Origin: Escherichia phage Ecwhy_1
Strand: one strand, 5' to 3'
Length of the DNA stretch: 64,000 nt
Sequence record: MH791411.1
Shown: positions 1 to 64,000 of the stretch, piece by piece
Layout of the letters: every line of letters starts with the position of its first letter
Position numbering within the stretch: the first letter of the stretch is position 1
Notes under the pieces: model-generated
The model's database searches: none
What the model was told of the DNA's origin: nothing
The model's input: the letters and a program-made list of their open reading frames with translations, nothing else
Program-made: the position numbers and the translations under genes

Positions 1-215
1 AATGTTAACTTATCTAATTCTACATCCAATGACAATTTCATACAGTATTCAGTATCATCTACGTACATAAGTTTATTTGAATAACAATCAACTGTGATAT
101 ATTCTTTATGTGAGAATTGGTATATACCATTAAATTTTTTACCATTTGTACTTCGGAATTTTTCAAGGTAATAAGAGAGTGGTTTAGATATTGTACTACC
201 AATAGTATTATTCAT
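1..215 (-). CDS. hypothetical protein, N-terminal part only (ORF runs off the window start)
   Basis: ATG at 215-213 on the minus strand (MNNTIGSTISKPLSYYLEKF...), open with no stop to position 1; not in the supplied ORF track because it is truncated. Confidence 0.4.
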   Translation of the reverse strand, partial: MNNTIGSTISKPLSYYLEKFRSTNGKKFNGIYQFSHKEYITVDCYSNKLMYVDDTEYCMKLSLDVELDKLT

Positions 216-227
216 AGAACCTCAAAA

Positions 228-260
228 TTTAGACAAGAAAAATGCCCCGAAGGTCGGGGC
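228..260 (-). terminator. intrinsic terminator hairpin (GCCCCGA/TCGGGGC stem) followed by T-run on minus strand
   Basis: inverted repeat at 244-260, minus-strand RNA continues AUUUUUCUUG; lies after the stop of 373..924. Confidence 0.5.
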
Positions 261-372
261 AGTACGAAAAAGATTTTGTACAAAAAAGGGGAATAATACA
301 ATAAAATAATAACGCATCATTATTATGTAAGGGAGGAAAGTAACATGATAATGTTAACCATTACTGGTATAA

Positions 373-924
373 TTATTTATCATTTAATTCTTTTAATTGA
401 GCTTGTATATCACCAGAAAGTTTACGGATTTTCTTGAAACAGTACACGCTATCATCAAGTTCAAGTTCTAGGCCGTGTGTGATTGCATAAAGCATTTCAG
501 CAAGTACTAGATCCTGACGCATCCAGTTACCATTCTTATAGGTTGTCATTACACAATAAGGACAGTGGCTGTTTCCGGTTTGTTTACCCAGGAACACAGA
601 TTGGATTGTATCATGCTTGAAACCCACAAAAGATTGGTTGATCTTGTTGATTTCAGCTACTACGTCCATTTGTGCACCAGTGTTGATTGCAAACACTTGG
701 TCACCGTTCTCGGTTTTGTTAATGTTTAGTTCAATATCACTACCAAGTTTACGAACAGCCAATGTATAAAGTAGGATTTCATACATATCATAATTGGTTG
801 TTTCGCCATTTGGTGCAGTTACATCGAGACTAACACCATGCATTTTAACTTCAGTACTGAATCCATCTTTATCTGCTAGAAAATCAGTGATTTGTTCAGT
901 TAGGATTTTAATTTGGTCAATCAT
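373..924 (-). CDS. hypothetical protein (183 aa)
   Basis: long minus-strand ORF in the same orientation as its neighbours; no family recognised. Confidence 0.5.
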   Translation of the reverse strand: MIDQIKILTEQITDFLADKDGFSTEVKMHGVSLDVTAPNGETTNYDMYEILLYTLAVRKLGSDIELNINKTENGDQVFAINTGAQMDVVAEINKINQSFVGFKHDTIQSVFLGKQTGNSHCPYCVMTTYKNGNWMRQDLVLAEMLYAITHGLELELDDSVYCFKKIRKLSGDIQAQLKELNDK

Positions 925-939
925 TATTCATATCCTTAT

Positions 940-968
940 GTTGGAAAAGCCCCCATTACGGAGGCTTT
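940..968 (-). terminator. intrinsic terminator-like hairpin
   Basis: minus-strand AGCCUCC-GUAAU-GGGGGCU stem-loop followed by UUUUCC, directly after the stop of 980..1408. Confidence 0.4.
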
Positions 969-979
969 TGTTAATCTAA

Positions 980-1408
980 TTATAGGGAAGCTTCGTATTC
1001 AGCTACAATGTCAACCATCTCATTGACAAAGTTGATGTGGTCATGAGTTACAGTACGGAAATCATAAACCAGTGATTGTTGGAAGAATACGTCTTCAGCC
1101 AGATTACCTTCAAAGTTCAGGTCGATGTTTTCTTCATCGTTGGTTGGAGCAACTTTGATATTTAGTTGATTTTCATCAACGACCAATTTCACTACACAAC
1201 CCAATGCAATCGCCAGTACATAGGCAGGTTTCTTAGCTGCTTCAGAACGGAATGGAGCACGTAGTGCACAAATGGTGCTGCTAATCTCATCATTCAGTTC
1301 TTTATATTTAACGTTAATCATCAGTTCTTCAATTTTGACGCTCTCGATTACACGACCAGTTTCAGCAGCGAAGAAAGAGTGGTTACGGATAGTTTGTTCG
1401 ATATTCAT
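980..1408 (-). CDS. hypothetical protein (142 aa)
   Basis: ORF track; no family recognised. Confidence 0.5.
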   Translation of the reverse strand: MNIEQTIRNHSFFAAETGRVIESVKIEELMINVKYKELNDEISSTICALRAPFRSEAAKKPAYVLAIALGCVVKLVVDENQLNIKVAPTNDEENIDLNFEGNLAEDVFFQQSLVYDFRTVTHDHINFVNEMVDIVAEYEASL

Positions 1409-1411
1409 GTG

Positions 1412-1606
1412 TTATTCCTTATATAGATTGCTAAAGTTACGAAGATTACGGTTTGCTTTAAACTGTTTTAAATCACCAAATCTATCATCAACGATAAAAG
1501 TGGCAGCCTGTTTTGATTGGCATATTGTACAAATCAACATACCCTGTATTGTATACTCGGTTGAACAATTTGTACAGTACTTTTTTTCATAAAGTTCAGT
1601 ACTCAT
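1412..1606 (-). CDS. small Cys-rich protein, putative zinc-binding (CxxC...CxxC)
   Basis: 64-aa ORF with CTNC and CTIC pairs; tightly packed with neighbours. Confidence 0.4.
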   Translation of the reverse strand: MSTELYEKKYCTNCSTEYTIQGMLICTICQSKQAATFIVDDRFGDLKQFKANRNLRNFSNLYKE

Positions 1607-1938
1607 AAAACCTTCACATCAGTACGTTTATCTCTTTCTTCTTTCTTTACCTCATCGGAGCGGGTATCTTCTAATTGTAACACAACTTCTTTCAGAATGT
1701 CAACATCAATCATTGCTTCTTTGTATTGAAAGTCGTTTACGCCGAAAATATACTTCAATGCAACCCATACACGTTTGTACCATTTTAAGAAAGGATTCAA
1801 ACGCATACTCACCAGACATTGACCAAGTTTATCATCTCCATGTTCTTGTGTCAAGTCAAATTGTGAAATGTGAACACAATGTTCCGTATTATCGCCACAA
1901 CTACAACGCACTATAAATTCTTTGCTGTCTTTGCTCAT
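1603..1938 (-). CDS. hypothetical protein (111 aa), Cys-rich N-terminus
   Basis: ORF track; CSCG...HC motif; overlaps neighbours by 4 nt. Confidence 0.4.
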   Translation of the reverse strand: MSKDSKEFIVRCSCGDNTEHCVHISQFDLTQEHGDDKLGQCLVSMRLNPFLKWYKRVWVALKYIFGVNDFQYKEAMIDVDILKEVVLQLEDTRSDEVKKEERDKRTDVKVL

Positions 1939-2357
1939 ACTGGATAAGCCTTCATAAATTGTTTTAGAACTCCAAACTTAGAAGCACTGTAATCATACTG
2001 ATAACTTAGCTCACGTTTATCATTCATTCGATAAACCATATGATTGTTTGGATAACCTATTCTAACAGGTTTGTTAGGATTTGCAAGCAAAATTGCCCAT
2101 TCTTTTACAGGAAAAACGTTTTCAGATAACATCTTCACATCTTTACTGTAATACTTCATTGCTTGGGTACAGTGCTTGTAATCTTCAGCACTCAGTTCTT
2201 CACACACAACACTGTGTGTTTCAGTACTGGATACCCATGACTCTTCTTCATAATATAAGTCAATTACATCTTCTACGGTATAGCTATCAGGTAAATCATA
2301 ATATACCCAATTACTAAAACCAGAGCTTACACCAACTCGAATTCGATAGTACTTCAT
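1935..2357 (-). CDS. hypothetical protein (140 aa)
   Basis: ORF track; 4-nt overlap with flanking genes. Confidence 0.45.
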   Translation of the reverse strand: MKYYRIRVGVSSGFSNWVYYDLPDSYTVEDVIDLYYEEESWVSSTETHSVVCEELSAEDYKHCTQAMKYYSKDVKMLSENVFPVKEWAILLANPNKPVRIGYPNNHMVYRMNDKRELSYQYDYSASKFGVLKQFMKAYPV

Positions 2358-2599
2358 ATTTTTTTATCATCCGATTTTACATAATAGTAACATACAATGC
2401 AGTGAATTACAAGAAGAATAATTTCTACTACATTCAGTGCCACAACATGCCCTTGCGGGACCGTAAGTGACAATAACAACATTATAGTAGGTATTACGAA
2501 TATTGTCAATGTTTTTTTCATTTTATTTCCTTGTGGGACCATAAGTGACAATAACAACATTATAGTAGGTATTACGAATAATGTCCATGTTTTTTTCAT
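2354..2599 (-). CDS. small hydrophobic protein containing an in-frame 26-codon tandem duplication
   Basis: MKKTWTLFVIPTIMLLLSLMVPQG followed immediately by MKKTLTIFVIPTIMLLLSLTVPQG; matches the 78-bp DNA tandem repeat. Confidence 0.35.
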   Translation of the reverse strand: MKKTWTLFVIPTIMLLLSLMVPQGNKMKKTLTIFVIPTIMLLLSLTVPQGHVVALNVVEIILLVIHCIVCYYYVKSDDKKI

Positions 2600-2608
2600 T
2601 TTATTTCC
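2452..2608. repeat. tandem direct repeat, two copies of about 78 bp, near-identical by eye
   Basis: copy 1 about 2452-2530 and copy 2 about 2531-2608 share ...gggacc(g/a)taagtgacaataacaacattatagtaggtattacgaata(t/a)tgtc(a/c)atgtttttttcattttatttcc. Confidence 0.8.
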
Positions 2609-2832
2609 TTAATGTAGGCAAATGGTAAAAATACAACCTCTACCCCAGGAAATGCAGTTGCGAGTGCATCAACTATAGATTTGTTTTTATTACATTGCCA
2701 TACTTTTGTAACTTTGTGCTGGAATACCTTGCCATCTTTTACTAACCAATACATTTGCATTTTAACAGTACTGTTATCAGATGGTATTAGTAAATCTTCC
2801 ATATCATATGAATTAAAGATTCTCTCGTTCAT
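2596..2832 (-). CDS. hypothetical protein (78 aa)
   Basis: ORF track. Confidence 0.4.
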   Translation of the reverse strand: MNERIFNSYDMEDLLIPSDNSTVKMQMYWLVKDGKVFQHKVTKVWQCNKNKSIVDALATAFPGVEVVFLPFAYIKEIK

Positions 2833-3091
2833 ATAATCTCCTAGTGAAAAAAGCCAGATTCTTTCTTATATATTCGGCGACACAATCAGTAGTTTGTGTA
2901 TTTGTGAATGCAACAACTTCATTCGATACACCATTCCCATTACACAATGGACAAATCCCCATATACTTAGGTGTTGGAACTGTATCTAGTTTATATTTCC
3001 CTGAAGATATCATGTATTGTTGTGGTAATACATCCAAAGAAATAATATAATCTTCATCGAATTGCTTACAACATACCCAACATTTACTCAT
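2813..3091 (-). CDS. small zinc-finger-like protein (CWVCC ... CPLCNG)
   Basis: two Cys pairs in a 92-aa ORF. Confidence 0.4.
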   Translation of the reverse strand: MSKCWVCCKQFDEDYIISLDVLPQQYMISSGKYKLDTVPTPKYMGICPLCNGNGVSNEVVAFTNTQTTDCVAEYIRKNLAFFTRRLYERENL

Positions 3092-3575
3092 TGTGGTTCT
3101 CCTTCAAAACAATTCTTATATCTTCGAATGTTTTAACAAACCAGTCATGTTCATCAGATACATCAACCACCTTCCCACCATAAACATAGTAATGATAGAA
3201 GGGTAACTTACTTTTCCTCAATCGTTCAGCAAGTTCTGGGTTTTGAAATATCTTAGCACATATTGCATCCTGGATACAAGAAATGCATTCGGGTGTCATT
3301 TCAATACGGTCGTGCATATACTTGTTCGCCGCTGCTTTTGCAGCAGCACCCGACACTTTTCTAAGATCATCATGTTTCTGGCCTGTTAAAAACCAAAAAT
3401 AAAAAGTTTCTACCGATGGGAACCAACCGTATGGTTCTAAGGTAAAACTATGTGACGAAAAGTTAGATAGATCCCTACCTAACTTAGTTTTAGCTTTACT
3501 ATAGATATTAATGTGTCTGTATCCGTCATCAGTAGGGTCAATATAGTTAAATGACTCTTCAGGAAATTCAAACAT
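3084..3575 (-). CDS. NADAR/YbiA-like domain protein
   Basis: motifs resembling E. coli YbiA as recalled from memory: SNF...W.S.E..F...K...AAKAAANKY...NPELAERL. Confidence 0.4.
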   Translation of the reverse strand: MFEFPEESFNYIDPTDDGYRHINIYSKAKTKLGRDLSNFSSHSFTLEPYGWFPSVETFYFWFLTGQKHDDLRKVSGAAAKAAANKYMHDRIEMTPECISCIQDAICAKIFQNPELAERLRKSKLPFYHYYVYGGKVVDVSDEHDWFVKTFEDIRIVLKENHNE

Positions 3576-3577
3576 AA

Positions 3578-3931
3578 TTACTCTTCTTCACCAGATGGTG
3601 TACCACGCAGTTTATCAAAATCAACCCAAATACCATGCTGGTTTTTGAAGCGACATTTCTCATAGTACCAGCTATAGTCGGTTTCAACACCCTGAGAAAT
3701 TGAACGAACACTACAGTCATACATATTGTATAAATGTGTACGTACAATGAATGTTCCTATAAGAAGAACAAACACAACAATCCCAGTACAGATCTTTGGA
3801 TGATCCATAATTAGGTCCAACACAGAACTGGTTTCAGTACTATCAATTTTACTACGACCGATAGCAACAACTTTCAGTACTACTAATGATACCAGTAATG
3901 AAATAACAAGAACACTCAAATAAATTAGCAT
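3578..3931 (-). CDS. small membrane protein (two predicted TM helices)
   Basis: hydrophobic segments LIYLSVLVISLLVSLVVLKVV and IVVFVLLIGTFIV. Confidence 0.45.
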   Translation of the reverse strand: MLIYLSVLVISLLVSLVVLKVVAIGRSKIDSTETSSVLDLIMDHPKICTGIVVFVLLIGTFIVRTHLYNMYDCSVRSISQGVETDYSWYYEKCRFKNQHGIWVDFDKLRGTPSGEEE

Positions 3932-3933
3932 AT

Positions 3934-4518
3934 TTAGACTCCTACCCCAAAACGTAAAAGGATGTTATTAACAAACACAAAATCAAATGGAGACTTTGGT
4001 TCAGATACCGAGTACTGAAAAGTTTCAGTGGCAAAATTTTCCCTATTATGCCATGTTGATGAATCGATTAGTAATTGTTTATCACCAATTGACGTTGAAT
4101 GTAATGGGACGTGTGCTGATGAATTTATAGAATACGCATTTAGTTTTCCTTGTTCATCAAATGTAACACAAAGGTAATATCTCTTCTTAACATCAGGAGA
4201 ACGCTCTTTAATATACGAATATATTGATTCATTCAAATCATCATCATTCCTTGTCTTAGCACCGAGAACTTGAGCAAAAGACAAATTACGTTTCGGTTGG
4301 ATCGTTCCTGGTCTTTTTAGAATGAATTCTTTTGTTAAGTAAAAGTTATTGTGTTTTACCTCAATATTAACAGTTTTAAAGTTTGTGATTTTATCATATA
4401 CGTTCCTAAAAACTGTTATATCCCATGAACTAATTTCTTGCATCGTTACCGTAACTAGTTCTTCTAGTTCTTGGATAAATGGCAAATCGTCTTGATCAAA
4501 TCTAATCACAGTTTTCAT
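3934..4518 (-). CDS. hypothetical protein (194 aa)
   Basis: ORF track. Confidence 0.5.
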   Translation of the reverse strand: MKTVIRFDQDDLPFIQELEELVTVTMQEISSWDITVFRNVYDKITNFKTVNIEVKHNNFYLTKEFILKRPGTIQPKRNLSFAQVLGAKTRNDDDLNESIYSYIKERSPDVKKRYYLCVTFDEQGKLNAYSINSSAHVPLHSTSIGDKQLLIDSSTWHNRENFATETFQYSVSEPKSPFDFVFVNNILLRFGVGV

Positions 4519-5089
4519 ATACCTTTTTTAAATTCATAATTTCAAGAAGACTATATTCTTTTTCACTAATCAAATCTTCAGTGAGTGCTTCTGGTTCGGT
4601 GTTACAATACAACTTCCCATTAATGATAACATAACCATTGCTAAGATACAACGCACTCATTATCTGTTGTCCTTCTTTTGCATTGACTGCTATACCAGAA
4701 TTTGTTACAACAAGCCCATTGTTTGCAAATGCTGATGTTAGTTCCGACCATTCAACTGATATTAAATCACGATAGTCTTTTGATACTTTTATAGTAACAA
4801 TACAAGCAACTCGTGTAATAGATGGAGTACTAATCGTATACATCTGTGGGTGTTGGTAGTTTGAGTTATATGTTTGTGGTGTATTAACAGCAGTTCCTGA
4901 ATTCGGAGTTGTTGGCATAATTACTTGATCCATATTTGGAACAGCCGTTCTTAGTGATGCAATACGTCCAGTTTCATCCAATTTCAAAACTAAACGATGA
5001 GTTTTATCCTCAGAGTGATACGGGAATAGACCACCGGAATTCATATTTTGAAGCATTTTAATTAATTCATAAGTATTTTTTAAAAACAT
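4502..5089 (-). CDS. hypothetical protein (195 aa)
   Basis: ORF track. Confidence 0.5.
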   Translation of the reverse strand: MFLKNTYELIKMLQNMNSGGLFPYHSEDKTHRLVLKLDETGRIASLRTAVPNMDQVIMPTTPNSGTAVNTPQTYNSNYQHPQMYTISTPSITRVACIVTIKVSKDYRDLISVEWSELTSAFANNGLVVTNSGIAVNAKEGQQIMSALYLSNGYVIINGKLYCNTEPEALTEDLISEKEYSLLEIMNLKKVYENCD

Positions 5090-5136
5090 AATAAATCCTA
5101 TAGAAAATGGGAGTACAATGTACTCCCAGATTTAGA

Positions 5137-5691
5137 TTATAGTTTAATTACTTCTTGGATACCAGTATCCATTGCTTTCTTAGTGCGTGTATCAGAAACT
5201 ACTGTACATAAATGTTCAATATTTTCACTTGGGAATGTGTTAGTATCAAGAATTTTGGAGTTCCAGAAACCTTTACGGAACTTAGCATAATCAGTACACT
5301 GGTCAATTTTCATTTTCTGAAGATTGTTGAACTGTGTACGTCCTGACTCGATAGTTACCATAAGTTCTTGATAAATCTTAGGATCGAGATTAGGAACCTG
5401 TTGTTGAATCTGTGACATCACAAACTTCTGGTCAACACCTTCACGACCTTTAAAGTATGTTTCGATGGTTTCTTTCAATGCATCCTTATACTTATCAGAA
5501 ACTTGTACTTTTTCTTGAATGACAAGAGTGTATTTACTTAGTTGACTTTCTGATGCATCATAGTACTTTTTAATATTACCTTCAAATTCAACAGCACGGT
5601 CATGTGCATCTACATACATACTAACTGAACCAATTGCCATAAGACCGAATACAACAACAACACCAATCAATGCAATAATTTTACCATTCAT
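5137..5691 (-). CDS. LemA-like membrane protein
   Basis: N-terminal TM helix; C-terminal ESGRTQFNNLQKMKIDQCTDYAKFRKGFWNSKIL resembles the LemA-family C-terminus as recalled from memory. Confidence 0.45.
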   Translation of the reverse strand: MNGKIIALIGVVVVFGLMAIGSVSMYVDAHDRAVEFEGNIKKYYDASESQLSKYTLVIQEKVQVSDKYKDALKETIETYFKGREGVDQKFVMSQIQQQVPNLDPKIYQELMVTIESGRTQFNNLQKMKIDQCTDYAKFRKGFWNSKILDTNTFPSENIEHLCTVVSDTRTKKAMDTGIQEVIKL

Positions 5692-6782
5692 AACTTGTTA
5701 TCCCTCATATAAAGGCCAATGAAAATAGATACAATCAGTAACAAAATAGAAGCACCGATGAGAACATCTTTACGTGGTTCCATTTTTACAGACAAGTACT
5801 CGAACTCTTTATTAGAGAGTCTTTCAAACTTTGTGTCAATATTATGCACTTCTTTGCTCAACAAGTCAAGAGTTAATTTTTCATTTAATGCATCCATTCG
5901 CATCTTAGCATGTAGTTCTTCGTTCTTCATGCCTTGTGCAAAGGAAGTGCTATCAAATTTAACAATCTTCCCATCATTATCAATTCCAAAGAACATAATA
6001 ACATCATTCTTCTTACCACCACGCCACGAAGCGAGTGTTGCCTCAACAAAATCTACGTTTTTATAATCATAAACCAAAACTTGGATGTTGACTTGTTTAC
6101 GTGCACCCATAGTTTTTAGTTCTTCACGCAGATACTCATCATAACCATCTACATTATAATTAGTAGTGTTGATTACATGGTGTGTTTTATAATAGTCTAC
6201 CACACTTGGGTATTCTGGTAATGTACTAAGATATTTCTCATCATACATTTCATGTAATTCACCAGGACTAAACAATGAGTTTTTATCAGCGAACAGATAG
6301 TTAATATAAGAACTTTCTGCGGCGGCATAATCCCCAATGTTAACCTGTTGCCAGCGGGGAGGGGTCATTGTACCCTGGCGGTTTACTCGCTCAATCTCAA
6401 ACTTCCCTACAGTACTTTTTACATACCAGTCAACTTCGTATGAATAATCAAATACCTTATAGGACTCACATTCACGATGGGATTTCCCCTTACTATCATA
6501 ACGAGTTCTGCATTTCTCGTGCCACGTGTAATGCTTACATGAGCTTGATTGTGTACAAAACTCCTTGTGATTATATTTGGATGTTACCTGCCCATTTAGA
6601 ATCTCTACATCGTACAATTGGCTGTAGTTGATTGCATATGAGATACCAAGCACAAGAGCAGCACCAACTATACAACAACCAATATGAATCAACAGTTCTT
6701 TAGTACTGATATGCTTATCATACATGTATTTCATAACAAATACAACGATAAGTGAAGGAATCAACAGAATAATAAAATTCAT
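5688..6782 (-). CDS. membrane protein with N- and C-terminal TM segments, possible LemA partner
   Basis: hydrophobic N-terminus and C-terminus; 4-nt overlap with the LemA-like gene. Confidence 0.45.
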   Translation of the reverse strand: MNFIILLIPSLIVVFVMKYMYDKHISTKELLIHIGCCIVGAALVLGISYAINYSQLYDVEILNGQVTSKYNHKEFCTQSSSCKHYTWHEKCRTRYDSKGKSHRECESYKVFDYSYEVDWYVKSTVGKFEIERVNRQGTMTPPRWQQVNIGDYAAAESSYINYLFADKNSLFSPGELHEMYDEKYLSTLPEYPSVVDYYKTHHVINTTNYNVDGYDEYLREELKTMGARKQVNIQVLVYDYKNVDFVEATLASWRGGKKNDVIMFFGIDNDGKIVKFDSTSFAQGMKNEELHAKMRMDALNEKLTLDLLSKEVHNIDTKFERLSNKEFEYLSVKMEPRKDVLIGASILLLIVSIFIGLYMRDNKL

Positions 6783-6785
6783 GTA

Positions 6786-7475
6786 TTAGTCCAGTTTAAG
6801 TTTATTGAGACAATAGGAGATTTGGATAGCTTCACGTGCTGCATCATACAGAGGGTGATGTAATTCCAAACCATTAATACCACATTTTTCTGCATACTTC
6901 ACGAATTTAGCTAACTGCACTGACACAATCTCATCCATTTCGGTGCGAGCTTCTTCATTCAATAAACGCTTCAGGGTTCGTGCGTTTTCAGGAGCATCAT
7001 ATTTCCACAAATCACCAACATTCAATAGTTTTAAGTGATTAGCTTGTAAAATACTACAGTCGAAGTTGCAGCCATTTCCCCAAATTGAATGTTCAACCTC
7101 TTTACCATAACAATCAAAACGGATATCTTTCCAGAAATCGACAATACCATTAGAAGTAAAGATTTGTTTGGATTTACCATTAGGACCGTACAATTCTGGT
7201 GCAACAAGTGCCATAGTACTGGCAACTTCAGCATATGCATTAGGATATTCCTTCTGACATGTATTCATCCAGAAATCCATTGCACCTGCATCTGATTTCA
7301 GCCCAGCGTTGACTTGTGCTTGGTATGGTAACTTAACATATACAAATTGTCTGATATCATGTTCAGGTTTACTTGGAACAACTACTGCTGCATAATTTGG
7401 AATAATAATATCATAACCAGAGTTTTCAGGAGTACCGAGAGCTTCGATATCAACACTAACATGACGGCGTTTCAT
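6786..7475 (-). CDS. dexA: DnaQ-like (DEDDh) 3'-5' exonuclease, DexA-like
   Basis: VSVDIEALG (exo I), WGNGCNFDCSIL (exo II), HHPLYDAAREA (exo III, H-x4-D). Confidence 0.55.
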   Translation of the reverse strand: MKRRHVSVDIEALGTPENSGYDIIIPNYAAVVVPSKPEHDIRQFVYVKLPYQAQVNAGLKSDAGAMDFWMNTCQKEYPNAYAEVASTMALVAPELYGPNGKSKQIFTSNGIVDFWKDIRFDCYGKEVEHSIWGNGCNFDCSILQANHLKLLNVGDLWKYDAPENARTLKRLLNEEARTEMDEIVSVQLAKFVKYAEKCGINGLELHHPLYDAAREAIQISYCLNKLKLD

Positions 7476-7524
7476 ATTTCGTTCCTTATCTGTATATTAA
7501 AAAAGAGTGCGTTTCAATAAGAAC

Positions 7525-7553
7525 ATTATATTGAAAACGCCCTCTTGTGTCAA
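7525..7553 (-). promoter_or_regulatory. sigma70-type promoter, consensus TTGACA-N17-TATAAT on minus strand
   Basis: minus-strand TTGACA = rc(7548-7553), 17-nt spacer, TATAAT = rc(7525-7530); 50 nt upstream of the ATG at 7475; embedded in an imperfect palindrome. Confidence 0.45.
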
Positions 7554-7556
7554 CTA

Positions 7557-8774
7557 TTACTTGTTAGCTTTTTCAGCAATTTCACGAAGAGTATCTTCGA
7601 GTTCATGAGAGAGTTTTGCGATTTCAATCTTAGCACGCTCACGCTCTTCTTTACCTTTCTTCTCTTCAATCAGTACTGCTTCGATGCTATCGATCATTGT
7701 TTTGTGTACATTACGCAATGTTTTAATATCCACGATACCACGATTATTTGCTTTAGCAGCATCCAACATGTTAGTTGCTACCATTTTAGAGTTTACTTCG
7801 AGTAAACGGTTAGTTTCATTGTCAATCAGATTACCCAACTCATTGTCTTTACGTTGACGTTCGGAAATCAACTGTTCAGCCAATTGTGATTTCCATGCTG
7901 GAATAACAACTGATTTCAAATCCTCAAACTTAGAAACAGTGTTGAGGTTTACTTTCTTCATACTCATCAGGCGAGGACCGCTCAGTTCACACATCATGAT
8001 AAGACGACGAATCTTATCTTCCTGTTTAGAAAGAGCTTCACAAATCATCTTTTGCTCCTGGATTGCAAAAGAATCAACGTCAGGGTTCGCTTGCATTGCT
8101 ACCAATTCAGCATCTTGTGCTTTGGTAACTTCTTCCAACTCAACTAACGTATCACGCAGTTCAAAGAGATAGTTTTTGTTTTCGTTGTAAGCAGTGTCTA
8201 GCCATGCACATTCCCCATGCTGGCGGTTAATACCAACCTGAAGAGTGTTCATGATTTCATCAATTTGTTCTTTACTGTTTTTGTACTGATCGCCAACTTT
8301 CTGTTTAGCATTAACAAAAAGTTTTTTGACCCAGCCTACGATTGATTTATCATCCTGTAGACTATCAATATCAACTGCACGAGTCAATGTCAAGATAGTA
8401 GTAATAGACTTACCGAATTCGGTATTATCATCAGTGACGTTAACTTTTGACATGATTTCATCAGCCAAACGTCCTACACCTGCCCCAGCGGTGGTTCCGA
8501 TGGTATTAATATTCTGCACAGTTAACGCCATACTGTTGCCTTTAGTATCTTTCAGTACTGGAAGTGACTTGGACTGTTGTTCGAAGATATCAGTTGCGTC
8601 AATTGTGTGTGCTGCTGTTTTGGTAGTACGTTTGGCAGTTTTGGTTGCTTTGGCTTGTTTAACTGTTGCTTTTTTCGGATTGATTTCTTTCTCGGACATT
8701 GTGTATTCCTCAGTTAATTTAAGATAGTGTTGCTCAGTGATAAACATTCTACAGGCAACACTCAGTACTGTCAA
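7557..8774 (-). CDS. hypothetical coiled-coil protein, weak resemblance to TelA/toxic-anion-resistance family
   Basis: about 400 aa, Lys/Thr/Ala-rich N-terminus then long helical/coiled-coil stretches; true start probably the internal MSEKEINPKK near 8699. Confidence 0.3.
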   Translation of the reverse strand: MTVLSVACRMFITEQHYLKLTEEYTMSEKEINPKKATVKQAKATKTAKRTTKTAAHTIDATDIFEQQSKSLPVLKDTKGNSMALTVQNINTIGTTAGAGVGRLADEIMSKVNVTDDNTEFGKSITTILTLTRAVDIDSLQDDKSIVGWVKKLFVNAKQKVGDQYKNSKEQIDEIMNTLQVGINRQHGECAWLDTAYNENKNYLFELRDTLVELEEVTKAQDAELVAMQANPDVDSFAIQEQKMICEALSKQEDKIRRLIMMCELSGPRLMSMKKVNLNTVSKFEDLKSVVIPAWKSQLAEQLISERQRKDNELGNLIDNETNRLLEVNSKMVATNMLDAAKANNRGIVDIKTLRNVHKTMIDSIEAVLIEEKKGKEERERAKIEIAKLSHELEDTLREIAEKANK

Positions 8775-8782
8775 CTACTTTT

Positions 8783-9910
8783 TTACTCTTTATTTCCATA
8801 CGCTAGGTTGCGAATGATATTGGCAGTATCTTCATCGACTGCTTTACCAGTTTGAGCTTGTAAACGACCTATAATCAATGGGATAGTGATAGTTTGAATG
8901 TCAATCATTCGGCTCATATCAATCTGATACTGCTTACTAACACCAACAATACTAGTTTCAGTCATTGCTGTTGAAATACCCATTTTCATAATACGTTCAA
9001 GCGTTAGTTCATATTCAAATGGATCTTCCAAACGACGAATTGCATATTCACACCCAATCTTACCATACTCAAGTTCATTTTTGATTTCACGAACTTCCTC
9101 ACGAATTTCAGTGAATAAAGACGTAATACCACTAAACTTGTTAGTATCGTACTTCACGGCCTCATTCAATGCTTTCATTACTTTTGGTAAATCAGATGGT
9201 TGAACTTTGATATCTGCTTTCCCAAACAACTTCTGTGCAAAGGTAGGCTTCAACGGGAATAACTTTTCCAGTGCTGTTGTAAGGTTACCCATTAATAAAC
9301 GGATATAATCACTGTGTTGTTGTAGTGCTGCGTTCAAATCCAATTGTCGCTCAGAGATCTTCTGAATCTTCATACCAACTTCTTGTGCACATACTGGGAG
9401 GTTAACATACCAATCCAGTACTTTTACCGAATCTTTTTTAATTGTATCTGGGAATTCCATCCAACGTTCAATGTCAGCAACCATATCACATTCAGGATCG
9501 ATAGGTTTCTTCTTAAGAACAATAGGAGCCGGAACTTCTGGTGAAGTAGCTACTGCTGCCATGTTTGGACGAAGTTTGCCTTCCTTCCAGTCTCGGTACT
9601 CCTTCTCTAACGGAGGAATTGGGAGATCTGGAACGATTCTCACATTTGAGAAATGAATTTTATCTTTCATCAAATCCATTACCTTCAAACGGCGATTATC
9701 AAAATAGATCTCGTCGAGTGAAAGTGAACGGGTGTCGAAATGTGGATTTCCCAATGAATCGTATGTTCTGTCCACAACAATGGTATACATATATTTTCGA
9801 TTCGATGAACGATCATACTGTTTTAACAGTGAGTTAAGAACGTAGTTGAAGTTAAATTCTTTGATTTCAACTTCTTTGCCGTTGTCAATGAAAAAATATT
9901 TTCCTTTCAT
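8783..9910 (-). CDS. hypothetical protein (375 aa)
   Basis: ORF track. Confidence 0.5.
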   Translation of the reverse strand: MKGKYFFIDNGKEVEIKEFNFNYVLNSLLKQYDRSSNRKYMYTIVVDRTYDSLGNPHFDTRSLSLDEIYFDNRRLKVMDLMKDKIHFSNVRIVPDLPIPPLEKEYRDWKEGKLRPNMAAVATSPEVPAPIVLKKKPIDPECDMVADIERWMEFPDTIKKDSVKVLDWYVNLPVCAQEVGMKIQKISERQLDLNAALQQHSDYIRLLMGNLTTALEKLFPLKPTFAQKLFGKADIKVQPSDLPKVMKALNEAVKYDTNKFSGITSLFTEIREEVREIKNELEYGKIGCEYAIRRLEDPFEYELTLERIMKMGISTAMTETSIVGVSKQYQIDMSRMIDIQTITIPLIIGRLQAQTGKAVDEDTANIIRNLAYGNKE

Positions 9911-9990
9911 TACTAACCTCTTAATTAATTAAAATTGATACGATACGTACATTCTACATACACACGATGTATTTGTCAAACCATTTTTTA

Positions 9991-10021
9991 AAGAAAAAAA
10001 GGACGCACCTTAGTGCATCCT
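9991..10021 (-). terminator. intrinsic terminator (hairpin + T7 run on minus strand)
   Basis: AGGACGCAC / GTGCATCCT stem at 10000-10021; minus-strand RNA continues UUUUUUUCUU; overlaps the stop of 10010..10828. Confidence 0.55.
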
Positions 10022-10828
10022 TTTGTTACTCTTGTCCTTGTACCACACAAATGTTTTTACTGGTGGGTACTTTTCATTCTTTGGTGGTTCCGGCATATCA
10101 TACACAGTTGCATTTCTGAATTTTAAAATGTATGAATCCATTAAACGAATTATACAATAGTTCATGCACTTTTGTGCACGTTCTTTCCAAAAATGTTTAT
10201 ATGGTTCTGGACACCCAAGATAATCCAATTTGTACATACCCATAGCAGCTTGCATAAAGCGTTGGGCAGAGAACTTACGCTTGTCTACCTTACTAGCTCG
10301 ATGCTGGTCACATGTCCAACTAGAGATACCAGGGAGATGACAGAATAAATCAAAACTCACCATACTATCAAAGTACTTGTTATGACCGTTCAACTCTCCA
10401 TAAAATACCGCTTCGGAAACAGTTTCATATAGTGAGTAATTTGTATGTATATGTTCATTGTCAAATATAGCTTTTAGATCTTTGTAAGTTTCTGGTACTG
10501 GTGGCTCTGGTAACACTTCACCGAACGTCTCTAAGCACCAAATCTTCCACAAGCCTTTCGTAAATTTTACTTCAAGTTCTTTATCGCTGTCAATATAAAA
10601 AGTTTTCTCATTGATAAAAACTTTTCGTGCCATGTATGCTTTGAATACCGCATCAGGGTCGATATCTTCACGTTTGATATCGTCCCATCCTTTACCGATT
10701 CGAGAAATTTCGAATCGTCTCATATACATTCTACATGCCAAATCTTTAGTTGTACTACGATGATACTTGTCGTCTTGGTGAAGTTTGGTAGTCTCATGGA
10801 GAGATTTAAGCATGTTTAAAATTCTCAT
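10010..10828 (-). CDS. hypothetical protein (272 aa)
   Basis: ORF track. Confidence 0.5.
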   Translation of the reverse strand: MRILNMLKSLHETTKLHQDDKYHRSTTKDLACRMYMRRFEISRIGKGWDDIKREDIDPDAVFKAYMARKVFINEKTFYIDSDKELEVKFTKGLWKIWCLETFGEVLPEPPVPETYKDLKAIFDNEHIHTNYSLYETVSEAVFYGELNGHNKYFDSMVSFDLFCHLPGISSWTCDQHRASKVDKRKFSAQRFMQAAMGMYKLDYLGCPEPYKHFWKERAQKCMNYCIIRLMDSYILKFRNATVYDMPEPPKNEKYPPVKTFVWYKDKSNKRMH

Positions 10829-11505
10829 CGTAACACCAAATACTTCCCATCTTTACCTACTACATACTGATTACCGCTACGTAGGACGCTATAACTTTCA
10901 CCTAGTACCGAACTTAAGCGAGATGTATCTACCTGCGTATCGTTCGATAGAAGCTGTTTTACGTATGCTTCTGACACAAAGCCACTACCAGTACTGTAAT
11001 GTAGTTTACCATATGCAGTGTTTAGTGCAAGCATGTGACCTTCTTTAACAACAGATACACCAGCAAAGTCTAAAAATTCACTGATGGATTTAGGAATACC
11101 CAAATCGATACGTTGTTGAATTTCATCAAAATCAACATCAATCGGATCATTCACACCATAAAGCTGAATCTTCCAGCCAGGATTTGGGCAAATGTTTTCA
11201 ATAGTTTTGATAAGACGAAGTAGGTTTTCTGGAAATTCCGCATCACGTTCCATTTCAACGAATACCTGATAACGACCATCCAGGTTAGGTGTTTCAGCAG
11301 CTTCAGTATCAACTGCATCAATTGGAGACTTCTCAATAAAAGATGACAGGTCATATGCAGCATCAAAGTTGTTTAGTACTTGAAACATAACAACGATATT
11401 ACTATCTTCAATCTTAGGAGTATATTCATCTACACTAATAATAGGATGAATCAAATCCTTTAGTACTTGTGGACGTAAACCTTGTTCATTTAGTTTCTTT
11501 TTCAT
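10825..11505 (-). CDS. hypothetical protein (226 aa)
   Basis: ORF track; 4-nt overlaps with both neighbours. Confidence 0.5.
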   Translation of the reverse strand: MKKKLNEQGLRPQVLKDLIHPIISVDEYTPKIEDSNIVVMFQVLNNFDAAYDLSSFIEKSPIDAVDTEAAETPNLDGRYQVFVEMERDAEFPENLLRLIKTIENICPNPGWKIQLYGVNDPIDVDFDEIQQRIDLGIPKSISEFLDFAGVSVVKEGHMLALNTAYGKLHYSTGSGFVSEAYVKQLLSNDTQVDTSRLSSVLGESYSVLRSGNQYVVGKDGKYLVLR

Positions 11506-12068
11506 TGCATACCACCTTGTTGTACATCATCAGATACTTCTACATCTAAATCAACATCTTCACCAGTAATTGGCTCATCTGATGGTTCTTGTGCATTCAT
11601 AGGATTACTATTGAACTCGGAAGCCATTAGTTTGTATTCGTCAAAACTTTCAGGGTTGATTAGGTTTCTAGGAATTTGTACACGAACCAATAGAACTGGA
11701 ATTCGTTCATTTTTCGGAATACGAACAGAACCAGATTGCGTTGCCACACTCTTCATATCAGCCTGACGGTTAGGTTCTTGAATAGGTGTAATTTCATAAT
11801 CTGCTTTCACATATACCTTAGTCCCGTGCTTCTCAAGAATTGAGAATGCAGTAGGATCAGGGAAATTCTCACGATAGTATTTGAATGTCACAGTACACCA
11901 GTACTTACTAACAATCGGACCTTCAACGAGTTCACCTTCGATGATACCATGATATGCGTACAAATCATTATCATCAAAATATTTTTCAACAGCCAGAAGT
12001 ATATCTAGCATACCGCTGTTATCATACAACTGCTGGACTGCATTATCTGTATAATCTAAATCATCCAT
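11502..12068 (-). CDS. hypothetical protein (188 aa), acidic C-terminus
   Basis: ORF track. Confidence 0.5.
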   Translation of the reverse strand: MDDLDYTDNAVQQLYDNSGMLDILLAVEKYFDDNDLYAYHGIIEGELVEGPIVSKYWCTVTFKYYRENFPDPTAFSILEKHGTKVYVKADYEITPIQEPNRQADMKSVATQSGSVRIPKNERIPVLLVRVQIPRNLINPESFDEYKLMASEFNSNPMNAQEPSDEPITGEDVDLDVEVSDDVQQGGMQ

Positions 12069-12120
12069 GTTTTATATTATCCTTAAAAAACTAGCACATA
12101 TAATACTATTTACTACTTTT

Positions 12121-12151
12121 AAAAAACAATAAAAGGGGATTAAATAATCCC
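12121..12151. terminator. intrinsic terminator hairpin (GGGGATTA/TAATCCCC), T-rich on both sides
   Basis: hairpin 12134-12151 flanked by A-run upstream and ATTGTTTTT downstream; after the stop of 12168..12794. Confidence 0.5.
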
Positions 12152-12167
12152 CATTGTTTTTACTATA

Positions 12168-12794
12168 TTATTGGTAATATTTCGACAGTACTGAATAGAT
12201 TTTTAAACGTAGTTCATCCCAGTTGTTAACATAGTCATACCCATAACCATTTTTATACATATGATTGTGGGACGCTCGCATCATAACTGATGGGATACCC
12301 AATTCCATTGATGTTTCAATATTATTGATATAATCATCAATCATCAGTTTTACGTCATATCGTTCTTTTAATTCTACTAGTGCTTCATGCTTAGATTCAT
12401 TCATTTCAACAATGATGATTTCATCAAAACATGTCTCACCAAATACATGCATAAGATTAGTATTGCGAAGTACCTCGCTATAACCTTTCTTACCACACTT
12501 AGTCAGTACTATGAATTTTTCCTTGTAAAAACGATCACGCAGTTCATGCATAATACTTACAGTGTTAGTTTCTACAGGTTTTAGTAATCCAAACATATAC
12601 GAACGTTGATTGAATTCAGTAATGATCTCTTGAACTTTTTCTCGTGAAACACCAAACCATTCAGATAAATCGTATGCGAGTGGGTATGGTGTTGTTGGGT
12701 TGATATCATATTGGAGTTTTGCGTATTCTCCTAATGAACCAATGTGATCTAGTAGTACTTCATCACAGTCGAATACAATACAACGGTCTTTCAT
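12168..12794 (-). CDS. HAD-superfamily phosphatase, possible 5'(3')-deoxyribonucleotidase
   Basis: motif I FDCDEVLLD (DxD) near the N-terminus and LMIDDYINN (DD) later. Confidence 0.45.
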   Translation of the reverse strand: MKDRCIVFDCDEVLLDHIGSLGEYAKLQYDINPTTPYPLAYDLSEWFGVSREKVQEIITEFNQRSYMFGLLKPVETNTVSIMHELRDRFYKEKFIVLTKCGKKGYSEVLRNTNLMHVFGETCFDEIIIVEMNESKHEALVELKERYDVKLMIDDYINNIETSMELGIPSVMMRASHNHMYKNGYGYDYVNNWDELRLKIYSVLSKYYQ

Positions 12795-13747
12795 TACATG
12801 TTCCCCGAACAGATTAGGTCAATCTCACACAGTAATGCACTGAGATTCATTTCACGGTCAGACACAGTAGCTTGTTTAACAACAGCGTCACGAATCTTAA
12901 CCTTAATTTTCATTAGAGTAATTTCATCAGTACTGAACATTTCTGCATTACGATACAGATAAGAGAAGAATGCATCCATCTCATCATCAGGAATGTTTTG
13001 CACGATCTGCTCACGCATTTGACGAATGTTACCAGCTTTTAGTGCATCAATAATGGCAGTACGATACCCAGCAGAGTTCTCAATACTGTCTTCTAGTTTT
13101 ACAAGTTTACCATCGACTACTGAACTTTGCAATACGTTTAGCGTTTTGCGGAAATCAGGATATGAAGCATTGATGTATTTTTGTACTTGTTCAATACTTT
13201 CATCAGTACTTAGATCTACTCCTTCTGCCAATAGTACGTTGTAGATGCGTGACATGAATTGTTCCATATCATGCTTCTCAATGGTGATGACCTGAACACG
13301 AGAGATAATAGGTTTCTGAATCTTATGTGGTTCATTACTGGTAAGAATGAAACGAGCATTTTCATGGTAATCTTCCATGACACGTTTCAAGCTACCCTGT
13401 GCTTTGTGGTTCATTTGTTCCATTTCTTCCAGAACAAATACACGATAACGACCAAAACATGATAGTTTTGCTGCTGCATCAATTTTGTCACGAACAGCAT
13501 CGATACCTTCATCTGACATATTCAGTGTTGTTACATCACTAGGGTCAAGGTGTCCGTTAGCTTCCAGACCATTCAGTAGTACTTTGATTGCTGAAGTTTT
13601 TCCTGTCCCTGCTGGTCCAAAAAATCCAATATGTGGGATATCACCAGTACGAATCCATTCTTCCATCTTCTGACGTAGGGCTTCGTTCTTAGATACATAA
13701 TCTTCCATAGTTTGTGGGCGGTATTTTTCAGTCCATAATGTAGTCAT
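12794..13747 (-). CDS. 44: clamp loader large subunit (RFC-like AAA+), gp44-like
   Basis: EKYRP RFC box, Walker A GPAGTGKTS, Walker B region VFVLEE, SRV/SRC-like sensor; length 317 aa similar to T4 gp44. Confidence 0.8.
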   Translation of the reverse strand: MTTLWTEKYRPQTMEDYVSKNEALRQKMEEWIRTGDIPHIGFFGPAGTGKTSAIKVLLNGLEANGHLDPSDVTTLNMSDEGIDAVRDKIDAAAKLSCFGRYRVFVLEEMEQMNHKAQGSLKRVMEDYHENARFILTSNEPHKIQKPIISRVQVITIEKHDMEQFMSRIYNVLLAEGVDLSTDESIEQVQKYINASYPDFRKTLNVLQSSVVDGKLVKLEDSIENSAGYRTAIIDALKAGNIRQMREQIVQNIPDDEMDAFFSYLYRNAEMFSTDEITLMKIKVKIRDAVVKQATVSDREMNLSALLCEIDLICSGNM

Positions 13748-13773
13748 GTTTTATTTCCTTGTATATTAGGTGT

Positions 13774-14043
13774 TTATGAAATCCAATCTGCATAATCATA
13801 CAACAATGCAGTGAATAAGTCTTCTGTCATTTCAAGTTGATTAAACAAAAAATTAAATGAGTTTGCTTTGTTCTTCACACCCATTGCTTCGGCCTGGGCT
13901 GATACGATAAGTAAGTACTTAAACATATCATGAGAAACTTCATATACGTACTTCGTGTTAGTTCTATCTTCAAACATAAATCGTCCATTTTTAGAAACTA
14001 ACGTAACGTCAGAAAAACTATATTTTCCATCATCAGTTATCAT
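13774..14043 (-). CDS. hypothetical protein (89 aa)
   Basis: ORF track. Confidence 0.4.
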   Translation of the reverse strand: MITDDGKYSFSDVTLVSKNGRFMFEDRTNTKYVYEVSHDMFKYLLIVSAQAEAMGVKNKANSFNFLFNQLEMTEDLFTALLYDYADWIS

Positions 14044-14099
14044 GTATTTTCATCCAAATAAAAAGCCCAGATAATATATCCGAGCTTTAGATTTATGTT

Positions 14100-14426
14100 T
14101 TAACGACCAAATGTTTGAGCAGAGATGCGTGGATCAGTGTCAGATACCAAACTTACTGCTGCTGGATAATCAACGAGATTCATTTTAATACCATCAATCT
14201 CAATAGTTCTCGACCAACGACCGTGGTCAATTAGAATCCATTGTCCTTCTTTGATATCGGTAATGTCTTCACCAACAGAATATACTTTAGCCCAACGACA
14301 ACGAATACCACGTATCTTACCATCATCACTTGTCAGTACAATACCACCTGCGGTTTTACGCTCACCATGTTCTAGTTCAGTTACAATAACTTTACCTTTA
14401 CAAGCTGTCATTACTTTATTGGTCAT
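14100..14426 (-). CDS. Cpn10/GroES-like co-chaperonin (gp31-like?)
   Basis: KTAGGIVL...VYSVGEDI...EGQWILID resembles the GroES SAGGIVL...VLAVG...VGDIVIF pattern. Confidence 0.4.
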   Translation of the reverse strand: MTNKVMTACKGKVIVTELEHGERKTAGGIVLTSDDGKIRGIRCRWAKVYSVGEDITDIKEGQWILIDHGRWSRTIEIDGIKMNLVDYPAAVSLVSDTDPRISAQTFGR

Positions 14427-14429
14427 GAA

Positions 14430-14774
14430 TTACTCCTGATCTTTAGTTTTTGCTCGGCGTGGAGCTTTCTTCTCTTCAGATACTTCAACTTCTGGTTCTT
14501 GTGGTTGAACTTCAAAGCTTTCATCATCCCATACTTCTTCAGTACTATATTCAGCACTGTGAAGTTGGTGTTCAGGAATGAAATCAGGAATTTGCATTTC
14601 ACGTTCTTTTTCTTGGATTAGTTCTTCACGGGTTTTAATGACCGTACCACCTGAACCAATCTTATCACCACGAGCATTTAGGTTTGCATTACCTAGTGCG
14701 ACTTTGTGCTGGTTTTGATACTTTAGCATATCCATATCAATGGTGGTTCCACGATAAGTTGTGTGTTTTGACAT
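14430..14774 (-). CDS. hypothetical protein (114 aa), acidic C-terminal region
   Basis: ORF track. Confidence 0.4.
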   Translation of the reverse strand: MSKHTTYRGTTIDMDMLKYQNQHKVALGNANLNARGDKIGSGGTVIKTREELIQEKEREMQIPDFIPEHQLHSAEYSTEEVWDDESFEVQPQEPEVEVSEEKKAPRRAKTKDQE

Positions 14775-14819
14775 ATAAAAATCCTTTTTCTATGTGAGTG
14801 ATATAACGCCTCAAACAAC

Positions 14820-14828
14820 ATTATATCA
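14820..14828 (-). promoter_or_regulatory. extended -10 element TGATATAAT (minus strand)
   Basis: rc of 14820-14828 = TGATATAAT in the 63-nt gap upstream of the ATG at 14774. Confidence 0.35.
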
Positions 14829-14837
14829 CATGTTTTT

Positions 14838-15356
14838 CTACCATTTCAAAAATTCATTTACATCTAGTTTATACTTCAAAGAATCAACCATATGCAAATC
14901 AATCAGGAACAAACAATACGAAGCCACTGAACTACCACGCCCAAGACCCCAAAAAATATTGTGCTCTTCCATATAATCAACTAACCAGATCATACATCTT
15001 AAAAGCTTAGTCATGTTGTAATGTTCAAACAAATCAATCTCATACATTACACGTTCACGGGCTTCATCCGATGTACATTTCTGTAAAAAGTACTCACGCA
15101 AGTTGATGTTATCGTACACTGGATCATAACGCCATAGTTCATGGTTTTTATCATGTTCTATTGTATAATCCAGCATACGCTGTTCTAAACCAAATTTTTT
15201 ACAATTATCGTTAAATTTCAATCGTTCCGGTTCATCAATCTCCTGTAGCTGTAAGTACTGAATATCTGCACCACAGTTGATTGCATACACGACTGCATTA
15301 AGGTTACATTTTACATCACCATTGGGACTTATAAATCTGTTTCCTTGTACTTTCAT
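14838..15356 (-). CDS. family-C DNA polymerase (Pol III alpha/DnaE-type) palm, N-terminal fragment ending before the catalytic DxD
   Basis: YEIDLFEHYNMTKLLRCMIWLVDYMEEHNIFWGLGRGSSVASYCLFLIDLHMVDSLKYKLDVNEFLKW aligns by eye to DnaE ...ELDVIIQMGFPGYFLIV...[36 protein letters not shown]. Confidence 0.55.
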   Translation of the reverse strand: MKVQGNRFISPNGDVKCNLNAVVYAINCGADIQYLQLQEIDEPERLKFNDNCKKFGLEQRMLDYTIEHDKNHELWRYDPVYDNINLREYFLQKCTSDEARERVMYEIDLFEHYNMTKLLRCMIWLVDYMEEHNIFWGLGRGSSVASYCLFLIDLHMVDSLKYKLDVNEFLKW

Positions 15357-15627
15357 TTTTCTTCTTCTGATCCTCTTCGTTATCCGTTAAGTAAGAGTTC
15401 ATGTCAAATATACATGGGTCTTGCTCATCATAGGAGGTTTTTTCTTTTTGTCCCTGACGAATCTCTAATTCAGCATAGCACTGATTCAGAACGGTTTGCA
15501 TGTTACCAACAATCATATCACTCATACCTGCTGCACGAGCAGACGTAATACGCATCGATTGTTCGTTAATTTTCAATTGTAACTCTTTCTCGGTCATGGT
15601 TGATGGATCAAAAAATGGATTGAACAT
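15316..15627 (-). CDS. hypothetical protein (103 aa)
   Basis: ORF track; overlaps the downstream gene by 41 nt, so one of the two starts may be mis-set. Confidence 0.35.
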   Translation of the reverse strand: MFNPFFDPSTMTEKELQLKINEQSMRITSARAAGMSDMIVGNMQTVLNQCYAELEIRQGQKEKTSYDEQDPCIFDMNSYLTDNEEDQKKKNESTRKQIYKSQW

Positions 15628-15628
15628 A

Positions 15629-18052
15629 TCATCCTCCTAAATTGCTGTTTTGTAATGAAATCAAAAATGTATCATGAACGTAGTTTTCGAATTCATGTGC
15701 AAAGAATCCAAATTCAACTCCTGTGATTTCAAACTCAACACCAACCATCTTACCATGTTCATTGTTCTGAAGTAAAGTGTTAAAGAATGCTTCACCCTTT
15801 CCTGGTGCACAGTATGCAACTGGAATGATTGGCATGAATTTCTTTTTAACTCCATTTTCTTCGTATGGGTGATTCATGAAACGAGGAACAGTGTCAAGCA
15901 TCTCATCAGAAATTCCAGGTATAGCATCTACATACAAACCACGGTTTTGTAAATCAGTTGGGTCTTTCACAAGGTTAGTTGTGTCTTCGCCAATTGCTGC
16001 AAAAATATTTTGACGCAAGCCAAATATTTCACCGAGTGTTCCGTTATCAATTTGCGTGTAACTTCTTGGATTCTTAGAAACCGACACCAATGAACCTGCT
16101 GGTAAAACTTCACGGTATAATATATCATACTGCAAGTTACCTTGGTTGTCAAGTGCTGACATTACTTTATAGTTGCCCATTACCATTCTAAATTTTCCAT
16201 CAGGTATAGTTGCACCAGTTTGGTTTATGATATTTTCCCTAAGTACTTTTTTAATATCACTCAACGTAGTGTAAGTATAGTTCTGACTCAAAAAGTTTTC
16301 TTTTAATAAAATACGTGGTACTTTTTGTAACCCGTATCTATCATCTGATTGACGATGGAAAGCTTGATTTGTAAATGATGGTGTACTAATACACTTAAAC
16401 CATTCACGTTCAAAATAAACAGAAGGTACAATATGTGCACTTAAGTAGTTTTGTCCAAAACCACGTACAATTTTAAGTTTAAATAACTTGGACGCAACAC
16501 CACCTTCAGTGTCATATGCTTTGATGTTGAATTCTAAATTTATATCATCATTTGCACTGAAATCTAAACTTTTTGCATATGCCGTCCCGACCAAGAACCC
16601 ATCTGCGGTGAGGTCCAAACCATATTTGCGAATATCATCAGGTCCACCATCTAATACATAAGATACCTGATTAGTACTGGTAGTTTGTATTTGTGGATAA
16701 GTACTGTGACCGAAATATTCACCCACATGAATACTACCTAAATCACTATCAGTTGTGAAGTCTATTGAGTTTTCTTCTTCTGCGTTCACTAGAACACGGA
16801 ACATCTTCTCTTCACCTATAATATTCTCACCTAAGCTTGAATCATAATATCCTAAATCAATCCAATCTGAACTTTTAAACACTGGCTTTGTTTCACCTAG
16901 ATCATATTCACCAGAGATTACATATGGATATACAACGTTATCTTTCAACTGATACAAATGATTAGGTAAAGGTTTATCACCATCAGCGTATATACCATCT
17001 ACATTGTCTGGACATACCCACATTTGATATGCTTTGAAACGTTGGTTTATAGCGAAGCGGTCAGTGTCATAACTATATGTACTCAAAATATCAACAATTT
17101 CAACTTTGAAATATGCATCACATGCATCAGAGTCATATAGGAATGTTTGCAGAAATTGTCCATTTGGGTTGAAAACCAATCCTGAATCTAGTAACTCCCC
17201 AGAGCTAGTTTGAATATTAACCTTAATTTCTTTATTAATACCAAATACAGGCCATATATTATCAATAGGACGTAGGATTGCATAATCATCAGTAATGTGG
17301 CGAGCAGGAACTTCTGCTGGGGTCATATCGAGTAGACGATACGCTGGATAAAATACTCTAGGAGATAGGTCAGTTGATGTATCAGTTCCTAAAATAAATG
17401 GACGACGGCGACCAAATCCCTGTACAAATAAAGTACTGTTGGAACCGTATTCAATATCGCCAATACAATATAATTTGTCATCATCACCGATTTCGATTCC
17501 AGGAGTAACCCACACTTCCTGACTATCATATTCAATTGTTACTTCATTTGAACCAATTTCACCACTAGGGGAAATGTTACCATAGTACATAACATTTACT
17601 GCTTGAAGATAGAAGTTAATCTGTTCAGAGTTGTTAAATGTACCATCATCTTTACAATGCAATTTAATAAAATAAACATCTTCGGTATTAGTGCTTGCCG
17701 ATAGATCAAATTGAGTTTTATCAATTTTACATTTGTGCTTACCATTAATCAACTTGTTACCAGTAATACCTGATGATATAGGTGTGAGATTAGATTCATC
17801 ATTACCAACATACACTGCGTAGTGATCTTCTGGTTGAAATACTGCATCAGAACTGTCCAAACCCTGAATAGTTAGAATCATCTCTAAGTATTCGTTTTCA
17901 TTAAGTATATAACTATCATCCGTTGTGGTTTCTTTGTTGATACTCAAACGCACAAGAATGTCTTGTCCTTCTTGTATATATCGAGCATCGGCTTTTATAT
18001 CCCATCTAGGGGTAAAAGTTGTCATTATAATTCTCCATAGCCAAGCTACCAT
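15629..18052 (-). CDS. large hypothetical protein (about 800 aa), possibly structural
   Basis: uninterrupted 807-codon ORF; likely start at the internal MTTFTPRWD; no catalytic motifs recognised. Confidence 0.5.
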   Translation of the reverse strand: MVAWLWRIIMTTFTPRWDIKADARYIQEGQDILVRLSINKETTTDDSYILNENEYLEMILTIQGLDSSDAVFQPEDHYAVYVGNDESNLTPISSGITGNKLINGKHKCKIDKTQFDLSASTNTEDVYFIKLHCKDDGTFNNSEQINFYLQAVNVMYYGNISPSGEIGSNEVTIEYDSQEVWVTPGIEIGDDDKLYCIGDIEYGSNSTLFVQGFGRRRPFILGTDTSTDLSPRVFYPAYRLLDMTPAEVPARHITDDYAILRPIDNIWPVFGINKEIKVNIQTSSGELLDSGLVFNPNGQFLQTFLYDSDACDAYFKVEIVDILSTYSYDTDRFAINQRFKAYQMWVCPDNVDGIYADGDKPLPNHLYQLKDNVVYPYVISGEYDLGETKPVFKSSDWIDLGYYDSSLGENIIGEEKMFRVLVNAEEENSIDFTTDSDLGSIHVGEYFGHSTYPQIQTTSTNQVSYVLDGGPDDIRKYGLDLTADGFLVGTAYAKSLDFSANDDINLEFNIKAYDTEGGVASKLFKLKIVRGFGQNYLSAHIVPSVYFEREWFKCISTPSFTNQAFHRQSDDRYGLQKVPRILLKENFLSQNYTYTTLSDIKKVLRENIINQTGATIPDGKFRMVMGNYKVMSALDNQGNLQYDILYREVLPAGSLVSVSKNPRSYTQIDNGTLGEIFGLRQNIFAAIGEDTTNLVKDPTDLQNRGLYVDAIPGISDEMLDTVPRFMNHPYEENGVKKKFMPIIPVAYCAPGKGEAFFNTLLQNNEHGKMVGVEFEITGVEFGFFAHEFENYVHDTFLISLQNSNLGG

Positions 18053-18081
18053 TATCTATAGATTATTTATATAAAGGACAA

Positions 18082-18104
18082 GGAAGACCCATAAAGGTCT
18101 TCCC
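18082..18104 (-). terminator. terminator-like hairpin (GGAAGACC/GGTCTTCC)
   Basis: 8-bp stem after the stop of gp52; downstream minus-strand sequence only moderately U-rich. Confidence 0.3.
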
Positions 18105-18113
18105 TGTTTATAA

Positions 18114-19526
18114 TCAATCTTCAGTTTTTGGCGTGAAGTCAATCTTACGTAGTTCTTTCAACTCATCTTTATAGATGTTCCAAATCAAATCATGATTCGA
18201 CAGGAGATTGTTATATTCATCCATTAAATCCAAGTTATGTTGAATATCAGCTAGTACTGATTGATAATTGTCTTGGGTCCAACGATATGATGGGAAGTTT
18301 ACGATGCTTTGAATATTCTCATCGGTTGCTTCGATTTCAGTGTTTAATGATTTAACAAACTCAACCATTTCTGAACGGTTAGCAAAACCCTTAACCTTAG
18401 CAATCATATCATTATCAAAACATTCTTTGATTAGAATCTTATAACGCACTTCAGCAGCACAATCATCAAGTTTCTTCTCATAGCGTTTCACATAGTATTT
18501 GAAACGGAATTCAACAAAGTCCTTAATCAAATCCATTGTGTTATCATAGACTTTAACCTTACCATTCTCACCTAGAACAGTTAGAATTTGTGTCATTTTC
18601 TTATGAATACCAAAGTATTCAATTACGTCTTTTTCTACCCATTTGGCAGATGTACCGCGTGGTAGTTTGATTGTGATATCAATAACATCAGTACTATCAT
18701 TATCATAATCACGAATATCACCATCATCGCTCATCTTAATGAGTTTCTCGATGAATTTCTCAATACTGTAGTTTGGTGGTAGACCTGTCACTTTAACAGT
18801 ACTGGCATCAATTACTTGTGCTTTACCATAGAACTCATATTTGTTTTCATCAAGCTTAGTTACGATATCACTTGCACCACATGAAACATAGTATGGAGTC
18901 ATTTCTTTTAATGGTTTTTTATCAATAGCACGAATACAGTTATCAATAACATCTTCAATCTTATGTGGTAGAATTGTACTCTTATAACCTACTGACATAC
19001 TATCGTTACCAAACAAAGATAGTGGGATGATAGGTAAAAAGAAACTTGGTTCCATTGTAGTACCATCATAGTTCTCTTTCATTGGAATAATGTCAGCGTC
19101 ACGTAGCACTAACATTTCAGTACTTTTATTCTTTTTAACATAAGTATAACGAGCAGAAGCTGGAGTACTGTTTACTTGTGTACCAAAACCACCACGTTTA
19201 CCAATGAGTGGGTAGTTGTTTACTACTGGTGATGCTAAGTTCTGGAGAGTTCCAGATGCAGATGTATCACCGTGTAGATAGATACCATCACTAATCATTT
19301 TACCAGCACATGATACAGTTTTGATTTCACCACTAACTTTTGAGAGGGTGAAGATTGCTTTACGTTGTGAACTCTTAAGGCCATCAATCCCAGGGATTGC
19401 ACGGTCTAGTGTGTACATTGAATATTCTAGTGATGTGGTATTCACATAATCAGAACTGTTATAATCTAGTAGAGTTAGTGTTTGGTTATCGATGCTTTGA
19501 TTTTCGGTTTTTTTACTTTTAGCCAT
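18114..19526 (-). CDS. 52: DNA topoisomerase II medium subunit (GyrA-like N-terminal domain), gp52-like
   Basis: YSMYTLDRAIPGIDGLKSSQRK...ARYTY pattern matching T4 gp52 / GyrA as recalled from memory. Confidence 0.8.
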   Translation of the reverse strand: MAKSKKTENQSIDNQTLTLLDYNSSDYVNTTSLEYSMYTLDRAIPGIDGLKSSQRKAIFTLSKVSGEIKTVSCAGKMISDGIYLHGDTSASGTLQNLASPVVNNYPLIGKRGGFGTQVNSTPASARYTYVKKNKSTEMLVLRDADIIPMKENYDGTTMEPSFFLPIIPLSLFGNDSMSVGYKSTILPHKIEDVIDNCIRAIDKKPLKEMTPYYVSCGASDIVTKLDENKYEFYGKAQVIDASTVKVTGLPPNYSIEKFIEKLIKMSDDGDIRDYDNDSTDVIDITIKLPRGTSAKWVEKDVIEYFGIHKKMTQILTVLGENGKVKVYDNTMDLIKDFVEFRFKYYVKRYEKKLDDCAAEVRYKILIKECFDNDMIAKVKGFANRSEMVEFVKSLNTEIEATDENIQSIVNFPSYRWTQDNYQSVLADIQHNLDLMDEYNNLLSNHDLIWNIYKDELKELRKIDFTPKTED

Positions 19527-19540
19527 TCCATTGTCTCTTT

Positions 19541-19565
19541 GTAAAAGGGGAACACCATGTTCCCC
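19541..19565 (-). terminator. intrinsic terminator (GGGGAAC/GTTCCCC hairpin + UUUU)
   Basis: minus-strand AAUGGGGAACAUGGUGUUCCCCUUUUAC right after the gp39 stop; near-identical hairpin at 63227-63245. Confidence 0.55.
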
Positions 19566-19576
19566 ATTAATCTATA

Positions 19577-21541
19577 TTATTCCATCCAGTTCTTACGATC
19601 ATCAGCACGTTTCTTGTTGAAAATCAAATCAAGAGTTTCACCAAGACGACCATCATCTGTAATCGCTACTGCAACACTGTTAGTGAATGCATCACGGAAG
19701 TTTGCTTTTTCTAACGTACCCAATCCTTTCGCACGGGTTGCTTTCCAACCTTTCCAATCATCTGGGTTGTATTCATGTACATCATGACCATAGTAGTACT
19801 TGGATTCCTTACCTTTCTCTAGAATGATGAATGGTGTTTTGAATATATACACAAATGGATTCTCTGGGTCTTGGAATAGTTCAGGCCAGAATTTGTATAG
19901 GAAGTTACATACTAAAGCACCAATGTTCTTTCCATCCTCATCTTCATCGGCACAGATATAAAGCTTACCATAGTTAAGGTCTGCTCTTTCCGCTTTTACA
20001 CCAGGAATCAGGTTGATACTCGCCATTATATCATGCAATGCCATTGAATCCATTAATTCTTTGGTTTTCTCATTACCACTGACGTTCATAATCTTACCAC
20101 GCAATGGTAGAATACCATGAACTTTAGGATCACGAGCACTTGCCATGTTGGAAATAGCAGAATCACCCTCAGCAATTAGTAGGATGCAGGTGGAACGATC
20201 TGTGCCAGTACTGTCAAGTAGTTTTGCAACTTTACCTTTCAGTAGTTTTTTAGCTAGACGGCGATCTTCTTCTGCATCTTTCTTGTTGGTACGAGCAGCA
20301 CAGCGTTCAAAAATTTCATCAATCCACTCTTTGTTCTTCTTGACTAATTCATCGAACCATTCAGAATTCATCGCTTGTTGAATTGGACGAATAACGTTTT
20401 CGTTAGTTAGTTTTGATTTAATCTGTGAGTTGAATGATGGTGCTTTCATCGTTGTTACGTTATAAATCAACAGACCTTCTTCAATATCAGAGCGGTTAGG
20501 TTTCATCTTGCGTTTCTTTGATTCTTTCTCTAGAGCAGTTCCTACTCCTAATGAGAAGAATTTCTTGAATGTATCAAGATGTGTACCACCATCAAATGCT
20601 GGGGCATTGTTAACCAAACCATGCATATGGAAGTTAGTGTTCATACCCGATACTGCATTAGGAACAATGTAGAAAGTACTGTTAAAGTTGAATGATTCAT
20701 CTTTAACGTTCAATTGCATCAGTTTAGATGCGTTGAATAGTGCTTTTTCAGTAGTTCCTTTAATTGCAATACGCTTACCGTTAAGGAAAATCTTATAGGT
20801 AGGGTTAGCAGCAGACATTTCTTTCAAAATACTGTATAACAATTCGGTTGGCAGTTTACGGTTAGGAAATACCTCAGAACTCAGAGTGAAGCGAATTGTT
20901 GTTCCAGTCTTATCTGCTTGAACCTTACGAATAGTTGGTTCATGTACATGAAGTTCAGGAAACATAATAGTTCCTTCTTCGAACTTCTGATTGAACTTAT
21001 AAAAACCGTCATATCCGTCATTGCTACTTTGTGTTTTATACGGGCGACCTTGGCGATGGATTTCAAGTTCAGCTTTAGAACTTACAATCATTGCAACTGA
21101 ACCGCCCAATCCATTCTGACCGATTGTTTCATCACGCTTCGAGTCATCAAAGTTGCGACCAGTTTTAGTTTCAGTCATTACCATTGTACATAGATTTTTC
21201 TGATACTCAGGAACATAGTCAATTGGAATACCACGACCATTATCACTGATCTCAAAGGATAACTCTTCTTCATTGAAATCAACTTTGAGTACTGGCTCTT
21301 TTGTTCCAGCTTTTTTAAATTCATCTAAGCTGTTATCGATAATTTCACGAGTAGCAGTTAGAATTGCAGGAACCCACTCAACGTTTTTAACTTCATATCC
21401 AGACTCACCAAAGATCAGTACTTGACTTTCGTGAACAGAACGTGAACCCAGATACATCTCAGTACGTAAGCGAGCATGTTGATAATCGTTTAGACGTTGT
21501 ACATCATGTTCCTGAAGAACAGCACTTTCTTTCTTAGCCAT
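19577..21541 (-). CDS. 39: DNA topoisomerase II large subunit (GyrB-like), gp39 with gp60-equivalent C-terminus fused
   Basis: GHKL ATPase motifs (EIIDNSLDE, DNGRGIP, GLGG) then Toprim region; 654 aa, about the combined length of T4 gp39 + gp60 as recalled from memory. Confidence 0.85.
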   Translation of the reverse strand: MAKKESAVLQEHDVQRLNDYQHARLRTEMYLGSRSVHESQVLIFGESGYEVKNVEWVPAILTATREIIDNSLDEFKKAGTKEPVLKVDFNEEELSFEISDNGRGIPIDYVPEYQKNLCTMVMTETKTGRNFDDSKRDETIGQNGLGGSVAMIVSSKAELEIHRQGRPYKTQSSNDGYDGFYKFNQKFEEGTIMFPELHVHEPTIRKVQADKTGTTIRFTLSSEVFPNRKLPTELLYSILKEMSAANPTYKIFLNGKRIAIKGTTEKALFNASKLMQLNVKDESFNFNSTFYIVPNAVSGMNTNFHMHGLVNNAPAFDGGTHLDTFKKFFSLGVGTALEKESKKRKMKPNRSDIEEGLLIYNVTTMKAPSFNSQIKSKLTNENVIRPIQQAMNSEWFDELVKKNKEWIDEIFERCAARTNKKDAEEDRRLAKKLLKGKVAKLLDSTGTDRSTCILLIAEGDSAISNMASARDPKVHGILPLRGKIMNVSGNEKTKELMDSMALHDIMASINLIPGVKAERADLNYGKLYICADEDEDGKNIGALVCNFLYKFWPELFQDPENPFVYIFKTPFIILEKGKESKYYYGHDVHEYNPDDWKGWKATRAKGLGTLEKANFRDAFTNSVAVAITDDGRLGETLDLIFNKKRADDRKNWME

Positions 21542-21640
21542 TTGAATTCCTTTTTAATGTCTCTTTGTCATGCAACATTGTATCATCAATGCTTTGTTTG
21601 TCTCAAAAAAATATCGGGACATTAAATGCCCCGACAATTA

Positions 21641-22434
21641 TTATTTTACCAGAAGTAATTGTAATTCAGCACTAGGACTAAATTCATCATCACTCCAGTA
21701 CTTATGAACCTTCTCTGGACTAGCCTTAGCCAATACTTCACCACCACCCACAATGTAGACTTGGTGTGAACCAATCAATCGGGTCCAGAATTTAATTGCA
21801 TCATCTGTGTGAAGACTGTCACTTAGTACTTTAATACCATGAGAAACCATATCCATAAAGATATTATAGATGATACCTTTAGTACCAGTTTTAGAGGCCG
21901 TAGCGGAAATCTCAAACACTTGTGGTACACCAACCACTGCATCATTCGACAAATGTCCACTAACGATAGCAAGCTGTTTACCCGCTTTATCATAGGCAAT
22001 AAACCCAGTACCATTCTTATTCATAAACACATCATAATCTTTGTGTTCTGCGAACTTAACCATGTTGTGCTTACCTGTCATCTCAGCAGTTTTGTCAACG
22101 AACTCGTCACGGTCTTGGCCTTGGAAACTATCGAAACGTTGTGGCATTTCTTCCAATTTCTCTTTATGGTCTTCTTCACATGAATCCATTATATCACTAG
22201 TTCTGTCTTCTGTATCAGCTAATTCTGCATCTTGTACAATATCAACCAAACCACGCATACTAGATTCTTTTACTTTATTAGGGAGTTTTGAACCTTTCTT
22301 AAGATTTCCCTCTTTTTCATCGGCTGCATTCCACTCTTTTGCTGCACTTTGTGAAATCCCTGCTTTTTTGGCGAATTCAGGATTATGGGCAGCAGCAGCG
22401 AAGAATTTCGCTTGGCTTTTACTTTTACTTGGCA

Positions 22435-22435
<1 letters not shown>
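21641..22435 (-). CDS. hypothetical protein with DUF3008-like N-terminus
   Basis: N-terminal SKSQAKFFAAAAHNPEFAKKAGISQSAAKEW...GSKLPNKV resembles the DUF3008 signature as recalled from memory. Confidence 0.35.
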
Positions 22436-24578
<2,143 letters not shown>

Positions 24579-24615
24579 AGATATCTAATCTTGGAGTTTT
24601 TTAGGTTATATACTG

Positions 24616-25678
<1,063 letters not shown>

Positions 25679-25747
25679 GTAATAAAAGCTCCGATATGGT
25701 TTTAATGTTTAATTCGATAGTAATTATAGCTAAGAACTAATGTTCTG

Positions 25748-25942
25748 TCAAGCACTATCATTATGTTTTTTAATTGCTTCACAGATTGCTTGAACTTGCA
25801 CTAGATAAGTTTTAGCAAACTCTGCTTGAGTACGCACGCGTGGATTTGGTGCATCTTTGATCATAAGTTCTAAGTCATAAACTACTTTATCGAAAACACC
25901 CTTGTCTTCAATAATACGATCATAAAAGGTTTTGTCAGTCAT
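25748..25942 (-). CDS. hypothetical protein (64 aa)
   Basis: ORF track. Confidence 0.35.
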   Translation of the reverse strand: MTDKTFYDRIIEDKGVFDKVVYDLELMIKDAPNPRVRTQAEFAKTYLVQVQAICEAIKKHNDSA

Positions 25943-25965
25943 GTCAAGAACTCCATGTGGTTAAA

Positions 25966-26556
25966 TTATAATTTTACGTAAGAAACTACAGAAGCATCAG
26001 TAATAGAAGGTACGTTTAGGTACACATTCTCGTACTCAATGAAATCAACAGTGGTGGTAGATAGTGCATCTTTATCACGTTGGATTGTTTTCTGTACAGA
26101 AATTTCTTCATTCTCAATTGCGTTAGTACCGTCACCTTTTAGGGATTCGTTTAGCAACTCTTGAATAACTTCTGCTGCTTTAGCAGTTTTAAGATCAACA
26201 GTGGTTAGTGCAGCTTGTTCTTCAACACTTAGAGTGCTTAGGAATGGCTCGTAGCTGATATAACCAACATTGATGGTTGCACCAGTTGGAATAGTTGCTG
26301 CTGTGCCTGGGGTAGCAAATTCAACAGTACAATACACTGGGACAGAATAAGTTGATAGTAGACGTGTAACCTGTAGGTAACGTAGTAGTGCTACAGACTT
26401 GTCAATTGTTTGTTGGTCGGTTGGTGCAGTTGTTGGGGAAGATGAATCATAATCTTCATACATATAATAAGGAATATTATCTAGATTTGTCCCTGCAACT
26501 TCAATTTTGAATACTTGTAGTAAATTGTTCATTGTATATTCTTCTCCATAATACAA
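25966..26556 (-). CDS. hypothetical protein (196 aa)
   Basis: ORF track. Confidence 0.45.
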   Translation of the reverse strand: MYYGEEYTMNNLLQVFKIEVAGTNLDNIPYYMYEDYDSSSPTTAPTDQQTIDKSVALLRYLQVTRLLSTYSVPVYCTVEFATPGTAATIPTGATINVGYISYEPFLSTLSVEEQAALTTVDLKTAKAAEVIQELLNESLKGDGTNAIENEEISVQKTIQRDKDALSTTTVDFIEYENVYLNVPSITDASVVSYVKL

Positions 26557-26615
26557 AACACTTTTGATTATTTATTGTTAAGAATCAAAATTATTTGTGT
26601 ATATCATTTAGTCTA

Positions 26616-27959
26616 TTAGAATCGTGCATTCTGACGCAACATAACATTGTAACGCGGTCGTGTCATAGCAGTGTATAGGATTCTGCATTTTGTATCGTTA
26701 GTTCCGATACGCTCAATAAAATCAGTATCAAACCAGATGTTATCGAATGTACTTCCTTGTGATTTGTGAACAGTTGTTGCATAAGGATAATTGATAATAT
26801 GTAATTTGTTTTTAATCACATAGTAATCTTGCCACATATATGGTTTCTTTGTCAATGGGTTGATTTCTTTTTTCTCAATGTTTTTAACTAGTTCATCGAG
26901 TTTAGCTTCCATTGCAATTCTCGTTTCTGGTCCTACACCTAAGATGTAGCTACCATTTGGTAAACGGAATTGCCAACAATCAATACCCATGAAACTTTCG
27001 GTTTTCACATCAGGACATTGGATGATTTGCTGAACCACATATGGACTGTTCTCAGTGATGCTTTCAAAGACAATCGGTTCACCTTTTGTGAATTCCTCTG
27101 GTACTTCAAACAATTGGCTACGAATGTAGATGTTAGCCAAGTTCACACGGTAGTTGGTGTATGCCAAGATTTTATTTTCATTAACAAAATCAAATATCTT
27201 CTTAGCTGAACCTTTGTTCTCCATAATGAATTCACGGTAAACTTCCAAGAAAAGATCTTCATCTTCAATTGGTGTAATAGTACTCAAACCATGTGTCTGG
27301 TGCATAATATCAAACGGGTTCTTGGATGTACCTATGCACTCACGAATTGCAGTTGCAATTGCAAGTATAGGGTTATCCAACGCTTGACGTAAAACTTCTG
27401 TTAATTCATATTGTACTGGAACATCAAAAGTAGGGGAAAGCTTAGTTTCTCCTATTGTTCCTTCTGATTCAACTGGAGGCAACTGACAGCGATCACCGAT
27501 GAATAAAACCGCTCGGCGAACACGCCACAATTGATCCTGAATGTGTTGAAACAGTTCTTCTGAAATCATACTACATTCATCGACAATTAGAATATCAACA
27601 TTAGTATTACTAACTTTACTTTGTGGGTCATGCTTCAGTACTTGACGATTCTTTTCATATACTAGTTTTAAACCTAGAAATGAGTGAATAGTACTAACCT
27701 GTGCATCTTCTTTAGTTAACCCAGCATTGTTGATTAGCATATTGCGAATAACAGAGTTTGCCTTGTGTGTTGGCGATGTTACTGCAATATTGTAATTTTT
27801 ACATAGTGCTTTAACAATCTCAGCAGTAGTGAAAGTTTTACCTGTACCCGCTGGTGCTGACAGTACAGATATAGTTTTACCTGCATAATTATAAACACGA
27901 TCTACAAAATTATCAAAAATTTCTTGTTGCTTATCCGTAAGCTTGATTTTACTCATCAT
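26616..27959 (-). CDS. dda: Dda-like SF1 DNA helicase
   Basis: Walker A APAGTGKTF, ...STIHSFLG..., DECSM (Walker B), length and motif order as in T4 Dda. Confidence 0.8.
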   Translation of the reverse strand: MMSKIKLTDKQQEIFDNFVDRVYNYAGKTISVLSAPAGTGKTFTTAEIVKALCKNYNIAVTSPTHKANSVIRNMLINNAGLTKEDAQVSTIHSFLGLKLVYEKNRQVLKHDPQSKVSNTNVDILIVDECSMISEELFQHIQDQLWRVRRAVLFIGDRCQLPPVESEGTIGETKLSPTFDVPVQYELTEVLRQALDNPILAIATAIRECIGTSKNPFDIMHQTHGLSTITPIEDEDLFLEVYREFIMENKGSAKKIFDFVNENKILAYTNYRVNLANIYIRSQLFEVPEEFTKGEPIVFESITENSPYVVQQIIQCPDVKTESFMGIDCWQFRLPNGSYILGVGPETRIAMEAKLDELVKNIEKKEINPLTKKPYMWQDYYVIKNKLHIINYPYATTVHKSQGSTFDNIWFDTDFIERIGTNDTKCRILYTAMTRPRYNVMLRQNARF

Positions 27960-27981
27960 TCCCTCGACTGATTATTACACT

Positions 27982-29290
<1,309 letters not shown>

Positions 29291-29367
29291 TTATTACTTT
29301 AACTCCATATAAACTATCAAAAAAACGTAAATTTGGGTAAATACTTTATAAAAATAACAATAAGATT

Positions 29368-32228
<2,861 letters not shown>

Positions 32229-32263
32229 TCATTATAGCACAGTTCTGGTGTTTGTCCTAAATT

Positions 32264-32458
32264 TTATTCGGTTGGTACAAACATGACAATGTGTGCCTGA
32301 ACGACTCTAGTACCATCTACCAGTACAAGACCATTGGGACAAACATCAGATACTGCACCAGTTACCTTAAATCCACCAGTTAGGTAGAAGTCATAGATAA
32401 CATTACGCTCAATTGTAAAAATATCACTCATATAAATTCCATAAGAAAAGGGATTCAT
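32264..32458 (-). CDS. hypothetical protein (64 aa)
   Basis: ORF track. Confidence 0.35.
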   Translation of the reverse strand: MNPFSYGIYMSDIFTIERNVIYDFYLTGGFKVTGAVSDVCPNGLVLVDGTRVVQAHIVMFVPTE

Positions 32459-32479
32459 AGAATCCCTGTTAGTTTTATT

Positions 32480-33604
32480 TTATAGTTTAAATGGCGAGAA
32501 TGTATCTCCTTGGATATCATTCACAATACCACCAATGATATAAGAACTGATTTCAGTTTCTTGTGGTGCTACCTGTACAGAACTACCACTTACCCAGTGT
32601 TCAGTCCACGGTAGTGGGTTACTCTTGGATACAGTATATGGACATTTGATACCAAGTGCAGTCATACGCTTAGAACCAATCCAGCGAACATACTGTTTAA
32701 GAATTTCAGAGTTCAATCCAATAATAGAACCATCTTTAAAGAGGAAATCTGCCCATGCTTCTTCTTGGCGAATAGCAGACATAAACATTTCCAGTACTTC
32801 ATCATAGCACTCTTCGGCAATTTTTACCATATCTGGATCTTCTTTCTTTAGAAGACGTAAAATCATTTGTGTTGCTGCGAGATGAAGGTTTTCATCACGA
32901 CAAATTAGACGAATAATCTTTGCATTACCTTCCATGAGGTTGTTCTCTGCAAATGCCCATGAACAAGCAAAACTAGCATAGAAACGAACACCTTCAAGAA
33001 TGTTAATACTATTCAAACATAACCATAGTTTTTTCTTTAGATCATACATATTAATTTCAATAGTTTTACCATTAACAGTATGAGTACCTTCACCTAATGC
33101 ACGATACAATGTTCCTAGTTCATCAAGGTCATCATAGTATTTTGAAACATCAGCAGCACAATCAGTGATTTCTGGAATGTCCAACATAGTATCAAAAACT
33201 TCAGATGGATTAGGATAAATGTTACGAATAATATGTGTATATGATTTACTATGAATAGCACCTTCAAAGAACGCCCATGTTTCAATAAAGTTTTCAAGTT
33301 CAGGTAGAGATGCATATGGTAGTAGCATTAGATTAGGACCACGACCTTGAACTGAATCAAGAAGGATTTGACGTTTTAAGTTTGATGTAAAGATATGCTT
33401 CTCAGAATCATTGAGGTTAGCAAAATCAATTTTATCTTTAGATACGTCAACTTCACCTGGTGTCCAGAAGAAACTTTTCTGTTGTTCAGTTAGTTTTTCA
33501 AGTGCAGAGTATTTGTTACTTTCAAAGCGTTGAATATCAACACTTTCATCAAAAAACATATTCTTTTCTAGGTGAGACTTCTCATTAATTTTGAAAACTG
33601 ACAT
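32480..33604 (-). CDS. nrdB: ribonucleotide reductase small subunit (class Ia NrdB)
   Basis: di-iron/tyrosyl radical subunit pattern (FFEGAIHSKSYTH..., EGVRFYASFA..., ENLHL). Confidence 0.9.
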   Translation of the reverse strand: MSVFKINEKSHLEKNMFFDESVDIQRFESNKYSALEKLTEQQKSFFWTPGEVDVSKDKIDFANLNDSEKHIFTSNLKRQILLDSVQGRGPNLMLLPYASLPELENFIETWAFFEGAIHSKSYTHIIRNIYPNPSEVFDTMLDIPEITDCAADVSKYYDDLDELGTLYRALGEGTHTVNGKTIEINMYDLKKKLWLCLNSINILEGVRFYASFACSWAFAENNLMEGNAKIIRLICRDENLHLAATQMILRLLKKEDPDMVKIAEECYDEVLEMFMSAIRQEEAWADFLFKDGSIIGLNSEILKQYVRWIGSKRMTALGIKCPYTVSKSNPLPWTEHWVSGSSVQVAPQETEISSYIIGGIVNDIQGDTFSPFKL

Positions 33605-33616
33605 ATATATATTCCT

Positions 33617-34390
33617 TTATGTATTAATTTTATGACCCAATTTATATGATAGCCAATGGATATCACTAATTCCTTCTTGTGAACCCAAGTGTAGTGTAAG
33701 TAGTTCATTCCATGTCAAAACTGTATTATTGTCAGGTGTATGAGCATTGTATCGAGCCATACCATCGGCACATGGGTCCAACGCGAGTATTTGATTACCC
33801 GTAATAGTTTTTGCTGGTGCTTCTAACCCCATCAATGAGCGTATATCATCCGATAGTATTTGAAATGCGGATACTGCTGCAACATTTAATGCAGTAATAT
33901 TATCTTTGATAAAATCAACCGTTAAAGTTTGATAATATGAAATATAGTTCTTATCAATATAATCCCATTTATCTTTAATGAAATCAAGTGTTAGTTTTTG
34001 GTATCTGGAAATTTCCGACATTACACCATCTCTAAATTCAACAAGGTCATTCCATTTGTCTTGAATAAAATCTTGTGTTAGTTTTTGATACTTAGCAACA
34101 GTATCCAGAAAGTTATCTTTGAAGTCATTCCATTTTTCCATAATCAATTCCATTGGCATGACTACATATTGTGCAATAACATTTTTATCAAACCACTCCC
34201 ACTTTTCTTTAAGAAAATCAGTTGTCATTGTTTGATATCGAGCTAACATATTAGGGTTCATTTTATCAAAATGTTTTTTTATAAAGTCTTGTGGGAGTTT
34301 TTGATAGCGAACAATCATATCCATATCAAGATCATCCCAAAATTCTTCTATGAATCCAATATCTATTGGACTACGATAGTCAACTTTCAT
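33617..34390 (-). CDS. tandem-repeat protein (six copies of a roughly 20-aa RYQxLTxDFIKDKW motif) between nrdA and nrdB
   Basis: RYQKLPQDFIKKHF / RYQTMTTDFLKEKW / QYVVMPMELIMEKW / KYQKLTQDFIQDKW / RYQKLTLDFIKDKW / YYQTLTVDFIKDNI. Confidence 0.5.
   Translation of the reverse strand: MKVDYRSPIDIGFIEEFWDDLDMDMIVRYQKLPQDFIKKHFDKMNPNMLARYQTMTTDFLKEKWEWFDKNVIAQYVVMPMELIMEKWNDFKDNFLDTVAKYQKLTQDFIQDKWNDLVEFRDGVMSEISRYQKLTLDFIKDKWDYIDKNYISYYQTLTVDFIKDNITALNVAAVSAFQILSDDIRSLMGLEAPAKTITGNQILALDPCADGMARYNAHTPDNNTVLTWNELLTLHLGSQEGISDIHWLSYKLGHKINT
33910..34310. repeat. imperfect coding tandem repeats, about 60 bp period, six copies
   Basis: periodic ttttgata / tttttggtatct / ttttgatacttagc / gtttgatatcgagc / tttttgatagcgaac motifs on the plus strand. 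Confidence 0.5.
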
Positions 34391-34400
34391 TATATCACTC

Positions 34401-34429
34401 CTATGAAATAAATCCCGCCGAAGCGGGAT
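34401..34429 (-). terminator. intrinsic terminator after nrdA (UCCCGC-UUCG-GCGGGA + U-rich)
   Basis: hairpin 34413-34428; minus-strand RNA continues UUUAUUUCAU. Confidence 0.5.
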
Positions 34430-34435
34430 CTTTAA

Positions 34436-36754
34436 TTAGATCTTACAACTATCACAATCACCTTCATCTAAGTCAGGTAGTGTAGGTAACACAAACTGTC
34501 CTGATTCTGGTTTTGCAGCTTCTTTTAGTACTTTCTCAACATCAACTTCATCAGAACCATCATTAGTATTATGATAGTACAGATTTTTCAAACCAACTTT
34601 GTATGCATACATTAGTTCAGTTAGTAGTGTTGACATTGGCAACTTACCATCAGGGAAGTGTGCTGGATTGTAACTGGTATTCACACTAATACTTTGGTCA
34701 ATGTATTTCTGAAGAACACCACAGATTTGTAGATAACCGATGTTATCTTTCTGATCCCATAGTAAATCATATTTGTTTTTCAACTTATTGATTTCAGGAA
34801 CGACTTGTTTAAGAATACCATCTTTAGATAGTTTCTTGGTTACAAGTGAACGAGGTTTCTCAATACCATTAGTACTGTTACTGATTTGTGCACTAGTTTC
34901 TGCTGGCATCAGTGCCATAGTTGTTGCATTACGAATACCATATTGTTTGATATCCTGACGCAATGTTTCCCAATCTTGTTTTAGTTCAGGAGATACCAAC
35001 GCATCAATATCTTCTTTATAGGTATCAATTGGTAGAATACCTTTAGCATATTTTAGTGTGTCAAAACCTTCACACTTACCTTTCTCTTTAGCAAGCTGTA
35101 CGGAAGATTTAATTAGATAATAAGACCATGCTTCAGCCCACTCGTTAACTGTTTCCAATGCAGCTTCATTGTAACGCAAACCACGTTTAGCAAGGAAGTA
35201 TGCAAAGTTAATGATACCAACACCTAATGGGCGGTACATTTTTGTTGCACGATCTGCATGAACTACTGGGTAGTCTTGATAATCCAATAGAGAATCAAGA
35301 GCACGTACAGAAAGATCACAAGCAGTTTCCATATCTTCTGGTCGGTCAAAGTTACCCCAGTTGATTGCACTCAAAGTACATAGACTAATCAAACCTTCAC
35401 CAGTATTAATATCATCAAATGGCACAGATGGTAGTGCGATTTCTTGACACAAGTTGGATTGTTCAATTGGTGCAATTGATTCAATAAAGGTTGAGTGTGT
35501 GTTTGCATGGTCAATGTTTTGAATATAGATACGACCAGTTTCTGCACGCTCAGTCATTAGAGTACTGAATACTTCAACAGCAGATACAGATTTTTTACGA
35601 ATGCTTGGATCAGCTTCATACTTCTTGTACAGCTTTTCAAATTCTTTTTGGTTAGAACAGAATGCTTCATATAGCCCAGGAACTTCATTAGGACTAAAGA
35701 ATGTAATATTCTTGCCATCAACTAAACGTTGATATAGTGTTTTGTTCACTTGGAAACAATAGTCAAGTTGTCGAACACGGTTGAACTCAGTACCTTTGTT
35801 ATTTTTCAGTACTACAAGATTGTCAAATTCCAAATGCCACAATGGGAAGTGGACGGTTGCTGCACCACCACGCACACCACCTTGAGAGCAGCTTTTAACG
35901 GTCTTAGCAGTTGATGCAATGAAAGGAATCAAACCAGTGTGTACTGCATCACCTGAACGAATCTCGGAGTCCAGAGCACGAATGCGGCCCATATTGATAC
36001 CAAGTCCAGCTTTACGGGAAATATAACGTAGTATAGCGTGGTTAGAAGAACCAATACTATCTAGACTATCTCCAACGTTTAGTACTACACAAGAACTAAA
36101 CTGACGTGTATTGGTACGTAGACCAGCCATGATAGGAGTCGGGAGACTGATATCAAAGTTACTAACAGCATCATAAAACTTCTTAACATAAGACATACGT
36201 ACAGAGCGATCATACTCCATAAAGATGATTGCTGCAATGGTCATATATGCCATTTGTGGAGTTTCGTAGATTTTCTTAGTTACGCGATTCTTATATAGAT
36301 ACTTTCCTTCCCACTGACGCATAGCAACATAAGTGAATTTATCATCACGTTTATGTTTGATGTAACGTCCAAGCTCTTCAATTTCTTGAAGTGTGTATTT
36401 CTCAAGAATTTCTGGATCATAGATTTTTGTATCTACCATTTCTTGTAGATGTGCAGTGTATTTGATAGGGTCATAGTCGCCATACACTTGCTTACGGATA
36501 CTATAATTTAGTAAGCGACCAGCAACGTATTGGTAGTTTGGTGTATCTTCAGAAATAAGTTCTGCTGCTGATTTAATCAGAATATCATGAATAGTATTTG
36601 TTTCAATACCTTCAAAGAATTGAAGTTGTGCACGAATTTCAATTTCGGAAACAGATACACCACTCAGCCCTTCGGCAGCAAAAAATAAAATTTGATGGAT
36701 CTTATCCAAAGATAACGGTTCTTTTTTTCCATTACGCTTGGTTACGTTAATCAT
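34436..36754 (-). CDS. nrdA: ribonucleotide reductase large subunit (class Ia NrdA)
   Basis: N-terminal ATP-cone (VTKRNGKKEPLSLDKI), catalytic region with SCVVLNV... and C-terminal CDSCKI. Confidence 0.9.
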   Translation of the reverse strand: MINVTKRNGKKEPLSLDKIHQILFFAAEGLSGVSVSEIEIRAQLQFFEGIETNTIHDILIKSAAELISEDTPNYQYVAGRLLNYSIRKQVYGDYDPIKYTAHLQEMVDTKIYDPEILEKYTLQEIEELGRYIKHKRDDKFTYVAMRQWEGKYLYKNRVTKKIYETPQMAYMTIAAIIFMEYDRSVRMSYVKKFYDAVSNFDISLPTPIMAGLRTNTRQFSSCVVLNVGDSLDSIGSSNHAILRYISRKAGLGINMGRIRALDSEIRSGDAVHTGLIPFIASTAKTVKSCSQGGVRGGAATVHFPLWHLEFDNLVVLKNNKGTEFNRVRQLDYCFQVNKTLYQRLVDGKNITFFSPNEVPGLYEAFCSNQKEFEKLYKKYEADPSIRKKSVSAVEVFSTLMTERAETGRIYIQNIDHANTHSTFIESIAPIEQSNLCQEIALPSVPFDDINTGEGLISLCTLSAINWGNFDRPEDMETACDLSVRALDSLLDYQDYPVVHADRATKMYRPLGVGIINFAYFLAKRGLRYNEAALETVNEWAEAWSYYLIKSSVQLAKEKGKCEGFDTLKYAKGILPIDTYKEDIDALVSPELKQDWETLRQDIKQYGIRNATTMALMPAETSAQISNSTNGIEKPRSLVTKKLSKDGILKQVVPEINKLKNKYDLLWDQKDNIGYLQICGVLQKYIDQSISVNTSYNPAHFPDGKLPMSTLLTELMYAYKVGLKNLYYHNTNDGSDEVDVEKVLKEAAKPESGQFVLPTLPDLDEGDCDSCKI

Positions 36755-36797
36755 GTGTCATCCTTGTTATATTGTTTATACAGTTCTTAAATTTTGT

Positions 36798-36820
36798 GGA
36801 AGAAAAAGGCGGGACGCCTT
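36798..36820 (-). terminator. intrinsic terminator (AAGGCG-UCC-CGCCUU + UUUUCUU)
   Basis: hairpin 36806-36820 directly after the stop of 36821..37402. Confidence 0.5.
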
Positions 36821-37402
36821 TTAAGGTTTGTCCCACCCACGATATACAAATTCTATGTGGTATCCTGAATTTAAATAATCCGCATTAACTATGTCAAATT
36901 GCATATTTCCAGTACTTGAATCATAAACTGGATTACTAAACAGAATAGATAAAATTGCATCAGTACGGCTTGTGTTATTTGACTGTGCAATCATAGTTGA
37001 AGAACCAGCAGCAACAATTTGCACTGTGCCTGATTCTAAAATAGTCTCATTGCTATTATACGCGATGTAGTCGATGAATACACGACTTTCACTTTCAATA
37101 ATAACTTCAACACTCTCTTGGTTTTGTGGAATGTCTACTTCAAATGGACGGTTGATGATTTTGGATACCGTTCTCCACGGTGAGAATTCGGTAATTATTT
37201 CCACGTTCTCTTTACCAGAGTTTGGATCAGTTTCCCATGTACGCCCAGCAACTAAGCTTGCTGGGTCTGATGAGGAAGGTAGGCCGATGAATACACGACC
37301 CACATCAGTACTGAATCCTATCTGGCCTTTTTCCAACGCGTCTGGTAAGTCACGTTGCTTACCAGTTCTTACTTGCTGTAACGCAATTTGTTGTTGTGCC
37401 AT
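36821..37402 (-). CDS. hypothetical protein (193 aa)
   Basis: ORF track. Confidence 0.5.
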   Translation of the reverse strand: MAQQQIALQQVRTGKQRDLPDALEKGQIGFSTDVGRVFIGLPSSSDPASLVAGRTWETDPNSGKENVEIITEFSPWRTVSKIINRPFEVDIPQNQESVEVIIESESRVFIDYIAYNSNETILESGTVQIVAAGSSTMIAQSNNTSRTDAILSILFSNPVYDSSTGNMQFDIVNADYLNSGYHIEFVYRGWDKP

Positions 37403-37430
37403 AAAAACTATCTCCTATAGTATTATAGGA

Positions 37431-37988
37431 TTATTTAGCGTTTTCTTTAACTTCAGCAATACGCTCATTGATTAGTTGAGATACAACAGAGCTATCAACG
37501 GAAGAAAGAATTGATTCAGGAACTAGGGATTTCAAGTGTTTTACATAGTTTGCAACACTTTTTAGTTCTTTGGTTTTTAGTGCTTCTTTGATAATATCCA
37601 AATCTTCTTTTGAAGCTTCAACACGTTCAATAACAACAACGTCTTCTTCTTCAACAACAGGTGCTAGTTCTTCAGCGATTACTTGTACTTCTTCAGATAC
37701 TTTAATTTGTTCTTCAGTATCTACTACATATGATTCGATTACTTCTGGTGCAACATTACGAGATACTTCGTCAACACTAATATCTTCAGCAATTTTCTCT
37801 TTGATTACTTCTACAGGTTTTGCACCGCGAGATTTATAATCTTTAATATTAACTAGAAGTTTATTTGAAAGTTGTAGTTTGTCAATTTCTTCATCACTTA
37901 GTTTGATTACTTCATCTAAGGAGTAGCCTTTACTTTCTAGTGCACGAATTGTATATAGGTCTTGTTTCATTTGTTTATGCTGTTCCAT
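37431..37988 (-). CDS. hypothetical acidic protein
   Basis: ORF track 37431..38075; start moved to the internal MEQHKQ (GGAGA 11 nt upstream) to limit overlap with the upstream nuclease gene. Confidence 0.4.
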   Translation of the reverse strand: MEQHKQMKQDLYTIRALESKGYSLDEVIKLSDEEIDKLQLSNKLLVNIKDYKSRGAKPVEVIKEKIAEDISVDEVSRNVAPEVIESYVVDTEEQIKVSEEVQVIAEELAPVVEEEDVVVIERVEASKEDLDIIKEALKTKELKSVANYVKHLKSLVPESILSSVDSSVVSQLINERIAEVKENAK

Positions 37989-38694
37989 TTGATTCAATTT
38001 CTCCACGTAAAATATAGTATTGTTCAACTCTACCAATCCACATATCAACCGCATCTTTGAAGTCTTGTCCTTCAATAACGAATTCTTGATATTGTAAATT
38101 GTTAGGATCTTTTCTTACACAGATGAAAATTACACCACGCTCAATATTTGTTCCAAACATTTGATTATGCGATAGTGCATATGCAGCGATTTGCATACGG
38201 TAATTTTCGATATGTTCCCATGTCTTTAATTTACGGGAATTCTTATAGTCCATGATAGAAGGAATACCATCATGAACTCCAACTAAGTCAGTTGTTCCAG
38301 CCCATAATCCTTCATAGAATAATGGAACTTCCTGACCCCACACTTCATTGATTCTAGGCCATGCTTCTTCTTGAATTTTGTCAGCCATTCTACGGGCCAG
38401 AACTCGTATCGGCATACCACCTTGGTGGTCTGGCTTTCCATCCAGACGATATTCTAAGTTCTCGTGCATAAAAGTACCAACAGTACATGCTTCTAATGTA
38501 ATCTCATTAGCTTTCTCTTCACCAACAAATTCTCTCCATTTTTTCAACCCCTCATTGTCAGAGGTGGCACTAAGAATTGTTGTTACTGACGGCAGATTCC
38601 CTGTTGGAGTTGAATAAAGGCGACCTTCGGGGCCGCCTTCAATTCTTTTGTAATCAACGTATGTATATCTGCTAACAATTGGTGGTGTGTACAT
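37975..38694 (-). CDS. PD-(D/E)xK nuclease (RecB/Cas4-like fold)
   Basis: TTDLVGVHDGIPSIMDYKNSRK (D...D/ExK) followed by RMQIAAYALSHN (QxxxY motif). Confidence 0.55.
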   Translation of the reverse strand: MYTPPIVSRYTYVDYKRIEGGPEGRLYSTPTGNLPSVTTILSATSDNEGLKKWREFVGEEKANEITLEACTVGTFMHENLEYRLDGKPDHQGGMPIRVLARRMADKIQEEAWPRINEVWGQEVPLFYEGLWAGTTDLVGVHDGIPSIMDYKNSRKLKTWEHIENYRMQIAAYALSHNQMFGTNIERGVIFICVRKDPNNLQYQEFVIEGQDFKDAVDMWIGRVEQYYILRGEIESNGTA

Positions 38695-38740
38695 CCGTGT
38701 ACTCCTAATTATAGCATCGTATTTTTGTTTGTCTCAGTTT

Positions 38741-39070
38741 TTATTGCTTATTTGCTGCAACAGCAGCTTTTGTTGCCCAATCTTCAACTTGGTCTTCAGA
38801 GTTCTGTTCAACTTCACCAGTACTTTCTGAATCATTACCAGTAAATGTTACAACATCCGAATTCGCATCTTGCACAAATGGCAAAGAGTTTAGAATATCC
38901 ATCATAACATTATAAGGAACATCAATGTTGGTTCGCTTTTTGATTTCAGCGATTAAAGATTGTAGGTTCACTTCTTCGCGACCCGATGATACTAAAGACA
39001 ACGCAATAGTAGTAATCATATTGCGTATGTCTTTACCAGGAGCCTCTTCTGTAAGATCTTGAAATCTCAT
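38741..39070 (-). CDS. small acidic protein, faint resemblance to T4 AsiA anti-sigma factor
   Basis: IRNMITTIALSLVSSGREEVNLQSLIAEI versus T4 AsiA VREIITVASILIKFSREDIVENRANFIAFL (from memory); weak. Confidence 0.3.
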   Translation of the reverse strand: MRFQDLTEEAPGKDIRNMITTIALSLVSSGREEVNLQSLIAEIKKRTNIDVPYNVMMDILNSLPFVQDANSDVVTFTGNDSESTGEVEQNSEDQVEDWATKAAVAANKQ

Positions 39071-39086
39071 TTAGATTCATCCTTAA

Positions 39087-39719
39087 TTATTTTTTAACGT
39101 ATCCTAGTACACGTTTAACTTTCTTCTCGTTCTCAGATAGCCAAGTTTTCATTTCTTCTTTGTTTTTGAAGAATTTAGTACCTACAGTACCGCGAACACT
39201 TTCCATCTTAATACCAATTTGAGTTGGTTTTACAGATTCTTTCATTTCACGCTCAGTTGGTACTGGCTCAGAAATAATATCTTCTTCGAAATCAGCATCA
39301 GCACCCATGTCGAACGTTGGGGTGTCAGCAGCAATGTCGATATCAACATCTTCACTACCAATATCAGAAACTGCTGGACCATCAGTGATATCACCAGTTA
39401 GTTTTAAAGTTTCAGTACTGATTTTGTCTTTAACATCCATTAGAGTAGTAACTGCATGTTGAAGTAGGTGGCGAACGCTATCACTAAAGTTCTGTGCAGC
39501 ATCAAGACCTTGTTCCGCTTTGATACGGTCAAGTAGTGGGCCTAGAACGTCAACGCCCATGTTGTTGATTACTTCAGACTGACGTTGTAGTTTGTCAACG
39601 ATTTCACCTTTAACAGAGAGAACGATTTCAGCTTTCTCAATATTAGATTCGTTCAATTTGATGAACTTCATTGCTTCAACACGTGAAGCAGATTCCATTA
39701 GTTTTTTGTAGTTAGACAT
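39087..39719 (-). CDS. hypothetical acidic protein
   Basis: ORF track 39087..39743; start taken at MSNYKK. Confidence 0.45.
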   Translation of the reverse strand: MSNYKKLMESASRVEAMKFIKLNESNIEKAEIVLSVKGEIVDKLQRQSEVINNMGVDVLGPLLDRIKAEQGLDAAQNFSDSVRHLLQHAVTTLMDVKDKISTETLKLTGDITDGPAVSDIGSEDVDIDIAADTPTFDMGADADFEEDIISEPVPTEREMKESVKPTQIGIKMESVRGTVGTKFFKNKEEMKTWLSENEKKVKRVLGYVKK

Positions 39720-39752
39720 TTGAATTTCCTTATAAAATATCACTAAATTTAT

Positions 39753-40430
39753 TTACTTTATATAACCTTCACTCTTTAGAAAGTTCAGTACACGCTCTTT
39801 GAGTTTGTATGCTTCAGCTTTCTTTTCAGCGATGATGATATCTAAATCTTTTGCTTCATCGTACTTCGACTCATTCAGAACACGTTGACGTTTCTGTGCA
39901 GCCTTCAATGCTTCGGTAATTACATTGGTGTATTGTAAACCGGAACTGATGATACCAAGAACTTTTGCATCTGTCAACATTCTTCCTTCGTTGAGAAGGT
40001 TTACTAGTGTTAGTGCAGCTTCATACATCATAATATTATTCATGATAACTTGAGAACTATGATTACATTTAACACTGTATACTTTTGTTGATTTAGTACC
40101 TTGAATTTTTTCTTCTACTAAACTCCAGTTAGTTTTAGGTTTAGCAGGTGCACGTTGTACAACAGGTTGTGCTGGTTGGTGACCAAGCATGTGTTCATTG
40201 TATGGGGCGTGGAATGGAACAACATGTGGATGTGTCTGTTCTGGATCAACACCATAATTCATACCAGCTTCATTTAATGATGTCAAAATGTCGGTCATTG
40301 CACCGATATCACCACCTGACTTGTAAGGAACACCAGACGCATTATGGGTTGCACCAGCTTCAATGTCATTCAAACCGCTTAACAAATCAGCCATCTGATT
40401 AACTGATTGTTGATCGTACTCGTAATTCAT
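39753..40430 (-). CDS. hypothetical protein (225 aa)
   Basis: ORF track. Confidence 0.5.
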   Translation of the reverse strand: MNYEYDQQSVNQMADLLSGLNDIEAGATHNASGVPYKSGGDIGAMTDILTSLNEAGMNYGVDPEQTHPHVVPFHAPYNEHMLGHQPAQPVVQRAPAKPKTNWSLVEEKIQGTKSTKVYSVKCNHSSQVIMNNIMMYEAALTLVNLLNEGRMLTDAKVLGIISSGLQYTNVITEALKAAQKRQRVLNESKYDEAKDLDIIIAEKKAEAYKLKERVLNFLKSEGYIK

Positions 40431-40645
40431 TTATTACTCCTAACAGTTGAATACTCTTCAGTACCGTCATCTTTCTCAACAATATTTAGGACTCCACGAG
40501 ATACCATTTTATCCGCTAGTTCCTGATAGTATTCGTTTACTTTTTCAACTGGCACGGAACCTCGTGCCTTAATTTTCTGTAATAGTCGATATTCTTCGTT
40601 GGAAACCATAGTGTTGTGACCATGAACATTAGGTACAGTTCTCAT
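40427..40645 (-). CDS. hypothetical protein (72 aa)
   Basis: ORF track; 4-nt overlap with upstream gene. Confidence 0.4.
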   Translation of the reverse strand: MRTVPNVHGHNTMVSNEEYRLLQKIKARGSVPVEKVNEYYQELADKMVSRGVLNIVEKDDGTEEYSTVRSNK

Positions 40646-41607
40646 TATCGGCCTCGCATACGGTGACAGAAATCAATGATTTGATCTACCATCTCATCAT
40701 TCTCTTGTTGTGCAGAGTTTGCCATTACACTTTCATCACCATAGATATCATCTTCTTTTTCGATATCAGCGATTGCATGAATCATTTCACCCATACCTGG
40801 TGCGTGTTGTGTTAGTGGAGATGGTGAATTTGGATTACCGTCTGGTTCCATACCAGGCTCACCCATCACTTCACTATTAATTTCTTGTGGTGATTTCTCT
40901 TCACGAATTGTAGTACTTTGATTTTGATTGTCAACTGGAGTTACATCATCCAAAGGGAAAACATTCAATTCGTTTGGCTTAGTGCCACTTTTGGTTACTA
41001 CTAATGATTGTTGTGGATTTTGTCCAGCATCAATACCAACAACTGGTTCAATTGAATCAGTACCGCTTTGACTACCAGGAACACTAACTTTAATGTTATT
41101 AGCATTACGTTGTAGTTCTGCTTGTTTAAGTTTTGCTTGGGTTTGTGGATTAACTTGCTGTTGTTGCTGGGACACATTCATCTTAGCAATCTGTGTAGAT
41201 TTCAATTGGTTTTCAGGATTTTCCAAGTTAGAGGATAAATCTTCAAACACAATAGTTTTTAATTCTTGAATACTCAACTTAGAAACATCAGAGTATGTGA
41301 AGTTACTTTTGTATGCTTCAACTAAGTCTTTCATTGTCATAGAATCAACTGTCTTATGCCAATCAGAACTTTCAACAATATGTTTAGTTACATTGTCAGT
41401 ACTGAAGTATGAGAAACTTTCGCTCATTTGTGCTTTGTACTTTTGTAGAATTTGAAAAATTTCACGGTTATCTGAATTATCCATAGCGGCATTTAGTGTG
41501 ATGAAATCACCCGCATCCATATTATCCAGTACAACAGAAACATCAACATTCAAATTATGTGCGTCAGCAAACTTCTGTAGCTCCGCTGCTGTTTGGTTTA
41601 TATTCAT
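40645..41607 (-). CDS. hypothetical Gln-rich protein (320 aa)
   Basis: ORF track; low-complexity Q/N/P-rich central region. Confidence 0.5.
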   Translation of the reverse strand: MNINQTAAELQKFADAHNLNVDVSVVLDNMDAGDFITLNAAMDNSDNREIFQILQKYKAQMSESFSYFSTDNVTKHIVESSDWHKTVDSMTMKDLVEAYKSNFTYSDVSKLSIQELKTIVFEDLSSNLENPENQLKSTQIAKMNVSQQQQQVNPQTQAKLKQAELQRNANNIKVSVPGSQSGTDSIEPVVGIDAGQNPQQSLVVTKSGTKPNELNVFPLDDVTPVDNQNQSTTIREEKSPQEINSEVMGEPGMEPDGNPNSPSPLTQHAPGMGEMIHAIADIEKEDDIYGDESVMANSAQQENDEMVDQIIDFCHRMRGR

Positions 41608-41664
41608 AATTACTCCATATAAAATAAAAAAGACCTCTGTCTTGCTTTATGATATTTATCACAA

Positions 41665-42057
41665 TTAAGAAAAGGTCTGTTTGCTGATGCTAATATTTGT
41701 ATCATTACCTGTTGTGATAAATTTTGTAATTCTTTTACCATTTAATTCTGTCGGTAAAACTAATGGTATTCCATTCAAACGCAAGTCAACATCCATTGGT
41801 ATTGCGAATTTGAAAGTACTAAGAGTACATTTACCCCATGAAACTGGAAGATTATAGAAAGATGCGTTGTTATCTTTATATAGATCTACTTCAGTTTTTA
41901 CTACACTTACCATCATGGGATAATCATGTGCCATAATAGCCTCCAACAATCTCGACAAATTCATAGCACCAGTGAACTTAGAATCGATGATTGTTGGAGT
42001 TGTACCATCACCTATATCTACAACAGTATTAATTGTGTAGAAAGTATATGGTTTCAT
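41665..42057 (-). CDS. hypothetical protein (130 aa)
   Basis: ORF track. Confidence 0.45.
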   Translation of the reverse strand: MKPYTFYTINTVVDIGDGTTPTIIDSKFTGAMNLSRLLEAIMAHDYPMMVSVVKTEVDLYKDNNASFYNLPVSWGKCTLSTFKFAIPMDVDLRLNGIPLVLPTELNGKRITKFITTGNDTNISISKQTFS

Positions 42058-42251
42058 TCAATATCCTTATTTTTAGTCTCAACAACTTTATATCCAAAGA
42101 AATTTGTAGGAGGCATTCTTCGAAGTAATGGGTAATTTAATCCAGTACTGACTGATGCTACTGCACCTGCTGATGTTGCACCAGCAGAAGCATTTTCTTT
42201 TAGTTTAGTTTTCTTCTTCATATCAATTCCCTTTATTACGTTTTTCATCAA
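42054..42251 (-). CDS. hypothetical protein (65 aa)
   Basis: ORF track. Confidence 0.35.
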   Translation of the reverse strand: MMKNVIKGIDMKKKTKLKENASAGATSAGAVASVSTGLNYPLLRRMPPTNFFGYKVVETKNKDIE

Positions 42252-42495
42252 GTGCTATGTTCTCCAAGCCCTTCTGAAACTTTTTATAATCTCGGTTCTT
42301 AATACTAAGAAATAAACGTTTCTTCAAATCTTCAGCATCAGTTTGGTTAAATTCATCTTCGATACTCTCCAATAAATGAATAACAGAGTTGATTGCATGA
42401 TCTGCACGATTACCAAAACTCTGTAACGTATCTTTCTCTGGTGTATAGTCAACTATACTATCAAGTAGATTCTTTTTATTGGATTTACTAGACAT
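42223..42495 (-). CDS. hypothetical protein (90 aa)
   Basis: ORF track. Confidence 0.4.
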   Translation of the reverse strand: MSSKSNKKNLLDSIVDYTPEKDTLQSFGNRADHAINSVIHLLESIEDEFNQTDAEDLKKRLFLSIKNRDYKKFQKGLENIALDEKRNKGN

Positions 42496-42498
42496 TCA

Positions 42499-44019
42499 TT
42501 ATTTCCTTTGATTTAACCATTGCTTCATTGCATTTACACGATCAGTACCAATGTGAGGCTGTTGAGGCTGGGATTCAGTTTGTGTAGAAGTGATTGGATC
42601 ACTATCTGTATTTAGTGTTACGCTTTCAACACTTGATGTAGTGCTTGGTTTAGGAGCACCAGAAAGCGTATGACGCAGTGTTTGCATTGTACTTGGTGGC
42701 ATTGCCATGTTACCACCGCCTACCTTAGAGATACCACTGTGACGGAATCCTGACCCATCAGTTTCTAGTTGTTGGATTGTTGTTGCATGGTCTAAAACAC
42801 GAAGTGAATCAATATCGTAAGACATACGCAAACGTGAACCAACTGCACTACTGTTACGTGTTTTCTGGAAGTCAAACCAAAGTTCGCCAGTTTCTTTACG
42901 TGCTTCAATGTAGATAACGTTATCCGCAGTATAGATTTTAGAAATACCACCAGCAATCTGACTTTGACTTTTCTTATCTTCATCCATACCACTACGGTTA
43001 AACTGTGACGCAGTGAATACGGTCAAATCCATTTTGGTTGCTAGTGCACGCAATTCTTCAGATACAAATTTATCTTTTGTAAATGTATTAGATTTATCAT
43101 TAGGACCAAGACGATTTGATGTTAATAGGTCAAGGTAGTCCACACAAACATAATCTAATTTGACTTCCATTTTAATTTGCAATTCACGAAGATAACTTTC
43201 AATATCATCAGTGGTTGTTACGGATTCTGGTAAACGTTTAATACGCAATATACCACTATCCTTACCTTCCATTTGAACTCGTAGACCAATCTTTTCAGCT
43301 TCGTTCTTAACGTTACTTAGCTTAGATTCAGTCATCATACCATAGATACGAACGGCTACCAACTCTTCTGCTAGTTCTAGTGAAATGTATGCACCATTCA
43401 TACCAGCCTTAGCAAAGTTAACTGCTAAGTTCTGTAGTACTACTGATTTACCACCACCAGACGCTGCTGCAAAGATTTCAAGTTCACGGCGACCAAAACC
43501 ACCGAATAGTTTATAGTCAAGGGTTTCCCATCCACTCTTGAATGAACCTTGCATAGTGCTCAATGAACGAATGGTATCTTCTGGATTTTCAAAGATATCA
43601 AGACCCAACTCATTCTGTACAGATACTAACATAGCTTCACGAATGAGTTCTTCGATGCCACCATATTTTTTCTGATGTACTAATTCCATACCTTTCTCTA
43701 CTGCTAGAGCTAGAGCTTTGTGACGGCAAAACTCACTACAGGTATCCAGTACTGCCTGTTTATGAAGTTCTTGTACTTCATACTGATCATACTGATAACC
43801 ACCTTTCACTTCGATATCTTTCAGTGTAGGGGATGAACTATATTTTGCTGCATAATCATGAACGTACTGAATACTTTCATGAAATGTTTTATCAAAATAT
43901 TCTGGCTTTAGAATATTTTTACAACGTACAAATAAATCTGGATTACTGAAAACTTGGGATAGTAAGTATTGTTGTGCATTAATCCCATACTGTTTGACGT
44001 CCACTGTGCTTTGAATCAT
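42499..44019 (-). CDS. 41: DnaB-family replicative helicase, gp41-like
   Basis: Walker A AAASGGGKS, ISLELAEE, Walker B VCVDYLDLL, arginine finger region TASQFNRSG. Confidence 0.85.
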   Translation of the reverse strand: MIQSTVDVKQYGINAQQYLLSQVFSNPDLFVRCKNILKPEYFDKTFHESIQYVHDYAAKYSSSPTLKDIEVKGGYQYDQYEVQELHKQAVLDTCSEFCRHKALALAVEKGMELVHQKKYGGIEELIREAMLVSVQNELGLDIFENPEDTIRSLSTMQGSFKSGWETLDYKLFGGFGRRELEIFAAASGGGKSVVLQNLAVNFAKAGMNGAYISLELAEELVAVRIYGMMTESKLSNVKNEAEKIGLRVQMEGKDSGILRIKRLPESVTTTDDIESYLRELQIKMEVKLDYVCVDYLDLLTSNRLGPNDKSNTFTKDKFVSEELRALATKMDLTVFTASQFNRSGMDEDKKSQSQIAGGISKIYTADNVIYIEARKETGELWFDFQKTRNSSAVGSRLRMSYDIDSLRVLDHATTIQQLETDGSGFRHSGISKVGGGNMAMPPSTMQTLRHTLSGAPKPSTTSSVESVTLNTDSDPITSTQTESQPQQPHIGTDRVNAMKQWLNQRK

Positions 44020-44045
44020 TTATGTTCCCTCATTTATATCCTGTG

Positions 44046-45101
44046 TTACATCCACTTATCCGTTTGTGCTTTAATATAGAAAGGCTCGTCAACTATACTA
44101 TCATGTATCAGTTGTAAACAAAATAATCTTCCAAATCTAGCACATGCTTCGTCAAAATCTTTAATGTGACGTATAGTACTTCCAACACGTACTGCCCCAA
44201 AATCTGGGAAAGAAACACTAAATCCATATTCTAGTGCTTGTTCGATTGTTTGTAATCCATCCTTATCACGGTCTGGTACGATAACAATCTTTTTACCTTT
44301 TTCTTGTGCAGCTTTAAGTACATCTATTTGTACTGCTGACAATTTAAAGTTATTTGCAGAAACACCACCCATTAGTGCTGCATCCATTGGACCTTCACAA
44401 ACTAATATAGTTTTAATTCGTTCATCTTGTAACAGATCATAATTATATAGAATATTAGTACTGACCTGATTAATAAAACGATAGGTACTTCCTGGGTCTT
44501 TAAGTTTGTGTCTAGCAGTATATCCGATAATTTTACCGTTCATAACGTATGGTATGATAAATCGGTCATACATTTTATGTTCTTTAGCTGGACTCCAATA
44601 CAATTCTAAATCTAATAGATATGGATTTCGCTCATTCACATGATTCAGAACACTAATAAATTCTTGTGGTATTTGCTCTTCTGGTAACGATGCCCATTCC
44701 CAGAATGTTTTTGAGTTCGGTGGTAATTCACGAACAGTTACACGTTGATATAGTTTAGATGCAGTAGTTTCTTGTTCTGCAAAGTCTCCACTATCAACCA
44801 TTTCTTTAATGTAAAATTTAGCTAGTTCTATTTCCTTATCCTGTGCACCAAAAGAAATGAGCAAAGACTCCATATCTTTGCTCATATATTTTCCAGGTTG
44901 CCACCCAGTTTTTAGACTACAGTTAAAACAGTTATAAGAAACAGAACCATCTGCGTTAAACATATGATTGCCGCGATTTTTAGTATCGGGGCGTGAATGA
45001 CCACGGAACACACAAGCAGGACAATTGTGATGTGTCCACATACCAATTCCTGGTACTGGGTCATTCATGATTTGTGCCATGATGTTTTGTACAGCGTTCA
45101 T
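44046..45101 (-). CDS. 61: DNA primase (zinc ribbon + Toprim), gp61-like
   Basis: CPACVFRGHSR...CFNC zinc ribbon, Toprim motifs CEGPMDA and VPDRDKDG; directly upstream of the helicase as in T4. Confidence 0.85.
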   Translation of the reverse strand: MNAVQNIMAQIMNDPVPGIGMWTHHNCPACVFRGHSRPDTKNRGNHMFNADGSVSYNCFNCSLKTGWQPGKYMSKDMESLLISFGAQDKEIELAKFYIKEMVDSGDFAEQETTASKLYQRVTVRELPPNSKTFWEWASLPEEQIPQEFISVLNHVNERNPYLLDLELYWSPAKEHKMYDRFIIPYVMNGKIIGYTARHKLKDPGSTYRFINQVSTNILYNYDLLQDERIKTILVCEGPMDAALMGGVSANNFKLSAVQIDVLKAAQEKGKKIVIVPDRDKDGLQTIEQALEYGFSVSFPDFGAVRVGSTIRHIKDFDEACARFGRLFCLQLIHDSIVDEPFYIKAQTDKWM

Positions 45102-45156
45102 AATTTAATCCTTGTTATTTCTCACAAATGATTATAGCACAAACACTTGTTTTGTC

Positions 45157-46135
45157 TCACCTGCGAATCAAAATTTTAGGAACTGACAGTAGTGGGTCAT
45201 AGACTTTTCTTACTGCCGCATAGTCATAAGGAACTGGAACGATCTTAGGATGAATACAAACAACCAATCGCAACCACATGTAATTACCTTTAAAATTAAA
45301 TGCTTGAATCCCATCTAACGCTTTAGGGAATCCATTTTCATCAATATCATTTTCGATATATTCTTTACCATCCAATTTAACAATAAACCATTTATAGTTT
45401 TCGTTATCAGTTGGTACGTTATTACACAAACATCCTTGTAATTGAATTCTACCAATGAATTTATCAAAGTACATTGCAATAGTACTAAGACCATCAACTA
45501 ATCCGTACTGCATTTGTGCAGGAAGGGGAGATGTTGCCATTATATCAAATTCACCAATAACGCCACGAGCGATTGGTTCATGATACAAGCGTTTGATGGT
45601 AGTCCATGCTGGGTTTTTATTAACAGATACTTCAATACTTGGCACAAACACAGGAGCAGCTTGGTCGGAAATGATCAATTCAGCAGAGGCTTCATAATCA
45701 AGACCAGTGTATAAGTACTGTGTAGGTTCAATCAAGGAACCATCCATTGTTACTTTAGTAATACTCCATCTATATTTTGAACCAGGACTAGTATCCTGAA
45801 TTACACCAGCAGGAACAATACATCCATAATATACTTTTTTACTATTACCTAATGTTTGTCTTGCTTGTCCACTTTCTGATAGCCATGATGGTTTTTGTTT
45901 ATCCAAAACTACATCGAATAATTTAGTATTGTTTCTAGCATCAAAAATCATGAATGTTAGATATTCGTTATCTTTTAGTAATGTATATTTTCCATCAGCG
46001 TTATGCACTGTGAATGATAAATTGTTATTTGCACCTCTGTATATTGTAAGTTTCTCATTGCTATATGGCATATTAAAATTGCCCAATGATACTTCTTGGT
46101 TATAAGGGTACATAAACACGCCGTGATGAGCCATA
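45157..46135 (-). CDS. hypothetical protein (326 aa)
   Basis: ORF track 45157..46368; start moved to MAHHGVFMYP, which has AGGAA upstream; the longer N-terminal extension is low-complexity. Confidence 0.45.
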
Positions 46136-46191
46136 GTTTTTCCTTCCATAAATAATAGGTATAAATTTATACTAATATTTATGGAACTCAT

Positions 46192-46545
46192 ATGAATCAA
46201 TATAATACTATTCCACCATTTATCACGGTAGTTCAGTGTGATGGTAAAACTTTCATTGGTATTATCAAGATAAAAAGTAAACAGTATACTACTCTTTACT
46301 GCTTTGATGATATGGATGAACCAATGCAAGATGAATTGTTGGGTATAGCACATGATTGGTGGTGGCAAAGCAACAGGTCAATTCCAGTCTGTCTATTCTT
46401 CCAAGAAGAGATGGAGAAATTTGAACCTTACACACAGAGATTCGATACCCCTGCGGTGAATTTCGTTTGTGGTCCAGTAGTTTCTTTAAGTGATTTGCCA
46501 CAAAAACGCATCAAGCGTCGTAATGTGGCTCTTAAGAAGAAGTAA
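46192..46545 (+). CDS. hypothetical protein on plus strand (117 aa)
   Basis: plus-strand ORF filling a gap in minus-strand coding; TATAAAT motif at 46158-46164 upstream; ends overlap convergently with 46532..47170. Confidence 0.4.
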   Translation: MNQYNTIPPFITVVQCDGKTFIGIIKIKSKQYTTLYCFDDMDEPMQDELLGIAHDWWWQSNRSIPVCLFFQEEMEKFEPYTQRFDTPAVNFVCGPVVSLSDLPQKRIKRRNVALKKK

Positions 46546-47170
46546 GATGTTCAACTAAAGCGTTAAGTTGAACTACAATCATTAAGCTGTATGCATAAGC
46601 ATGTGGCTTTTTGAAATATCGTAACTTATTTCCTGCTTGGTCTGTGCCAATAGTACTGTAATCCCATATAGTGGATTCAACTTCACTCCATGTATTCATA
46701 CTTTGGCACTGCCTTTTTCCAGGACGAATCATTGCAATAAACATTGCAAGTTCATCAATGGATTTAGGTTTCCACACATTTAATAATGTAACATGTTTTT
46801 TAATCTGTGAAAGATGTTCAACTATTTCTGGTTCTAACAGAAGATCCCAATTAGGTTCCTGATTCATTAGTTCTTTTAAATGTGCTCTATCACGAACATA
46901 CTGGTAAGCCGATTGTGACAGGATATCTACCTTTTGATATCCCAAGCGTTCGGCTTCTTTATATTGTATGCTGGCTAAACCAGTGATAGGGTCAATTGGT
47001 ATATTATCAAAATGAACACCACTGTTATGGGGGATTAAACCATCCTCCGTAATTTTTTCTGTACTTCGCACACAAGGAAGCTGTGCAATCACTGACTTAC
47101 TATCTTTAAAGTCAATGTCGATATCTGTTCGTGCTTTACGGTACGAATTAGAATTTGTCGAATCCTGCAT
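46532..47170 (-). CDS. family-C DNA polymerase (Pol III alpha/DnaE-type) palm, C-terminal fragment starting at the catalytic DIDIDF
   Basis: [11 protein letters not shown] ~ DnaE [29 protein letters not shown] ~ [35 protein letters not shown] ~ DMIALVALFRPGPLQ; thumb region apparently absent. Confidence 0.55.
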   Translation of the reverse strand: [212 protein letters not shown]

Positions 47171-47477
47171 TTTTGATTTGCTCCTGCAATTTGTTTACAG
47201 TGTTAGATAATTTGGTTACCTGATTTTCTAACATTGTACACTTTTGTTTGGTCTTTGACAACTCTTGACTTAGACCAAAGAATCTTTCCTCATGTCTTTC
47301 AACCATACTGATAATTTTTTCTACACGAACAGGATCGTGCACCTGAAAGGTTTTACCATCAAGTGTAATTTCAGTTATAGAACCCTGTCTAAGCAATGAT
47401 AAAGATTTAGATTTATCTGCTTTAGGCACAGGTACATACCCTTCTGGTATTTTATTATATATACTTTTTCCATTCAT
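47148..47477 (-). CDS. hypothetical protein (109 aa)
   Basis: ORF track. Confidence 0.45.
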   Translation of the reverse strand: MNGKSIYNKIPEGYVPVPKADKSKSLSLLRQGSITEITLDGKTFQVHDPVRVEKIISMVERHEERFFGLSQELSKTKQKCTMLENQVTKLSNTVNKLQEQIKNAGFDKF

Positions 47478-48184
47478 AATCCAGCCTCACGTAGCATACT
47501 TTTTATTTCATCACATTCCTTTTTGTACTTTATAGTTTTAACCTCAAAGTAACTAGGATCAATGTATTTAAGTATATACTCGATTTCAGAGTTAGAGAGA
47601 TTCTTGAAAAACTTATTAGTACTTTCTTTTGGTGCTAACCAGATAATCCAAGGTGAAATCTTACCACTCTCAATCCATGCAATTGCACGGGCAGAACTCA
47701 CATTGGAAAAAAACTTATTCCACTCCAAGTTCAGATTCTGACCCCATTCCACCATCGCAACAACACTACGGGAAACCGCAGCATTGGGAGATTCAGAACG
47801 AATACAATCTAATATCCATTCATCCTTTGCTTTATAAGTACTCCATTCCATAATAGGACGGTTTCTTACAATTAGACTTTTCACAAAACCATCAATATCT
47901 AAAATATCACGGTTGTTCAAATAATAAATTGCAAAATCATAAAAATCACTAAAGTACTTTGATTTTATAAAAGCCATTAATGGTTCAACTCCCTTCTTGA
48001 AAGGGAAATGGTTTAACTCCATGAATTGCATATAAATGCGAAAAGCCTCCCTCATGGGGCGGCTATCACGATCTTCGTAGCGGTCACGTTTAACACACTT
48101 ATGTGTGTTAACTGTGTCTTCGCGTTTAAATTCTTTATCACAGAACTTACATTTGTATACGGGACTACTTGATTTCTTTGCCAT
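47474..48184 (-). CDS. hypothetical protein with N-terminal C2H2-like zinc finger
   Basis: YKCKFCDKEFKREDTVNTHKC. Confidence 0.5.
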   Translation of the reverse strand: MAKKSSSPVYKCKFCDKEFKREDTVNTHKCVKRDRYEDRDSRPMREAFRIYMQFMELNHFPFKKGVEPLMAFIKSKYFSDFYDFAIYYLNNRDILDIDGFVKSLIVRNRPIMEWSTYKAKDEWILDCIRSESPNAAVSRSVVAMVEWGQNLNLEWNKFFSNVSSARAIAWIESGKISPWIIWLAPKESTNKFFKNLSNSEIEYILKYIDPSYFEVKTIKYKKECDEIKSMLREAGL

Positions 48185-49010
48185 ATTTCTTACATTCTTC
48201 TTTAAATAATTTCATCATTGATTTCATTTCTTTCTCTTGCAAACCTATGTCTTCAAGGAAAGACTCGAATGTTTTTTTGTTATATTGCAACAAAACAATT
48301 TTATATTCATCTTCGTTCATTTGAGTTGCGATTGAATCTGGCTGTGTACTTTTAATGAGTTCAAATAATTCATTATTAGCACGCTTAAAACTCTTGGAAA
48401 AGTTTAACCAGTTTCGTGGCAATTCCTTACCACCCAACATATCATGAACAGAACATAGTAGTTGATATACAAGTTCAGGGTGTTCTTTCATATCCCAGAA
48501 CCCATCATTAACCATATCATTCAACATAATCAACTGATAACGTACAACGTCACTGTCAACCAATGAGATGATCTGTCCACCAGCAATACTAAATTCAGTC
48601 ATTGCTGCAATCAACTTGTTAGCATCATCATTGCTTTGTACGGCAAACTTGATACGCCAATCATAGTCACTGTGACAGTACTTAGTAACTGATGTTACAT
48701 TAACACCAGTACTATTGAGTTCTTTGACAAGTTCAGTTAGTGCTTCTTTACCACCAGCTTTCCACTTACCAAATACGTTTTCCACTTTACTACTAGGGAA
48801 AGTTACTTGAAGTGAGTCATCAAGTGAACTTACCCAACGAAGTACGGTATAAGGTGTAAATTCCTTACGCTCATCTTCGGTCATGTCATTATAGTATTTG
48901 TAATCTGCACGGTCAATATGTTTTAGAAATTCAGCAATAGAAAATGTATGCTGGGTTGGTTTATCGTTTTCGTCTACTGACTTAGCTTTAATATTACTGA
49001 AATCTAACAC
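48165..49010 (-). CDS. hypothetical protein (281 aa)
   Basis: ORF track. Confidence 0.5.
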   Translation of the reverse strand: MLDFSNIKAKSVDENDKPTQHTFSIAEFLKHIDRADYKYYNDMTEDERKEFTPYTVLRWVSSLDDSLQVTFPSSKVENVFGKWKAGGKEALTELVKELNSTGVNVTSVTKYCHSDYDWRIKFAVQSNDDANKLIAAMTEFSIAGGQIISLVDSDVVRYQLIMLNDMVNDGFWDMKEHPELVYQLLCSVHDMLGGKELPRNWLNFSKSFKRANNELFELIKSTQPDSIATQMNEDEYKIVLLQYNKKTFESFLEDIGLQEKEMKSMMKLFKEECKKYGKEIK

Positions 49011-49012
49011 TA

Positions 49013-49510
49013 TTACACTCCTAGATACAAATCTTGAATTTTCTCGTTCTCATCTGCAAAGTAAACACAAGGTGGATTATCACCACTGTGCAGAGGAACA
49101 CATAGTAAGTTCTTCTTAGGCAGCATAGGGATCTGCCACTTAGTAGTGAGTGCGAATACACGCAGTACTTTTACAGGTTCGAACTTAGGATACATCGAAC
49201 GGATTGGATTGTAAACAAAAGCTTTAGGTTCTTTCATATTAAGAATGTTTTCAATGGTACACATCTCAACCATACCCGTCTCTTCATCACCCAACATGAT
49301 TTGCCAACCCAATGGTACTTGGATAATCTTTTCACCAATCTGCAAATCAGCACTGATACTATTAAATGATACAGTGTTCAAAATGTGGCGAAAATAAAAG
49401 TCAGAGTCACCGTTTGGACTCAAATCTAAAACACAATACATTTCTGATGGAATGTGTTCAGTTACTAAATCCATATCAAATGAATTATTTTCTGGGGTTA
49501 ATACGTTCAT
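49013..49510 (-). CDS. hypothetical protein (165 aa)
   Basis: ORF track. Confidence 0.5.
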   Translation of the reverse strand: MNVLTPENNSFDMDLVTEHIPSEMYCVLDLSPNGDSDFYFRHILNTVSFNSISADLQIGEKIIQVPLGWQIMLGDEETGMVEMCTIENILNMKEPKAFVYNPIRSMYPKFEPVKVLRVFALTTKWQIPMLPKKNLLCVPLHSGDNPPCVYFADENEKIQDLYLGV

Positions 49511-49519
49511 CTCATCTCC

Positions 49520-49948
49520 TTAGTACTGGGAATCTTCATCTTCATCGTAGTAATCTTCTTCATCTTCATCGGATGTACCATAGAATTCAAGACCATACGT
49601 TTCACACATTTCTTGAATCTTATCAACATCGGTATCTAAGTAAGAATCAAAATTACCACTAAGACTAACAACATCAATAAACGTTGTAGTATCAGTACTT
49701 GCATAGATGATATCATATTTTAATGATTCAACTTTCGAGTCAATTCTGGTTTGCAATTCATAGATATTAATCCATGAATTAGTGTCAATATTACATCTCC
49801 AAACATTAGTATCGTCAGTTTCTAGTTCAGGTATATAGTCAAGTGAAGATACCATGTCATCCATAATACCATCATCATTCAACAATACATCAATTACATC
49901 TAACGTTTCTTGGTCACAGATAAAAGCAATACTAGATCTTAATTCCAT
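49520..49948 (-). CDS. hypothetical acidic protein (142 aa)
   Basis: ORF track; AAGGAAG Shine-Dalgarno-like sequence upstream. Confidence 0.45.
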   Translation of the reverse strand: MELRSSIAFICDQETLDVIDVLLNDDGIMDDMVSSLDYIPELETDDTNVWRCNIDTNSWINIYELQTRIDSKVESLKYDIIYASTDTTTFIDVVSLSGNFDSYLDTDVDKIQEMCETYGLEFYGTSDEDEEDYYDEDEDSQY

Positions 49949-49983
49949 TTTTATTTTACTTCCTTGTTGTTGTCATACGACAC

Positions 49984-49992
49984 ATTATATCA
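49984..49992 (-). promoter_or_regulatory. extended -10 element TGATATAAT (minus strand)
   Basis: rc(49984-49992) = TGATATAAT, 36 nt upstream of the ATG at 49948; adjacent hairpin 49995-50015 overlaps the uvsW stop. Confidence 0.4.
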
Positions 49993-50004
49993 TGTACAGC
50001 GGGA

Positions 50005-51489
50005 TTATCCCGCTGTATTTTCCCAATCCTTAACATCTATGATACTATGAGGATATTGTGCTTCCTTATAGTATTGTAAACGTTCACGTAAGTGTTTTGC
50101 ACTATATTTGTTTGTACCACTGATATCAAAGATTTCCACGTGGTCTTTGTCTTCTGCACGACGCAACCCACGACCAATGGACTGTATTGTACGAACGAAG
50201 CTTTTTCCTGGTTCGATTAGAACGACATTATACAAACGAGAAATACTGATACCAGTACTTGCTACCCCATAGGTTGCAATGAGTATTTTGTTATCAGCCC
50301 AGCGAATTTCACCATATGAAGATTCACGGTCTTTCTTTTTGGTTTCCCCACGAACAAATTCTGACTTAGGAATACCCAAAAATTCACAAAGCAATTCACC
50401 AGCTTCAAGTCTATCAACCAGTACTAAAGTGTTTCCAGATTCTGCTAACGCACCTATCAGTGATGCTACATATGCCATTCTATCACGGTCAGTAACTAAG
50501 TACTTCAATTCTTCTGCATATGACGCGAACTTTAAATTACTTTTAAGTTTAATACAGTTCACATTACATGTGCTTAGTATTTTTTTATCTTGTAATTCTT
50601 TAGCTGTGATTTTAAATATCACATCACCAACGTTACATTTAATCTTCGCAGCGACAACTTGGTCTTTAGGGATTGTACCAGTTAATCCCCAGCGAAGTGG
50701 GACGTTATTCATAACTTTAGAGAGTACTTGAACTAATGCATCACCACCAGCACCTTGACACTCATCGACAATCACACAAACCACACCATCAATAAAGTCA
50801 TGAACGTCTTGTTCAGTCAGTTCAATTTCACCTTTCTTTGTTTTCTTCCACAAAGAGTTGAATGACTGCCATGTAGTGATTGTGTGTTGGTGACCAAAGT
50901 CTTTCTGTGCACCATAGAACACTCCAGTGTCAAGACCACACATAACATAGTCATCATATGTTTGCTGCACCAAATCAGTACTAGGTACGATAATCACAGA
51001 ACGTCCATACTCTTGTACCTTCTTGGATAATGCCGCTGTGATGAGCGTTTTACCAGCCCCTGTAGCTGCTAATAATAAACCATGTGGGTTTGCAAGGCAA
51101 GCATTAACTGCGTTCACCTGATGCTCTCTGAGCTTGATTGACTTACCTTCCATGTGGTGTCCAGCACCAAACACAACATCACTAAAAATATCTTCATCAA
51201 TTGGTTCAAAATTGAATCCATAATTGACACGATGATCTTCAAGTTCAATATCAATTTTTGCTTCATCTAAGATTGGCAACAACTTATCCAACATGTGGTA
51301 GTAAGTACTGCCACCTAAGTTCATAAACTGTACCTTACCATCCCAACGACCAATACGACCAGCAGGGGTGAACTTAGCGTATGGAAGTACATATTCTGTT
51401 GCACGAATCATCTTCTGACGAATTGAGGGATCTAGTCCCTCAAATTTACAATTAACCTCGTCCAGTAAGGTTAGCTTACAAGTTTTCAT
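50005..51489 (-). CDS. uvsW: UvsW-like SF2 DNA helicase
   Basis: N-terminal RIGRWDGKVQF (as T4 UvsW RYGNWDGRIRL), Walker A ATGAGKT, DEAD-like VDECQ, motif VI QSIGRGLR. Confidence 0.85.
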   Translation of the reverse strand: MKTCKLTLLDEVNCKFEGLDPSIRQKMIRATEYVLPYAKFTPAGRIGRWDGKVQFMNLGGSTYYHMLDKLLPILDEAKIDIELEDHRVNYGFNFEPIDEDIFSDVVFGAGHHMEGKSIKLREHQVNAVNACLANPHGLLLAATGAGKTLITAALSKKVQEYGRSVIIVPSTDLVQQTYDDYVMCGLDTGVFYGAQKDFGHQHTITTWQSFNSLWKKTKKGEIELTEQDVHDFIDGVVCVIVDECQGAGGDALVQVLSKVMNNVPLRWGLTGTIPKDQVVAAKIKCNVGDVIFKITAKELQDKKILSTCNVNCIKLKSNLKFASYAEELKYLVTDRDRMAYVASLIGALAESGNTLVLVDRLEAGELLCEFLGIPKSEFVRGETKKKDRESSYGEIRWADNKILIATYGVASTGISISRLYNVVLIEPGKSFVRTIQSIGRGLRRAEDKDHVEIFDISGTNKYSAKHLRERLQYYKEAQYPHSIIDVKDWENTAG

Positions 51490-51504
51490 CCATGAATACC
51501 TTTA

Positions 51505-52323
51505 TTAATTAGTTCGAGTATTATATTCGTACTCAAATGTATATACTAAATCTTTATCACAGTTTGGGTTACTTGCATCAAGAATATCACTGTTAGTAAT
51601 CATCCATTCAATATAGTTCAATGGAACAGTTTCCATTGGTTCGCCTTTGTGTTTACCAAATGGCATGAATTTATAACGCATTGGTGTATTACAGAATGTT
51701 ACGATTTGTTCACCAATGTCACCATTAGGGTCAATATGTCCACGTTCAATCGCAACTTCAATCAATTTGATTAGAACTTGATAACACATAAACACGTCAT
51801 CTTTTGCTGCGTGAGCATTGACTGCACGATGTACATCACGATAGCAACCAAATTTATACCACAAATAACTTAGAGTTAAGTTTTTAAATTCAGTGTCTTC
51901 TGCAAACATCTTCTTAGCTAAACGAAGGGTACAAATCCATTTATCTTCATCGAGCAAGTACTGCGAAACTGAGTTACGATATTTATATTCGTTATCTACC
52001 ATCATTCGGCGGTCAAATTGAACGTTGTGTCCAATAAAATAATTACGACACCCCATTAGTGCGTCAATGTTTTCTAAGTCATCTTTATAACCAATACAGT
52101 TTGCTACATCTTCAGTACTGATAAAATGCACAGCACTTGCTTCTGGTGGTATATCTTTTAGTGGTTTATAACGCAAAGTGTAGTTATCAATAGTATCAAT
52201 ATTCTCATGTGCATCGTGAGGATATGAAATACTAAATTCAATAATATCATCTTCACTTTCGACACCAGTTGTTTCGGTGTCTAGTACTGATACGTTTGAT
52301 AGGAACTCATCTAATTTTGTCAT
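51505..52323 (-). CDS. DnaQ-like (DEDDh) 3'-5' exonuclease, ExoX-like with C-terminal KHKG-containing extension
   Basis: LDTETTG, GHNVQFD, HRAVNAHAAKDD, C-terminal FMPFGKHKGEPMETVPLNYIEWM. Confidence 0.65.
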   Translation of the reverse strand: MTKLDEFLSNVSVLDTETTGVESEDDIIEFSISYPHDAHENIDTIDNYTLRYKPLKDIPPEASAVHFISTEDVANCIGYKDDLENIDALMGCRNYFIGHNVQFDRRMMVDNEYKYRNSVSQYLLDEDKWICTLRLAKKMFAEDTEFKNLTLSYLWYKFGCYRDVHRAVNAHAAKDDVFMCYQVLIKLIEVAIERGHIDPNGDIGEQIVTFCNTPMRYKFMPFGKHKGEPMETVPLNYIEWMITNSDILDASNPNCDKDLVYTFEYEYNTRTN

Positions 52324-52332
52324 TTTATTCTC

Positions 52333-52361
52333 GCATAGAAAAAGGACGCGTAATGCGTCCT
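52333..52361 (-). terminator. intrinsic terminator (AGGACGC-GUAAU-GCGUCCU + UUUUUCUAUG)
   Basis: hairpin 52343-52361 after the stop of 52371..52832. Confidence 0.55.
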
Positions 52362-52370
52362 TATGGATAG

Positions 52371-52832
52371 TTATTCTAAACGTGCATCTTCAATACCAGC
52401 AGCACGTAGTCTCACAATATTGTTTAACTGAAAAGCTTTCATCTCTAAGGATTTAACAATACTGGAAAACGTATTACGGATATATGATACTTCATTTATT
52501 AGTTCGGATAATTCACAAACTTCTTTATCACCTTCAACATACTTTTTACAGTCAGAAGATGAGAGTGCTCGACGATATGCTTCAAGGAAATATTTAAACT
52601 TTTCAGCTTGTAGTTGACGCATTTCAATTTCTAGCATTTCAAGTACCGCTTCTAGTTCTTGAAGCTGACTGAGACGAGTCTCATGCCAGCCTGGAATCTC
52701 CTGAGCAATCTTTTCAATGATGCCAATCTTTTTAACTTCACGACGAGCTTCTTCAGTTTCTTTTTCGAAGTGTTCAATCATGTCGATTATTTTAGATTTA
52801 TCATCTTTGATGATCCAATGCCAAGGTTTCAT
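52371..52832 (-). CDS. uvsY: UvsY-like recombination mediator (tentative)
   Basis: sits between uvsX and the exonuclease/uvsW genes; C-terminal SSIVKSLEMKAFQLNNIVRLRAAG versus T4 UvsY ALDAIKSRGFAIKHIQDMRAFEAG (from memory). Confidence 0.4.
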   Translation of the reverse strand: MKPWHWIIKDDKSKIIDMIEHFEKETEEARREVKKIGIIEKIAQEIPGWHETRLSQLQELEAVLEMLEIEMRQLQAEKFKYFLEAYRRALSSSDCKKYVEGDKEVCELSELINEVSYIRNTFSSIVKSLEMKAFQLNNIVRLRAAGIEDARLE

Positions 52833-53950
52833 TATTCCTCACTACTTCCAATATCAGTACCAAATGATTCATCACCTTTTTCTTCTTCTTTGACTTCTTC
52901 AATCAAAGGGTGACGTTTGAATTGATTCATAACTAAATCAAGACAAGAATCTTCATTACGCATCCATTCTTTACGATATTTTAGAATCTGTTCACCAGTG
53001 TCAATATCAACGTACATTAGACGGTTACCAGATTTAACGATAAGTTCATATTTCTCGAACATATCTAGTAGACCACTGCGTGGGTCCATACCTTTATCCC
53101 AAGGAATTTTAATCTCAACATCTTCAAATGGTTTGTTGTAACGAGTCTTCATGACTTTACATTTAGAACGAATACCACTTACATCTGAAGTCTTGTTGCC
53201 TTCTTCATCTTCTTTAAGTTTTAGTTTACCCATTGCGATAACCATAGAAGATGCATAAATCAAACCACTACCACCAGATACTTTTGGATCAGGGTTGAAC
53301 ATATCTTGGGATTCATAACTATGGTTTACACAAACCATACCAATGTTAAGTGAACCAATCGAGTTTACGCAGTTGGTGATGTAAGCTTTAAGCTGTTTAG
53401 GTTTGTGACCCATATCACCTTTCAAGTTACCAGCTTTCATCTGGTCATTAGCAACTTCAGTATTCAACATACCAATTGAGTCGATAATGAATAATACTTT
53501 TTGACGTTCTTCTTTAGGAGTATTTTCGTATTCTTTACGATACCCTTCGATGAACTCATAGGTAAATTTAGCAACATCACCAATCATACCCATGTTTACT
53601 TTTAGTAGTTTTTCTTCTGAAGTGTCTACACCTAGTGCTTGTAGCCAATCTGAATCCAATGCGTTCTCGGAATCAATCATAACAACAAAGATACCTTGTT
53701 GTTGTGCTTCACGGGCGATGTTTCCAGAAACGATAAATGATTTACCAGAACCAGATTCACCAGCAAACATTGTTACTTTACCTAGTGGAATACCACGGTC
53801 AAAATAACCACTAATACGATAGTTCAAAGCAAAGTTACCAGTACTAATCCATGTATCAGGATCATGAAAGCCTACGCTAACACCAGTATTCTTTTTAACG
53901 CTACCAGTACTATTTTTTAGAATGTTTGCAAAACCACTTGTCATTTTCAT
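52832..53950 (-). CDS. uvsX: UvsX recombinase (RecA family)
   Basis: Walker A GESGSGKS, Walker B FIIDSIG, C-terminal DPRSGLLDMFEKYELIVKSG as in T4 UvsX DPYSGLLDMALELGFVVK. Confidence 0.85.
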   Translation of the reverse strand: MKMTSGFANILKNSTGSVKKNTGVSVGFHDPDTWISTGNFALNYRISGYFDRGIPLGKVTMFAGESGSGKSFIVSGNIAREAQQQGIFVVMIDSENALDSDWLQALGVDTSEEKLLKVNMGMIGDVAKFTYEFIEGYRKEYENTPKEERQKVLFIIDSIGMLNTEVANDQMKAGNLKGDMGHKPKQLKAYITNCVNSIGSLNIGMVCVNHSYESQDMFNPDPKVSGGSGLIYASSMVIAMGKLKLKEDEEGNKTSDVSGIRSKCKVMKTRYNKPFEDVEIKIPWDKGMDPRSGLLDMFEKYELIVKSGNRLMYVDIDTGEQILKYRKEWMRNEDSCLDLVMNQFKRHPLIEEVKEEEKGDESFGTDIGSSEE

Positions 53951-53969
53951 AATTCGCTCCTTGAATTTT

Positions 53970-54001
53970 ATGAAATAAAACGGGGCAAACTCCGTTGCCC
54001 C
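53970..54001 (-). terminator. intrinsic terminator (GGGGCAA-CGGAGU-UUGCCCC + UUUUAUUU)
   Basis: hairpin 53982-54001 after the gp32 stop. Confidence 0.55.
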
Positions 54002-54019
54002 TTAACTTTTCAAATACTA

Positions 54020-55087
54020 TTACTTACCTTGTTGTTTCAAACGAGCAACTAGTGCAGATGCAGAAAGTTGTTCTTTTGGAGCTTCAGCTACTGGTGCTGG
54101 TGCAGCAGCTACTGGTTCAGCAGCAGGAGTAGGAGTAGCTACTGGTGCTTGCGGAGCAGGAGTTTGTGCAGGAGCAGGTTGTTGTACTGGAGCTTGTGGA
54201 GCAGGTTTGTTTTCACTAATAGTACCAGTTGTTGGTTTTTGTACACCTGCTGGACGGTAAGCGAAAGCCCAACGTGCAGGGTCATAAGGTTTACCATCAA
54301 CAGATGCTTCGAACATTTCTTCGATAGCTTTTAGTTCTTCTGGAGTTGGTTGTTTTGGCATAAAATCATTTAGATTATATAGACCAAACTTTTCAATCGC
54401 TGCCAGTTCTTCTTCATTGAGTGGACGCTCGGACATGGAGAATTGAGACATGTCATAGCTATTGTAACCACCACCATTCTTAGTTTTAACAATACCAAAG
54501 TCACGACCGTGAATGTAGTGAGTTGGTAGTTCTTTGATGCCTGGGTTTAGCAGGATAGATTTAACTTTATCAAAGATATCTTTGTTAGCTAGGATACGAC
54601 GGATTGGGTTTTCTGGAGCAATATCGTCTTTTACTGCTACGCTATCAGGAGCAACGAAACATTGCATTAGATAGGTTTTCTTTTTCCAGTAACGACCAGC
54701 CATTGCTTTCAGTTCTTCGTTTCCAGTTTCATTCGCACTTTGGAACCATTGACGTACTTCTTTAAGAATTGGACATGATTTAGGAACCCACATTTCGTTA
54801 CATGGTACTTGAACGGTAACTTTATCGGTGTGCATACCAACAATACCTTGGAACGTTAGGTTGATCATATCACGTTCACGCCAGAAGAATGGGTTAGACT
54901 CATCAGCATCTGGTAGAAAACGTAGGTTTAGTGGTTCATTGTAAGGGACATTCCAGAAAGCTAGGAAAGAATCGGCTTTACGTTCACCTGTAAATGTACC
55001 ATTCTTCTGTGCTTCTGCTTTTTCTTGTTCAGCTTTTAGTTTTGCACGAATTTCAGCTAGAGTTTGCATATTGGGCTTCCTTGTCAT
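54020..55087 (-). CDS. 32: single-stranded DNA-binding protein, gp32-like, with Pro/Ala/Gln-rich C-terminal tail
   Basis: Cys/His zinc site pattern (PCNEMW...CPILKEV...), ELKAMAGRYWKKKTY as in the T4 gp32 core; C-terminus PAPQAPVQQPAPAQTPAPQAPVATPTPAAEPVAAAPAPVAEAP. Confidence 0.75.
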   Translation of the reverse strand: MTRKPNMQTLAEIRAKLKAEQEKAEAQKNGTFTGERKADSFLAFWNVPYNEPLNLRFLPDADESNPFFWRERDMINLTFQGIVGMHTDKVTVQVPCNEMWVPKSCPILKEVRQWFQSANETGNEELKAMAGRYWKKKTYLMQCFVAPDSVAVKDDIAPENPIRRILANKDIFDKVKSILLNPGIKELPTHYIHGRDFGIVKTKNGGGYNSYDMSQFSMSERPLNEEELAAIEKFGLYNLNDFMPKQPTPEELKAIEEMFEASVDGKPYDPARWAFAYRPAGVQKPTTGTISENKPAPQAPVQQPAPAQTPAPQAPVATPTPAAEPVAAAPAPVAEAPKEQLSASALVARLKQQGK

Positions 55088-55156
55088 TAGTTTGTTTGTT
55101 AAGTTTTAACGGGCTATTAACGTTGATTTGTCTTCATTGACTCATCAACAATTTAC

Positions 55157-55165
55157 ATTATATCA
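55157..55165 (-). promoter_or_regulatory. extended -10 element TGATATAAT (minus strand), proximal copy upstream of gene 32
   Basis: rc(55157-55165) = TGATATAAT; TTGGGA 18 nt upstream as a possible -35. Confidence 0.4.
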
Positions 55166-55232
55166 TGGGATTTTTAACCGTCCCAAGGTTTTTTTACTCT
55201 GTTTGTCAAGGCTCATTGCCCTGACAAACATC

Positions 55233-55241
55233 ATTATATCA
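55233..55241 (-). promoter_or_regulatory. extended -10 element TGATATAAT (minus strand), distal copy upstream of gene 32
   Basis: rc(55233-55241) = TGATATAAT; followed on the transcript by the stem-loop encoded at 55202-55228. Confidence 0.35.
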
Positions 55242-55242
55242 C

Positions 55243-60477
<5,235 letters not shown>

Positions 60478-60494
60478 TCACTTTCCCAGATTTG

Positions 60495-60501
60495 ATAAAT
60501 A
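60495..60501 (+). promoter_or_regulatory. late-promoter-like ATAAATA box, copy 1 of a duplicated TTTGATAAATAATAT element
   Basis: resembles the T4 late promoter core TATAAATA with G in place of the first T. Confidence 0.3.
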
Positions 60502-60556
60502 ATATCATAGAGATCAGGGAATATTGCCTTAAATTTAAATGTGGTTTATATTTTTT

Positions 60557-60563
60557 GATAAAT
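60557..60563 (+). promoter_or_regulatory. late-promoter-like ATAAATA box, copy 2, 47 nt upstream of the ATG at 60611
   Basis: TTTTGATAAATAATATTAAGC; strong AAGGAG Shine-Dalgarno sequence at 60598-60603. Confidence 0.35.
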
Positions 60564-60610
60564 AATATTAAGCAGGGTGTTCCTGCACAAAATTTGACAA
60601 GGAGATTTTT

Positions 60611-61210
60611 ATGAGTCTTAATTCTTTTAACCGTAACTATGGTATGTCTGCTACTGCTCGTGAATACTGGGGTGGTAACAATGGTTTCGTAACCATCGTT
60701 GTTGATCTACCAGCAGATGTTGAAGTTGGTACTACCGCTGTTACTTCTGACGGTTCCGAAATTCAAGATGAAGCACTACAAACTGCAATCAGTAATGCTC
60801 AATACAACCAATTCATGATTACCCAACTACTACAACAACGTGCAGTACTAGTTACTACTTCCGTACTAGCTCTAGACACCGCTGTTGTTATCCCTGCTGA
60901 CTTTAAAACAGTTGGTGGTAACGTAATCGCGTTTGGTACTAGTGGTGCTGATGTTGCGGGTGGTGCTGGTTCTGTTGCTCTAACCTTCATCTGTGAACGT
61001 CAAGACGTATTTGACAAACAAGAAGTTCGCCCAGGTGCTGCTTACTCTGTTCCAGTTGATCCAACTGTTGAACTAGCTAAAGCAATTGCACAAGCTAAAT
61101 TCTTCCGTACCAAATCTTATGTTGCTCTAGGTACTGATGGTGTTGGTGATGCTGCTGCGGCTGACGCTGTTGCAATTAAAGTTCGTGCTGCTCTACCAGT
61201 ACAACTATAA
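60611..61210 (+). CDS. Ala/Gly/Val/Thr-rich protein, paralog 1; probable abundant late (virion?) protein
   Basis: plus-strand ORF with strong RBS; codon usage (Leu cta, Arg cgt, Ala gct, Gly ggt, Val gtt) unlike the rest of the window; shares QQRAV...ATS...ER.(D/N)VFDK motifs with 61226..61915. Confidence 0.6.
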   Translation: MSLNSFNRNYGMSATAREYWGGNNGFVTIVVDLPADVEVGTTAVTSDGSEIQDEALQTAISNAQYNQFMITQLLQQRAVLVTTSVLALDTAVVIPADFKTVGGNVIAFGTSGADVAGGAGSVALTFICERQDVFDKQEVRPGAAYSVPVDPTVELAKAIAQAKFFRTKSYVALGTDGVGDAAAADAVAIKVRAALPVQL

Positions 61211-61225
61211 TAGGGGGACTACAAT

Positions 61226-61915
61226 ATGTCTAATACTAATACTTCTTTTGAACGTATCAATGGTTATTCCTTTGATAAAATTCTAGGTTACTTCTGTGGT
61301 AAAAACGCCCTAGCATCTATCGCAATTAGTAAAATTGGTAATGTTAACGTGCGTGTTACTGGTGCAGTTGGTTCTTTCGCTGGTCTACAACGTTTCCTAA
61401 ACACTGACGTAGCTGATGAAATCGTTGCATATCTAAACGAAAAAGGTATCATCCGTATCGATGGTACTCCATTTGAAGCAGCAACTCTAGAAGCTGATTA
61501 TAACGCTGCTTACGCTGCACAAACTAACGTTAAACGTATCGTTGATGTTGTTCAACAACGTGCAGTTATCATCGCTACTTCCGAAATCGCTGGCAACGAC
61601 GCTGACCCATTCGCAGTTACTGGTTTTACCAACGCTGCTGACGGTATCCTAAGTGTTGGTGCTGTTGATATCGCTAGTGCTTCAGTAGTTACTTTCCTCG
61701 TTGAACGTGCTAACGTATTTGATAAAGATATTCAATCTTTCCAAGGCGTTCCAAGTACTGAAATCGAAGAAGGCCGTCTACTAATTGATGACCTAACCGC
61801 AGTTCCACTACTCGCTAAAGATGGTGTTACTGAAGTTGTTCTACGTTCCCAAGCTGCTGATGCTGCTGGTGACTTCGGTATCAAACTATTCAAATTCATC
61901 CCAGCGATGGTTTAA
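61226..61915 (+). CDS. Ala/Gly/Val/Thr-rich protein, paralog 2; probable abundant late (virion?) protein
   Basis: same codon bias and shared motifs (VQQRAVIIATSEIAG, FLVERANVFDKD); followed by a strong terminator. Confidence 0.6.
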   Translation: MSNTNTSFERINGYSFDKILGYFCGKNALASIAISKIGNVNVRVTGAVGSFAGLQRFLNTDVADEIVAYLNEKGIIRIDGTPFEAATLEADYNAAYAAQTNVKRIVDVVQQRAVIIATSEIAGNDADPFAVTGFTNAADGILSVGAVDIASASVVTFLVERANVFDKDIQSFQGVPSTEIEEGRLLIDDLTAVPLLAKDGVTEVVLRSQAADAAGDFGIKLFKFIPAMV

Positions 61916-61934
61916 TAAATTAAAGATAAAAGAA

Positions 61935-61966
61935 AAGGAGAGCTTTTGCTCTCCTTTTTTTATTTG
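61935..61966. terminator. bidirectional intrinsic terminator (GGAGAGC-UUU-GCUCUCC + U-run)
   Basis: hairpin 61936-61955 then TTTTTTTATTTG on plus strand, A-rich upstream; lies between convergent genes. Confidence 0.65.
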
Positions 61967-62685
61967 TATGAACGGAACCCTTCAGGTAAACCAGGTAGAT
62001 TCTCTAACCCTTCGTTCGCATTCACTAGCTTTACGTCATAATCATCACTGAAATCATCCGTAGCTAGTTTACGCCCCATGTCTCTAACGAAGTTGTCAAT
62101 AATTTCTTCTTCGTCATTGCCTGGATGACCTTCCGCTTTTAACTTTTTCCAAAAGTATTCATTATAATCAAAAACAAATTCAACTTCATTTGTTTCTGGA
62201 TTAAGTACTACATCCAAATCAATCCAAGGTTCTTTACGTAAAGTAAAGATTTCCTTTGAATACTCTTGTTGTGTAATCTCTTCATAACGATATGCAAACT
62301 CGATAGCTTTAAGACGTTTGTCATCACCATCAGGCATTAGTTCGATTACTTCCATATCATACTCTTTTTGAGTAATTGCACCAGTACTTAATTTAGCATC
62401 AAGTAATTTTACATTATACTCATCACGGGTAATCTTGGAATACTTCAATTGTACATCTGCCTGTGCTATTAGATAATCAAGAGTTTCTAATACATTGTAT
62501 TTCTTTTTGATATCCAACTGTGCTACATCAACTTCATATGGTGTTAGATATGTAAGTTCTGCAACTAACATATCAGCTTCATAATCATCGTTATAGTAGT
62601 ATGCTTTCGCAATCTCTTTCGCTTTACCAGAAAGTCCCCAATGAGCGGGGACCATCCAGAAAGGAATAAACCTTTTTTTAGCCAT
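61960..62685 (-). CDS. hypothetical protein (about 240 aa)
   Basis: ORF track 61960..62712; start taken at MAKKRFIPFW to limit overlap with the upstream gene. Confidence 0.45.
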   Translation of the reverse strand: MAKKRFIPFWMVPAHWGLSGKAKEIAKAYYYNDDYEADMLVAELTYLTPYEVDVAQLDIKKKYNVLETLDYLIAQADVQLKYSKITRDEYNVKLLDAKLSTGAITQKEYDMEVIELMPDGDDKRLKAIEFAYRYEEITQQEYSKEIFTLRKEPWIDLDVVLNPETNEVEFVFDYNEYFWKKLKAEGHPGNDEEEIIDNFVRDMGRKLATDDFSDDYDVKLVNANEGLENLPGLPEGFRSYK

Positions 62686-62980
62686 TTGATTTCTTACCAA
62701 AAATTTCTTCAATTTTCATCACATAATATGTGTCTTCACCACCACCAAGATCTTCAGTGATAGGAGTGTTTAGTGATGAACGACCGAATACAACCATATC
62801 ACCAACACAAATATTATGTTCTGCAATTTGCCCATTAGGTAGTACTTTACCTTCACCAACTGAAATCACCATACCAACACATGGTGGTTCCACGTTTCCT
62901 AGGATAATACCACCAGTACTTTTATTCTGTGCTTCAATTTGACGAACCAGTACATAATCGTTAATCATTTTAATTTTCAT
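62678..62980 (-). CDS. Cpn10/GroES-like co-chaperonin
   Basis: from MKIKMINDYVLVRQIEAQNKSTGGIILG...VISVGEGKVLPNGQ...VGDMVVF...YYVMKIEEI, closely following the GroES pattern PLHDRVIVKR...KSAGGIVL...VLAVGNG...VGDIVIF. Confidence 0.55.
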   Translation of the reverse strand: MKIKMINDYVLVRQIEAQNKSTGGIILGNVEPPCVGMVISVGEGKVLPNGQIAEHNICVGDMVVFGRSSLNTPITEDLGGGEDTYYVMKIEEIFGKKSNG

Positions 62981-62981
62981 A

Positions 62982-63188
62982 TCAGTAACCTCCAGTGTTT
63001 GCAAACCATTTACCACGGAAATAAAGATTTGCACCTTTATCACCTGGGGTAAAAACTTCCAACTTCATAGTCTTCTCACCATTACATTGAGGACAATCAT
63101 GAGGTTCTTCACGATTGGCAATTTTTACAATCTTTTCTAAACTGTGTTTACATTCTTCTTTTTCACAACGATATGTATATAATGGCAT
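62982..63188 (-). CDS. zinc-ribbon protein (FmdB-like CxxC...CxxC)
   Basis: MPLYTYRCEKEEC...HDCPQCNG. Confidence 0.5.
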   Translation of the reverse strand: MPLYTYRCEKEECKHSLEKIVKIANREEPHDCPQCNGEKTMKLEVFTPGDKGANLYFRGKWFANTGGY

Positions 63189-63214
63189 TTTTTGTCTTCC
63201 TTTACTTATTTTTA

Positions 63215-63245
63215 AATCAAAAATTTGGGGAACTCCATGTTCCCC
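63215..63245 (-). terminator. intrinsic terminator (GGGGAAC/GUUCCCC hairpin), near-identical to the one at 19547-19565
   Basis: minus-strand AAUGGGGAACAUGGAGUUCCCCAAAUUUUUG directly after the gp45 stop; a TATAAATA box (rc of 63247-63254) lies just 5' of it. Confidence 0.5.
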
Positions 63246-63255
63246 ATTATTTATA

Positions 63256-63987
63256 TTAGCAACCTGTTACGTAAATCTTGTATACCGCAATACCAGTGTC
63301 TAGAGTTACGTTTAGCATACCAGTTTTGGTAATACCTAGGGTAACAGATTCTGCGTTAGAAACGCGGGATAGAGCTTGTAGAACACGGTCAATGTTATAA
63401 CCAAAACCAAGACCTAGTTCACCTTCAGTTTTAGAGAATGCTAGTGCACCAACGTGGTTACTTTTGTTCTTCTCACCAACGTGGAAGTAAAGAGTATCAC
63501 CTTCAGTGTATGGAGTTACTAGAGAACTGAAAGATTTAAACACACCAGAGAAGCTTTTTAGTTCCTGAACTTTAGCTGCACTAGGTGTAACCTGTACGTC
63601 ATATGGTTGTTCGTGGAAACGAGGCTGGGCTGGAATTAGTTTTTCTGGTTGAACCATGAAAGTAGTACTTGCATCTTCTGCTTTGAATGCTAGGCTCTTA
63701 ACTGCACCATCTTTCAAGTTAGAAGTGATAGTAGTTCCTTCAGTACTATAAGTTTTTAGAGACATTAGACCCTGTAGAAGACCTAGGTTACCAAGACCAA
63801 AACGACCTTGAACTTCTGGTACGTCTTCTTTAGTGTGAGCACGCATAACTAGGGTGCGGTCATCGGTGTATGCTTCCATGTAAACACGCTGTCCATCACC
63901 ACGGTCTTCACTGCTAACTGCGATACAAGAAAAGTCGATGCCGTTGGTAGTGTTAACTAGGTCACGTAGTACGTTGCGTAGATCCAT
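63256..63987 (-). CDS. 45: sliding clamp, gp45-like
   Basis: N-terminal MDLRNVLRDLVNTTNGIDFS resembles the start of T4 gp45 (from memory); about 240 aa; clamp genes otherwise absent from the window. Confidence 0.6.
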   Translation of the reverse strand: MDLRNVLRDLVNTTNGIDFSCIAVSSEDRGDGQRVYMEAYTDDRTLVMRAHTKEDVPEVQGRFGLGNLGLLQGLMSLKTYSTEGTTITSNLKDGAVKSLAFKAEDASTTFMVQPEKLIPAQPRFHEQPYDVQVTPSAAKVQELKSFSGVFKSFSSLVTPYTEGDTLYFHVGEKNKSNHVGALAFSKTEGELGLGFGYNIDRVLQALSRVSNAESVTLGITKTGMLNVTLDTGIAVYKIYVTGC

Positions 63988-64000
63988 TATATAATTCTCC

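Follow-up and report, generated by a model that had tools for sequence, protein, structure and literature searches.

The beginning of a small membrane-protein gene is present twice in Escherichia phage Ecwhy_1, and the question raised by this locus is whether the doubling alters the protein, its transcription, or neither. The locus lies near one end of a 64,000-nucleotide stretch of sequence record MH791411.1, hereafter referred to as the window. According to Tandem Repeats Finder, the array extends over 2451..2610 with a period of 78, 2.1 copies, 95% matches, and a score of 292. It is the sole repeat in the window with a period greater than 21, and an identical pair of 78-nt copies was recovered in a second repeat search. 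Two short imperfect tandem repeats, both GC-rich for the genome, are found near each other at 54085..54126 (21 bp x 2) and 54153..54193 (18 bp x 2.3), and they may encode a repetitive Ala/Gly-rich protein segment.

Provided in Table 1 are the coordinates of the relevant features. When read along the minus strand, which is the coding strand, the two copies differ at 4 of 78 positions, and the preliminary description of a near-perfect 78-bp tandem duplication thus holds. The copies are arranged head to tail without a spacer such that the start-to-start distance of 78 equals the unit length, and the match extends four bases past the end of copy 2 (AAGG, 2454..2451). Each unit starts with AAGGAAATAAAATG, which comprises a Shine-Dalgarno sequence, a 6-nt spacer, and an ATG, and continues with seven adenines and the code for a hydrophobic helix. 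The peptide encoded by copy 1 is MKKTWTLFVIPTIMLLLSLMVPQG, and that encoded by copy 2 is MKKTLTIFVIPTIMLLLSLTVPQG. One difference between the copies is synonymous, and the other three change amino acids (W5/L, L7/I, and M20/T). The claim that the same peptide is encoded twice is thus correct with respect to the number of peptide copies and not with respect to their exact sequence. Both copies are indeed in frame within an ORF of 81 amino acid residues (2354..2599, minus strand), and the second supplies another in-frame start with a ribosome-binding site of its own, as had been described.

Table 1 Features of the duplicated locus and promoter-like sites in the window
Feature	Coordinates	Strand	Remarks
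Copy 1 of the 78-bp unit	2533..2610	-	Final four codons and stop of the upstream gene, Shine-Dalgarno sequence, ATG, A7, first-helix code
Copy 1 signals	AAGGA 2610..2606; ATG 2599..2597; A7 run 2596..2590	-	Shine-Dalgarno sequence, start codon, and A run
Copy 2 of the 78-bp unit	2455..2532	-	Encodes the ancestral gene's first membrane helix
Copy 2 signals	AAGGA 2532..2528; ATG 2521..2519; A7 run 2518..2512	-	Shine-Dalgarno sequence, start codon, and A run
AAGG microhomology	2451..2454	-	Marks the duplication junction
Copy-1 A run	2590..2596	-	A7 in Ecwhy_1, A6 in the six other carriers
81-aa ORF, Ecwhy1_83 (QAY00364.1)	2354..2599	-	Three hydrophobic segments; in frame only in Ecwhy_1
55-aa ORF beginning at the second ATG	2354..2521	-	Counterpart of the Asteriusvirus two-helix membrane protein 121Q gp76
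Upstream 78-aa gene, phrog_13902	2596..2832	-	TGA stop overlaps the first ATG (ATGA)
Downstream 140-aa gene, phrog_15599	1935..2357	-	First gene that predicted P2-started transcripts would serve
P1, promoter-like site in copy 1	2559..2587	-	TGGACA-17-TATAAT, 11/12 match to consensus
P2, promoter-like site in copy 2	2481..2509	-	TTGACA-17-TATAAT, 12/12 match to consensus
Other strong promoter-like sites (examples)	25751..25723; 7553..7525; 9979..9951; 8774..8746; 14849..14820	-	

Distribution and origin of the two-copy allele

The matches to this region are all from jumbo phages of ~350-385 kb belonging to the genus Asteriusvirus, with identities of 99.8% to Escherichia phage BF17 and 76% to phage 121Q. 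In an exact protein look-up, the 81-aa ORF corresponds to Ecwhy1_83 of Ecwhy_1. Ecwhy_1 is itself an Asteriusvirus jumbo phage, and the T4-like setting assumed in the preliminary description was mistaken. Base-level alignment reveals two copies of the unit in BF17, EC.P1, fEgEco12, and WPEC5, and a single copy in WPEC3, vB_Ec-M-J, Turkey3, CMSTMSU, TH47, ph0011, and 121Q; the single-copy state was verified base by base in 11 genomes. Note that the CMSTMSU record (MH494197.1) is labeled UNVERIFIED and displays in this region several one- and two-base indels relative to all of its relatives, mostly in homopolymers. These break ORFs and probably reflect sequence quality.

Copy number was surveyed more widely by a sensitive blastn search of all phage records with 2400..2680 as the query. 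The match spans 280 bp, corresponding to two copies, in 4 of the 34 related records and 163-203 bp, corresponding to one copy, in the other 30. All but one of these 30 span about 200-203 bp, the exception being A4, which aligns to part of the query only. Two further two-copy contigs were found in independent metagenome assemblies (NCBI GCA_022711855.1 and ENA ERZ27268735), both built with k=141, such that the allele is represented by seven independent sequences including that of Ecwhy_1. No additional carriers were uncovered by junction-specific pattern scans of IMG/VR, the JGI metagenomes, and the GTDB genomes, or by megablast searches against E. coli genomes and plasmids. Only one or two copies were seen among the sequences compared, and never three. 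The suggestion of a region prone to copy-number change is borne out insofar as close relatives differ by one versus two copies, but the locus is not hypervariable, with one two-copy allele observed in seven sequences.

Since seven independent sequences carry the duplication, it must be regarded as real. A true genome with a single copy, misassembled in Ecwhy_1, is scarcely credible: the general risk that attends repeats is all that speaks for it, whereas six other independent assemblies, the two k=141 metagenome contigs among them, have the same two-copy structure, and the two copies have diverged from each other.

The junction is identical in all seven carriers, as are, in essence, the differences between their two copies, and a single origin is thereby indicated. 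The one-copy state is considered ancestral because it is found in 30 of the 34 related phage records; in all lineages the single-copy gene encodes a protein of 51-58 residues, such as 121Q gp76. In the single-copy phages WPEC3, vB_Ec-M-J, Turkey3, and TH47, the sequence AAGG both opens the unit and directly follows its end, and this bounding microhomology points to slippage or illegitimate recombination as the source of the second copy. The array is thus a genuine, inherited, and polymorphic micro-duplication of a known mechanistic kind. Tandem duplications between short direct repeats are reportedly found in the ampC region of E. coli and in the rII region of phage T4, where they are said to arise by slipped mispairing or illegitimate recombination. 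The Ecwhy_1 locus resembles these in its head-to-tail copies without a spacer, in the 4-bp AAGG at the single-copy borders, and in the coexistence of single- and two-copy alleles in close relatives. It differs from them in that the unit is only 78 bp, is intragenic, preserves the frame, and carries translation signals together with a putative promoter.

One single-copy sequence merits separate description. The allele referred to here as L016 (ENA ERZ27303200, metagenome contig k141_109448, 340..530) has one copy of the unit with both of the copy-2-type bases, in TTG(ACA) and CCG. It could have arisen through a precise loss of copy 1, with recombination inside the initial 24 identical bases, or it could be a parental allele. 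The same allele also displays an H40N change. Dating of the duplication from the two copy-specific differences was rejected because the single copy in L016 has the copy-2 bases.

The flanking polymorphisms are mosaic. WPEC5, with two copies, groups with one-copy phages at positions 1909, 2187, and 2217, and WPEC3, with one copy, groups with Ecwhy_1 and BF17 at flanking SNPs. The two-copy allele thus sits in a recombining population, and the pattern in WPEC3 and WPEC5 points to recombination no more than about 250 bp away from the repeat. These two phages, with one and two copies, respectively, share both their hospital wastewater source and their host strain.

Reading frame and the small membrane protein

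In six of the seven two-copy carriers, the ATG of copy 1 is followed by six adenines, and the first start is consequently out of frame. It opens an eight-codon stub in these A6 carriers (MKKHGQYS), which is shortened to four codons in fEgEco12 and, as read from the alignment, in the two-copy sequence L017. The 55-aa protein in the A6 carriers is given by the second start only. The working gene start is therefore that of the downstream copy, and the upstream copy is a coding relic. The dual-start ORF is, as far as the compared sequences indicate, peculiar to Ecwhy_1 and not general to the allele. An effect of the duplication on the protein, as initially proposed, is accordingly retained for Ecwhy_1, in which the frame is open, and not for the other six carriers. 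Because the upstream start is usually out of frame, gene calls differ across records, with the locus annotated variously as 55, 68, 77, or 81 residues. For the purposes of annotation, the 81-, 77-, and 68-aa calls represent one locus, the conserved product of which is the 55-aa protein.

Three differences, all in copy 1, are private to Ecwhy_1 when compared with the six other carriers, namely those at positions 2541 and 2581 and the extra adenine. Relative to BF17, 3 of 78 bases differ within copy 1 and 1 of 1723 outside of it (Fisher p = 3e-4). This clustering may have been caused by selection, by a conversion tract, or by errors in the repeat of a single assembly. Polarization of A6 versus A7 by means of a flank tree, with A7 either retained or regained, was abandoned given that the flanking SNPs are mosaic. 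Also rejected was an internal GTG start after the unit-end AAGGG, which would yield a 29-aa peptide consisting solely of helix 2; neither the AAGG nor the GTG is conserved in ph0011 or 121Q.

The 55-aa form is characterized by two hydrophobic stretches parted by P-Q-G-H and by Lys-rich ends. In its AlphaFold model (mean pLDDT of 83), the helices are delineated by residues 2-20 and 23-54. The conserved polar residues of helix 2 fall between positions 30 and 44. Of these, E33, C41, and C44 do not vary among the six proteins aligned, and N30 and H40 each have a substitution in a single protein. The H-C-x-x-C pattern, lying as it does in a membrane helix, could serve in metal binding or redox chemistry. 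In the 81-aa form, a third hydrophobic segment is present, together with a Lys-rich linking loop (NKMKK). By the positive-inside rule, this loop would remain cytoplasmic, and the Lys-rich N-terminus would thereby be forced across the membrane.

No Pfam hit was obtained for the 55-aa form, and neither form has a hit in PHROG. The sole Pfam match for the 81-aa form, to RseC/MucC (PF04246), scores 20.0 bits against a cut-off of 24.4 bits; it was rejected and probably reflects generic hydrophobic-helix similarity. A profile search of 1.84 billion representative proteins returned three matches, which argues for an orphan family confined to Asteriusvirus. By tblastn, the protein is found in 36 phage records, all of Escherichia or Salmonella jumbo phages. 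Like the T4 exclusion proteins Imm and Sp, it is very small, has two hydrophobic helices, and is encoded among early-type genes. Unlike them, it has a conserved N/E/H-C-x-x-C pattern in helix 2, and it is without sequence relationship to a known family. The exclusion or membrane-targeting role raised in the preliminary description is speculation.

With regard to the neighboring genes on the minus strand, the 163-aa gene at 3084..3575 (phrog_652) is listed in phage Turkey3 as encoding a NADAR-domain protein. The 92-aa protein encoded by 2813..3091 contains one C-x-x-C near its N-terminus and another in mid-protein. It is labeled "DNA primase/helicase" in fEgEco12, which looks doubtful in light of its small size.

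Promoter-like sites embedded in the unit

Each copy of the unit contains a sequence resembling a sigma-70 promoter, with an A-rich stretch upstream of the -35 hexamer, a feature that the preliminary description overlooked. Within the window there are 17 sites that match the consensus at 11 or more of 12 positions, every one of them on the minus (coding) strand, with the plus strand having none, versus 4.5 ± 2.0 expected for both strands together under a first-order Markov null. Perfect 12/12 sites number three, versus 0.17 expected. Eight of the 17 touch the non-coding 8.8% of the window, and an ATG follows five of these eight at a distance of about 40-50 nt. The remaining nine are fully intragenic, as compared with 1.08 ± 1.28 when the codon order is shuffled within ORFs, which suggests that this jumbo phage has many intragenic early promoters. 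Taken together, the enrichment and the strand bias argue for a real class of signals.

Such a class would fit what has been reported for these phages. The genus reportedly encodes a phage sigma factor, and no phage RNA polymerase has been reported for it (PMC7247149, PMC13070987). Also in agreement with a sigma-70-type class of sites, the RpoD-like promoters predicted in CBB, a related jumbo phage, are concentrated among early genes that are short and hypothetical (PMC5259590). Targeted literature searches for transcription data on Asteriusvirus yielded none. From the sequence evidence, the embedded sites are probably active sigma-70-type promoters.

The conservation of the site was examined in an alignment of the small gene from nine genomes, in which 40% of the coding columns are invariant. 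By length, the heptamer TATAATG (gene nucleotides 36-42) ranks among the top two invariant runs. Indeed, codon 12 varies among ACT, ATT, GCT, GTT, and CTT, yet it always keeps the T with which the hexamer begins. Third positions are invariant at 8 of 52 codons, three of them in the TATAATG block, a result of only modest significance because T-ending codons are common in this AT-rich genome. The divergent phages A4, JNE01, and Turkey5 have a perfect TTGACA-17-TATAAT at the corresponding position. Copy 1 retains its hexamers in each of the seven carriers, although the changes are too few to demonstrate selection; in fEgEco12 and L017 the copy-1 site has a perfect TTGACA.

The predicted transcript start for P2 is near 2474, inside the small ORF, and the next gene start downstream of it is the ATG at 2357. 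P1 is predicted to start transcription near 2552, which places about 31 nt ahead of the ATG at 2521, and the resulting leader would include the Shine-Dalgarno sequence of copy 2. The predicted fold of this leader RNA is not significant (z = -1.0) and speaks neither for nor against the proposal. An Rfam scan of 1500..3500 gave no match. From the terminator-like hairpin at 5128..5108 to the small gene, no other site reaches a match of 11/12. This hairpin has a 9-bp stem, reads as a terminator on both strands (5108..5128), and separates two blocks of minus-strand genes.

Tandem sigma-70 promoters are well known, as are T4-type early promoters embedded in upstream coding sequence. The sites described here are similar to these in their consensus or near-consensus hexamers, 17-bp spacer, and A-rich upstream stretch, and, as with phage early promoters, they are oriented with the genes in a block of short hypothetical genes. 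They are different in that the predicted promoter lies within the 5' portion of the same gene that had its start duplicated. With such an arrangement, duplication would turn an internal promoter into an upstream one.

Possible consequences of the duplication

The explanation that we favor, and that we consider somewhat more probable than not, is that of an inherited, one-time microhomology duplication in which the downstream start does the work and the main effect is regulatory, by way of the copied embedded promoter. According to this explanation, a single slippage or illegitimate recombination event between two AAGG microhomologies would have duplicated the ribosome-binding site, start codon, and first membrane helix of the conserved 55-aa gene along with the promoter embedded in them. 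In single-copy phages, the predicted transcript start falls about 47 nt downstream of the ATG of the small gene, and the promoter would thus serve only the genes that follow, namely that for the 140-aa protein (1935..2357), that for a 111-aa "virion structural protein," and those onward to a terminator-like hairpin at 261..243. After the duplication, P1 would transcribe the intact 55-aa gene with a leader of about 31 nt, and the downstream genes would be served by two tandem promoters 78 bp apart. Given that no further strong site lies between the upstream hairpin and the small gene, the change in its transcription could be substantial. The arrangement of the locus, its distribution over genomes, the frameshift, and the motif's enrichment and conservation are established by the sequences, whereas promoter activity, the transcript starts, and the selective value of the allele are all things that we infer from them. 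Two observations count against a regulatory effect: most of the genus is without the allele, and the single-copy L016 has a perfect -35 hexamer.

The duplication may also be neutral, a harmless product of slippage that drifts and recombines in a subpopulation, with the motif inactive or its doubling of no measurable effect. We regard this as a serious minority possibility. It would explain why 30 of 34 related phage records are without the allele and why six of seven carriers have a decayed upstream coding copy, and it is consistent with L016, whose copy-2-type sequence could represent a precise loss of copy 1, and with the mosaic flanks, which suggest that the allele moves by recombination without an obvious sweep. 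On the other hand, the motif class is strand-biased, enriched, and conserved in the genus and is thus probably active, and a doubled active promoter in front of a complete ORF should alter expression. The occurrence of the allele on different flanking haplotypes and in samples from several countries further implies that it is at least not strongly deleterious. A more ambitious version of the regulatory explanation, which we hold to be unlikely, is an adaptive rewiring of transcription in which the H-C-x-x-C protein gains its own promoter, the operon promoter is doubled, and the three-helix isoform of Ecwhy_1, made possible by a single-base change in the A run that reopened the upstream start, is under selection.

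Still less probable, in our estimation, is that the 81-aa, three-segment protein of Ecwhy_1 functions as a new isoform beside the 55-aa form. Its ORF is in frame and annotated as a gene in Ecwhy_1, the first ATG retains both its Shine-Dalgarno sequence and the ATGA overlap with the upstream gene, and the private changes (A7, I7L, and T20M), all in copy 1, could reflect selection. The same homopolymer difference and clustered in-repeat changes could, however, stem from errors of sequencing or polishing in one assembly, and the first start is out of frame in six of seven carriers. Moreover, the extra helix would force the Lys-rich N-terminus across the membrane, and the long form has no homologue save for differently called starts on the same allele. 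A regulatory effect is thus better supported by the sequences than is an effect on the protein. That the locus is a switch of the contingency type, with the length of the A run toggling the long isoform and with frequent gain and loss of copies, appears very improbable. In its favor are the A6/A7 polymorphism of copy 1, the shared wastewater and host of one-copy WPEC3 and two-copy WPEC5, the resemblance of L016 to a precise loss of copy 1, and indications in fEgEco12 and L017 that the two copies have exchanged sequence. A run of 6-7 adenines is short for high-frequency slippage, however, and there is a single A7 genome among the seven carriers and no three-copy genome. In addition, WPEC3 and WPEC5 differ at flanking SNPs, and they are thus separate lineages rather than switch variants.

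The finding is a modest one. If the regulatory explanation is correct, the locus would provide a clean natural example of a tiny in-frame duplication that alters regulation rather than protein sequence. Both the ancestral and the derived alleles are present in culturable phages, WPEC3 and WPEC5, respectively, and the effect is thus directly testable. Beyond this locus, the analysis brings to light a set of strong sigma-70-type sites, many of them intragenic, in the early-type region of Asteriusvirus jumbo phages.

Follow-up and report, generated by a model that had tools for sequence, protein, structure and literature searches.

To our knowledge, few bacterial membrane proteins without an established function are as widespread as LemA and TPM proteins, and we know of no explanation for their genomic pairing. 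The initial annotation of the phage locus described here had stated that bacterial LemA is typically paired with a membrane partner, and this holds for most of the bacterial loci checked. A TPM gene directly follows lemA in four to five of six of them: in Thermotoga, Neobacillus, Carboxydocella and Brevibacillus, and in Thermincola if a TPM-alignable protein is counted. Genuine LemA proteins are 186-195 aa long. The LemA-linked bacterial TPM proteins carry the signatures FRxxGIGxKxxNNGVL and RIEVGYGLEG and a Gly-rich C-terminal tail.

MamQ is the only LemA relative tied to a process. It is a hub that organises membrane proteins ahead of magnetosome membrane invagination (PMC4902198). MamQ and the phage protein belong to a common superfamily and have a single transmembrane (TM) anchor and a LemA-type bundle, a likeness by family rather than by direct comparison. 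The partners of MamQ are Mam proteins of a specialised organelle pathway, and no TPM protein is among them.

TPM domains are assembly or maintenance factors, or chaperones, of membrane complexes (10.1101/2020.09.24.301986; 10.1101/2025.01.14.632903). AtTLP18.3, Psb32, LMTP1, mycobacterial AscF/DUF5130 and Bizionia BA41 are single-domain TPM proteins of photosystem II or respiratory supercomplexes; the phage partner differs from these in its additional domains and has no known client complex. [quoted passage not shown] PspA is of the ESCRT-III type and acts on the cytoplasmic face, whereas the helical phage protein is of the LemA type and predicted to be periplasmic.

The gene pair and its operon

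The window is a stretch of 64,000 nucleotides from Escherichia phage Ecwhy_1 (MH791411.1), a PBECO4/121Q-like jumbo coliphage that is 99.6% identical to fEgEco12. Both open reading frames that the initial annotation had drawn are present as it gave them, on the minus strand and with ATG starts. They share 4 nt (ATGA) at 5688-5691, which places the 364-aa gene upstream on the minus strand. Their matches to phage protein families (phrog_1383, E 2e-65, for the 184-aa protein; phrog_2087, E 5e-135, for the 364-aa protein), together with homologs in about 480 phage records each, indicate that both are genes and not chance reading frames. The features of the locus are these:

7525..7553, minus strand: perfect sigma-70 promoter, TTGACA-17-TATAAT (12/12), within the 81-nt gap that precedes the exonuclease gene
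6786..7475, minus strand: Rv2179c-like 3'-5' exonuclease, first gene of the putative operon (PF16473, 4.5e-09; phrog_255)
5688..6782, minus strand: partner gene, 364 aa, phrog_2087; predicted membrane protein with three TM helices, a Cys-rich beta domain and a TPM-fold domain
6621..6782, minus strand: two N-terminal TM helices (hairpin), partner residues 1-54; connecting loop net positive
6303..6620, minus strand: beta-rich domain, partner residues 55-160, with conserved Cys76, Cys82, Cys91 and Cys105, predicted periplasmic; strands at 57-160 (AF2)
5823..6185, minus strand: TPM-like alpha/beta domain, partner residues ~200-320, order b-a-b-a-b-b-a-a in the predicted structure
5700..5777, minus strand: C-terminal TM helix, partner residues 336-361, then a short net-positive tail (hydrophobicity, AF2)
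5137..5691, minus strand: LemA-like gene, 184 aa, phrog_1383; its ATGA overlap couples it translationally to the partner
5605..5691, minus strand: N-terminal TM anchor, residues 1-29, one hydrophobic helix, predicted N-in
5221..5616, minus strand: helical domain, residues ~26-157, putative LemA four-helix-bundle homolog containing the Cys132/Cys162 pair (hhalign, 2ETD match, Cys co-occurrence)
5108..5128, minus strand: intrinsic terminator, 9-bp GC-rich stem and U-run, 9 nt past the LemA-like stop codon (z = -3.2)

Perfect sigma-70 sites occur three times in the window against an expectation of 0.13. Both hexamers of the promoter are identical in phAPEC6 and PBECO4, and the spacer diverges. 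The promoter lies within a hairpin and U-run (hairpin z = -4.5) that probably terminates the upstream TelA transcript. The terminator downstream of the LemA-like gene is also kept in phAPEC6 and PBECO4 and appears to mark the operon end. Bracketed by this conserved promoter and terminator, the exonuclease, partner and LemA-like genes are best read as one operon, which would be transcribed early by host RNA polymerase. The "peptidase" label that databases attach to the exonuclease is probably wrong.

Two neighbours were considered as further members of a conserved module and rejected. The exonuclease adjoins the pair only in the window lineage, Serratia phage BF being a further instance; it is a neighbour in Rak2-like phages only and is absent beside the pair in CBA120, ICP1 and Aci02-2. 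TelA has its own promoter and is likewise absent beside the pair in these three phages; its association with the pair is not conserved.

The 184-residue protein and LemA

The LemA architecture ascribed to this protein was recovered: a single N-terminal hydrophobic helix (residues 1-29) precedes a helical bundle with a long first helix within 184 aa. The AF2 model has helices at 3-62, 66-81, 88-98 and 104-139. The window protein lies below the Pfam gathering threshold of PF04011 (26.2 bits) and has no match to this family even at E<=1. Among its relatives PF04011 is the top Pfam family, with weak or sub-threshold matches in 23 of 112 (best E 2.9e-06). One relative linked to a partner gene clears the threshold, with 27.7 against 26.2 bits; the others score 14-20 bits.

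Comparisons between family profiles are more decisive. The phage family profile, which represents a family of about 740 clusters, aligns with 31 genuine LemA proteins over 155 columns (hhalign probability 97.8%, E 8.1e-13), and a profile of close relatives alone reaches 88.3% and E 2.9e-06. Against PDB sequences the family profile retrieves 2ETD, "lemA protein", at E 6.2e-07, the second-best match being at 0.049. The close-relative profile gave no LemA match in PDB; the broader profile was therefore needed for this result. Fold searches with the helical protein returned nonspecific matches.

The conserved LemA motifs (QLQRRxDLIPNLV, ENYPxL and the C-terminal YN...FP) are not preserved as a set. 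QLQRRxDLIPNLV, the most conserved of LemA, is absent from the 184-aa protein. ENYPNL is partly retained, as P100-N-L102 in the window and as E-x-N-P across the broader family. Y135 pairs with Y155 of LemA in the profile-profile alignment and F142-W143 with F162-P163, and the C-terminal stretch ESGRTQFNNLQKMKIDQCTDYAKFRKGFWNSKIL, which had been singled out as resembling the LemA C-terminus, falls on the conserved C-terminal motifs of genuine LemA.

These comparisons show a remote but significant homology of the family to LemA that extends across the TM anchor and the entire helical domain. The 184-aa protein belongs to a divergent sister group and is no canonical member. The proposed relation to LemA thus stands for the family, whose profiles are significant, and finds no support in a PF04011 match of the window protein alone. 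The initial annotation had named the lack of a LemA profile hit as grounds for dismissing that relation. Read literally this is what the window protein returned; because family profiles recover LemA with high significance, a single-protein PF04011 scan is too insensitive to serve as a refutation.

The membrane partner and the predicted topology

TM segments had been proposed at both ends of the partner, and hydrophobic helices are seen there, two at the N-terminus (1-22 and 27-54) and one at the C-terminus (336-361), clear on both sides of the TPM domain. The AF2 model has a pLDDT of 90.2, and its closest structural matches are TLP18.3 and relatives, members of the TPM family. The strand and helix order of the modelled domain is that of the TPM alpha/beta fold. 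It bears a conserved W253-x-x-G256-K-K-N259-D260-V motif.

Sequence comparisons of the partner are less telling. The window protein has no match to PF04536 (TPM_phosphatase), which is the top Pfam family among its homologs (7 of 57 weak matches, best E 0.0016). When the partner family was aligned with five bacterial LemA-linked TPM proteins by hhalign, the result was not significant (E 0.1) and the core motif alone aligned; the partner profile had no matches among PDB sequences. EVGYGLEG and the Gly-rich C-tail are missing, and of the TPM signatures only FRxxGIGxKxxNNGVL has a counterpart, W253-x-x-G-G-K-K-N-D-V-I. The partner is confidently predicted to be a three-TM membrane protein in which a TPM-fold domain, with an additional Cys-rich beta domain before it, is followed by a TM helix. 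The suggestion of a TPM-type partner is accordingly upheld by the predicted fold and not by the PF04536 scan of the window protein. A predicted TPM-fold assignment is thereby available for phrog_2087, a family of "unknown function" in PHROGs.

The resemblance of both proteins to LemA and TPM could in principle be chance or convergence in helical and alpha/beta membrane proteins, the pair being an unrelated phage-specific module. Neither protein had a meaningful match in single-sequence scans of Pfam, NCBIfam and PADLOC, and the nonspecific fold matches of the helical protein and the insignificant partner alignment point the same way. This reading is nevertheless considered extremely improbable and is largely refuted.

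The TPM family owes its name to phosphatase activity reported for TLP18.3 and relatives. With these proteins as its closest structural matches, the TPM-like domain might be an active periplasmic phosphatase whose envelope substrate would be LPS, a lipid carrier or a periplasmic nucleotide, and the LemA-like protein its membrane adaptor. However, the phosphatase activity of TPM domains is disputed (10.1101/2020.09.24.301986; 10.1101/2025.01.14.632903), the mycobacterial TPM subunit AscF is reported to bind neither metal nor nucleotide, and the phage partner is without the canonical EVGYGLEG. An enzymatic role is quite improbable.

The topology was derived from simple charge rules and conserved cysteines. 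The hairpin loop at the partner N-terminus is predicted to be cytoplasmic because it is net positive, and the charge bias of the phage proteins resembles that of bacterial LemA. Cys132 and Cys162 co-occur perfectly among the LemA-like relatives (both in 42, one in none, neither in 70), and Cys76, Cys82, Cys91 and Cys105 of the partner are each found in 72-96% of homologs. Charge bias and conserved cysteines favour a periplasmic TPM domain. We infer that both proteins are anchored in the host inner membrane and expose their large domains to the periplasm; an action on the host envelope, as had been suggested, is consistent with this predicted orientation.

An N-terminal TM helix followed by a periplasmic helical domain has a superficial likeness to i-spanins and T4 RI, and one partner homolog has a very weak match to Phage_holin_3_2 (E 0.046). 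A component of lysis timing or envelope disruption, whether antiholin-, holin- or i-spanin-like, would fit these two observations. In the lineages examined, however, no endolysin, holin or spanin gene lies beside the pair; the outer-membrane lipoprotein partner is absent, the promoter is of the early type, and the homology is to LemA and TPM and not to lysis proteins. Involvement in lysis is likewise judged distinctly improbable.

By the labels in current databases, the pair would be virion structural proteins. phrog_1383 is categorised as "virion structural protein", and RefSeq product names on the PBECO4, CBA120, RAY and Serratia BF orthologs agree. The mass-spectrometric virion proteome of phAPEC6, an 82%-identical relative, comprises 62 proteins, from which gp143c (LemA-like) and gp144c (partner) are both absent. 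In the lineages examined the pair is surrounded by early and nucleotide-metabolism genes and lies outside morphogenesis modules. Parts of a tailed-phage virion would not be expected to have a TM anchor, LemA/TPM homology and a predicted periplasmic disulfide. An experimental origin of the label could not be traced in the Erwinia, Ackermannviridae and Vi01-like proteomics papers. The label on the LemA-like gene is not supported, and it is very unlikely that the pair forms part of the virion.

Occurrence of the pair and possible roles

The phage pair resembles the bacterial lemA-TPM operon, for which Thermotoga TM0961 (PDB 2ETD) and the TPM_phosphatase gene downstream of it may serve as the example, in several respects. 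Each has a TM-anchored helical LemA-type protein of ~190 aa and an adjacent, translationally coupled membrane protein in which a TPM fold, predicted in the phage neighbour, precedes a TM helix, and an extracytoplasmic location is predicted for both large domains. The gene order is opposite: phages place the TPM-like gene first, bacteria lemA. An N-terminal TM hairpin and a Cys-rich beta domain are additions of the phage partner. Both window proteins fall below Pfam thresholds, and the bacterial motifs QLQRRxDLIPNLV and EVGYGLEG are lost in the phage pair.

A phage copy of such a pair had been thought uncommon, but the two genes lie next to each other in about 480 phage records. Searches with the two families returned 482 and 487 phage records; the host distributions of the two sets match, and the coordinates of the two genes are adjacent. 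The carriers include Ackermannviridae, Rak2-like jumbo phages, ICP1 and others, and infect more than 10 host genera; among phages the pair is confined to large virulent ones of Gram-negative hosts, and it is also met in CPR-type genomic contexts. At 18 of 23 independent genome loci the LemA-like gene adjoins the partner, and at the remaining five the partner is without a LemA-like neighbour. Around the locus, the pair is all that the window, CBA120, ICP1 and Aci02-2 have in common; the other neighbours differ. Since the pair is kept while its surroundings change, the two proteins are argued to work together, and this persistence argues that the pair does something useful in the infection of Gram-negative cells. 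No study of phage LemA/TPM pairs was found in the literature.

By analogy with MamQ and the TPM assembly factors, the LemA-like and TPM-like proteins would form a complex that acts as a scaffold or chaperone, the scaffold part following from the role of MamQ. Such a complex, proposed as neither an enzyme nor a virion part, would organise or stabilise inner-membrane components while large virulent phages go through their long infection cycle. That the pair is a version of the bacterial lemA-TPM module, and its complex an early, periplasm-facing scaffold or chaperone of the inner membrane, is the reading we consider probable. A more specific form, in which the early pair, acting from the periplasm, builds or stabilises a specialised platform in the inner membrane for energisation, for replication or prohead anchoring or for MamQ-like membrane reshaping, is conceivable but on the unlikely side.

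Superinfection exclusion or entry control would make a different use of an early inner-membrane complex, which would block DNA injection or wall penetration by later phages in the manner of the unrelated T4 Imm and Sp. The consensus sigma-70 promoter, by which the genes are probably early, the predicted periplasm-facing topology and the restriction to large virulent phages of Gram-negative hosts are all compatible with such a function. Against it, neither protein resembles a known exclusion protein or has a functional match in PADLOC or PHROG, and phage exclusion is an unlikely task for the cellular homologs, which occur in lemA-TPM modules and CPR-type contexts. In many phage families the pair is conserved with steady divergence, which also looks more like the pattern of a housekeeping gene than of an arms-race gene. 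Exclusion is therefore regarded as unlikely.

The scaffold or chaperone reading implies no surprising new mechanism: its functional part is drawn by analogy, and the GenBank records of fEgEco12, Turkey3 and ph0011 already label the orthologs as LemA. What the comparison adds is that about 480 large virulent phages have kept the two genes of a divergent lemA-TPM pair together amid changing surroundings. CBA120 and ICP1 are tractable systems in which the role of the LemA-TPM module may be revealed. As the pair is present in these phages and in Asteriusvirus, it would offer a first experimental handle on the function of the module, should the platform reading be true.

Gene pair and its distribution

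The phage is a PBECO4/121Q-type, Asteriusvirus-like jumbo coliphage. Positions 3000-10000 of the window share 99.6% identity with Escherichia phage fEgEco12 and about 82% with PBECO4 and phAPEC6, and every ORF examined there is on the minus strand. GC skew is negative throughout the window, and ARAGORN detected neither tRNA nor tmRNA genes in 1-64000. The two overlapping ORFs with transmembrane segments that the initial annotation described are confirmed:

5688-6782, minus strand: partner gene, 364 aa; phrog_2087 match at 5e-135
5137-5691, minus strand: LemA-like gene, 184 aa; phrog_1383 match at 2e-65

The larger partner gene is upstream, and the ORFs overlap by ATGA. The LemA-like protein has a single hydrophobic helix, at its N-terminus (residues 1-29); the partner has hydrophobic helices at both the N-terminus (1-22 and 27-54) and the C-terminus (336-361).

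Searches of 50,697 phage records with tblastn found the LemA-like protein in 482 and the partner in 487, at adjacent coordinates in every record listing both. Counts by host genus (LemA-like/partner) are nearly equal: Salmonella, 166/166; Escherichia, 62/62; Klebsiella, 54/55; Erwinia, 29/29; Aeromonas, 25/26; Acinetobacter, 23/23; Serratia, 22/22; Vibrio, 22/22; and Dickeya, 19/19. Carriers include Ackermannviridae (CBA120 orf253/orf254), Rak2-like jumbo phages, ICP1, Aeh1/PX29, Agricanvirus, Saclayvirus, phiW-14, and Lak phages. The flanks vary by lineage (an amino-acid:DNA transferase in CBA120, a resolvase in ICP1, a PinA-like protein in Aci02-2), and BLAST of all flanking ORFs among the compared lineages showed these two genes to be the sole shared ones. 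Only 26 loci in 185,579 species genomes carry a member of the partner family; flanking sequence suffices at 23 of these, and at 18 a LemA-like gene adjoins the partner homolog. The pair is thus conserved as a unit and is not rare among large phages; the earlier suggestion that a phage copy is uncommon is not supported.

Half of the 26 cellular-genome loci are in CPR/Patescibacteria bins. At L018:2723-10425 (Kaiserbacteria) the phage-type pair is flanked by cellular-looking HepT-like RNase and RmuC genes, and 2 kb downstream of it come a canonical LemA (212 bits) and then an M48 peptidase. In some CPR bacteria the pair may be native, and not only phage-borne. Isolate genomes with the pair are those of Achromobacter anxifer (L019) and Variovorax WDL1 (L024). 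Five loci (L023, L028, L031, L032, and L038), most of them from high-GC bins of Myxococcota, Planctomycetota or 'Deltaproteobacteria', have no LemA-like gene near the partner homolog even at E<=10 and may represent a cellular branch of the family in which the partner stands alone.

Relationship to LemA and TPM proteins

The LemA assignment made initially holds for family profiles, which recover LemA, and not for the single protein, which fails the check proposed initially, with no PF04011 match at E<=1 and none in NCBIfam. An exhaustive profile search gave 741 cluster representatives with lengths of about 180-200 aa, and 112 diverse members were the basis of the Pfam, PDB, and hhalign tests. 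LemA is by far their top Pfam match (23/112, best E 2.9e-06). Among PDB sequences the sole significant match of the family profile is 2ETD, 'lemA protein' (E 6.2e-07, profile positions 29-159; second-best match, E 0.049); the close-relative profile found no LemA match there. Aligned by hhalign with 31 genuine LemA proteins, all PF04011, the family reaches a probability of 97.8% (E 8.1e-13, 155 columns, TM anchor included), and the narrow close-relative alignment 88% (E 2.9e-06). The C-terminal stretch first singled out as LemA-like does align with the conserved C-terminal motif region of LemA, and in the profile alignment PNL at 100-102 pairs with YPNL of LemA. One partner-adjacent relative in genome contigs exceeds the Pfam LemA threshold (27.7 versus 26.2 bits), and others score 14-20 bits. 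Judged by these scores, the family is a divergent sister group, bordering on PF04011 without being a canonical member. Computation establishes both the LemA homology and the gene pairing. The label is not new; orthologs in fEgEco12, Turkey3, and ph0011 are already so named.

The AF2 model of the partner, calculated from a diverse 57-sequence alignment, is confident (pLDDT 90.2). From N to C terminus it comprises a TM hairpin, a beta-rich domain (57-160) with four well-conserved cysteines (76, 82, 91, and 105), an alpha/beta domain (about 203-318) of order b-a-b-a-b-b-a-a, and a TM helix. The TPM family, named initially as a check on the partner, is the top Pfam family of its homologs (PF04536), yet with matches in only 7/57 and a best E of 0.0016; hhalign gave no significant match to five bacterial TPM proteins linked to LemA (E 0.1). 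The only stretch aligned there is the TPM core motif (W-x-x-GG-KKNDVI versus wGiG-k-NNGVLLL). The TPM assignment is therefore structural, resting on a predicted model.

Genuine lemA genes were inspected in Thermotoga (the gene of 2ETD itself), Neobacillus, Carboxydocella, Brevibacillus, Thermincola, and Fervidobacterium. The 3' neighbor encodes a TPM_phosphatase protein of 238-262 aa in the first four, and the lemA stop and TPM start codons overlap in 3/4 of these loci. The gene after lemA in Thermincola is alignable to the TPM proteins of these four; at the Fervidobacterium locus no TPM gene directly follows lemA. The phage and bacterial pairs have like components but opposite gene order, lemA preceding TPM in bacteria. 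Our literature search found no paper on the partner's TPM fold, on the equivalence of the phage pair to bacterial lemA-TPM operons, or on how the pair is conserved from one phage family to another.

Transcription signals, predicted topology, and proposed role

Features around the pair are as follows:

9979-9951, minus strand: near-perfect promoter (11/12), before ORF 8783-9910
8774-8746, minus strand: near-perfect promoter (11/12), before the TelA gene
7557-8774, minus strand: TelA-family gene (toxic anion resistance; PF05816, 1.8e-37)
7553-7525, minus strand: perfect promoter TTGACA-17-TATAAT, just upstream of the exonuclease gene
6786-7475, minus strand: exonuclease gene (Rv2179c-like 3'-5' exoribonuclease domain PF16473, 4.5e-09; phrog_255 exonuclease)
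5128-5108, minus strand: GC-rich hairpin and U-run, after the LemA-like stop codon
2481-2509, 7525-7553, and 25723-25751, all minus strand: perfect TTGACA-N17-TATAAT promoters, three in 64 kb

The exonuclease/partner and partner/LemA-like junctions are 3 and -4 nt. phAPEC6 and PBECO4 retain both promoter hexamers and the terminator stem but differ in the promoter spacer; perfect promoters exceed expectation from shuffles (3 versus 0.13); and the promoter-region and terminator hairpins fold better than shuffles (z -4.5 and -3.2). These features support an early operon of exonuclease, partner, and LemA-like genes, presumably read by host RNA polymerase. An early-type promoter argues against lysis control as the pair's role, as does the pair's lack of linkage to lysis genes.

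Flanking charges in the LemA-like family are net positive at the N-flank and net negative after the TM helix, exactly the bacterial LemA pattern. Cys132 and Cys162 occur together in 42 members, neither in 70, and singly in 0, a probable disulfide signature. The partner's TM1-TM2 loop and C-tail are net positive. The large domains of both proteins are therefore predicted to face the periplasm.

We know of no LemA-TPM module with an established function, and to our knowledge MamQ is the sole LemA-family protein linked to a process. MamQ is a proposed hub that arranges membrane proteins ahead of magnetosome membrane invagination (PMC4902198), and a mycobacterial LemA-like domain is a predicted scaffold for membrane enzymes (10.64898/2026.07.15.738315). 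TPM domains, which recurrently pair with membrane-associated helical proteins, are argued to act as chaperone-like factors in the assembly of membrane complexes and not as phosphatases (10.1101/2020.09.24.301986, 10.1101/2025.01.14.632903). Against a TPM phosphatase stand the missing signature in the partner and the disputed activity. We infer that the two proteins would be made early, form an inner-membrane complex facing the periplasm, and organize or stabilize membrane components during infection. A superinfection exclusion system is a less likely alternative. A structural role in the virion is disfavored by the absence of both phAPEC6 orthologs among 62 virion proteins detected by MS.

Neighboring genes

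Several GenBank records name the 6786-7475 gene 'peptidase' or 'putative metallopeptidase'; given its PF16473 and phrog_255 matches, this looks like an annotation error. The mechanical TelA ORF starts at TTG 8774. The start annotated in fEgEco12 is equivalent to ATG at 8699, downstream of the 8774-8746 promoter, so the shorter product of 380 aa is more likely. Other phage lineages show no linkage of TelA to the pair. At 7476-7556 (minus strand) the operon's perfect sigma-70 promoter lies within a strong hairpin, GAGGGCGUUUUCAAUA...UAUUGAAACGCACUC, followed by UUUUUU, with the -10 box in stem and loop. The element is conserved in phAPEC6 and PBECO4 and seems to combine a terminator (of the TelA transcript) with the promoter. 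This part of the genome seems to consist of successive early transcription units for host RNA polymerase.

The product of 3084-3575 (minus strand; 163 aa, phrog_652/phrog_11222) has no Pfam match at E<=1 and is apparently called 'NADAR domain-containing protein' in the Turkey3 record. Three genes downstream of the pair, 3578-3931 (minus strand) encodes a 117-aa membrane protein (phrog_8041) with hydrophobic helices at 1-29 and 40-69.

Follow-up and report, generated by a model that had tools for sequence, protein, structure and literature searches.

Two DnaQ-like 3'-5' exonucleases in a jumbo coliphage: an ExoX-like enzyme among recombination genes and a member of the Rv2179c/DexA family

Why would a phage encode two 3'-5' exonucleases of the same superfamily, and are these two versions of one enzyme or two enzymes with different jobs? 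The question is raised by a stretch of 64,000 nucleotides from Escherichia phage Ecwhy_1 (MH791411.1), analysed here in its entirety and called the window below. It is 99.8% identical to Escherichia phage vB_Ec-M-J and belongs to the Asteriusvirus (121Q/PBECO4-type) group of jumbo coliphages. A preliminary description had located two DnaQ-like genes in it, and both open reading frames (ORFs) were found exactly there, intact:

6786..7475, minus strand: ORF1, 229 aa, ATG start; DEDDh exonuclease of the PF16473 (Rv2179c/DexA) family, T5-type subfamily
51505..52323 (coding sequence including the stop), minus strand: ORF2, 272 aa, ATG start; ExoX-like DEDDh 3'-5' exonuclease

The pair of exonuclease genes

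The two proteins had been held to be distinct, and this is what we observe: both DEDDh sets are intact, and no relatedness between ORF1 and ORF2 is detectable by BLASTP (E 2.3) or by hhalign (probability 0.2%). The DnaQ-like genes of the window are exactly two, for when both family profiles were run against its 357 ORFs, each matched its own ORF only. A third such gene is thereby rejected, the remaining annotated 'exonucleases' being of other types: the product of 37975..38694 is a PD-(D/E)XK protein, that of 59413..60471 a FEN-type 5'-3' nuclease. The small 'DNA polymerase' ORFs do not encode exonucleases. Nor do the two enzymes fall into one DexA clade, the outcome that the preliminary description had named as fatal to its view, as judged by pairwise and profile scores. 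In the pairwise comparison, ORF2 and its phage relatives match ExoX (1e-15 to 1e-24), DnaQ more weakly and DexA not at all, while the sole match of ORF1 is a T5-type protein (5e-14).

We are inclined to think, with somewhat more assurance than doubt, that the two DEDDh (DnaQ-superfamily) 3'-5' exonucleases of the window are separate in evolution and do different jobs, ORF2 trimming 3' ends in recombination and repair and ORF1 breaking down host nucleic acid. Direct observation here covers homology, the intactness of both active sites, the architecture of the domains, synteny and signals in the sequence; from these we infer substrates, expression timing and biological roles. Both genes are real. 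Identical proteins have already been deposited and annotated (as 'exodeoxyribonuclease X', 'exonuclease' or '3'-5' exoribonuclease' in GenBank), and both domain families are in Pfam, so that the finding is correct and ordinary. Small as a discovery, it has its practical value in annotation.

ExoX kinship of ORF2 and its C-terminal module

ORF2 is made of two parts:

51772..52287, minus strand: exonuclease domain, residues 13-184, delimited by its PF00929 match, invariant columns and mapping onto ExoX
51508..51717, minus strand: C-terminal module, residues 203-272, with the FGKHKG loop (G223-K224-H225-K226-G227), then Y237 and W240; equivalent of PF12843/PF20600

The protein passes the RNase_T family PF00929 with 55.8 bits against a gathering cut-off of 24 (E 1e-14) and falls into phrog_192 (E 3.6e-60). 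Its catalytic set comprises D15 and E17 (Exo I, D-x-E), D104 (Exo II), H171 and D176 (Exo III, H-x4-D). In an alignment of 44 homologues, down to about 25% identity, four of these residues are invariant and D104 is kept in 43; they pair with D6, E8, D85, H134 and D139 of ExoX. Alignment with Escherichia coli ExoX runs end to end (BLASTP E 5e-16, 262 columns, 23% identity) and includes the C-terminal motif. ExoX is also the best match of ORF2 in the PDB by sequence (4FZX), and it supplies the top Foldseek matches (4FZY/4FZX, E 8e-10) of an AlphaFold model with pLDDT 94.6 and pTM 0.89. The DEDDh motifs and the ExoX-type C-terminus that had been read from the letters of this gene are thus borne out. 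The profile searches proposed at the time place PF00929 and, at the C-terminus, PF12843 (24 bits against a cut-off of 22) above threshold, the match to PF20600 (ExoX-like_C) being weak, at 16.8 bits against 26.5.

Distributive 3'-5' exonuclease activity on both single- and double-stranded DNA defines an enzyme of the ExoX type. The core of ORF2 is predicted to take nucleotides off DNA 3' ends by two-metal catalysis. [quoted passage not shown] Across the ORF2 family, position 134 is R or K in 42 of the 44 sequences and position 137 K or R in 41, with R or K at position 106 in only 20. Because these basic residues are kept, we predict that ORF2 acts on duplex ends and on 3' tails or flaps as well as on single strands. 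Blunt duplex ends are another matter. A Leu12-Gln13 wedge unpairs the terminal base pair in ExoX and is essential for digestion of double-stranded DNA, L12T and Q13A both impairing activity (PMC3753628). Activity of ORF2 at such ends is uncertain, because the wedge is replaced there by V21/E22 and is variable across the family (V, L or I at position 21 in 30 of 44; mostly D, N or E, and never Q, at position 22).

ORF2 thus shares with ExoX (4FZX/4FZY/4FZZ; NF005937) an architecture in which a DEDDh core of the RNase_T type is followed by an FGK(Y/H)(R/K)G...Y..W module. It differs in being 52 residues longer, with a helix at the N-terminus, about 17 residues inserted past Exo II, a lengthened linker helix and about 30 additional residues at the C-terminus, and in being phage-encoded and set in a UvsX/UvsY/UvsW block. 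The ExoX equivalog model of NCBIfam, NF005937, has a cut-off of 202 bits; ORF2 reaches 51.9 and E. coli ExoX 463, so that ORF2 is ExoX-like rather than an ExoX orthologue.

The C-terminal module deserves a comment of its own. The segment that first drew attention to it, FMPFGKHKGEPMETVPLNYIEWM, corresponds to residues 219-241. G223, K224, G227 and Y237 are invariant in the 44 homologues, and the module matches residues 174-203 of ExoX one by one. The models PF12843 and PF20600 cover identical stretches in other proteins. An exhaustive search with a profile of the module retrieved 7,791 representative proteins, among them standalone proteins of 64-140 aa, tandem arrays and exonuclease fusions. 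The module of ORF2 is the same autonomous domain as the one in which E. coli ExoX ends. ExoX cut to residues 1-167 stays active, and the crystallised protein ends at that same residue (PMC3753628). Since the domain is dispensable for catalysis in ExoX, it most likely targets ORF2 to a partner or a substrate. A PDB search with the module profile gave no significant match, and no solved structure contains the module; a literature search on DUF3820, PF12843, PF20600 and 'ExoX-like' returned nothing on its function. MutL and ExoX are said to interact, and a literature search on the ExoX C-terminus and this connection met no open paper addressing it. So widespread a module, present in E. coli ExoX itself, is a modest lead for experiment. 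It is also promiscuous, and is seen fused to other domains.

The neighbourhood of ORF2 and the proofreading question

The preliminary description had put the second exonuclease between a uvsX/uvsY-like pair and uvsW. This placement is accurate, the minus-strand order being SSB-UvsX-UvsY-ORF2-UvsW:

54020..55087, minus strand: gp32-like single-stranded DNA binding protein (SSB; PF08804, phrog_1192)
52832..53950, minus strand: UvsX-like RecA-family recombinase (PF00154, phrog_97)
52371..52832, minus strand: UvsY-like recombination mediator, upstream of ORF2 (PF11056, phrog_231)
52342..52362, minus strand: terminator-like hairpin, 8-bp stem and T-run, between the uvsY stop and the ATG of ORF2 (18 nt downstream)
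50005..51489, minus strand: UvsW-like SF2 helicase, downstream of ORF2 (PF04851/PF00271, phrog_16; annotated UvsW in relatives)

Only 15 nt separate the stop of ORF2 from the helicase gene. The same order, SSB-UvsX-UvsY-exonuclease-UvsW, recurs in all seven RaK2-type lineages examined (vB_Ec-M-J, 121Q, GAP32, XbC2, fHe-Yen9-04, Munch and Vibrio phage 2.275.O). The Vibrio phage keeps the exonuclease gene between uvsY and uvsW at only 32% identity of the ORF2 protein, and GAP32 keeps it there despite the insertion of an HNH endonuclease. The part in recombination-dependent replication that had been proposed for ORF2 is plausible from its gene context. RaK2-type jumbo phages keep the gene in a fixed place, with uvsY on one side and uvsW on the other, and its product therefore most likely trims 3' ends or flaps of the recombination and repair intermediates made by UvsX, UvsY, UvsW and gp32. 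The linkage to the recombination block is absent in PA5oct, in Ab18 and in three distant jumbo-phage contigs. In PA5oct and Ab18 a DNA ligase gene is found upstream of the homologue, no more than about 3 kb away; in the three contigs it lies near topoisomerase II/Smr, near PrkA/SpoVR, or near nothing informative.

The hairpin that precedes ORF2 complicates its expression. GAP32 and Vibrio phage 2.275.O have a hairpin at the same place with unrelated stems, the structure being kept and the sequence not, and the record of Munch annotates the one past uvsY as a terminator. Because this terminator-like element separates the two genes, co-expression of ORF2 with uvsY is not assured; ORF2 would depend on transcripts that read through a partial terminator past uvsY, at a level below that of the filament proteins. 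An ExoX-like gene held in one position across these phages, behind a conserved hairpin of this kind, provides one more modest starting point at the bench.

It might be objected that this position is accidental, and that one or both exonucleases serve mainly in host takeover or counter-defence, by turning host DNA or RNA into nucleotides or by destroying immune nucleic-acid signals and free 3' ends. The ORF2 family does occur in many unrelated contexts outside the RaK2-type clade, and its C-terminal module, found standalone, in arrays and in fusions, is a promiscuous one. Against an accident, the place between uvsY and uvsW persists in homologues with as little as 32% protein identity and has outlasted the endonuclease insertion of GAP32, and no defence-related or anti-defence family was matched (the PADLOC library lay outside the search). 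We consider this explanation rather unlikely.

A different proposal comes from the databases, where the names 'DNA polymerase exonuclease subunit' and 'Pol III epsilon' imply that ORF2 is a proofreader. It would act in trans as a subunit of a phage DNA polymerase, notably of the Pol III alpha, split and minimal, that this phage group possesses according to Iyer et al. (2021, PMC7824862). One unit of this polymerase, which has neither an exonuclease nor a PHP domain of its own, is encoded in the window:

14838..15356, minus strand: N-terminal unit of the split minimal DNA polymerase III alpha (PF07733; Iyer et al., 2021, PMC7824862)

The ExoX-like gene is found together with this unit in RaK2-type phages, in Vibrio phage 2.275.O and in the PA5oct group (there about 8 kb apart). 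The structural study of ExoX suggests a possible ability in proofreading or end-cleaning (PMC3753628). The NCBIfam models on which ORF2 scores best, PRK06309/06310, bear the name 'Pol III epsilon' and give a full-length alignment, with 77-79 bits against 236-245, ORF2 remaining under all curated NCBIfam cut-offs. Against this, ExoX matches ORF2 and its relatives at 1e-15 to 1e-24, and E. coli DnaQ matches them at only 2e-4 to 5e-10. DnaQ has the DEDDh fold and motifs in common with ORF2, and its structure 1J53 is among the Foldseek matches, but the sequence alignment (BLASTP 2e-4) spans the N-terminal part only, and in place of an epsilon-type tail ORF2 carries the ExoX-type module at its C-terminus. 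The epsilon equivalogs tell the same: TIGR01406, for proteobacterial epsilon, reaches 50.7 bits against 222.7 and covers the N-terminal half only (positions 4-132 of 231), and NF004316 reaches 41.4 against 196, again over the N-terminal part. In Pol III, the PHP domain of alpha is where epsilon binds. The minimal phage polymerase is devoid of every other Pol III domain (Iyer et al., PMC7824862). Co-occurrence, for its part, is confounded by common ancestry, and in some 27 Pseudomonas phage records that have the ExoX-like gene no minimal Pol III unit could be detected (38 against 11 records). These phages also possess a classic family B polymerase (Iyer et al., PMC7824862), of a type that in T4 has its own proofreading domain (PMC12153337). 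Finally, the position of ORF2 ties it to recombination genes and to neither polymerase unit. A proofreading subunit therefore strikes us as improbable.

One may nevertheless speculate, at still longer odds, that in RaK2- and PA5oct-type jumbo phages the split minimal Pol III alpha finds the proofreader or end-trimmer that it lacks in the ExoX-like protein, docked via the PF12843/PF20600 module. If true, a stripped-down C-family polymerase-exonuclease pair would work beside the family B polymerase, possibly for recombination-primed synthesis near UvsX, UvsY and UvsW.

The matter of names is not trivial. Genes of the ORF2 type bear three conflicting ones: exodeoxyribonuclease X, Pol III epsilon and DNA polymerase exonuclease subunit. 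The protein itself is present at 100% identity in phages EC.P1 and Turkey3 and at 93.8% in 121Q and PBECO4. It is a direct member of PHROG 192, 'DNA polymerase exonuclease subunit', together with 121Q gp9, GAP32_275, PA5oct EST35_0270 and Ab18 ORF40; this name implies a polymerase subunit, for which the analysis of ORF2 turned up no evidence. The evidence favours "ExoX-like 3'-5' exonuclease" as the better name.

ORF1, its family and its transcription unit

To return to the first gene, its product passes PF16473 (Rv2179c-like) with 36.7 bits against a cut-off of 27 (E 4.5e-9, profile positions 2-175 of 177) and falls into phrog_255, 'exonuclease' (E 4e-32). The DEDDh set D9/E11/D139/H206/D211 is invariant in 29 homologues. 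A predicted structure (pLDDT 91.4) finds T4 DexA as its top Foldseek matches in the PDB (8KEL/8KEN, E 1.5e-5, TM 0.55-0.57), with RNase T nearly equal, and its viral fold neighbours include DexA-type and Rv2179c-like exonucleases.

ORF1 had been said to resemble T4 DexA, and this needs qualification. The likeness stands as to family and fold: DexA belongs to PF16473 too (79.9 bits), is a single-domain DEDDh enzyme of about 228 aa like ORF1, and gives the best fold match in the PDB. It does not extend to sequence, where identity is 14% at a TM of about 0.56 and neither BLASTP (E 0.43) nor hhalign (probability 0.4%) sees a relationship. PDB sequence searches with ORF1 and with its family profile gave no significant match, and NCBIfam matched neither ORF1 nor DexA. 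DexA has a dimer-tetramer switch and discriminates 5hmC (PMC12153337). The sequence kin of ORF1 are of the T5 type. Of the 326 phage records matched by tblastn most are T5-like, and among the 60 of them that were listed none is a T4-type phage. A T5-type protein compares with ORF1 at an hhalign probability of 98.8% (E 4.4e-17) and a BLASTP E of 5e-14; T5-like exonucleases such as Salmonella phage NR01 gp016, 26-29% identical over the full length, are the closest kin outside jumbo phages among the matches listed.

Quite another identity is suggested by the labels 'metallopeptidase', 'peptidase' and 'putative metallopeptidase' attached to homologues in many GenBank records of T5-like and jumbo phages and in BFVD. 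These are annotation only. No peptidase family was matched, and a match to PF16473 above cut-off, an invariant DEDDh set and a DnaQ-like fold, with DexA and RNase T as best PDB matches, rule out a peptidase, a reading to which we give practically no credence. ORF1-type genes are therefore widely mislabelled "metallopeptidase" in these two groups of phages.

Four further features surround the gene:

7525..7553, minus strand: sigma-70 promoter upstream of ORF1, TTGACA, 17 nt, TATAAT (12/12 consensus), followed by an AAGGAA ribosome-binding site
5688..6782, minus strand: 364-aa ORF with hydrophobic termini (phrog_2087), 3 nt from ORF1
5137..5691, minus strand: 184-aa ORF annotated as LemA or virion structural, overlapping the preceding ORF by 4 nt
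5108..5128, minus strand: terminator-like hairpin, 9-bp stem and T-run, which would close the ORF1 transcription unit

PBECO4 keeps the promoter, with differences in the spacer only. We predict that host RNA polymerase uses this perfect sigma-70 site to transcribe ORF1 early, and the two tightly packed downstream ORFs (5137..6782) are probably co-transcribed with it. DexA degrades host DNA for nucleotides in T4 (PMC12153337), and by analogy ORF1 most likely breaks down host nucleic acid from 3' ends for nucleotide salvage. The substrate may be DNA or RNA: Rv2179c, after which the family is called, is named an exoribonuclease in Pfam, and DexA is a DNase. An early-type promoter, in a family that includes a scavenger of host DNA (PMC12153337), is also what the takeover explanation discussed above would draw on for this gene; we keep to the reading in which breakdown of host nucleic acid is the task of ORF1 and recombination and repair that of ORF2.

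The neighbours of ORF1, TelA-like and membrane proteins, say nothing on nucleic-acid metabolism, and Pfam scans of these and of several large ORFs of unassigned function gave no informative family. The context is also different in GAP32 and in T5-like phages: the NR01 gene lies beside genes for RNase H and an HNH endonuclease, whereas ORF1 lies beside its TelA-like and membrane-protein genes.

Two unrelated exonuclease genes

ORF calling places two genes with ATG starts exactly where the preliminary description had read two DnaQ-like exonucleases:

6786..7475 (-), ORF1, a DEDDh exonuclease of 229 aa
51505..52323 (-), ORF2, an ExoX-like DEDDh exonuclease of 272 aa

The segment FMPFGKHKGEPMETVPLNYIEWM, quoted there, is ORF2 residues 219-241. 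The two enzymes are distinct, as was claimed, without detectable relationship to one another (BLASTP E 2.3; hhalign 0.2%). Nor do they both cluster with DexA, exonuclease A of T4. All-against-all comparisons pair ORF2 and its phage relatives with E. coli exonuclease X (ExoX) at 1e-15 to 1e-24 and with DnaQ, the epsilon subunit of Pol III, at 2e-4 to 5e-10, but give no significant match to DexA or RNase T, while the sole match of ORF1 is a T5-type protein (5e-14). The observation is thus correct and the classification drawn from it largely so; its functional part rests on context. Among the 357 stop-to-stop ORFs of the window, the family HMM of each exonuclease matches its own ORF alone. The public annotation has two further 'exonucleases' and two small 'DNA polymerases'. 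Neither 'exonuclease' is a third DnaQ-like gene: that at 37975..38694 is a PD-(D/E)XK protein, that at 59413..60471 a FEN-type 5'-3' nuclease.

Nothing in the finding of two exonucleases is new, identical proteins being already deposited and named. Escherichia phage vB_Ec-M-J is 99.0-99.8% identical to the window in the two stretches searched, several other coliphages 98-99.7%, and 121Q and PBECO4 about 82-87%; all are Asteriusvirus jumbo myoviruses of 350-385 kb. With near-identical phages in GenBank, all genes treated here are therefore already there. The by-products are modest: inconsistent or wrong database names for genes of both types, the clade-wide presence of the ExoX-like gene in a recombination block, behind a conserved hairpin, and the abundance of an uncharacterised FGKHKG module.

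The ExoX-like enzyme and its C-terminal module

That ORF2 is an ExoX-like enzyme, C-terminal segment included, is borne out by a near-full-length alignment: ExoX residues 2-218 align with ORF2 residues 11-264 (E 5e-16), ExoX FGKYRGKAVSDVAERDPGYLRWL standing opposite ORF2 FGKHKGEPMETVP...YIEWM. Pfam recognises PF00929 RNase_T (55.8 bits), PF12843 (24 bits against a cut-off of 22) and, weakly, PF20600 ExoX-like_C; the PHROG match is phrog_192. ExoX is the best PDB match by sequence, and again the best fold match of a high-confidence AlphaFold model (pLDDT 94.6, pTM 0.89). Across 44 homologues, with identity down to about 25%, catalytic D15, E17, H171 and D176 are invariant, as are G223, K224, G227 and Y237 at the C-terminus; D104, H225, W240 and D258 are nearly so. 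Invariant positions being found in both, the C-terminal module (residues 203-272) is as strongly constrained as the active site.

The structure of ExoX displays two dsDNA-specific features, a complementary-strand site, R87/K101/R104, and a wedge, L12/Q13 (PMC3753628). The former corresponds to R106/R134/K137 in ORF2, and basic residues are kept at positions 134 and 137 in 42 and 41 of the 44 homologues. The wedge becomes V21/E22; in the same set position 21 is usually aliphatic and Q never occurs at position 22. Because the basic site is kept while the wedge differs, the prediction that ORF2 acts on the 3' ends of ssDNA and of tailed duplexes is well founded, whereas unpairing of blunt ends is uncertain.

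ExoX reduced to residues 1-167 is still active (PMC3753628), and the C-terminal module is therefore not catalytic. Its profile matches 7,791 representative proteins (E <= 0.001) among 1.84 billion. Many are proteins of 245-285 aa with the module C-terminal; others are standalone (64-140 aa), carry 3-10 tandem copies, or are larger fusions. In a Pfam scan of ten atypical matches, PF12843 and PF20600 coincide on the same stretches; five of the ten have RNase_T as fusion partner, preceded in one case by a T4 gp30.3-like domain, and no credible partner domain appears in the other five. No PDB chain matches the module, and a literature search found no paper on its function. We infer an autonomous targeting module, binding either DNA or a protein partner. 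The metagenomic proteins P0173, P0191 and P0205 consist largely of tandem FGKxKG modules, up to 10 copies in a 630-aa protein; the Pfam scan gave them no credible partner domain, and the extra weak hits of P0173 look like low-complexity noise.

Recombination block and polymerase

ORF2 lies, as proposed beforehand, between the uvsX/uvsY pair and uvsW: gp32-like SSB, UvsX, UvsY, ORF2 and a UvsW-like helicase follow one another, all on the minus strand. This order recurs in vB_Ec-M-J, 121Q, GAP32, XbC2, fHe-Yen9-04, Munch and Vibrio phage 2.275.O; in the last it is kept though the ORF2 homologue is only 32% identical. GAP32, a Cronobacter phage, has an additional gene, for an HNH endonuclease (L008:4106-5014), between uvsY and the exonuclease, whose start it overlaps by 14 nt; this appears to be the insertion of a mobile element, with the order of the genes around it undisturbed. 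The order is absent from PA5oct, Ab18 and three distant jumbo-phage contigs. In the three contigs the homologue has topoisomerase II/Smr or PrkA/SpoVR nearby, or nothing informative. PA5oct (L006:2825-4195) and Ab18 (L007:1096-2001), from two unrelated Pseudomonas phage groups, both have a DNA ligase gene upstream of the ExoX-like gene, within about 1-3 kb; this proximity could be accidental, or could point to a pairing of end-processing with ligation.

Two terminator-like hairpins punctuate the block:

53982..54001 (-), between the gp32-like SSB gene and uvsX
52342..52362 (-), after the uvsY stop and ahead of the ORF2 ATG

The latter ends 18 nt before the ORF2 ATG, without room for a promoter. 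At this junction 121Q, GAP32 and Vibrio phage 2.275.O likewise have a hairpin with a T-run, though in GAP32 and the Vibrio phage the stems are unrelated in sequence, and the record of Salmonella phage Munch has a terminator annotated there. The hairpins suggest graded expression along the block, and ORF2 and uvsW would be expressed by read-through, at a level below that of uvsX and uvsY.

ORF2 might instead be the proofreader of a phage DNA polymerase, which we consider quite improbable. For these phages, their 'group 2.2' of jumbo phages, Iyer et al. 2021 (PMC7824862) report two polymerases, one of the classic family B and one a minimal Pol III alpha that is split and lacks all accessory domains. 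The window has the N-terminal unit of the latter, a possible C-terminal unit and a neighbouring ORF:

14838..15356 (-), small 'DNA polymerase' of 172 aa, a Pol III alpha catalytic domain fragment (start of PF07733), the N-terminal unit of Iyer et al. 2021
46532..47170 (-), 'DNA polymerase' of 212 aa (phrog_11778), no Pfam family matched; may be the C-terminal unit
15629..18052 (-), 807 aa, no Pfam match; directly upstream of the N-terminal unit and called 'virion structural protein' in vB_Ec-M-J

The ExoX-like gene does co-occur with the N-terminal unit in RaK2-type phages, Vibrio phage 2.275.O and the PA5oct group, but about 27 Pseudomonas phage records have it without that unit. Furthermore, ORF2 is nearer to ExoX than to DnaQ, and epsilon models match its N-terminal half alone or fall far under their cut-offs. 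Epsilon docks on the PHP domain, which the minimal polymerase lacks.

ORF1, its family and its transcription unit

ORF1 belongs to PF16473, the Rv2179c-like 3'-5' exoribonuclease domain (36.7 bits against a cut-off of 27), and to phrog_255 'exonuclease'; its DEDDh set, D9, E11, D139, H206 and D211, is invariant in 29 homologues. Its supposed resemblance to T4 DexA holds for domain family and fold, but not for sequence, where no relationship was found: DexA likewise exceeds the PF16473 cut-off, and its structures 8KEL/8KEN are the top PDB fold matches of the AlphaFold model of ORF1 (pLDDT 91.4; E 1.5e-5, TM about 0.56), with RNase T just behind. Its fold neighbours among viral proteins include exonucleases of the DexA and Rv2179c-like types, and its sequence relatives come from other jumbo phages and from T5-like phages, L009:3977-4678 being an example of the latter. 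The homologue is labelled 'metallopeptidase' or 'peptidase' in many of the 326 phage records that match; motifs and fold being those of a DEDDh exonuclease, we reject this label as a propagated misannotation. BFVD/UniProt names use it too. DexA has a host-DNA scavenging role (PMC12153337), and by analogy we propose that ORF1 might act in nucleotide salvage, on DNA or RNA.

The surroundings of ORF1 are as follows:

8746..8774 (-), sigma-70 promoter, 11/12, upstream of the TelA-like gene
7557..8774 (-), TelA-like toxic-anion-resistance protein (PF05816, E 1.8e-37)
7553..7525 (-), perfect sigma-70 promoter, TTGACA-17-TATAAT, 12/12, upstream of ORF1
5688..6782 (-), 364-aa protein, hydrophobic at both termini (phrog_2087)
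5137..5691 (-), protein annotated LemA or virion structural in relatives
5128..5108, strong hairpin with T-run, after these two membrane-protein ORFs

PBECO4 keeps the ORF1 promoter, its spacer alone changed, and an AAGGAA ribosome-binding site follows. The two membrane-protein ORFs come after ORF1 with a 3-nt gap, then a 4-nt overlap. Given this promoter, the tight spacing downstream and the closing hairpin, ORF1 appears to head an early unit transcribed by the host polymerase. The called start of the TelA-like ORF, TTG at 8774, overlaps the 11/12 promoter, so that the gene probably starts at the downstream ATG annotated in vB_Ec-M-J. With its TelA-like, phrog_2087 and LemA-annotated neighbours, ORF1 sits in an envelope-stress-like setting, odd for a nuclease.

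Follow-up and report, generated by a model that had tools for sequence, protein, structure and literature searches.

We have identified an element of Escherichia phage Ecwhy_1 in which the intrinsic (Rho-independent) terminator of a TelA-like gene and the sigma70 promoter of the following exonuclease gene most likely share ~55 bp of DNA, with the promoter nested inside the terminator. We give this reading a probability of about three in four. The motifs, the asymmetry in RNA folding, the conservation and covariation among relatives, and the positional homology to plain terminators of other genera were all computed here.

The intergenic element and its predicted action

The window is the whole 64,000-nt stretch of DNA analyzed (GenBank accession number MH791411.1), and minus-strand ORFs cover 88% of it in a simple long-ORF map. 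The 2.2-kb stretch around the element is 99.1-99.6% identical to seven Escherichia jumbo phages (including WPEC3, EC.P1, fEgEco12, vB_Ec-M-J and TH47) and 78-85% identical to the group formed by 121Q, PBECO4, phAPEC6, ph0011 and Turkey5. Relatives whose records carry a taxonomy line belong to the genus Asteriusvirus and have genomes of ~350-385 kb. The window itself belongs to an Asteriusvirus jumbo coliphage (121Q/PBECO4 group). The protein encoded upstream of the element matches PF05816 TelA (E 1.4e-37) and phrog_5890, “tellurite resistance” (E 1.5e-131), and its ATG at 8696 agrees with the annotated start in relatives. The promoter of this gene (Table 1) is the likely source of the transcripts that reach the terminator. 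The protein encoded downstream matches PF16473 (E 4.5e-9) and phrog_255, “exonuclease” (E 4e-32), and is labeled exonuclease, 3'-5' exoribonuclease or “metallopeptidase” in the records of relatives. A preliminary description of this DNA had termed it a DexA-like exonuclease; it is an exonuclease, although its family is Rv2179c-like and “DexA-like” is only a loose label. The gap between the two genes is 81 nt long and contains the -35 box, spacer, -10 box, hairpin, T tract and ribosome-binding site. The order on the minus strand is ...AAG TAA TAG TTGACA CAAGAGGGCGTTTTCAA TATAAT GTTCTTATTGAAACGCACTCTTTTTTAATATACAGATAAGGAACGAAAT ATG.

Table 1. Features of the TelA-exonuclease locus and further promoter-like sites (positions in the window)
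Feature	Position	Strand	Remarks
TelA-like (toxic anion resistance family) gene, upstream	7557..8696	minus	stop codon TAA at 7559..7557
Sigma70-like promoter of the TelA gene, TTGACA-N17-TAGAAT, 11/12	8746..8774	minus	conserved genus-wide in the alignment
-35 hexamer TTGACA	7548..7553	minus	begins 3 nt past the TelA stop codon; invariant in 10 aligned Asteriusvirus sequences
17-nt promoter spacer, most of the hairpin 5' arm	7531..7547	minus	17-18 nt long in all good-quality relatives
-10 hexamer TATAAT	7525..7530	minus	bases 1-2 close the stem, bases 3-6 are in the loop; TATAA(T) invariant in the genus
Predicted transcription start, A7518, in the hairpin 3' arm	7518	minus	7 nt after the -10 box; placed by standard spacing from -10 box to start
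Predicted terminator hairpin	7503..7546	minus	arms 7546..7529 and 7519..7503; 9-nt loop 7528..7520
T6 tract that overlaps the end of the 3' arm and continues directly past it	7499..7504	minus	predicted 3' end of TelA transcript at ~7499..7497
Ribosome-binding site AAGGA	7483..7487	minus	7 nt before the exonuclease ATG; AAGGAAC conserved in the alignment
Exonuclease gene (Rv2179c-like 3'-5' family), downstream, 229 aa	6786..7475	minus	ATG at 7475..7473
Second-class promoter-like sites (position of TGn)	55241, 45139, 38716, 32239, 28306, 21585; weaker 55165	minus	all on the gene strand

The minus-strand TTGACA-N17-TATAAT of the preliminary description was confirmed at 7553..7525, where a promoter scan scored it 12/12, and its distance from the exonuclease gene, given there as about 50 nt, is 49 nt from the -10 box to the ATG. 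The window contains three exact matches to TTGACA-N17-TATAAT, each on the minus strand, whereas shuffled sequences predict 0.01. Consensus sites with at most one mismatch number 12, again exclusively on the minus strand, against 1.55 expected, and this count was reached in none of 100 shuffles. Sites scoring at least 11/12 are enriched 4-fold in intergenic DNA. The gene strand of TH47 carries 28 perfect and 79 11/12 sites of the form TTGACA-N16-18-TATAAT, and the other strand carries 0 and 8, respectively. This set of textbook host-type promoters is unusually large for a single phage genome. At the element itself, the computation thus found both hexamers at 17-nt spacing, in the orientation and at the distance fitting the exonuclease gene, on the enriched strand, and conserved while their neighbors drift. 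The reading as a consensus sigma70 promoter of the exonuclease gene is supported, because the enrichment is strand-specific and intergenic and because the hexamers remain invariant at 17-18 nt despite a changing spacer.

The imperfect inverted repeat noted around this promoter is likewise real. RNA covering 7560..7490 folds at -17.7 kcal/mol (z -4.55), with none of 200 shuffles equally stable, and RNA covering 7547..7497 folds at -15.7 kcal/mol (z -5.95). The repeat had been described as centered on the -10 box; it does overlap the box, but its dyad center (~7524/7525) falls at the downstream edge of the box and not in its middle. The 16-bp stem has one bulged T (7534) and one G.A mismatch (7541/7508), and begins 10 nt past the TelA TAA. 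The feature that decides the interpretation is the T6 run (7504..7499), which the preliminary description did not mention. A stem-loop followed by U6, a stop codon just upstream on the same strand and pairing that is kept in evolution together point to an intrinsic terminator. Its hairpin (7546..7503) includes the spacer and -10 box of the promoter (7553..7525), so that terminator and promoter overlap. RNA beginning anywhere from 7524 to 7518 has a folding energy of 0 kcal/mol ahead of the U tract, as opposed to -15.7 kcal/mol for read-through RNA.

The hairpin is atypical: its upper stem is long and AU-rich, and its loop has 9 nt, compared with 3-5 nt in the other intergenic terminators of the window. 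It was not picked up by a standard terminator scan because its loop is longer than usual. Since it is atypical for the genome and was missed by the standard scan, its termination efficiency may be low. An Rfam search of the element gave sub-threshold matches to generic hairpins only. A potential pairing of the 5' arm with the start of the exonuclease ORF (7459-7472, 86% complementary) was judged a chance match. The G.A mismatch in the stem is due to a G at 7541; TH47 has a T that pairs at this position, and the same stem folds at -19.9 kcal/mol in TH47 versus -15.1 kcal/mol in the window. No public phage record is 100% identical to the 100-nt element (best match, 99/100), and G7541 is therefore either unique to the source genome or a sequencing artifact.

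In the proposed layout, the -35 box would lie just 5' of the stem, the spacer would serve as the 5' arm, the -10 box would sit at the top of the hairpin, and transcription would start at ~7518 within the 3' arm, placing the T tract at ~+15 to +20 of the new transcript. A polymerase arriving from the TelA promoter would copy both arms, so that the hairpin would form before the U tract and the transcript would end at ~7499..7497. Host sigma70 polymerase initiating at the nested promoter would transcribe the 3' arm only and would pass the T tract into the exonuclease gene; as the RNA would contain the 3' arm alone, no hairpin should form and the T tract should be read through. Owing to this fold asymmetry, the same DNA could serve both as the end of TelA transcripts and as the origin of exonuclease transcripts on which the terminator has no effect. 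We infer initiation, termination, the start and end positions, and any coupling at the element from sequence. The promoter and terminator functions probably interfere with each other because they share DNA. A polymerase bound at the promoter would block incoming transcription, or help to terminate it, and heavy upstream transcription would occlude the nested promoter. Blocking or assisted termination and promoter occlusion have both been shown for terminator-promoter overlaps in bacteria.

Conservation, origin and alternative readings

Ten Asteriusvirus sequences, representing six haplotypes, were aligned and then folded individually. All of them keep TTGACA and TATAAT 17-18 nt apart, with the exception of the low-quality “UNVERIFIED” CMSTMSU record. 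A hairpin around the -10 box is present in all relatives (-15.7 to -23.1 kcal/mol), together with a T-rich tail. Two double, pair-preserving changes distinguish the Turkey5/JNE01 type from the 121Q type (compensatory pairs among 5 haplotypes), although the statistical power of this covariation is limited by the small number of independent haplotypes. Phage A4 has a stem that is unrelated in sequence (ATGTGCCCATT / AATGGGCACAT), with 11 bp and a 4-nt loop; the T tail and an unbroken TTGACA-N17-TATAAT are kept, and the -10 box extends from the loop into the 3' arm. Because the A4 stem has been replaced while pairing and hexamers are intact, it is the pairing and the hexamers that are conserved and not the sequence of the stem. 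The A4 exonuclease allele is divergent (56% identity), and similarity between A4 and the window stops at the TelA stop codon and -35 box (~2830-2900 of the A4 locus, L006). These two observations are the reason why a recombination breakpoint seems to lie inside the promoter-terminator element in A4. The record of phage G17 (vB_EcoM_G17; GenBank accession number MK327931.1) annotates an ARNOLD terminator at 102808-102845, in the homologous place. A search of IMG/VR for further haplotypes returned four loci, two of which duplicate known phages and two of which have a different upstream context.

The TelA-exonuclease gene pair also occurs in Klebsiella phage K64-1 (Alcyoneusvirus), Erwinia phage Hallingskeid and Cronobacter phage GAP32 (Mimasvirus). 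A compact canonical terminator follows TelA in each of them (AAAAAGGTTCCACTTCTGGAACCTTTTTTT in K64-1, AAAAGGTACTCTTCGGAGTACCTTTTTT in Hallingskeid and AAAAAAAGCTCCCATTACTTGGGGGCTTTTTT in GAP32), and their TelA-exonuclease gaps hold no promoter-like site above 9/12. Since three sister genera have the terminator without a promoter, parsimony suggests that the terminator is ancestral at this position and that Asteriusvirus later acquired the promoter within it. The stem would have been lengthened, and the loop enlarged, to accommodate the spacer and -10 box. An origin of the promoter by duplication of the TelA promoter was considered and set aside, as the similarity of the two ranked 3rd of 106 (~2.5 sd above the mean), which is suggestive and not decisive.

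The preliminary description had offered an operator or a terminator-promoter overlap as the meaning of the repeat. The overlap is borne out by the T6 run, the stop codon, the compensatory changes, the terminators of the sister genera and the ARNOLD call in G17; the operator is unsupported. As an operator, the palindrome would be bound on both arms, across the -10 box, by a dimeric phage or host repressor that silences the exonuclease promoter, and the T tract would be incidental. We regard this as very improbable. The repeat is indeed a DNA palindrome centered at the edge of the -10 box, the TelA promoter has a repeat of its own in nearly the same register to the -35 box and without a T tract, and a terminator palindrome at yobI/ruvA is a known binding site of LexA. 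However, the half-site TATTGAAACGCAC, with up to two mismatches allowed, has 3 matches in the 64-kb window against 2.2 expected, and hence does not recur beyond chance. AGTGY-N-RCACT frames number 15 in TH47 against ~7 expected, and they coincide with strong promoters at two adjacent sites only. The arms, at 16-17 nt, far exceed typical half-sites, and the sister genera have ordinary terminators at this position. The stem of A4, wholly different in sequence, shorter and differently spaced, retains pairing and the T tail, and an RNA structure therefore fits better than a protein-binding site.

The repeat at the TelA promoter, AGTGTTGC-N21-GCAACACT, surrounds the -10 box (8746-8774 and downstream to ~8725, minus strand). 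Other Asteriusviruses show a paired T/A to C/G change within it (GTGCTGC..GCAGCAC), and an inverted repeat over the -10 region of the TelA promoter is also kept in K64-1, Hallingskeid and GAP32 (L010 505-560, L011 510-525 and L012 170-225), which is a further point in favor of an operator. Termination does not explain this repeat because no T tract follows it, and a repeat spanning a -10 box therefore need not mean termination in these phages.

It could also be that only one of the two functions is real. If the element were a terminator alone, TTGACA and TATAAT would go unused and the exonuclease would be expressed by read-through, as is apparently the case in the sister genera, where K64-1, Hallingskeid and GAP32 have a terminator and no recognizable promoter in the gap. 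About half of the 11/12 matches in the window fall within ORFs, so not every match need be a promoter. Against this reading, which we consider highly unlikely, a 12/12 site is expected only 0.01 times per window, the hexamers are invariant at the correct spacing in six haplotypes, including A4 with its replaced intervening sequence, and the hairpin has been reshaped, with a long stem and large loop, exactly as needed for a 17-nt spacer and -10 box. Conversely, the element could be a promoter alone, with the hairpin directing the processing or stability of read-through RNA (as an RNase III site or 3'-end protector, for example) or arising as a by-product. The long, 16-bp AU-rich stem and large loop, unlike the compact terminators of the window, would suit such a role, and the hairpin processing sites known between early genes of T7 provide a precedent. 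Yet the T6 run abuts the stem and is kept in every relative, where a processing site needs none, textbook terminators stand at the same position in three other genera, and ARNOLD calls a terminator in G17. There is, in our view, little chance that this reading is correct, and we favor a terminator and a promoter that share the same DNA.

Promoters and terminators elsewhere in these phages

The TH47 genome was assembled whole (352,450 bp) and all 388 of its promoter-like sites were tested for a nested hairpin and T tract. The TelA-exonuclease site was the only one with a terminator nested around the -10 box. A second match, at 337119, was rejected, being a -10-like match followed by an ordinary terminator. 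The other 14 intergenic terminator-like hairpins of the window are compact and, where strong promoters follow them, the two stand in tandem, as with the terminator at 10023..9998 and the promoter at 9979. Fold z-scores of 107 strong promoter windows did not differ from those of random windows (median 0.02 vs. -0.16; Mann-Whitney p 0.71). The tail alone shows a slight excess, with z below -3 in 7 of the 107 promoter windows versus 2.75% of controls, and the nested element is the top outlier. The nested layout is not a general design of this phage.

A different fusion of terminator and promoter, AAAAGGGTTGACTTCGGTCAGCCCTTTTTGCTATAAT, is present in TH47 (GenBank accession number MT446416.1) in four copies on the minus strand, with the -35 box at 122882, 127302, 131355 and 138473, and variants of it occur at 74472 and 1006. 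In this sequence, the terminator stem/loop encloses the -35 box, the spacer carries the T tract, and an extended -10 box follows. This geometry is absent from the window.

The window holds further promoter-like features. The preliminary description had pointed to early transcription driven by host RNA polymerase and proposed a count of TGnTATAAT; strict matches number 14 on the minus strand and 3 on the plus strand, and 8 of the 14 are intergenic against 1.4 expected. In a second promoter-like class (Table 1), the box GAGACAAAC (variants AGGACAAAC and GAGACAGAC) stands 11-12 nt upstream of TGnTATAAT in place of TTGACA, and the sites at 45139, 38716, 32239 and 21585 are 13-35 nt upstream of an ORF start. 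By analogy to the variant -35 class of phages CBB and GAP32, these may be the “middle” promoters of the genus. A promoter-containing segment of ~60 nt, GAAAAAAACAT(T/G)GACA(A/T)TATTCGTAATACCTACTATAATGTTGTTATTGTCACTTA..., occurs twice on the minus strand, 78 nt apart (2481-2509 and 2559-2587). One copy of its promoter scores 12/12 and the other 11/12, and the pair looks like a local tandem duplication. At the promoter TTGAAA-N18-TATAAT (14820-14849 and downstream to ~14797, minus strand), the extended -10 sequence GTGATATAATGTT is the 5' arm of a 13-bp hairpin, whose partner arm, GGCGTTATATCAC, lies at ~+8 to +20. This hairpin has a z of -4.0 in TH47 and no T tract after it.

Relation to known systems

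RpoD-like early promoters have been predicted in the Rak2-like jumbo phages CBB and GAP32 (Buttimer et al. 2017, PMC5259590). These have consensus -35 and -10 boxes, often preceded by A-rich UP-like sequence, and are concentrated in presumed early regions, and a second promoter class with a phage-specific -35 box was described alongside them (PMC5259590). The CBB and GAP32 reports differ from ours in that promoters and terminators are listed separately, with no promoter within a terminator, and in that they concern different genera (PMC5259590). The ARNOLD terminator of G17 is the homologous hairpin of an ~81% identical relative, and that record annotates the terminator only and no promoter. 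The published genome descriptions of Asteriusvirus that we consulted contain no promoter, terminator or RNA-Seq analysis, and a keyword search of the literature for Asteriusvirus transcriptome studies found nothing relevant.

With considerable doubt, we raise the possibility that the nested layout is an occupancy-dependent switch that arose in Asteriusvirus when an ancestral terminator acquired a consensus promoter. Early in infection, sigma70 polymerase on the promoter would block or terminate TelA transcription, the stop codon of which is 3 nt from the -35 box. Later, with -35-dependent initiation turned off, the element would become a plain, leaky terminator and the exonuclease would be co-transcribed. 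If this were true, it would, taken with the repeat at the TelA -10 box in four genera, suggest that Rak2-like jumbo phages use hairpins across the -10 box more widely.

The element leaves existing knowledge of transcription unchanged. Its value would lie in being a clean, evolutionarily traceable case of a promoter in a terminator, with plain terminators in the outgroups, a fused version in one genus and two versions of the stem. With the -10 box in the loop and the spacer as the 5' arm, promoter and terminator should be separately mutable, which would make the element convenient for testing the recently proposed coupling of termination to initiation and, in synthetic gene arrays, useful as a compact part. 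For the annotation of 350-kb phages, terminator and promoter calls at the same location need not conflict.

Overlaps between operons are known from the ribosomal/translation operons of enterobacteria. In Salmonella, the tufB terminator overlaps the secE-nusG promoter, an arrangement kept in evolution, and initiation at that promoter falls as more polymerase loads the terminator (Brandis, Cao & Hughes 2019, PMC6735719). As in tufB-secE, the phage element has an intrinsic terminator and the sigma70 promoter of the next unit sharing DNA on the same strand between tandem genes. In E. coli K-12, the sole promoter-like site touching the tufB hairpin is TTGACG-N18-CATCAT, with its -35 box 5' of the stem and its -10 box at the hairpin top, the same nested layout as in the phage. 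We infer this site to be the promoter meant by Brandis et al. (2019). Unlike tufB-secE, the element is from a phage and not cellular, its promoter is a perfect consensus, and it would have arisen within one phage genus from a plain terminator.

Hundreds of “promoter-coupled terminators” have been described in several bacteria, and the proximity of the coupled promoter makes termination at them more efficient (Fletcher et al. 2026, bioRxiv 10.64898/2026.08.19.745784). In these, the termination site is 0-35 bp upstream of the start (mode ~10 bp), the -35 box falls within the stem-loop, and the spacer before the -10 box holds the T tract (bioRxiv 10.64898/2026.08.19.745784). The phage element resembles them as dual-use DNA between tandem genes in which the terminator and promoter of adjacent units overlap. 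Its geometry is not theirs, because the predicted start (~7518) lies ~20 nt upstream of the predicted end (~7498) and the T tract comes after the -10 box; the spacer forms the stem, and the loop holds the -10 box. A geometry of the type described by Fletcher et al. is present elsewhere in the phage lineage, in the fused terminator-promoter sequence of TH47. Overlap of a terminator with the next promoter is thus an already established kind of arrangement, of which this element is a tidy further example that brings with it an evolutionary series.

Follow-up and report, generated by a model that had tools for sequence, protein, structure and literature searches.

The window is a stretch of 64,000 nucleotides from Escherichia phage Ecwhy_1 (sequence record MH791411.1), and every gene discussed here is located on its minus strand. 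At 12168..12794, a gene for a HAD-superfamily phosphatase follows the gene of an AAA+ ATPase that resembles gp44, the clamp-loader ATPase of phage T4. Listed in the direction of reading, the locus comprises:

14062..14088, minus strand: terminator-like hairpin followed by a T run, upstream of the unit formed by the 89-aa, gp44-like and HAD genes (pattern scan and sequence)
13774..14043, minus strand: 89-aa protein (phrog_16539), first gene of a putative three-gene transcription unit
12794..13747, minus strand: clamp-loader AAA+ ATPase, gp44/RFC-small-like, 317 aa (phrog_168, NF001679, motifs)
12168..12794, minus strand: HAD-superfamily phosphatase, NT5C-like, homolog of T4 gp30.2, 208 aa, ATG start (phrog_420, NT5C, motifs)
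12135..12152, minus strand: terminator-like hairpin GGGGATTATTTAATCCCC followed by a T run, 16 nt past the stop codon of the HAD gene (pattern scan and sequence)
11502..12068, minus strand: 188-aa virion-associated protein, phrog_12928 (1.1e-86), not gp62
10825..11505, minus strand: 226-aa virion-associated protein, phrog_13138 (2.3e-115), not gp62

The ATPase matches phrog_168 at 1.7e-78 and the NCBIfam model of the archaeal RFC small subunit (NF001679) at 2.8e-47, and it has a weak match to Gp44_lid. Its hallmark motifs are intact and invariant: Walker A (GPAGTGKTS), Walker B (LEE), sensor 1 (TSN) and the SR finger. In the whole genome of a near-identical phage, 12794..13747 is the sole clamp-loader-type AAA+ gene; a second paralog of this type, RFC-large or delta-like, was sought in the genome and none was found.

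The junction between the ATPase and HAD genes is as tight as the initial annotation had described it, with the HAD gene directly downstream of the gp44-like gene and a boundary nucleotide shared by the two. ORF 12168..12794 follows 12794..13747, the ATPase gene ends in ...AACATGTAA, and the ATG of the HAD gene takes the final A of the TAA stop codon (TAATGAAAGAC; TAATG), which amounts to a 1-base stop/start overlap. The position of the terminator-like hairpins on either side suggests that the 89-aa, gp44-like and HAD genes form one three-gene transcription unit; the HAD gene would then apparently share a transcript with the clamp-loader ATPase gene, and the translation of the two would be coupled. 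RaK2 and GAP32 also have the 89-aa gene ahead of the ATPase gene, an arrangement that is not conserved in more distant relatives.

In T4, gene 62, encoding the A subunit of the clamp loader, follows gene 44, and this order was the expectation under which the HAD gene had attracted attention. T4-like, Ackermannviridae, cyanophage and Otagovirus genomes retain 44 and 62 as adjacent genes. A 6-kb stretch around 12168..12794, however, shares 99.8% identity with the Escherichia phages EC.P1, WPEC5 and fEgEco12 and ~81% with phages 121Q and PBECO4; the lineage is Asteriusvirus, a RaK2-like jumbo myovirus with genomes of ~350-380 kb, and not a T4-type phage. Because the lineage is RaK2-like, the T4 gene order is a poor null expectation: it was borrowed from the wrong lineage, and the ATPase gene resides in a different syntenic block here.

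The gene order common to RaK2 and GAP32 is Pol III alpha fragment, 114-aa, GroES-like, 89-aa, ATPase, HAD, 188-aa, 226-aa and 272-aa. For a broader comparison, IMG/VR was scanned with the ATPase alignment, which yielded 80 loci, or 85 together with close relatives, and the block was defined by the Pol III alpha fragment, 114-aa, GroES-like, ATPase, 188-aa and 226-aa genes. It is present in 48 of the 85 loci; a HAD homolog lies within 6 kb in ten of these 48 and a gp62 match in a single one. The remaining 37 loci lack the block, and 32 of them carry a gp62 gene just downstream of gp44 (28 of 31 if only block-less loci with at least 1.5 kb of downstream sequence are considered). Two loci, L082 and L092, combine hallmarks of the block (Pol III alpha fragment and GroES-like gene) with a gp62-like gene of canonical length 0.6-1.4 kb downstream of gp44; in the intermediate locus L092, both hallmarks are positioned upstream of gp44, and the gp62-like gene is two genes downstream of it. 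Vibrio phage 2.275.O has two small genes between its ATPase gene and its HAD gene. Since a HAD gene is found near the ATPase gene in only 10 of the 48 block loci, the slot after the ATPase gene is variable in the lineage, and the HAD gene need not accompany the clamp loader. The HAD gene happens to occupy this variable slot in RaK2-like phages.

The HAD motifs on which the initial annotation had based its assignment, FDCDEVLLD and LMIDDYINN, are found at residues 8-16 and 150-158. They do not occur there by chance: across 13 aligned sequences, with identities as low as 23%, none of the catalytic residues varies (D9 and D11 of motif I, T98 of motif II, K135 of motif III and D154 of motif IV), and position 153 is D or E throughout. 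The protein matches phrog_420, a PHROG without assigned function, at 1.8e-38. Its match to Pfam NT5C (PF06941) has E = 3.8e-4 and, at 20.8 bits, does not reach the curated cutoff of 24.8; the homolog P0046, which is 73% identical, has a precomputed PF06941 domain. Searched against PDB sequences, the family profile retrieves 3bwv (3.5e-6), human mitochondrial mdN (1mh9, 3e-4) and cytosolic cdN (2jao, 4.9e-4), i.e. 5'(3')-deoxyribonucleotidases top the ranking and no other enzyme class scores better. The likeness to 5'(3')-deoxyribonucleotidases claimed earlier thus holds at the level of sequence profiles, the Pfam score being below its cutoff.

The AlphaFold model of the HAD protein is moderately confident (pLDDT 74, built from a 3-sequence alignment) and has a Rossmann-like core with a helical cap directly after motif I. 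In a Foldseek search with this model, all 28 PDB matches at E <= 1e-3 belong to the HAD superfamily, with TM-scores of only ~0.4-0.5; nucleotidases are not separated from other HAD phosphatases at this level, and the phosphatase domain of T4 Pnkp scores similarly. The protein shares with the NT5C enzymes (human mdN and cdN, 3bwv) the HAD motifs I-IV, a length of ~200 aa and the placement of the cap. It differs from them in that the identity is ~15% or less.

Homologs of the HAD protein were found by tblastn in 136 phage records, comprising all RaK2-like jumbo phages as well as phiM12/phiN3, PA5oct, Rhodobacter phages and a few T4-like phages. T4 itself encodes one: gp30.2 (NP_049815), a member of phrog_420, is homologous over ~190 residues, the DxD motif among them (hhalign 99%, E = 6e-18). 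The T4 protein is longer, with 278 aa and ~80 extra C-terminal residues, and its gene adjoins the DNA ligase gene, not gene 44. A literature search for a characterised phage homolog of the enzyme found none.

By analogy to solved HAD enzymes, the phosphatase may operate in the following manner: Asp9 would act as the nucleophile and form a phospho-aspartyl intermediate, and Asp11 would serve as general acid/base. Thr98 and Lys135 would hold the phosphate, Asp153 and Asp154 would bind Mg2+, on which the enzyme would depend; the helical cap (residues ~11-88) would choose the substrate. Judged from the profile matches, the enzyme is most likely a (deoxy)nucleotidase. Its role would then most likely be to dephosphorylate (deoxy)nucleoside monophosphates and in this way to contribute to the composition of the nucleotide pool while phage DNA is being made.

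Alternatively, the enzyme might not be a mononucleotidase and might act on a different phospho-substrate, such as 3'-phosphate ends of DNA or RNA, phosphoglycolate or a sugar phosphate. In the Foldseek search, 2hi0, which is a putative phosphoglycolate phosphatase (1.8e-5), and 5uj0, the phosphatase domain of T4 Pnkp (7.5e-5), match or beat cdN and mdN, phrog_415 ('polynucleotide kinase') is matched weakly at 0.0018, and the GenBank names of the gene vary between phosphoglycolate phosphatase, phosphoserine phosphatase and 5'-nucleotidase; the NT5C score beneath the Pfam cutoff points in the same direction. On the other hand, the sequence profiles of both Pfam NT5C and the PDB consistently put 5'(3')-deoxyribonucleotidases first, and a homolog as close as P0046 carries the NT5C domain. 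Moreover, the cap emerges right after motif I as in NT5C, whereas the Pnkp domain is capless, and the phage has a separate gene for a polynucleotide kinase. A different substrate is therefore unlikely in our view, though it deserves to be kept in mind.

For the A subunit itself, standard searches come back empty. T4 gp62 corresponds to Pfam PF16790 (Phage_clamp_A) and phrog_225, and Pfam, PHROGs and a narrow gp62 HMM built from 14 sequences detect gp62 nowhere in the genome. The narrow HMM has no match among the six-frame ORFs of the window (best E ~1 among 573 ORFs) or in the complete genome of the near-identical phage vB_Ec-M-J (358 kb; best E = 1.8 among 3167 ORFs). A homolog search with T4 gp62 returned only close T4-like relatives of at least 49% identity, and the profile was not widened by them. 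The RaK2 genome paper likewise states that homologs of gp62 and gp45 were not detectable (PMC3622015).

A gene outside the window, EcMJ_563 of vB_Ec-M-J, bears the name 'clamp loader of DNA polymerase'. It really encodes an AAA+ protein resembling T4 NrdC.10 (phrog_1250), and it was rejected as a candidate because such proteins occur in T4-like phages that also have gp62.

A broadened profile, consisting of the narrow set and 33 metagenomic gp62 sequences, has one single significant match (E = 7.5e-6 within the window, 4.1e-5 genome-wide):

48165..49010, minus strand: diverged homolog of gp62/Phage_clamp_A (clamp-loader A subunit), 281 aa, GTG start (custom profiles and intermediate sequences)

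The protein aligns to the gp62 HMM as two segments on either side of an insertion. Comparison of its family (56-member alignment) with the gp62 alignment gives hhalign 91.3%, E = 9e-7 over 142 columns; the maximum among 38 unrelated families used as controls is 1.7%. In the reverse direction, an HMM of its own family, applied to a set of over 5,700 ORFs from loci with gp44, finds only the gp62 ORFs beside gp44 down to E ~0.1, among them those of L082 (1.6e-14), L092 (1.1e-13) and L072 (2.4e-8), always as two-segment matches. Both HMMs are furthermore matched, at 1e-8 to 1e-28, by proteins of canonical length in L134-L140 (144-165 aa), which are contained in neither profile. The sequence motifs are colinear as well: the N-terminal motif F-x-P-Y-x-V-x-R-W-x-S, a basic W-containing motif (RNWLNFSKSFK versus KRYGKWAK) and the C-terminal helices follow the same order as in gp62 proteins. 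A gene of phage Turkey3 that is 99.6% identical to the ORF is labelled 'sliding-clamp-loader small subunit' in GenBank. Altogether, the family is found in 78 phage records of the RaK2-like jumbo group and in 87 protein clusters.

The ORF at 48165..49010 is homologous to gp62, the link being established by custom profiles and intermediate sequences. The Pfam model PF16790 misses the protein even at E <= 10, and PHROGs give no annotation; this model is narrow, as the intermediate protein of L136 reaches only 15.2 bits with it. A profile search of PDB sequences with the family returned nothing meaningful. Foldseek with the AlphaFold model (pLDDT 81.6, pTM 0.49) did not recover T4 gp62 from the PDB and gave weak ACT/PII/RRM-like matches to the inserted domain; in BFVD, it retrieved the ortholog of GAP32 together with shorter, uncharacterised proteins of phages, one of them a 169-aa protein of Atu_ph07 (E = 4.9e-6). 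By comparison with T4, the gene is displaced: it lies ~34 kb from the ATPase gene (~35 kb in three RaK2-like contigs) and not immediately downstream of it. It is part of a replication cluster in the order UvsW-like helicase, 142-aa, 165-aa, the gp62 homolog, zinc-finger, 109-aa and Pol III alpha finger-like fragment.

The initial annotation had left two options, a gp62 highly diverged among the neighbouring ORFs or a clamp loader that works differently. Of the first option, the high divergence is confirmed, but the gene is not a neighbour. The second is not needed, because a diverged gp62 homolog is encoded in the same window; nothing shows the clamp loader to have an unusual composition, and the gp62 homolog would presumably assemble with four ATPase subunits. 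We consider it quite probable that 12168..12794 encodes a 5'(3')-(deoxy)nucleotidase-type phosphatase that is no substitute for gp62, and that the A subunit is the gp62 homolog at 48165..49010.

These results bear directly on the notion of a clamp loader built unlike that of T4, in which the HAD protein took over the role of gp62 or the loader dispensed with an A subunit. The HAD gene does hold the position of gene 62 in T4 and is apparently translationally coupled to the ATPase gene, and the failure of Pfam, PHROGs and the narrow HMM to find gp62, like the report on RaK2, would fit such a scenario. It is nevertheless strongly disfavoured and most improbable: beyond the existence of the gp62 homolog, the HAD protein keeps all catalytic residues of an active phosphatase and has no similarity to gp62 (hhalign 0.5%, no match to either the narrow or the broadened gp62 HMM), its adjacency to the ATPase gene is missing in 38 of the 48 related loci with the same block, and T4 encodes both gp62 and the HAD homolog gp30.2. 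The protein encoded at 12168..12794 is an ordinary accessory HAD phosphatase, and the gene that was originally flagged is of little importance, being one more phage gene for a HAD nucleotidase-like enzyme with a T4 homolog.

Alternatively, the 89-aa, 188-aa or 226-aa protein, all encoded by conserved neighbours of the ATPase gene, might be the A subunit, diverged beyond recognition. The genes for the 188-aa and 226-aa proteins accompany the ATPase gene in related viral loci, and the 188-aa protein equals T4 gp62 in length. Both belong to PHROGs annotated as virion structural proteins (phrog_12928 and phrog_13138), and their phAPEC6 orthologs, gp150c (188-aa) and gp149c (226-aa), were found by mass spectrometry in purified virions with a coverage of 29-35% (PMC7247149), which argues against a function in clamp loading. 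Detection in virions alone does not exclude a replication role, because the DNA-associated proteins SSB, RecA-like and topoisomerase are also part of the phAPEC6 virion proteome (PMC7247149). The profile comparisons speak against this reading: hhalign against gp62 gives 0.5% for 11502..12068 and 0.1% for 10825..11505, no similarity is seen for 13774..14043 either, and values do not exceed 1.6% for these three, for all eight neighbour families of the window or for 30 neighbour families from related viral loci (0.8% at most with deeper family alignments). The earlier statement that no gp62-like gene is recognisable nearby is thereby corroborated. As the 89-aa gene, in addition, has no conservation outside the close RaK2-like group, and a bona fide gp62 homolog is located elsewhere, an A subunit hidden among these neighbours is hardly credible.

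The 48165..49010 protein deviates from canonical gp62 proteins, which comprise 128-190 aa, by an insertion of ~85 residues (~66-150). The model predicts a beta-alpha-beta-beta-alpha-beta arrangement for it, i.e. a ferredoxin-like domain. This raises the question of whether the protein, despite its homology to gp62, has been repurposed and no longer serves as clamp-loader A subunit. None of the canonical gp62 proteins has the inserted domain, every RaK2-like genome examined carries the gene apart from gp44, and the structural search did not return T4 gp62. Conversely, both gp62 segments flanking the insertion are conserved, the genome has no other gp62-like or clamp-loader-like gene, and the gene is embedded among replication genes. 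Loss of the ancestral function is accordingly quite improbable, and the protein is preferably regarded as the A subunit.

An A subunit that bears an insertion and is unlinked from the ATPase gene is mildly interesting, and the inserted domain represents a small structural novelty for clamp-loader research. One may speculate, with considerable doubt, that the arrangement is functional and lineage-wide: in RaK2-like phages, the A subunit would be unlinked and equipped, between its two conserved helical segments, with an ACT/ferredoxin-like domain as a possible regulatory or docking module, and the vacated slot would have passed to a coupled nucleotidase. If so, the inserted domain could sense a small ligand or tether a part of the replisome, for example the Pol III alpha-like fragments, and the translationally coupled nucleotidase would link dNMP turnover to replication-fork assembly.

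The third component, the sliding clamp, had been placed ~50 kb from the HAD gene, and this is borne out by the following feature:

63256..63987, minus strand: probable gp45-like sliding clamp, 243 aa (fEgEco12 annotation and gp45 profiles)

Its counterpart in fEgEco12, g359, is annotated as 'sliding clamp protein'. A broadened gp45 HMM has its sole window match here (E = 0.011), and the family aligns with the broadened gp45 alignment at hhalign 87.7%, E = 3.4e-6 (control maximum 1.5%); searches of Pfam, PHROGs with assigned function and PDB sequences gave no match. As with the A subunit, remote homology thus points to a probable gp45-like clamp. Most GenBank records list the counterparts of gp62 and gp45 as hypothetical, and the placement of the A subunit and the probable clamp is the gain for annotation; with both in place, these jumbo phages can be taken as conventional users of clamp, ATPase and A subunit.

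Compared with the T4 cluster 45-44-62-regA-43, clamp, ATPase and A subunit are all encoded in this phage, too, but they are spread over ~50 kb, and the ATPase gene has its place in the block of Pol III alpha fragment, 114-aa, GroES-like, ATPase, variable slot and two virion proteins. Two traits of the T4 arrangement have their parallel here: the DNA polymerase gene adjoins the clamp gene, and the ATPase gene still appears translationally coupled to its 3' neighbour.

In the window, two separate small genes code for products that resemble parts of bacterial DNA polymerase III alpha:

14838..15356, minus strand: Pol III alpha-like piece, 172 aa (PF07733, E = 5.8e-9)
46532..47170, minus strand: Pol III alpha-like piece, 212 aa (phrog_11778, ‘DNA polymerase’, plus a weak finger-domain match)

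Each product is too short for a stand-alone polymerase; the gene of the 172-aa piece is syntenic with the gp44-like clamp-loader ATPase gene across the 48 viral loci carrying the conserved gene block. Downstream of this ATPase gene, the genes of two virion-associated proteins of 188 and 226 aa (10825..12068(-)) are kept in many uncultivated jumbo-phage contigs (loci L027-L062); in the first clustering of loci, the former protein was present in 22 and the latter in 16. Such a pairing of structural and replication genes, in the window and in these loci, is odd; SSB, a RecA-like protein and a topoisomerase subunit likewise occur in the virion proteome of phage phAPEC6 (PMC7247149).

The gp62-like protein, the diverged clamp-loader A subunit homolog encoded by 48165..49010(-), contains an inserted domain, for which a ferredoxin/ACT-like fold is predicted and which has invariant motifs of its own (FGKW..GGK and KY.H..YDWRIKF):

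48165..49010, minus strand, residues ~66-150: domain inserted in the gp62-like protein

The ‘clamp loader of DNA polymerase’ annotated in the near-identical phage vB_Ec-M-J lies outside the window:

OQ718158.1 329892..330662 (L020:5971-6741): gene annotated as clamp loader

This candidate was rejected, its product being a T4 NrdC.10-like AAA+ ATPase (phrog_1250, a PHROG without assigned function), and the label is likely a mis-annotation.

Two GroES / T4 gp31-like co-chaperonin genes are present in the window, the second weakly matched by an HMM of the family of the first (E = 0.0099), and repeats characterize two further products:

14100..14426, minus strand: co-chaperonin, near the clamp-loader ATPase gene
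62678..63043, minus strand: co-chaperonin, adjoining the probable gp45-like clamp gene
61960..62712, minus strand: annotated virion structural protein with repeated ‘I-T-x-x-E-Y’ motifs, adjoining the clamp/GroES-like genes
33617..34390, minus strand: tandem-repeat gene, 774 nt, flanked by the genes of the two ribonucleotide reductase subunits

In the product of the last, a unit of roughly 20 aa (RYQKLTxDFIKDKW-like) is repeated in tandem about six times; the gene is found in the window and in phage fEgEco12 (g398) but is missing in the otherwise near-identical vB_Ec-M-J.

Follow-up and report, generated by a model that had tools for sequence, protein, structure and literature searches.

The textbook example of a virus that replaces the chaperonin lid to fold its own capsid protein is bacteriophage T4 with its gp31. 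GroES and gp31 are characterized by the mobile loop, the roof, and the larger cage (PMC6318259, PMC5649160); the mobile loop contacts GroEL through a glycine and three hydrophobic residues (PMC5649160), and gp31 differs in that its roof is missing and its mobile loop is longer than that of GroES (PMC6318259). T4 gp31, RB49 CocO, and GroES replace each other for most clients, as summarized in the secondary literature (Keppel et al. 2002, cited in PMC5259590; PMC6318259). In jumbo phages, the 2017 paper on phage CBB described two GroES-like ORFs, CBB_131 and CBB_268 (PMC5259590), and the XacN1 paper named GroES among the orthologs specific to the RaK2-like phage group (PMC5852040). Here, we report on a stretch of 64,000 nucleotides from Escherichia phage Ecwhy_1 (MH791411.1; hereafter the window) which carries two genes of the Cpn10 superfamily, copy A and copy B. 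We consider it likely that both are genuine single-domain co-chaperonins, that they belong to different types, and that they serve as alternative lids for the host GroEL.

The window is 99.2–99.7% identical to Asteriusvirus-like jumbo coliphages of 350–385 kb (EC.P1, WPEC5, fEgEco12, vB_Ec-M-J, and BF17), with 99.6% identity to fEgEco12, EC.P1, and WPEC5 and ~82–85% identity to PBECO4, 121Q, and phAPEC6. An earlier note, made from the letters of the sequence, had proposed two separate Cpn10/GroES-like genes in the window. Intact minus-strand ORFs are indeed present at both places, each containing the peptides that the note had quoted (Table 1). Profiles of the A, B, and T4 gp31 families were compared with all 357 stop-to-stop ORFs of the window; copies A and B were the top two matches for each of the three profiles and no other ORF fell below E = 1, i.e., there is no third Cpn10 gene among these ORFs and the window therefore holds exactly two Cpn10-fold copies. 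The likeness between the two copies themselves is marginal (BLASTP E 0.017, 14/41 identities), and their genes are separated by 48 kb in different operons. Both genes match Cpn10 (PF00166) or gp31 profiles and folds, although the Pfam match of copy A is marginal, so the profile failure that would have undone the proposal was found for neither gene. The note had also allowed that one copy might be an unrelated beta-barrel protein, which is ruled out by the fold, motif, and fusion evidence given below.

Table 1. Features of the window around copies A and B, and tandem relatives from metagenomes. Positions are those of the window unless a metagenomic locus (L) is named; A and B in the lower rows denote domain types.
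Feature	Position	Strand	Remarks
Terminator-like hairpin and T-run, just past copy A	14062..14088	-	12 pairs, then TTATTT
Copy A, putative gp31-type co-chaperonin, 108 aa	14100..14426	-	Identical to fEgEco12 g423, annotated "co-chaperone GroES"
Codons G27-G28-I29-V30-L31 of copy A, predicted GroEL-binding tripeptide in mobile loop	14334..14348	-	Same as E. coli GroES GGIVL
114-aa ORF, no assigned function (fEgEco12 g422, phrog_14844)	14430..14774	-	Stop codon 3 nt before copy A ATG
Promoter-like site TTGAAATG-N-TG-TATAAT before g422–A pair	14820..14849	-	11/12 consensus matches, extended -10
Free-standing 172-aa ORF (pol III alpha fragment)	14838..15356	-	Match confined to part of the bacterial DNA polymerase III alpha NTPase domain, a short stretch (PF07733, E 5.8e-9)
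Non-coding ATAAATA sites	18064..18070, 24571..24577, 26569..26575, 41653..41659, 63248..63254	-	
Non-coding ATAAATA sites	60495..60501, 60558..60564	+	
Virion structural protein, 241 aa	61960..62685	-	phrog_13349, 7e-111; ATG overlaps copy B end by 8 nt (ATGGCTAA)
Copy B, GroES-type co-chaperonin, 100 aa	62678..62980	-	Identical to fEgEco12 g361, annotated "co-chaperone GroES"
Roof hairpin of copy B, residues 43–56 (EGKVLPNGQIAEHN)	62813..62854	-	Gap-free alignment to GroES roof NGRILENGEVKPLD
Codons G23-G24-I25-I26-L27 of copy B, mobile-loop tripeptide	62900..62914	-	Motif conservation
Zinc-ribbon protein, 68 aa	62982..63188	-	PF09723, E 6.4e-11; stop codon 1 nt before copy B ATG
Terminator-like hairpin TGGGGAAC...GTTCCCCA, then T-run	63226..63246	-	Between TATAAATA box and zinc-ribbon gene
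TATAAATA box, candidate late promoter	63248..63255	-	60 nt before zinc-ribbon ATG
P0140, 208 aa			A + A; seen in two samples
P0142, 214 aa			A + A
P0141, 362 aa			A + A + A
P0151, 209 aa			GroES/B-type N-domain (iE 4.5e-13) + A-type C-domain (iE 7.6e-39)
P0222, 200 aa			GroES-type N-domain (Pfam 8.4e-20) + A-type C-domain
P0184, 221 aa			A-type N-domain + B-type C-domain (iE 6.8e-16)
Loci of tandem forms	L113 922..1840; L114 2094..2696; L116 5001..6089; L117 5001..5627; L119 1867..2532		

Copy A, whose start is preceded by the ribosome-binding site AGGAG, is the more divergent case as far as Pfam is concerned: it matches Cpn10 with E 1.1e-4 and 22.6 bits (gathering score 21.1) over residues 8–65, so the support is marginal and confined to the N-terminal 58 residues, and against all NCBIfam GroES models it scored far under the cut-offs. 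It does match phrog_931 ("head morphogenesis") with E 3.7e-20, the same family that T4 gp31 itself matches with E 3.7e-50. Searches of the PDB sequences with copy A (phmmer) or with the A-family profile returned weak GroES matches (E 0.01–0.5) and never gp31; since the single-sequence search missed gp31, the link between them needed a profile–profile comparison. An alignment of 31 A-family sequences was therefore compared by hhalign with one of 22 T4-like gp31 proteins from which jumbo-phage members had been left out, and the two families matched at 94.5% with E 8.3e-8 over 67 columns. This match spans residues 1–69, and the C-terminal 40 residues of copy A are without a sequence match. The predicted structure of copy A has the GroES beta-barrel fold with top fold matches that are all co-chaperonins, and among its top 50 matches in the viral predicted structures of BFVD, every named one is a co-chaperonin.

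The details of the lid agree with this assignment. Within the mobile loop of copy A, G28 is invariant and I29 is conserved in at least 90% of 31 homologs, and the mean pLDDT of the model drops to 52–69 at residues 21–40, as expected for a flexible loop. The roof hairpin is missing from copy A, where a deletion of 7–9 residues lies at the roof position and a loop of 11 residues joins strands 44–51 and 63–66 in the model. On the C-terminal arm, after the mobile loop, copy A has 4–6 extra residues; counted from the sequences, the distance from the tripeptide Ile to the VG motif is 23 residues in copy A versus 19 in GroES. In the joint alignment, both the roof deletion and the post-loop insertion line up with those of gp31, the insertion being 6 residues long in either protein. 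The A family also has invariant residues, Arg44-Trp45 and Arg70-Trp71, with His68 in at least 90% of sequences. Judged from these features of sequence and model, copy A would be a gp31-type lid subunit and is most likely the functional counterpart of gp31.

Copy B is of the GroES type. We placed its start at the ATG at 62980, which has a GGAGG ribosome-binding site; the GTG at 63043 given by the mechanical ORF was rejected, as it would make the gene overlap the zinc-ribbon gene. Copy B matches Pfam Cpn10 with E 1.1e-16 and 61.1 bits (threshold 21.1), residues 2–96 falling on positions 1–92 of the 93 in the profile, and it matches phrog_3188 ("co-chaperonin GroES") with E 9.9e-27, to be compared with E 4e-31 for E. 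coli GroES. Solved GroES chains were matched with E down to 3.6e-10. By hhalign, the B family (24 sequences) matched E. coli GroES at 98.3% (E 1e-14), the A family at 67% (E 5e-5), and the gp31 family at 40% (E 3e-4). The GroES beta-barrel fold was found for copy B as well, with match values of 10.6 for GroES, 9.5 for Cpn20, 9.4 for Hsp10, and 8.5 for gp31.

In the copy B loop, G24 and I25 are invariant and G23 and L27 are conserved in at least 90% of the 24 homologs. Its mobile loop is two residues shorter than that of GroES, with Pro33 invariant and an EPPC motif nearly so; together with Phe65-Gly66 and Val87-Met88, Pro33 in EPPC belongs to the invariant features of the B family that are missing from GroES. 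The roof of copy B is modeled with short paired strands at residues 45–46 and 52–53, and in the joint alignment this segment is missing from both copy A and gp31. The two structural checks suggested by the earlier note gave the expected outcome: glycine plus three hydrophobic residues are found in the mobile loop of both copies, and the roof hairpin is present in copy B and missing from copy A, likewise from gp31. Please note that a terminator-like hairpin (CACCATGTGTTGGTATGGTG) was also called within the copy B coding sequence, at the EPPCVGMV codons (62867..62886, minus strand), a call that is probably coincidental.

Copy A comes second in a two-gene unit composed of the strong promoter-like site, the g422 ORF, copy A, and the terminator-like hairpin, and the unit is flanked by a pol III alpha fragment and a clamp loader. 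Homologs of g422 are found upstream of the A orthologs in CBB, PA5oct, and Atu_ph07, and in 76 of 79 IMG/VR loci a g422-like ORF lies directly upstream of A, within ~160 nt and on the same strand. The g422 protein has no Pfam or PDB match and no informative PHROG match. The g422-like proteins share an N-terminal motif, G..[IV]D[MV][DE]..[LI]...VA[LIV]...NA[RK]GD....G, and an acidic tail, and they may be functional partners of the gp31-type co-chaperonin. As a side observation, the pol III alpha-fragment ORF is found beside the g422–A pair in 77 of 80 IMG/VR loci. The promoter-like site before the pair fits, by its sequence, the TGAAACG "divergent RpoD-like" class, and the CBB ortholog pair is preceded by the same motif (L004 2058..2087); the CBB paper maps promoters of this class mostly before DNA-synthesis genes (PMC5259590).

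This neighborhood raises the question of whether copy A, with its GroES fold, has been taken over by the replisome or by some other process that works without GroEL, which would leave copy B as the only true co-chaperonin. The fixed position of A would speak for it: among the best 80 of at least 590 IMG/VR loci, to which our A synteny counts refer, 71 have the order pol III alpha fragment, g422-like ORF, A, and clamp loader. So would a promoter that seems to be of a class tied to replication genes, the marginal Pfam score of copy A, and the occurrence of GroES-like folds in dehydrogenases. We nevertheless regard such a recruitment as highly improbable. The GroEL-binding G-I-V-L motif is kept in the predicted flexible loop across the A family, the A family is homologous to the gp31 family, the top fold matches and the named ones among the top 50 in BFVD are all co-chaperonins, and relatives of A are fused to canonical Cpn10 domains. 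T4 gene 31 likewise lies outside the head-gene cluster, which weighs against reading a replisome role into the location of copy A.

Copy B sits in a different setting, between the zinc-ribbon gene and a gene whose orthologs carry the label virion structural protein in phages such as fEgEco12 and CBB. The earlier note had placed copy B after a zinc-ribbon gene preceded by a TATAAATA box, and both the gene and the box are real. Whether the box tells us anything about late expression is a separate matter. With 3 sites versus 7.5 expected, the window shows no enrichment of the full 8-mer, and we rejected it as a general late-promoter signal. The 7-mer ATAAATA has 12 sites in the window, seven of which fall within the 6% of the DNA that is non-coding; each of these seven is located 12–110 nt upstream of a same-strand gene start, and several precede virion-protein genes. 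ATAAATA was predicted as a late promoter before structural genes in the CBB paper (PMC5259590), and where it lies in the window agrees with a late promoter of the T4-like kind, as proposed for CBB and GAP32. Upstream of the zinc ribbon–B block, however, the TATAAATA motif is restricted to Asteriusvirus, being missing in RaK2, CBB, and 15 other relatives. As evidence that copy B has a late promoter, the box is weak, because a terminator-like hairpin directly follows the motif and because the motif is missing in relatives. A contrast in timing, with A expressed along with the replication genes and B late, is weak as well, and since the late motif before B is not kept outside Asteriusvirus, we refrain from calling copy B a late gene.

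By tblastn, copy A was found in 87 phage records and copy B in 80, and every B-bearing phage genome also carries A. The two occur together, ~48–51 kb apart, in Asteriusvirus, the RaK2 group, Munch, 7t3, Mimasvirus (GAP32, CBB), Eneladusvirus, Yersinia phage fHe-Yen9, and a Vibrio jumbo phage, with at least 33 Asteriusvirus-like Escherichia records having both. A occurs without B in Pseudomonas phage PA5oct, Agrobacterium phage Atu_ph07, and Sinorhizobium phage Phosso. The A family comprises at least 590 loci in IMG/VR and, in an exhaustive HMMER search, 621 clusters at 50% identity. Copy B is restricted to the RaK2-like enterobacterial group. Its family has 17 close IMG/VR loci, and the block of clamp, zinc ribbon, B, and virion protein is kept in 17/17 of them. 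A and B each hold a fixed position across genera diverged to 53–63% protein identity. The most likely explanation is that A goes back to the ancestor of a very broad supergroup of jumbo phages, in which it is a core gene, and that B is an addition made in the RaK2-like lineage of enterobacterial phages.

A third co-chaperonin paralog was observed in some of these phages. CBB gp131 (L007 3408..3689) is 51% identical to E. coli GroES, apparently without a roof hairpin, and is adjoined by a tyrosyl-tRNA synthetase gene. Genes of this type are present in Mimasvirus, Eneladusvirus, Yersinia phage fHe-Yen9, EJP2, and Hallingskeid, and tblastn did not find them in Asteriusvirus and RaK2. As CBB_131 is a third paralog, Mimasvirus-like phages carry three co-chaperonins and this phage two.

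One may then ask if the copies are simply redundant, i.e., if B just increases the dosage or fits the phage to the GroEL of different hosts, with no clients being divided between the two. The interchangeability of T4 gp31, RB49 CocO, and GroES for most clients would favor this, as would the third, more GroES-like copy in Mimasvirus and Eneladusvirus, which looks like repeated acquisition. Plain redundancy seems to us rather unlikely, though, since both genes have been retained in fixed positions through the 53–63% divergence mentioned above, B has invariant features of its own that GroES does not share, and the architectures of A and B differ exactly where gp31 departs functionally from GroES.

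Both copies are single-domain proteins in the window. Among the best A-family metagenomic representatives, tandem co-chaperonins exist in the forms A + A and A + A + A and as heterotypic fusions in both orders (Table 1). The slot of A, from the g422-like ORF to the clamp loader, holds four of the five tandem forms with informative context, P0151 and P0222 included; P0184 is found outside it and follows a poly(A) polymerase-like gene. The fusion proteins come from single metagenomic contigs each, and only P0140 (A + A) was seen in two samples. The fusion of A-type domains to canonical Cpn10 domains strengthens the co-chaperonin assignment of A. At L113, a single-domain Cpn10 gene directly precedes the two-domain gene; one single-domain protein and three double-domain proteins would allow seven domains, the same arithmetic that has been described for Chlamydomonas CPN10 with CPN20/23 (PMC5780408). 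We found no paper describing tandem phage co-chaperonins. At two metagenomic loci (L117 5697..7943 and L118 3793..6039), we also observed that the clamp-loader gene after the tandem co-chaperonin appears split, with a TnsA-like ORF between its parts and faint intein-splicing matches on both flanking parts, the sequence suggesting an intein or homing-element insertion.

The tandem forms bear on the possibility that A and B co-assemble on the host GroEL into mixed seven-fold lids in the manner of plastid Cpn10 and Cpn20, with the geometry of the lid set jointly by the roofless A and the roofed B subunits. If this were true, the mixed lids would be a phage counterpart of plastid Cpn10/Cpn20, and the cage would be tuned in size or openness by the A/B ratio, which might shift as the infection proceeds. 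The fusions of A-type with GroES/B-type domains in both orders (P0151, P0184, P0222), the A + A and A + A + A forms with four tandem proteins in the syntenic slot of A itself, the L113 gene pair with its seven-domain arithmetic, and the presence of A in every phage genome with B are all in keeping with it. Against this, A and B are encoded 48 kb apart in different operons, and A can do without B, given that PA5oct, Atu_ph07, and most of the at least 590 IMG/VR loci have A with no B-type gene alongside. The fusions, moreover, rest on single contigs with the exception of P0140, an A + A form, and a gene fusion indicates functional linkage and is not proof of co-assembly. On balance, we hold mixed lids to be improbable.

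We thus return to the reading of two alternative lids. A tblastn search with E. coli GroEL found no conserved GroEL gene in Escherichia jumbo phages; it matched 252 phage records, and "Escherichia" was outside the ten most frequent organism names among them. As no GroEL is encoded by the phage group itself, both proteins would cap the GroEL of the host, presumably as heptameric rings that bind through their mobile loops. Besides the host GroES, the infected cell would then gain one roofless lid (A) and one roofed phage lid (B), and these would differ in cavity geometry and probably in affinity. Copy A would most likely do the job of T4 gp31, i.e., assist the folding of the major capsid protein or of further phage clients of large size. 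Copy B, which is probably co-transcribed and translationally coupled with the virion protein gene, would most likely raise or retune the lid capacity. From the lid architecture, the gene neighborhood, and the phylogenetic spread, it is reasonable to suppose that A and B may be specialized for different clients. The capsid part of this scheme should be read with caution, as in the close relative phAPEC6, the size of the major capsid protein is 42 kDa, versus 56 kDa for T4 gp23, and a T4-style bigger cage for a big capsid protein is not obviously needed in this phage; copy A is, besides, within a block of replication genes and not within the head-gene block.

It is not our intention to overstate the novelty of the two genes. 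Both are identical to deposited proteins labeled as co-chaperonins, and the result is an ordinary one for this window; given the "co-chaperone GroES" labels in GenBank and the 2017 CBB paper, the finding is already known and its novelty is low. We found no experimental work on the co-chaperonins of this phage group in the literature; regarding expression and proteome data, chaperonins are unmentioned in the PA5oct omics paper and the fEgEco12 paper, and the sole "chaperon" match in the phAPEC6 paper is a title cited in its reference list. A phage group with a gp31-type and a GroES-type lid on the host GroEL, and a third lid in some genera, constitutes a natural test, from which one could learn whether the clients that a chaperonin can fold are determined by the architecture of its lid. 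The gp31-type gene, present at no fewer than 590 IMG/VR loci, marks the core of a very large supergroup of environmental jumbo phages. We consider the linked g422-like ORF and the tandem and heterotypic fusions most worth following up.

With regard to the known systems, CBB is the closest described one. CBB_268 is the ortholog of copy B and lies in the same gene block; CBB_131, in contrast, is the third, more GroES-like paralog and not the ortholog of copy A. That ortholog is gp330, which was "hypothetical" in the original record and was later relabeled "head morphogenesis"; hence, the pairing of a gp31-type with a GroES-type lid was not spelled out in the CBB paper. With plastid Cpn10/Cpn20, the phages share the presence of several co-chaperonin types in one compartment, and relatives of A are tandem, including heterotypic ones, as Cpn20 is (PMC5780408), whereas the genes in the window are single-domain and phage hetero-oligomers are hypothetical.

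Copy B differs from E. coli GroES in that it is only 33% identical, scores far under the NCBIfam GroES cut-offs, has the two-residue-shorter loop with the invariant Pro33 (EPPC), and belongs to a family whose Asteriusvirus and RaK2 branch has a 4-residue insertion of the GGGE/GGGK type near the C-terminus. Copy A resembles T4 gp31 (PDB 1G31, 2CGT) and RB49 CocO in that it falls in the PHROG of gp31 (phrog_931), is without a roof hairpin, and has its post-loop extra residues at the alignment position of those in gp31, and, as in T4, the lid is phage-encoded and the phage has no cognate GroEL. It differs in being ~21% identical to gp31, with only ~70 N-terminal residues alignable by sequence, in having the tripeptide GGIVL as in GroES versus SGLII in gp31, in its invariant Arg44-Trp45 and Arg70-Trp71 with His68 in at least 90% of sequences, and in its likely client, a capsid protein of 42 kDa (phAPEC6) versus 56 kDa. 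Finally, copy A has a second co-chaperonin beside it in this phage, and T4 gp31 has none.
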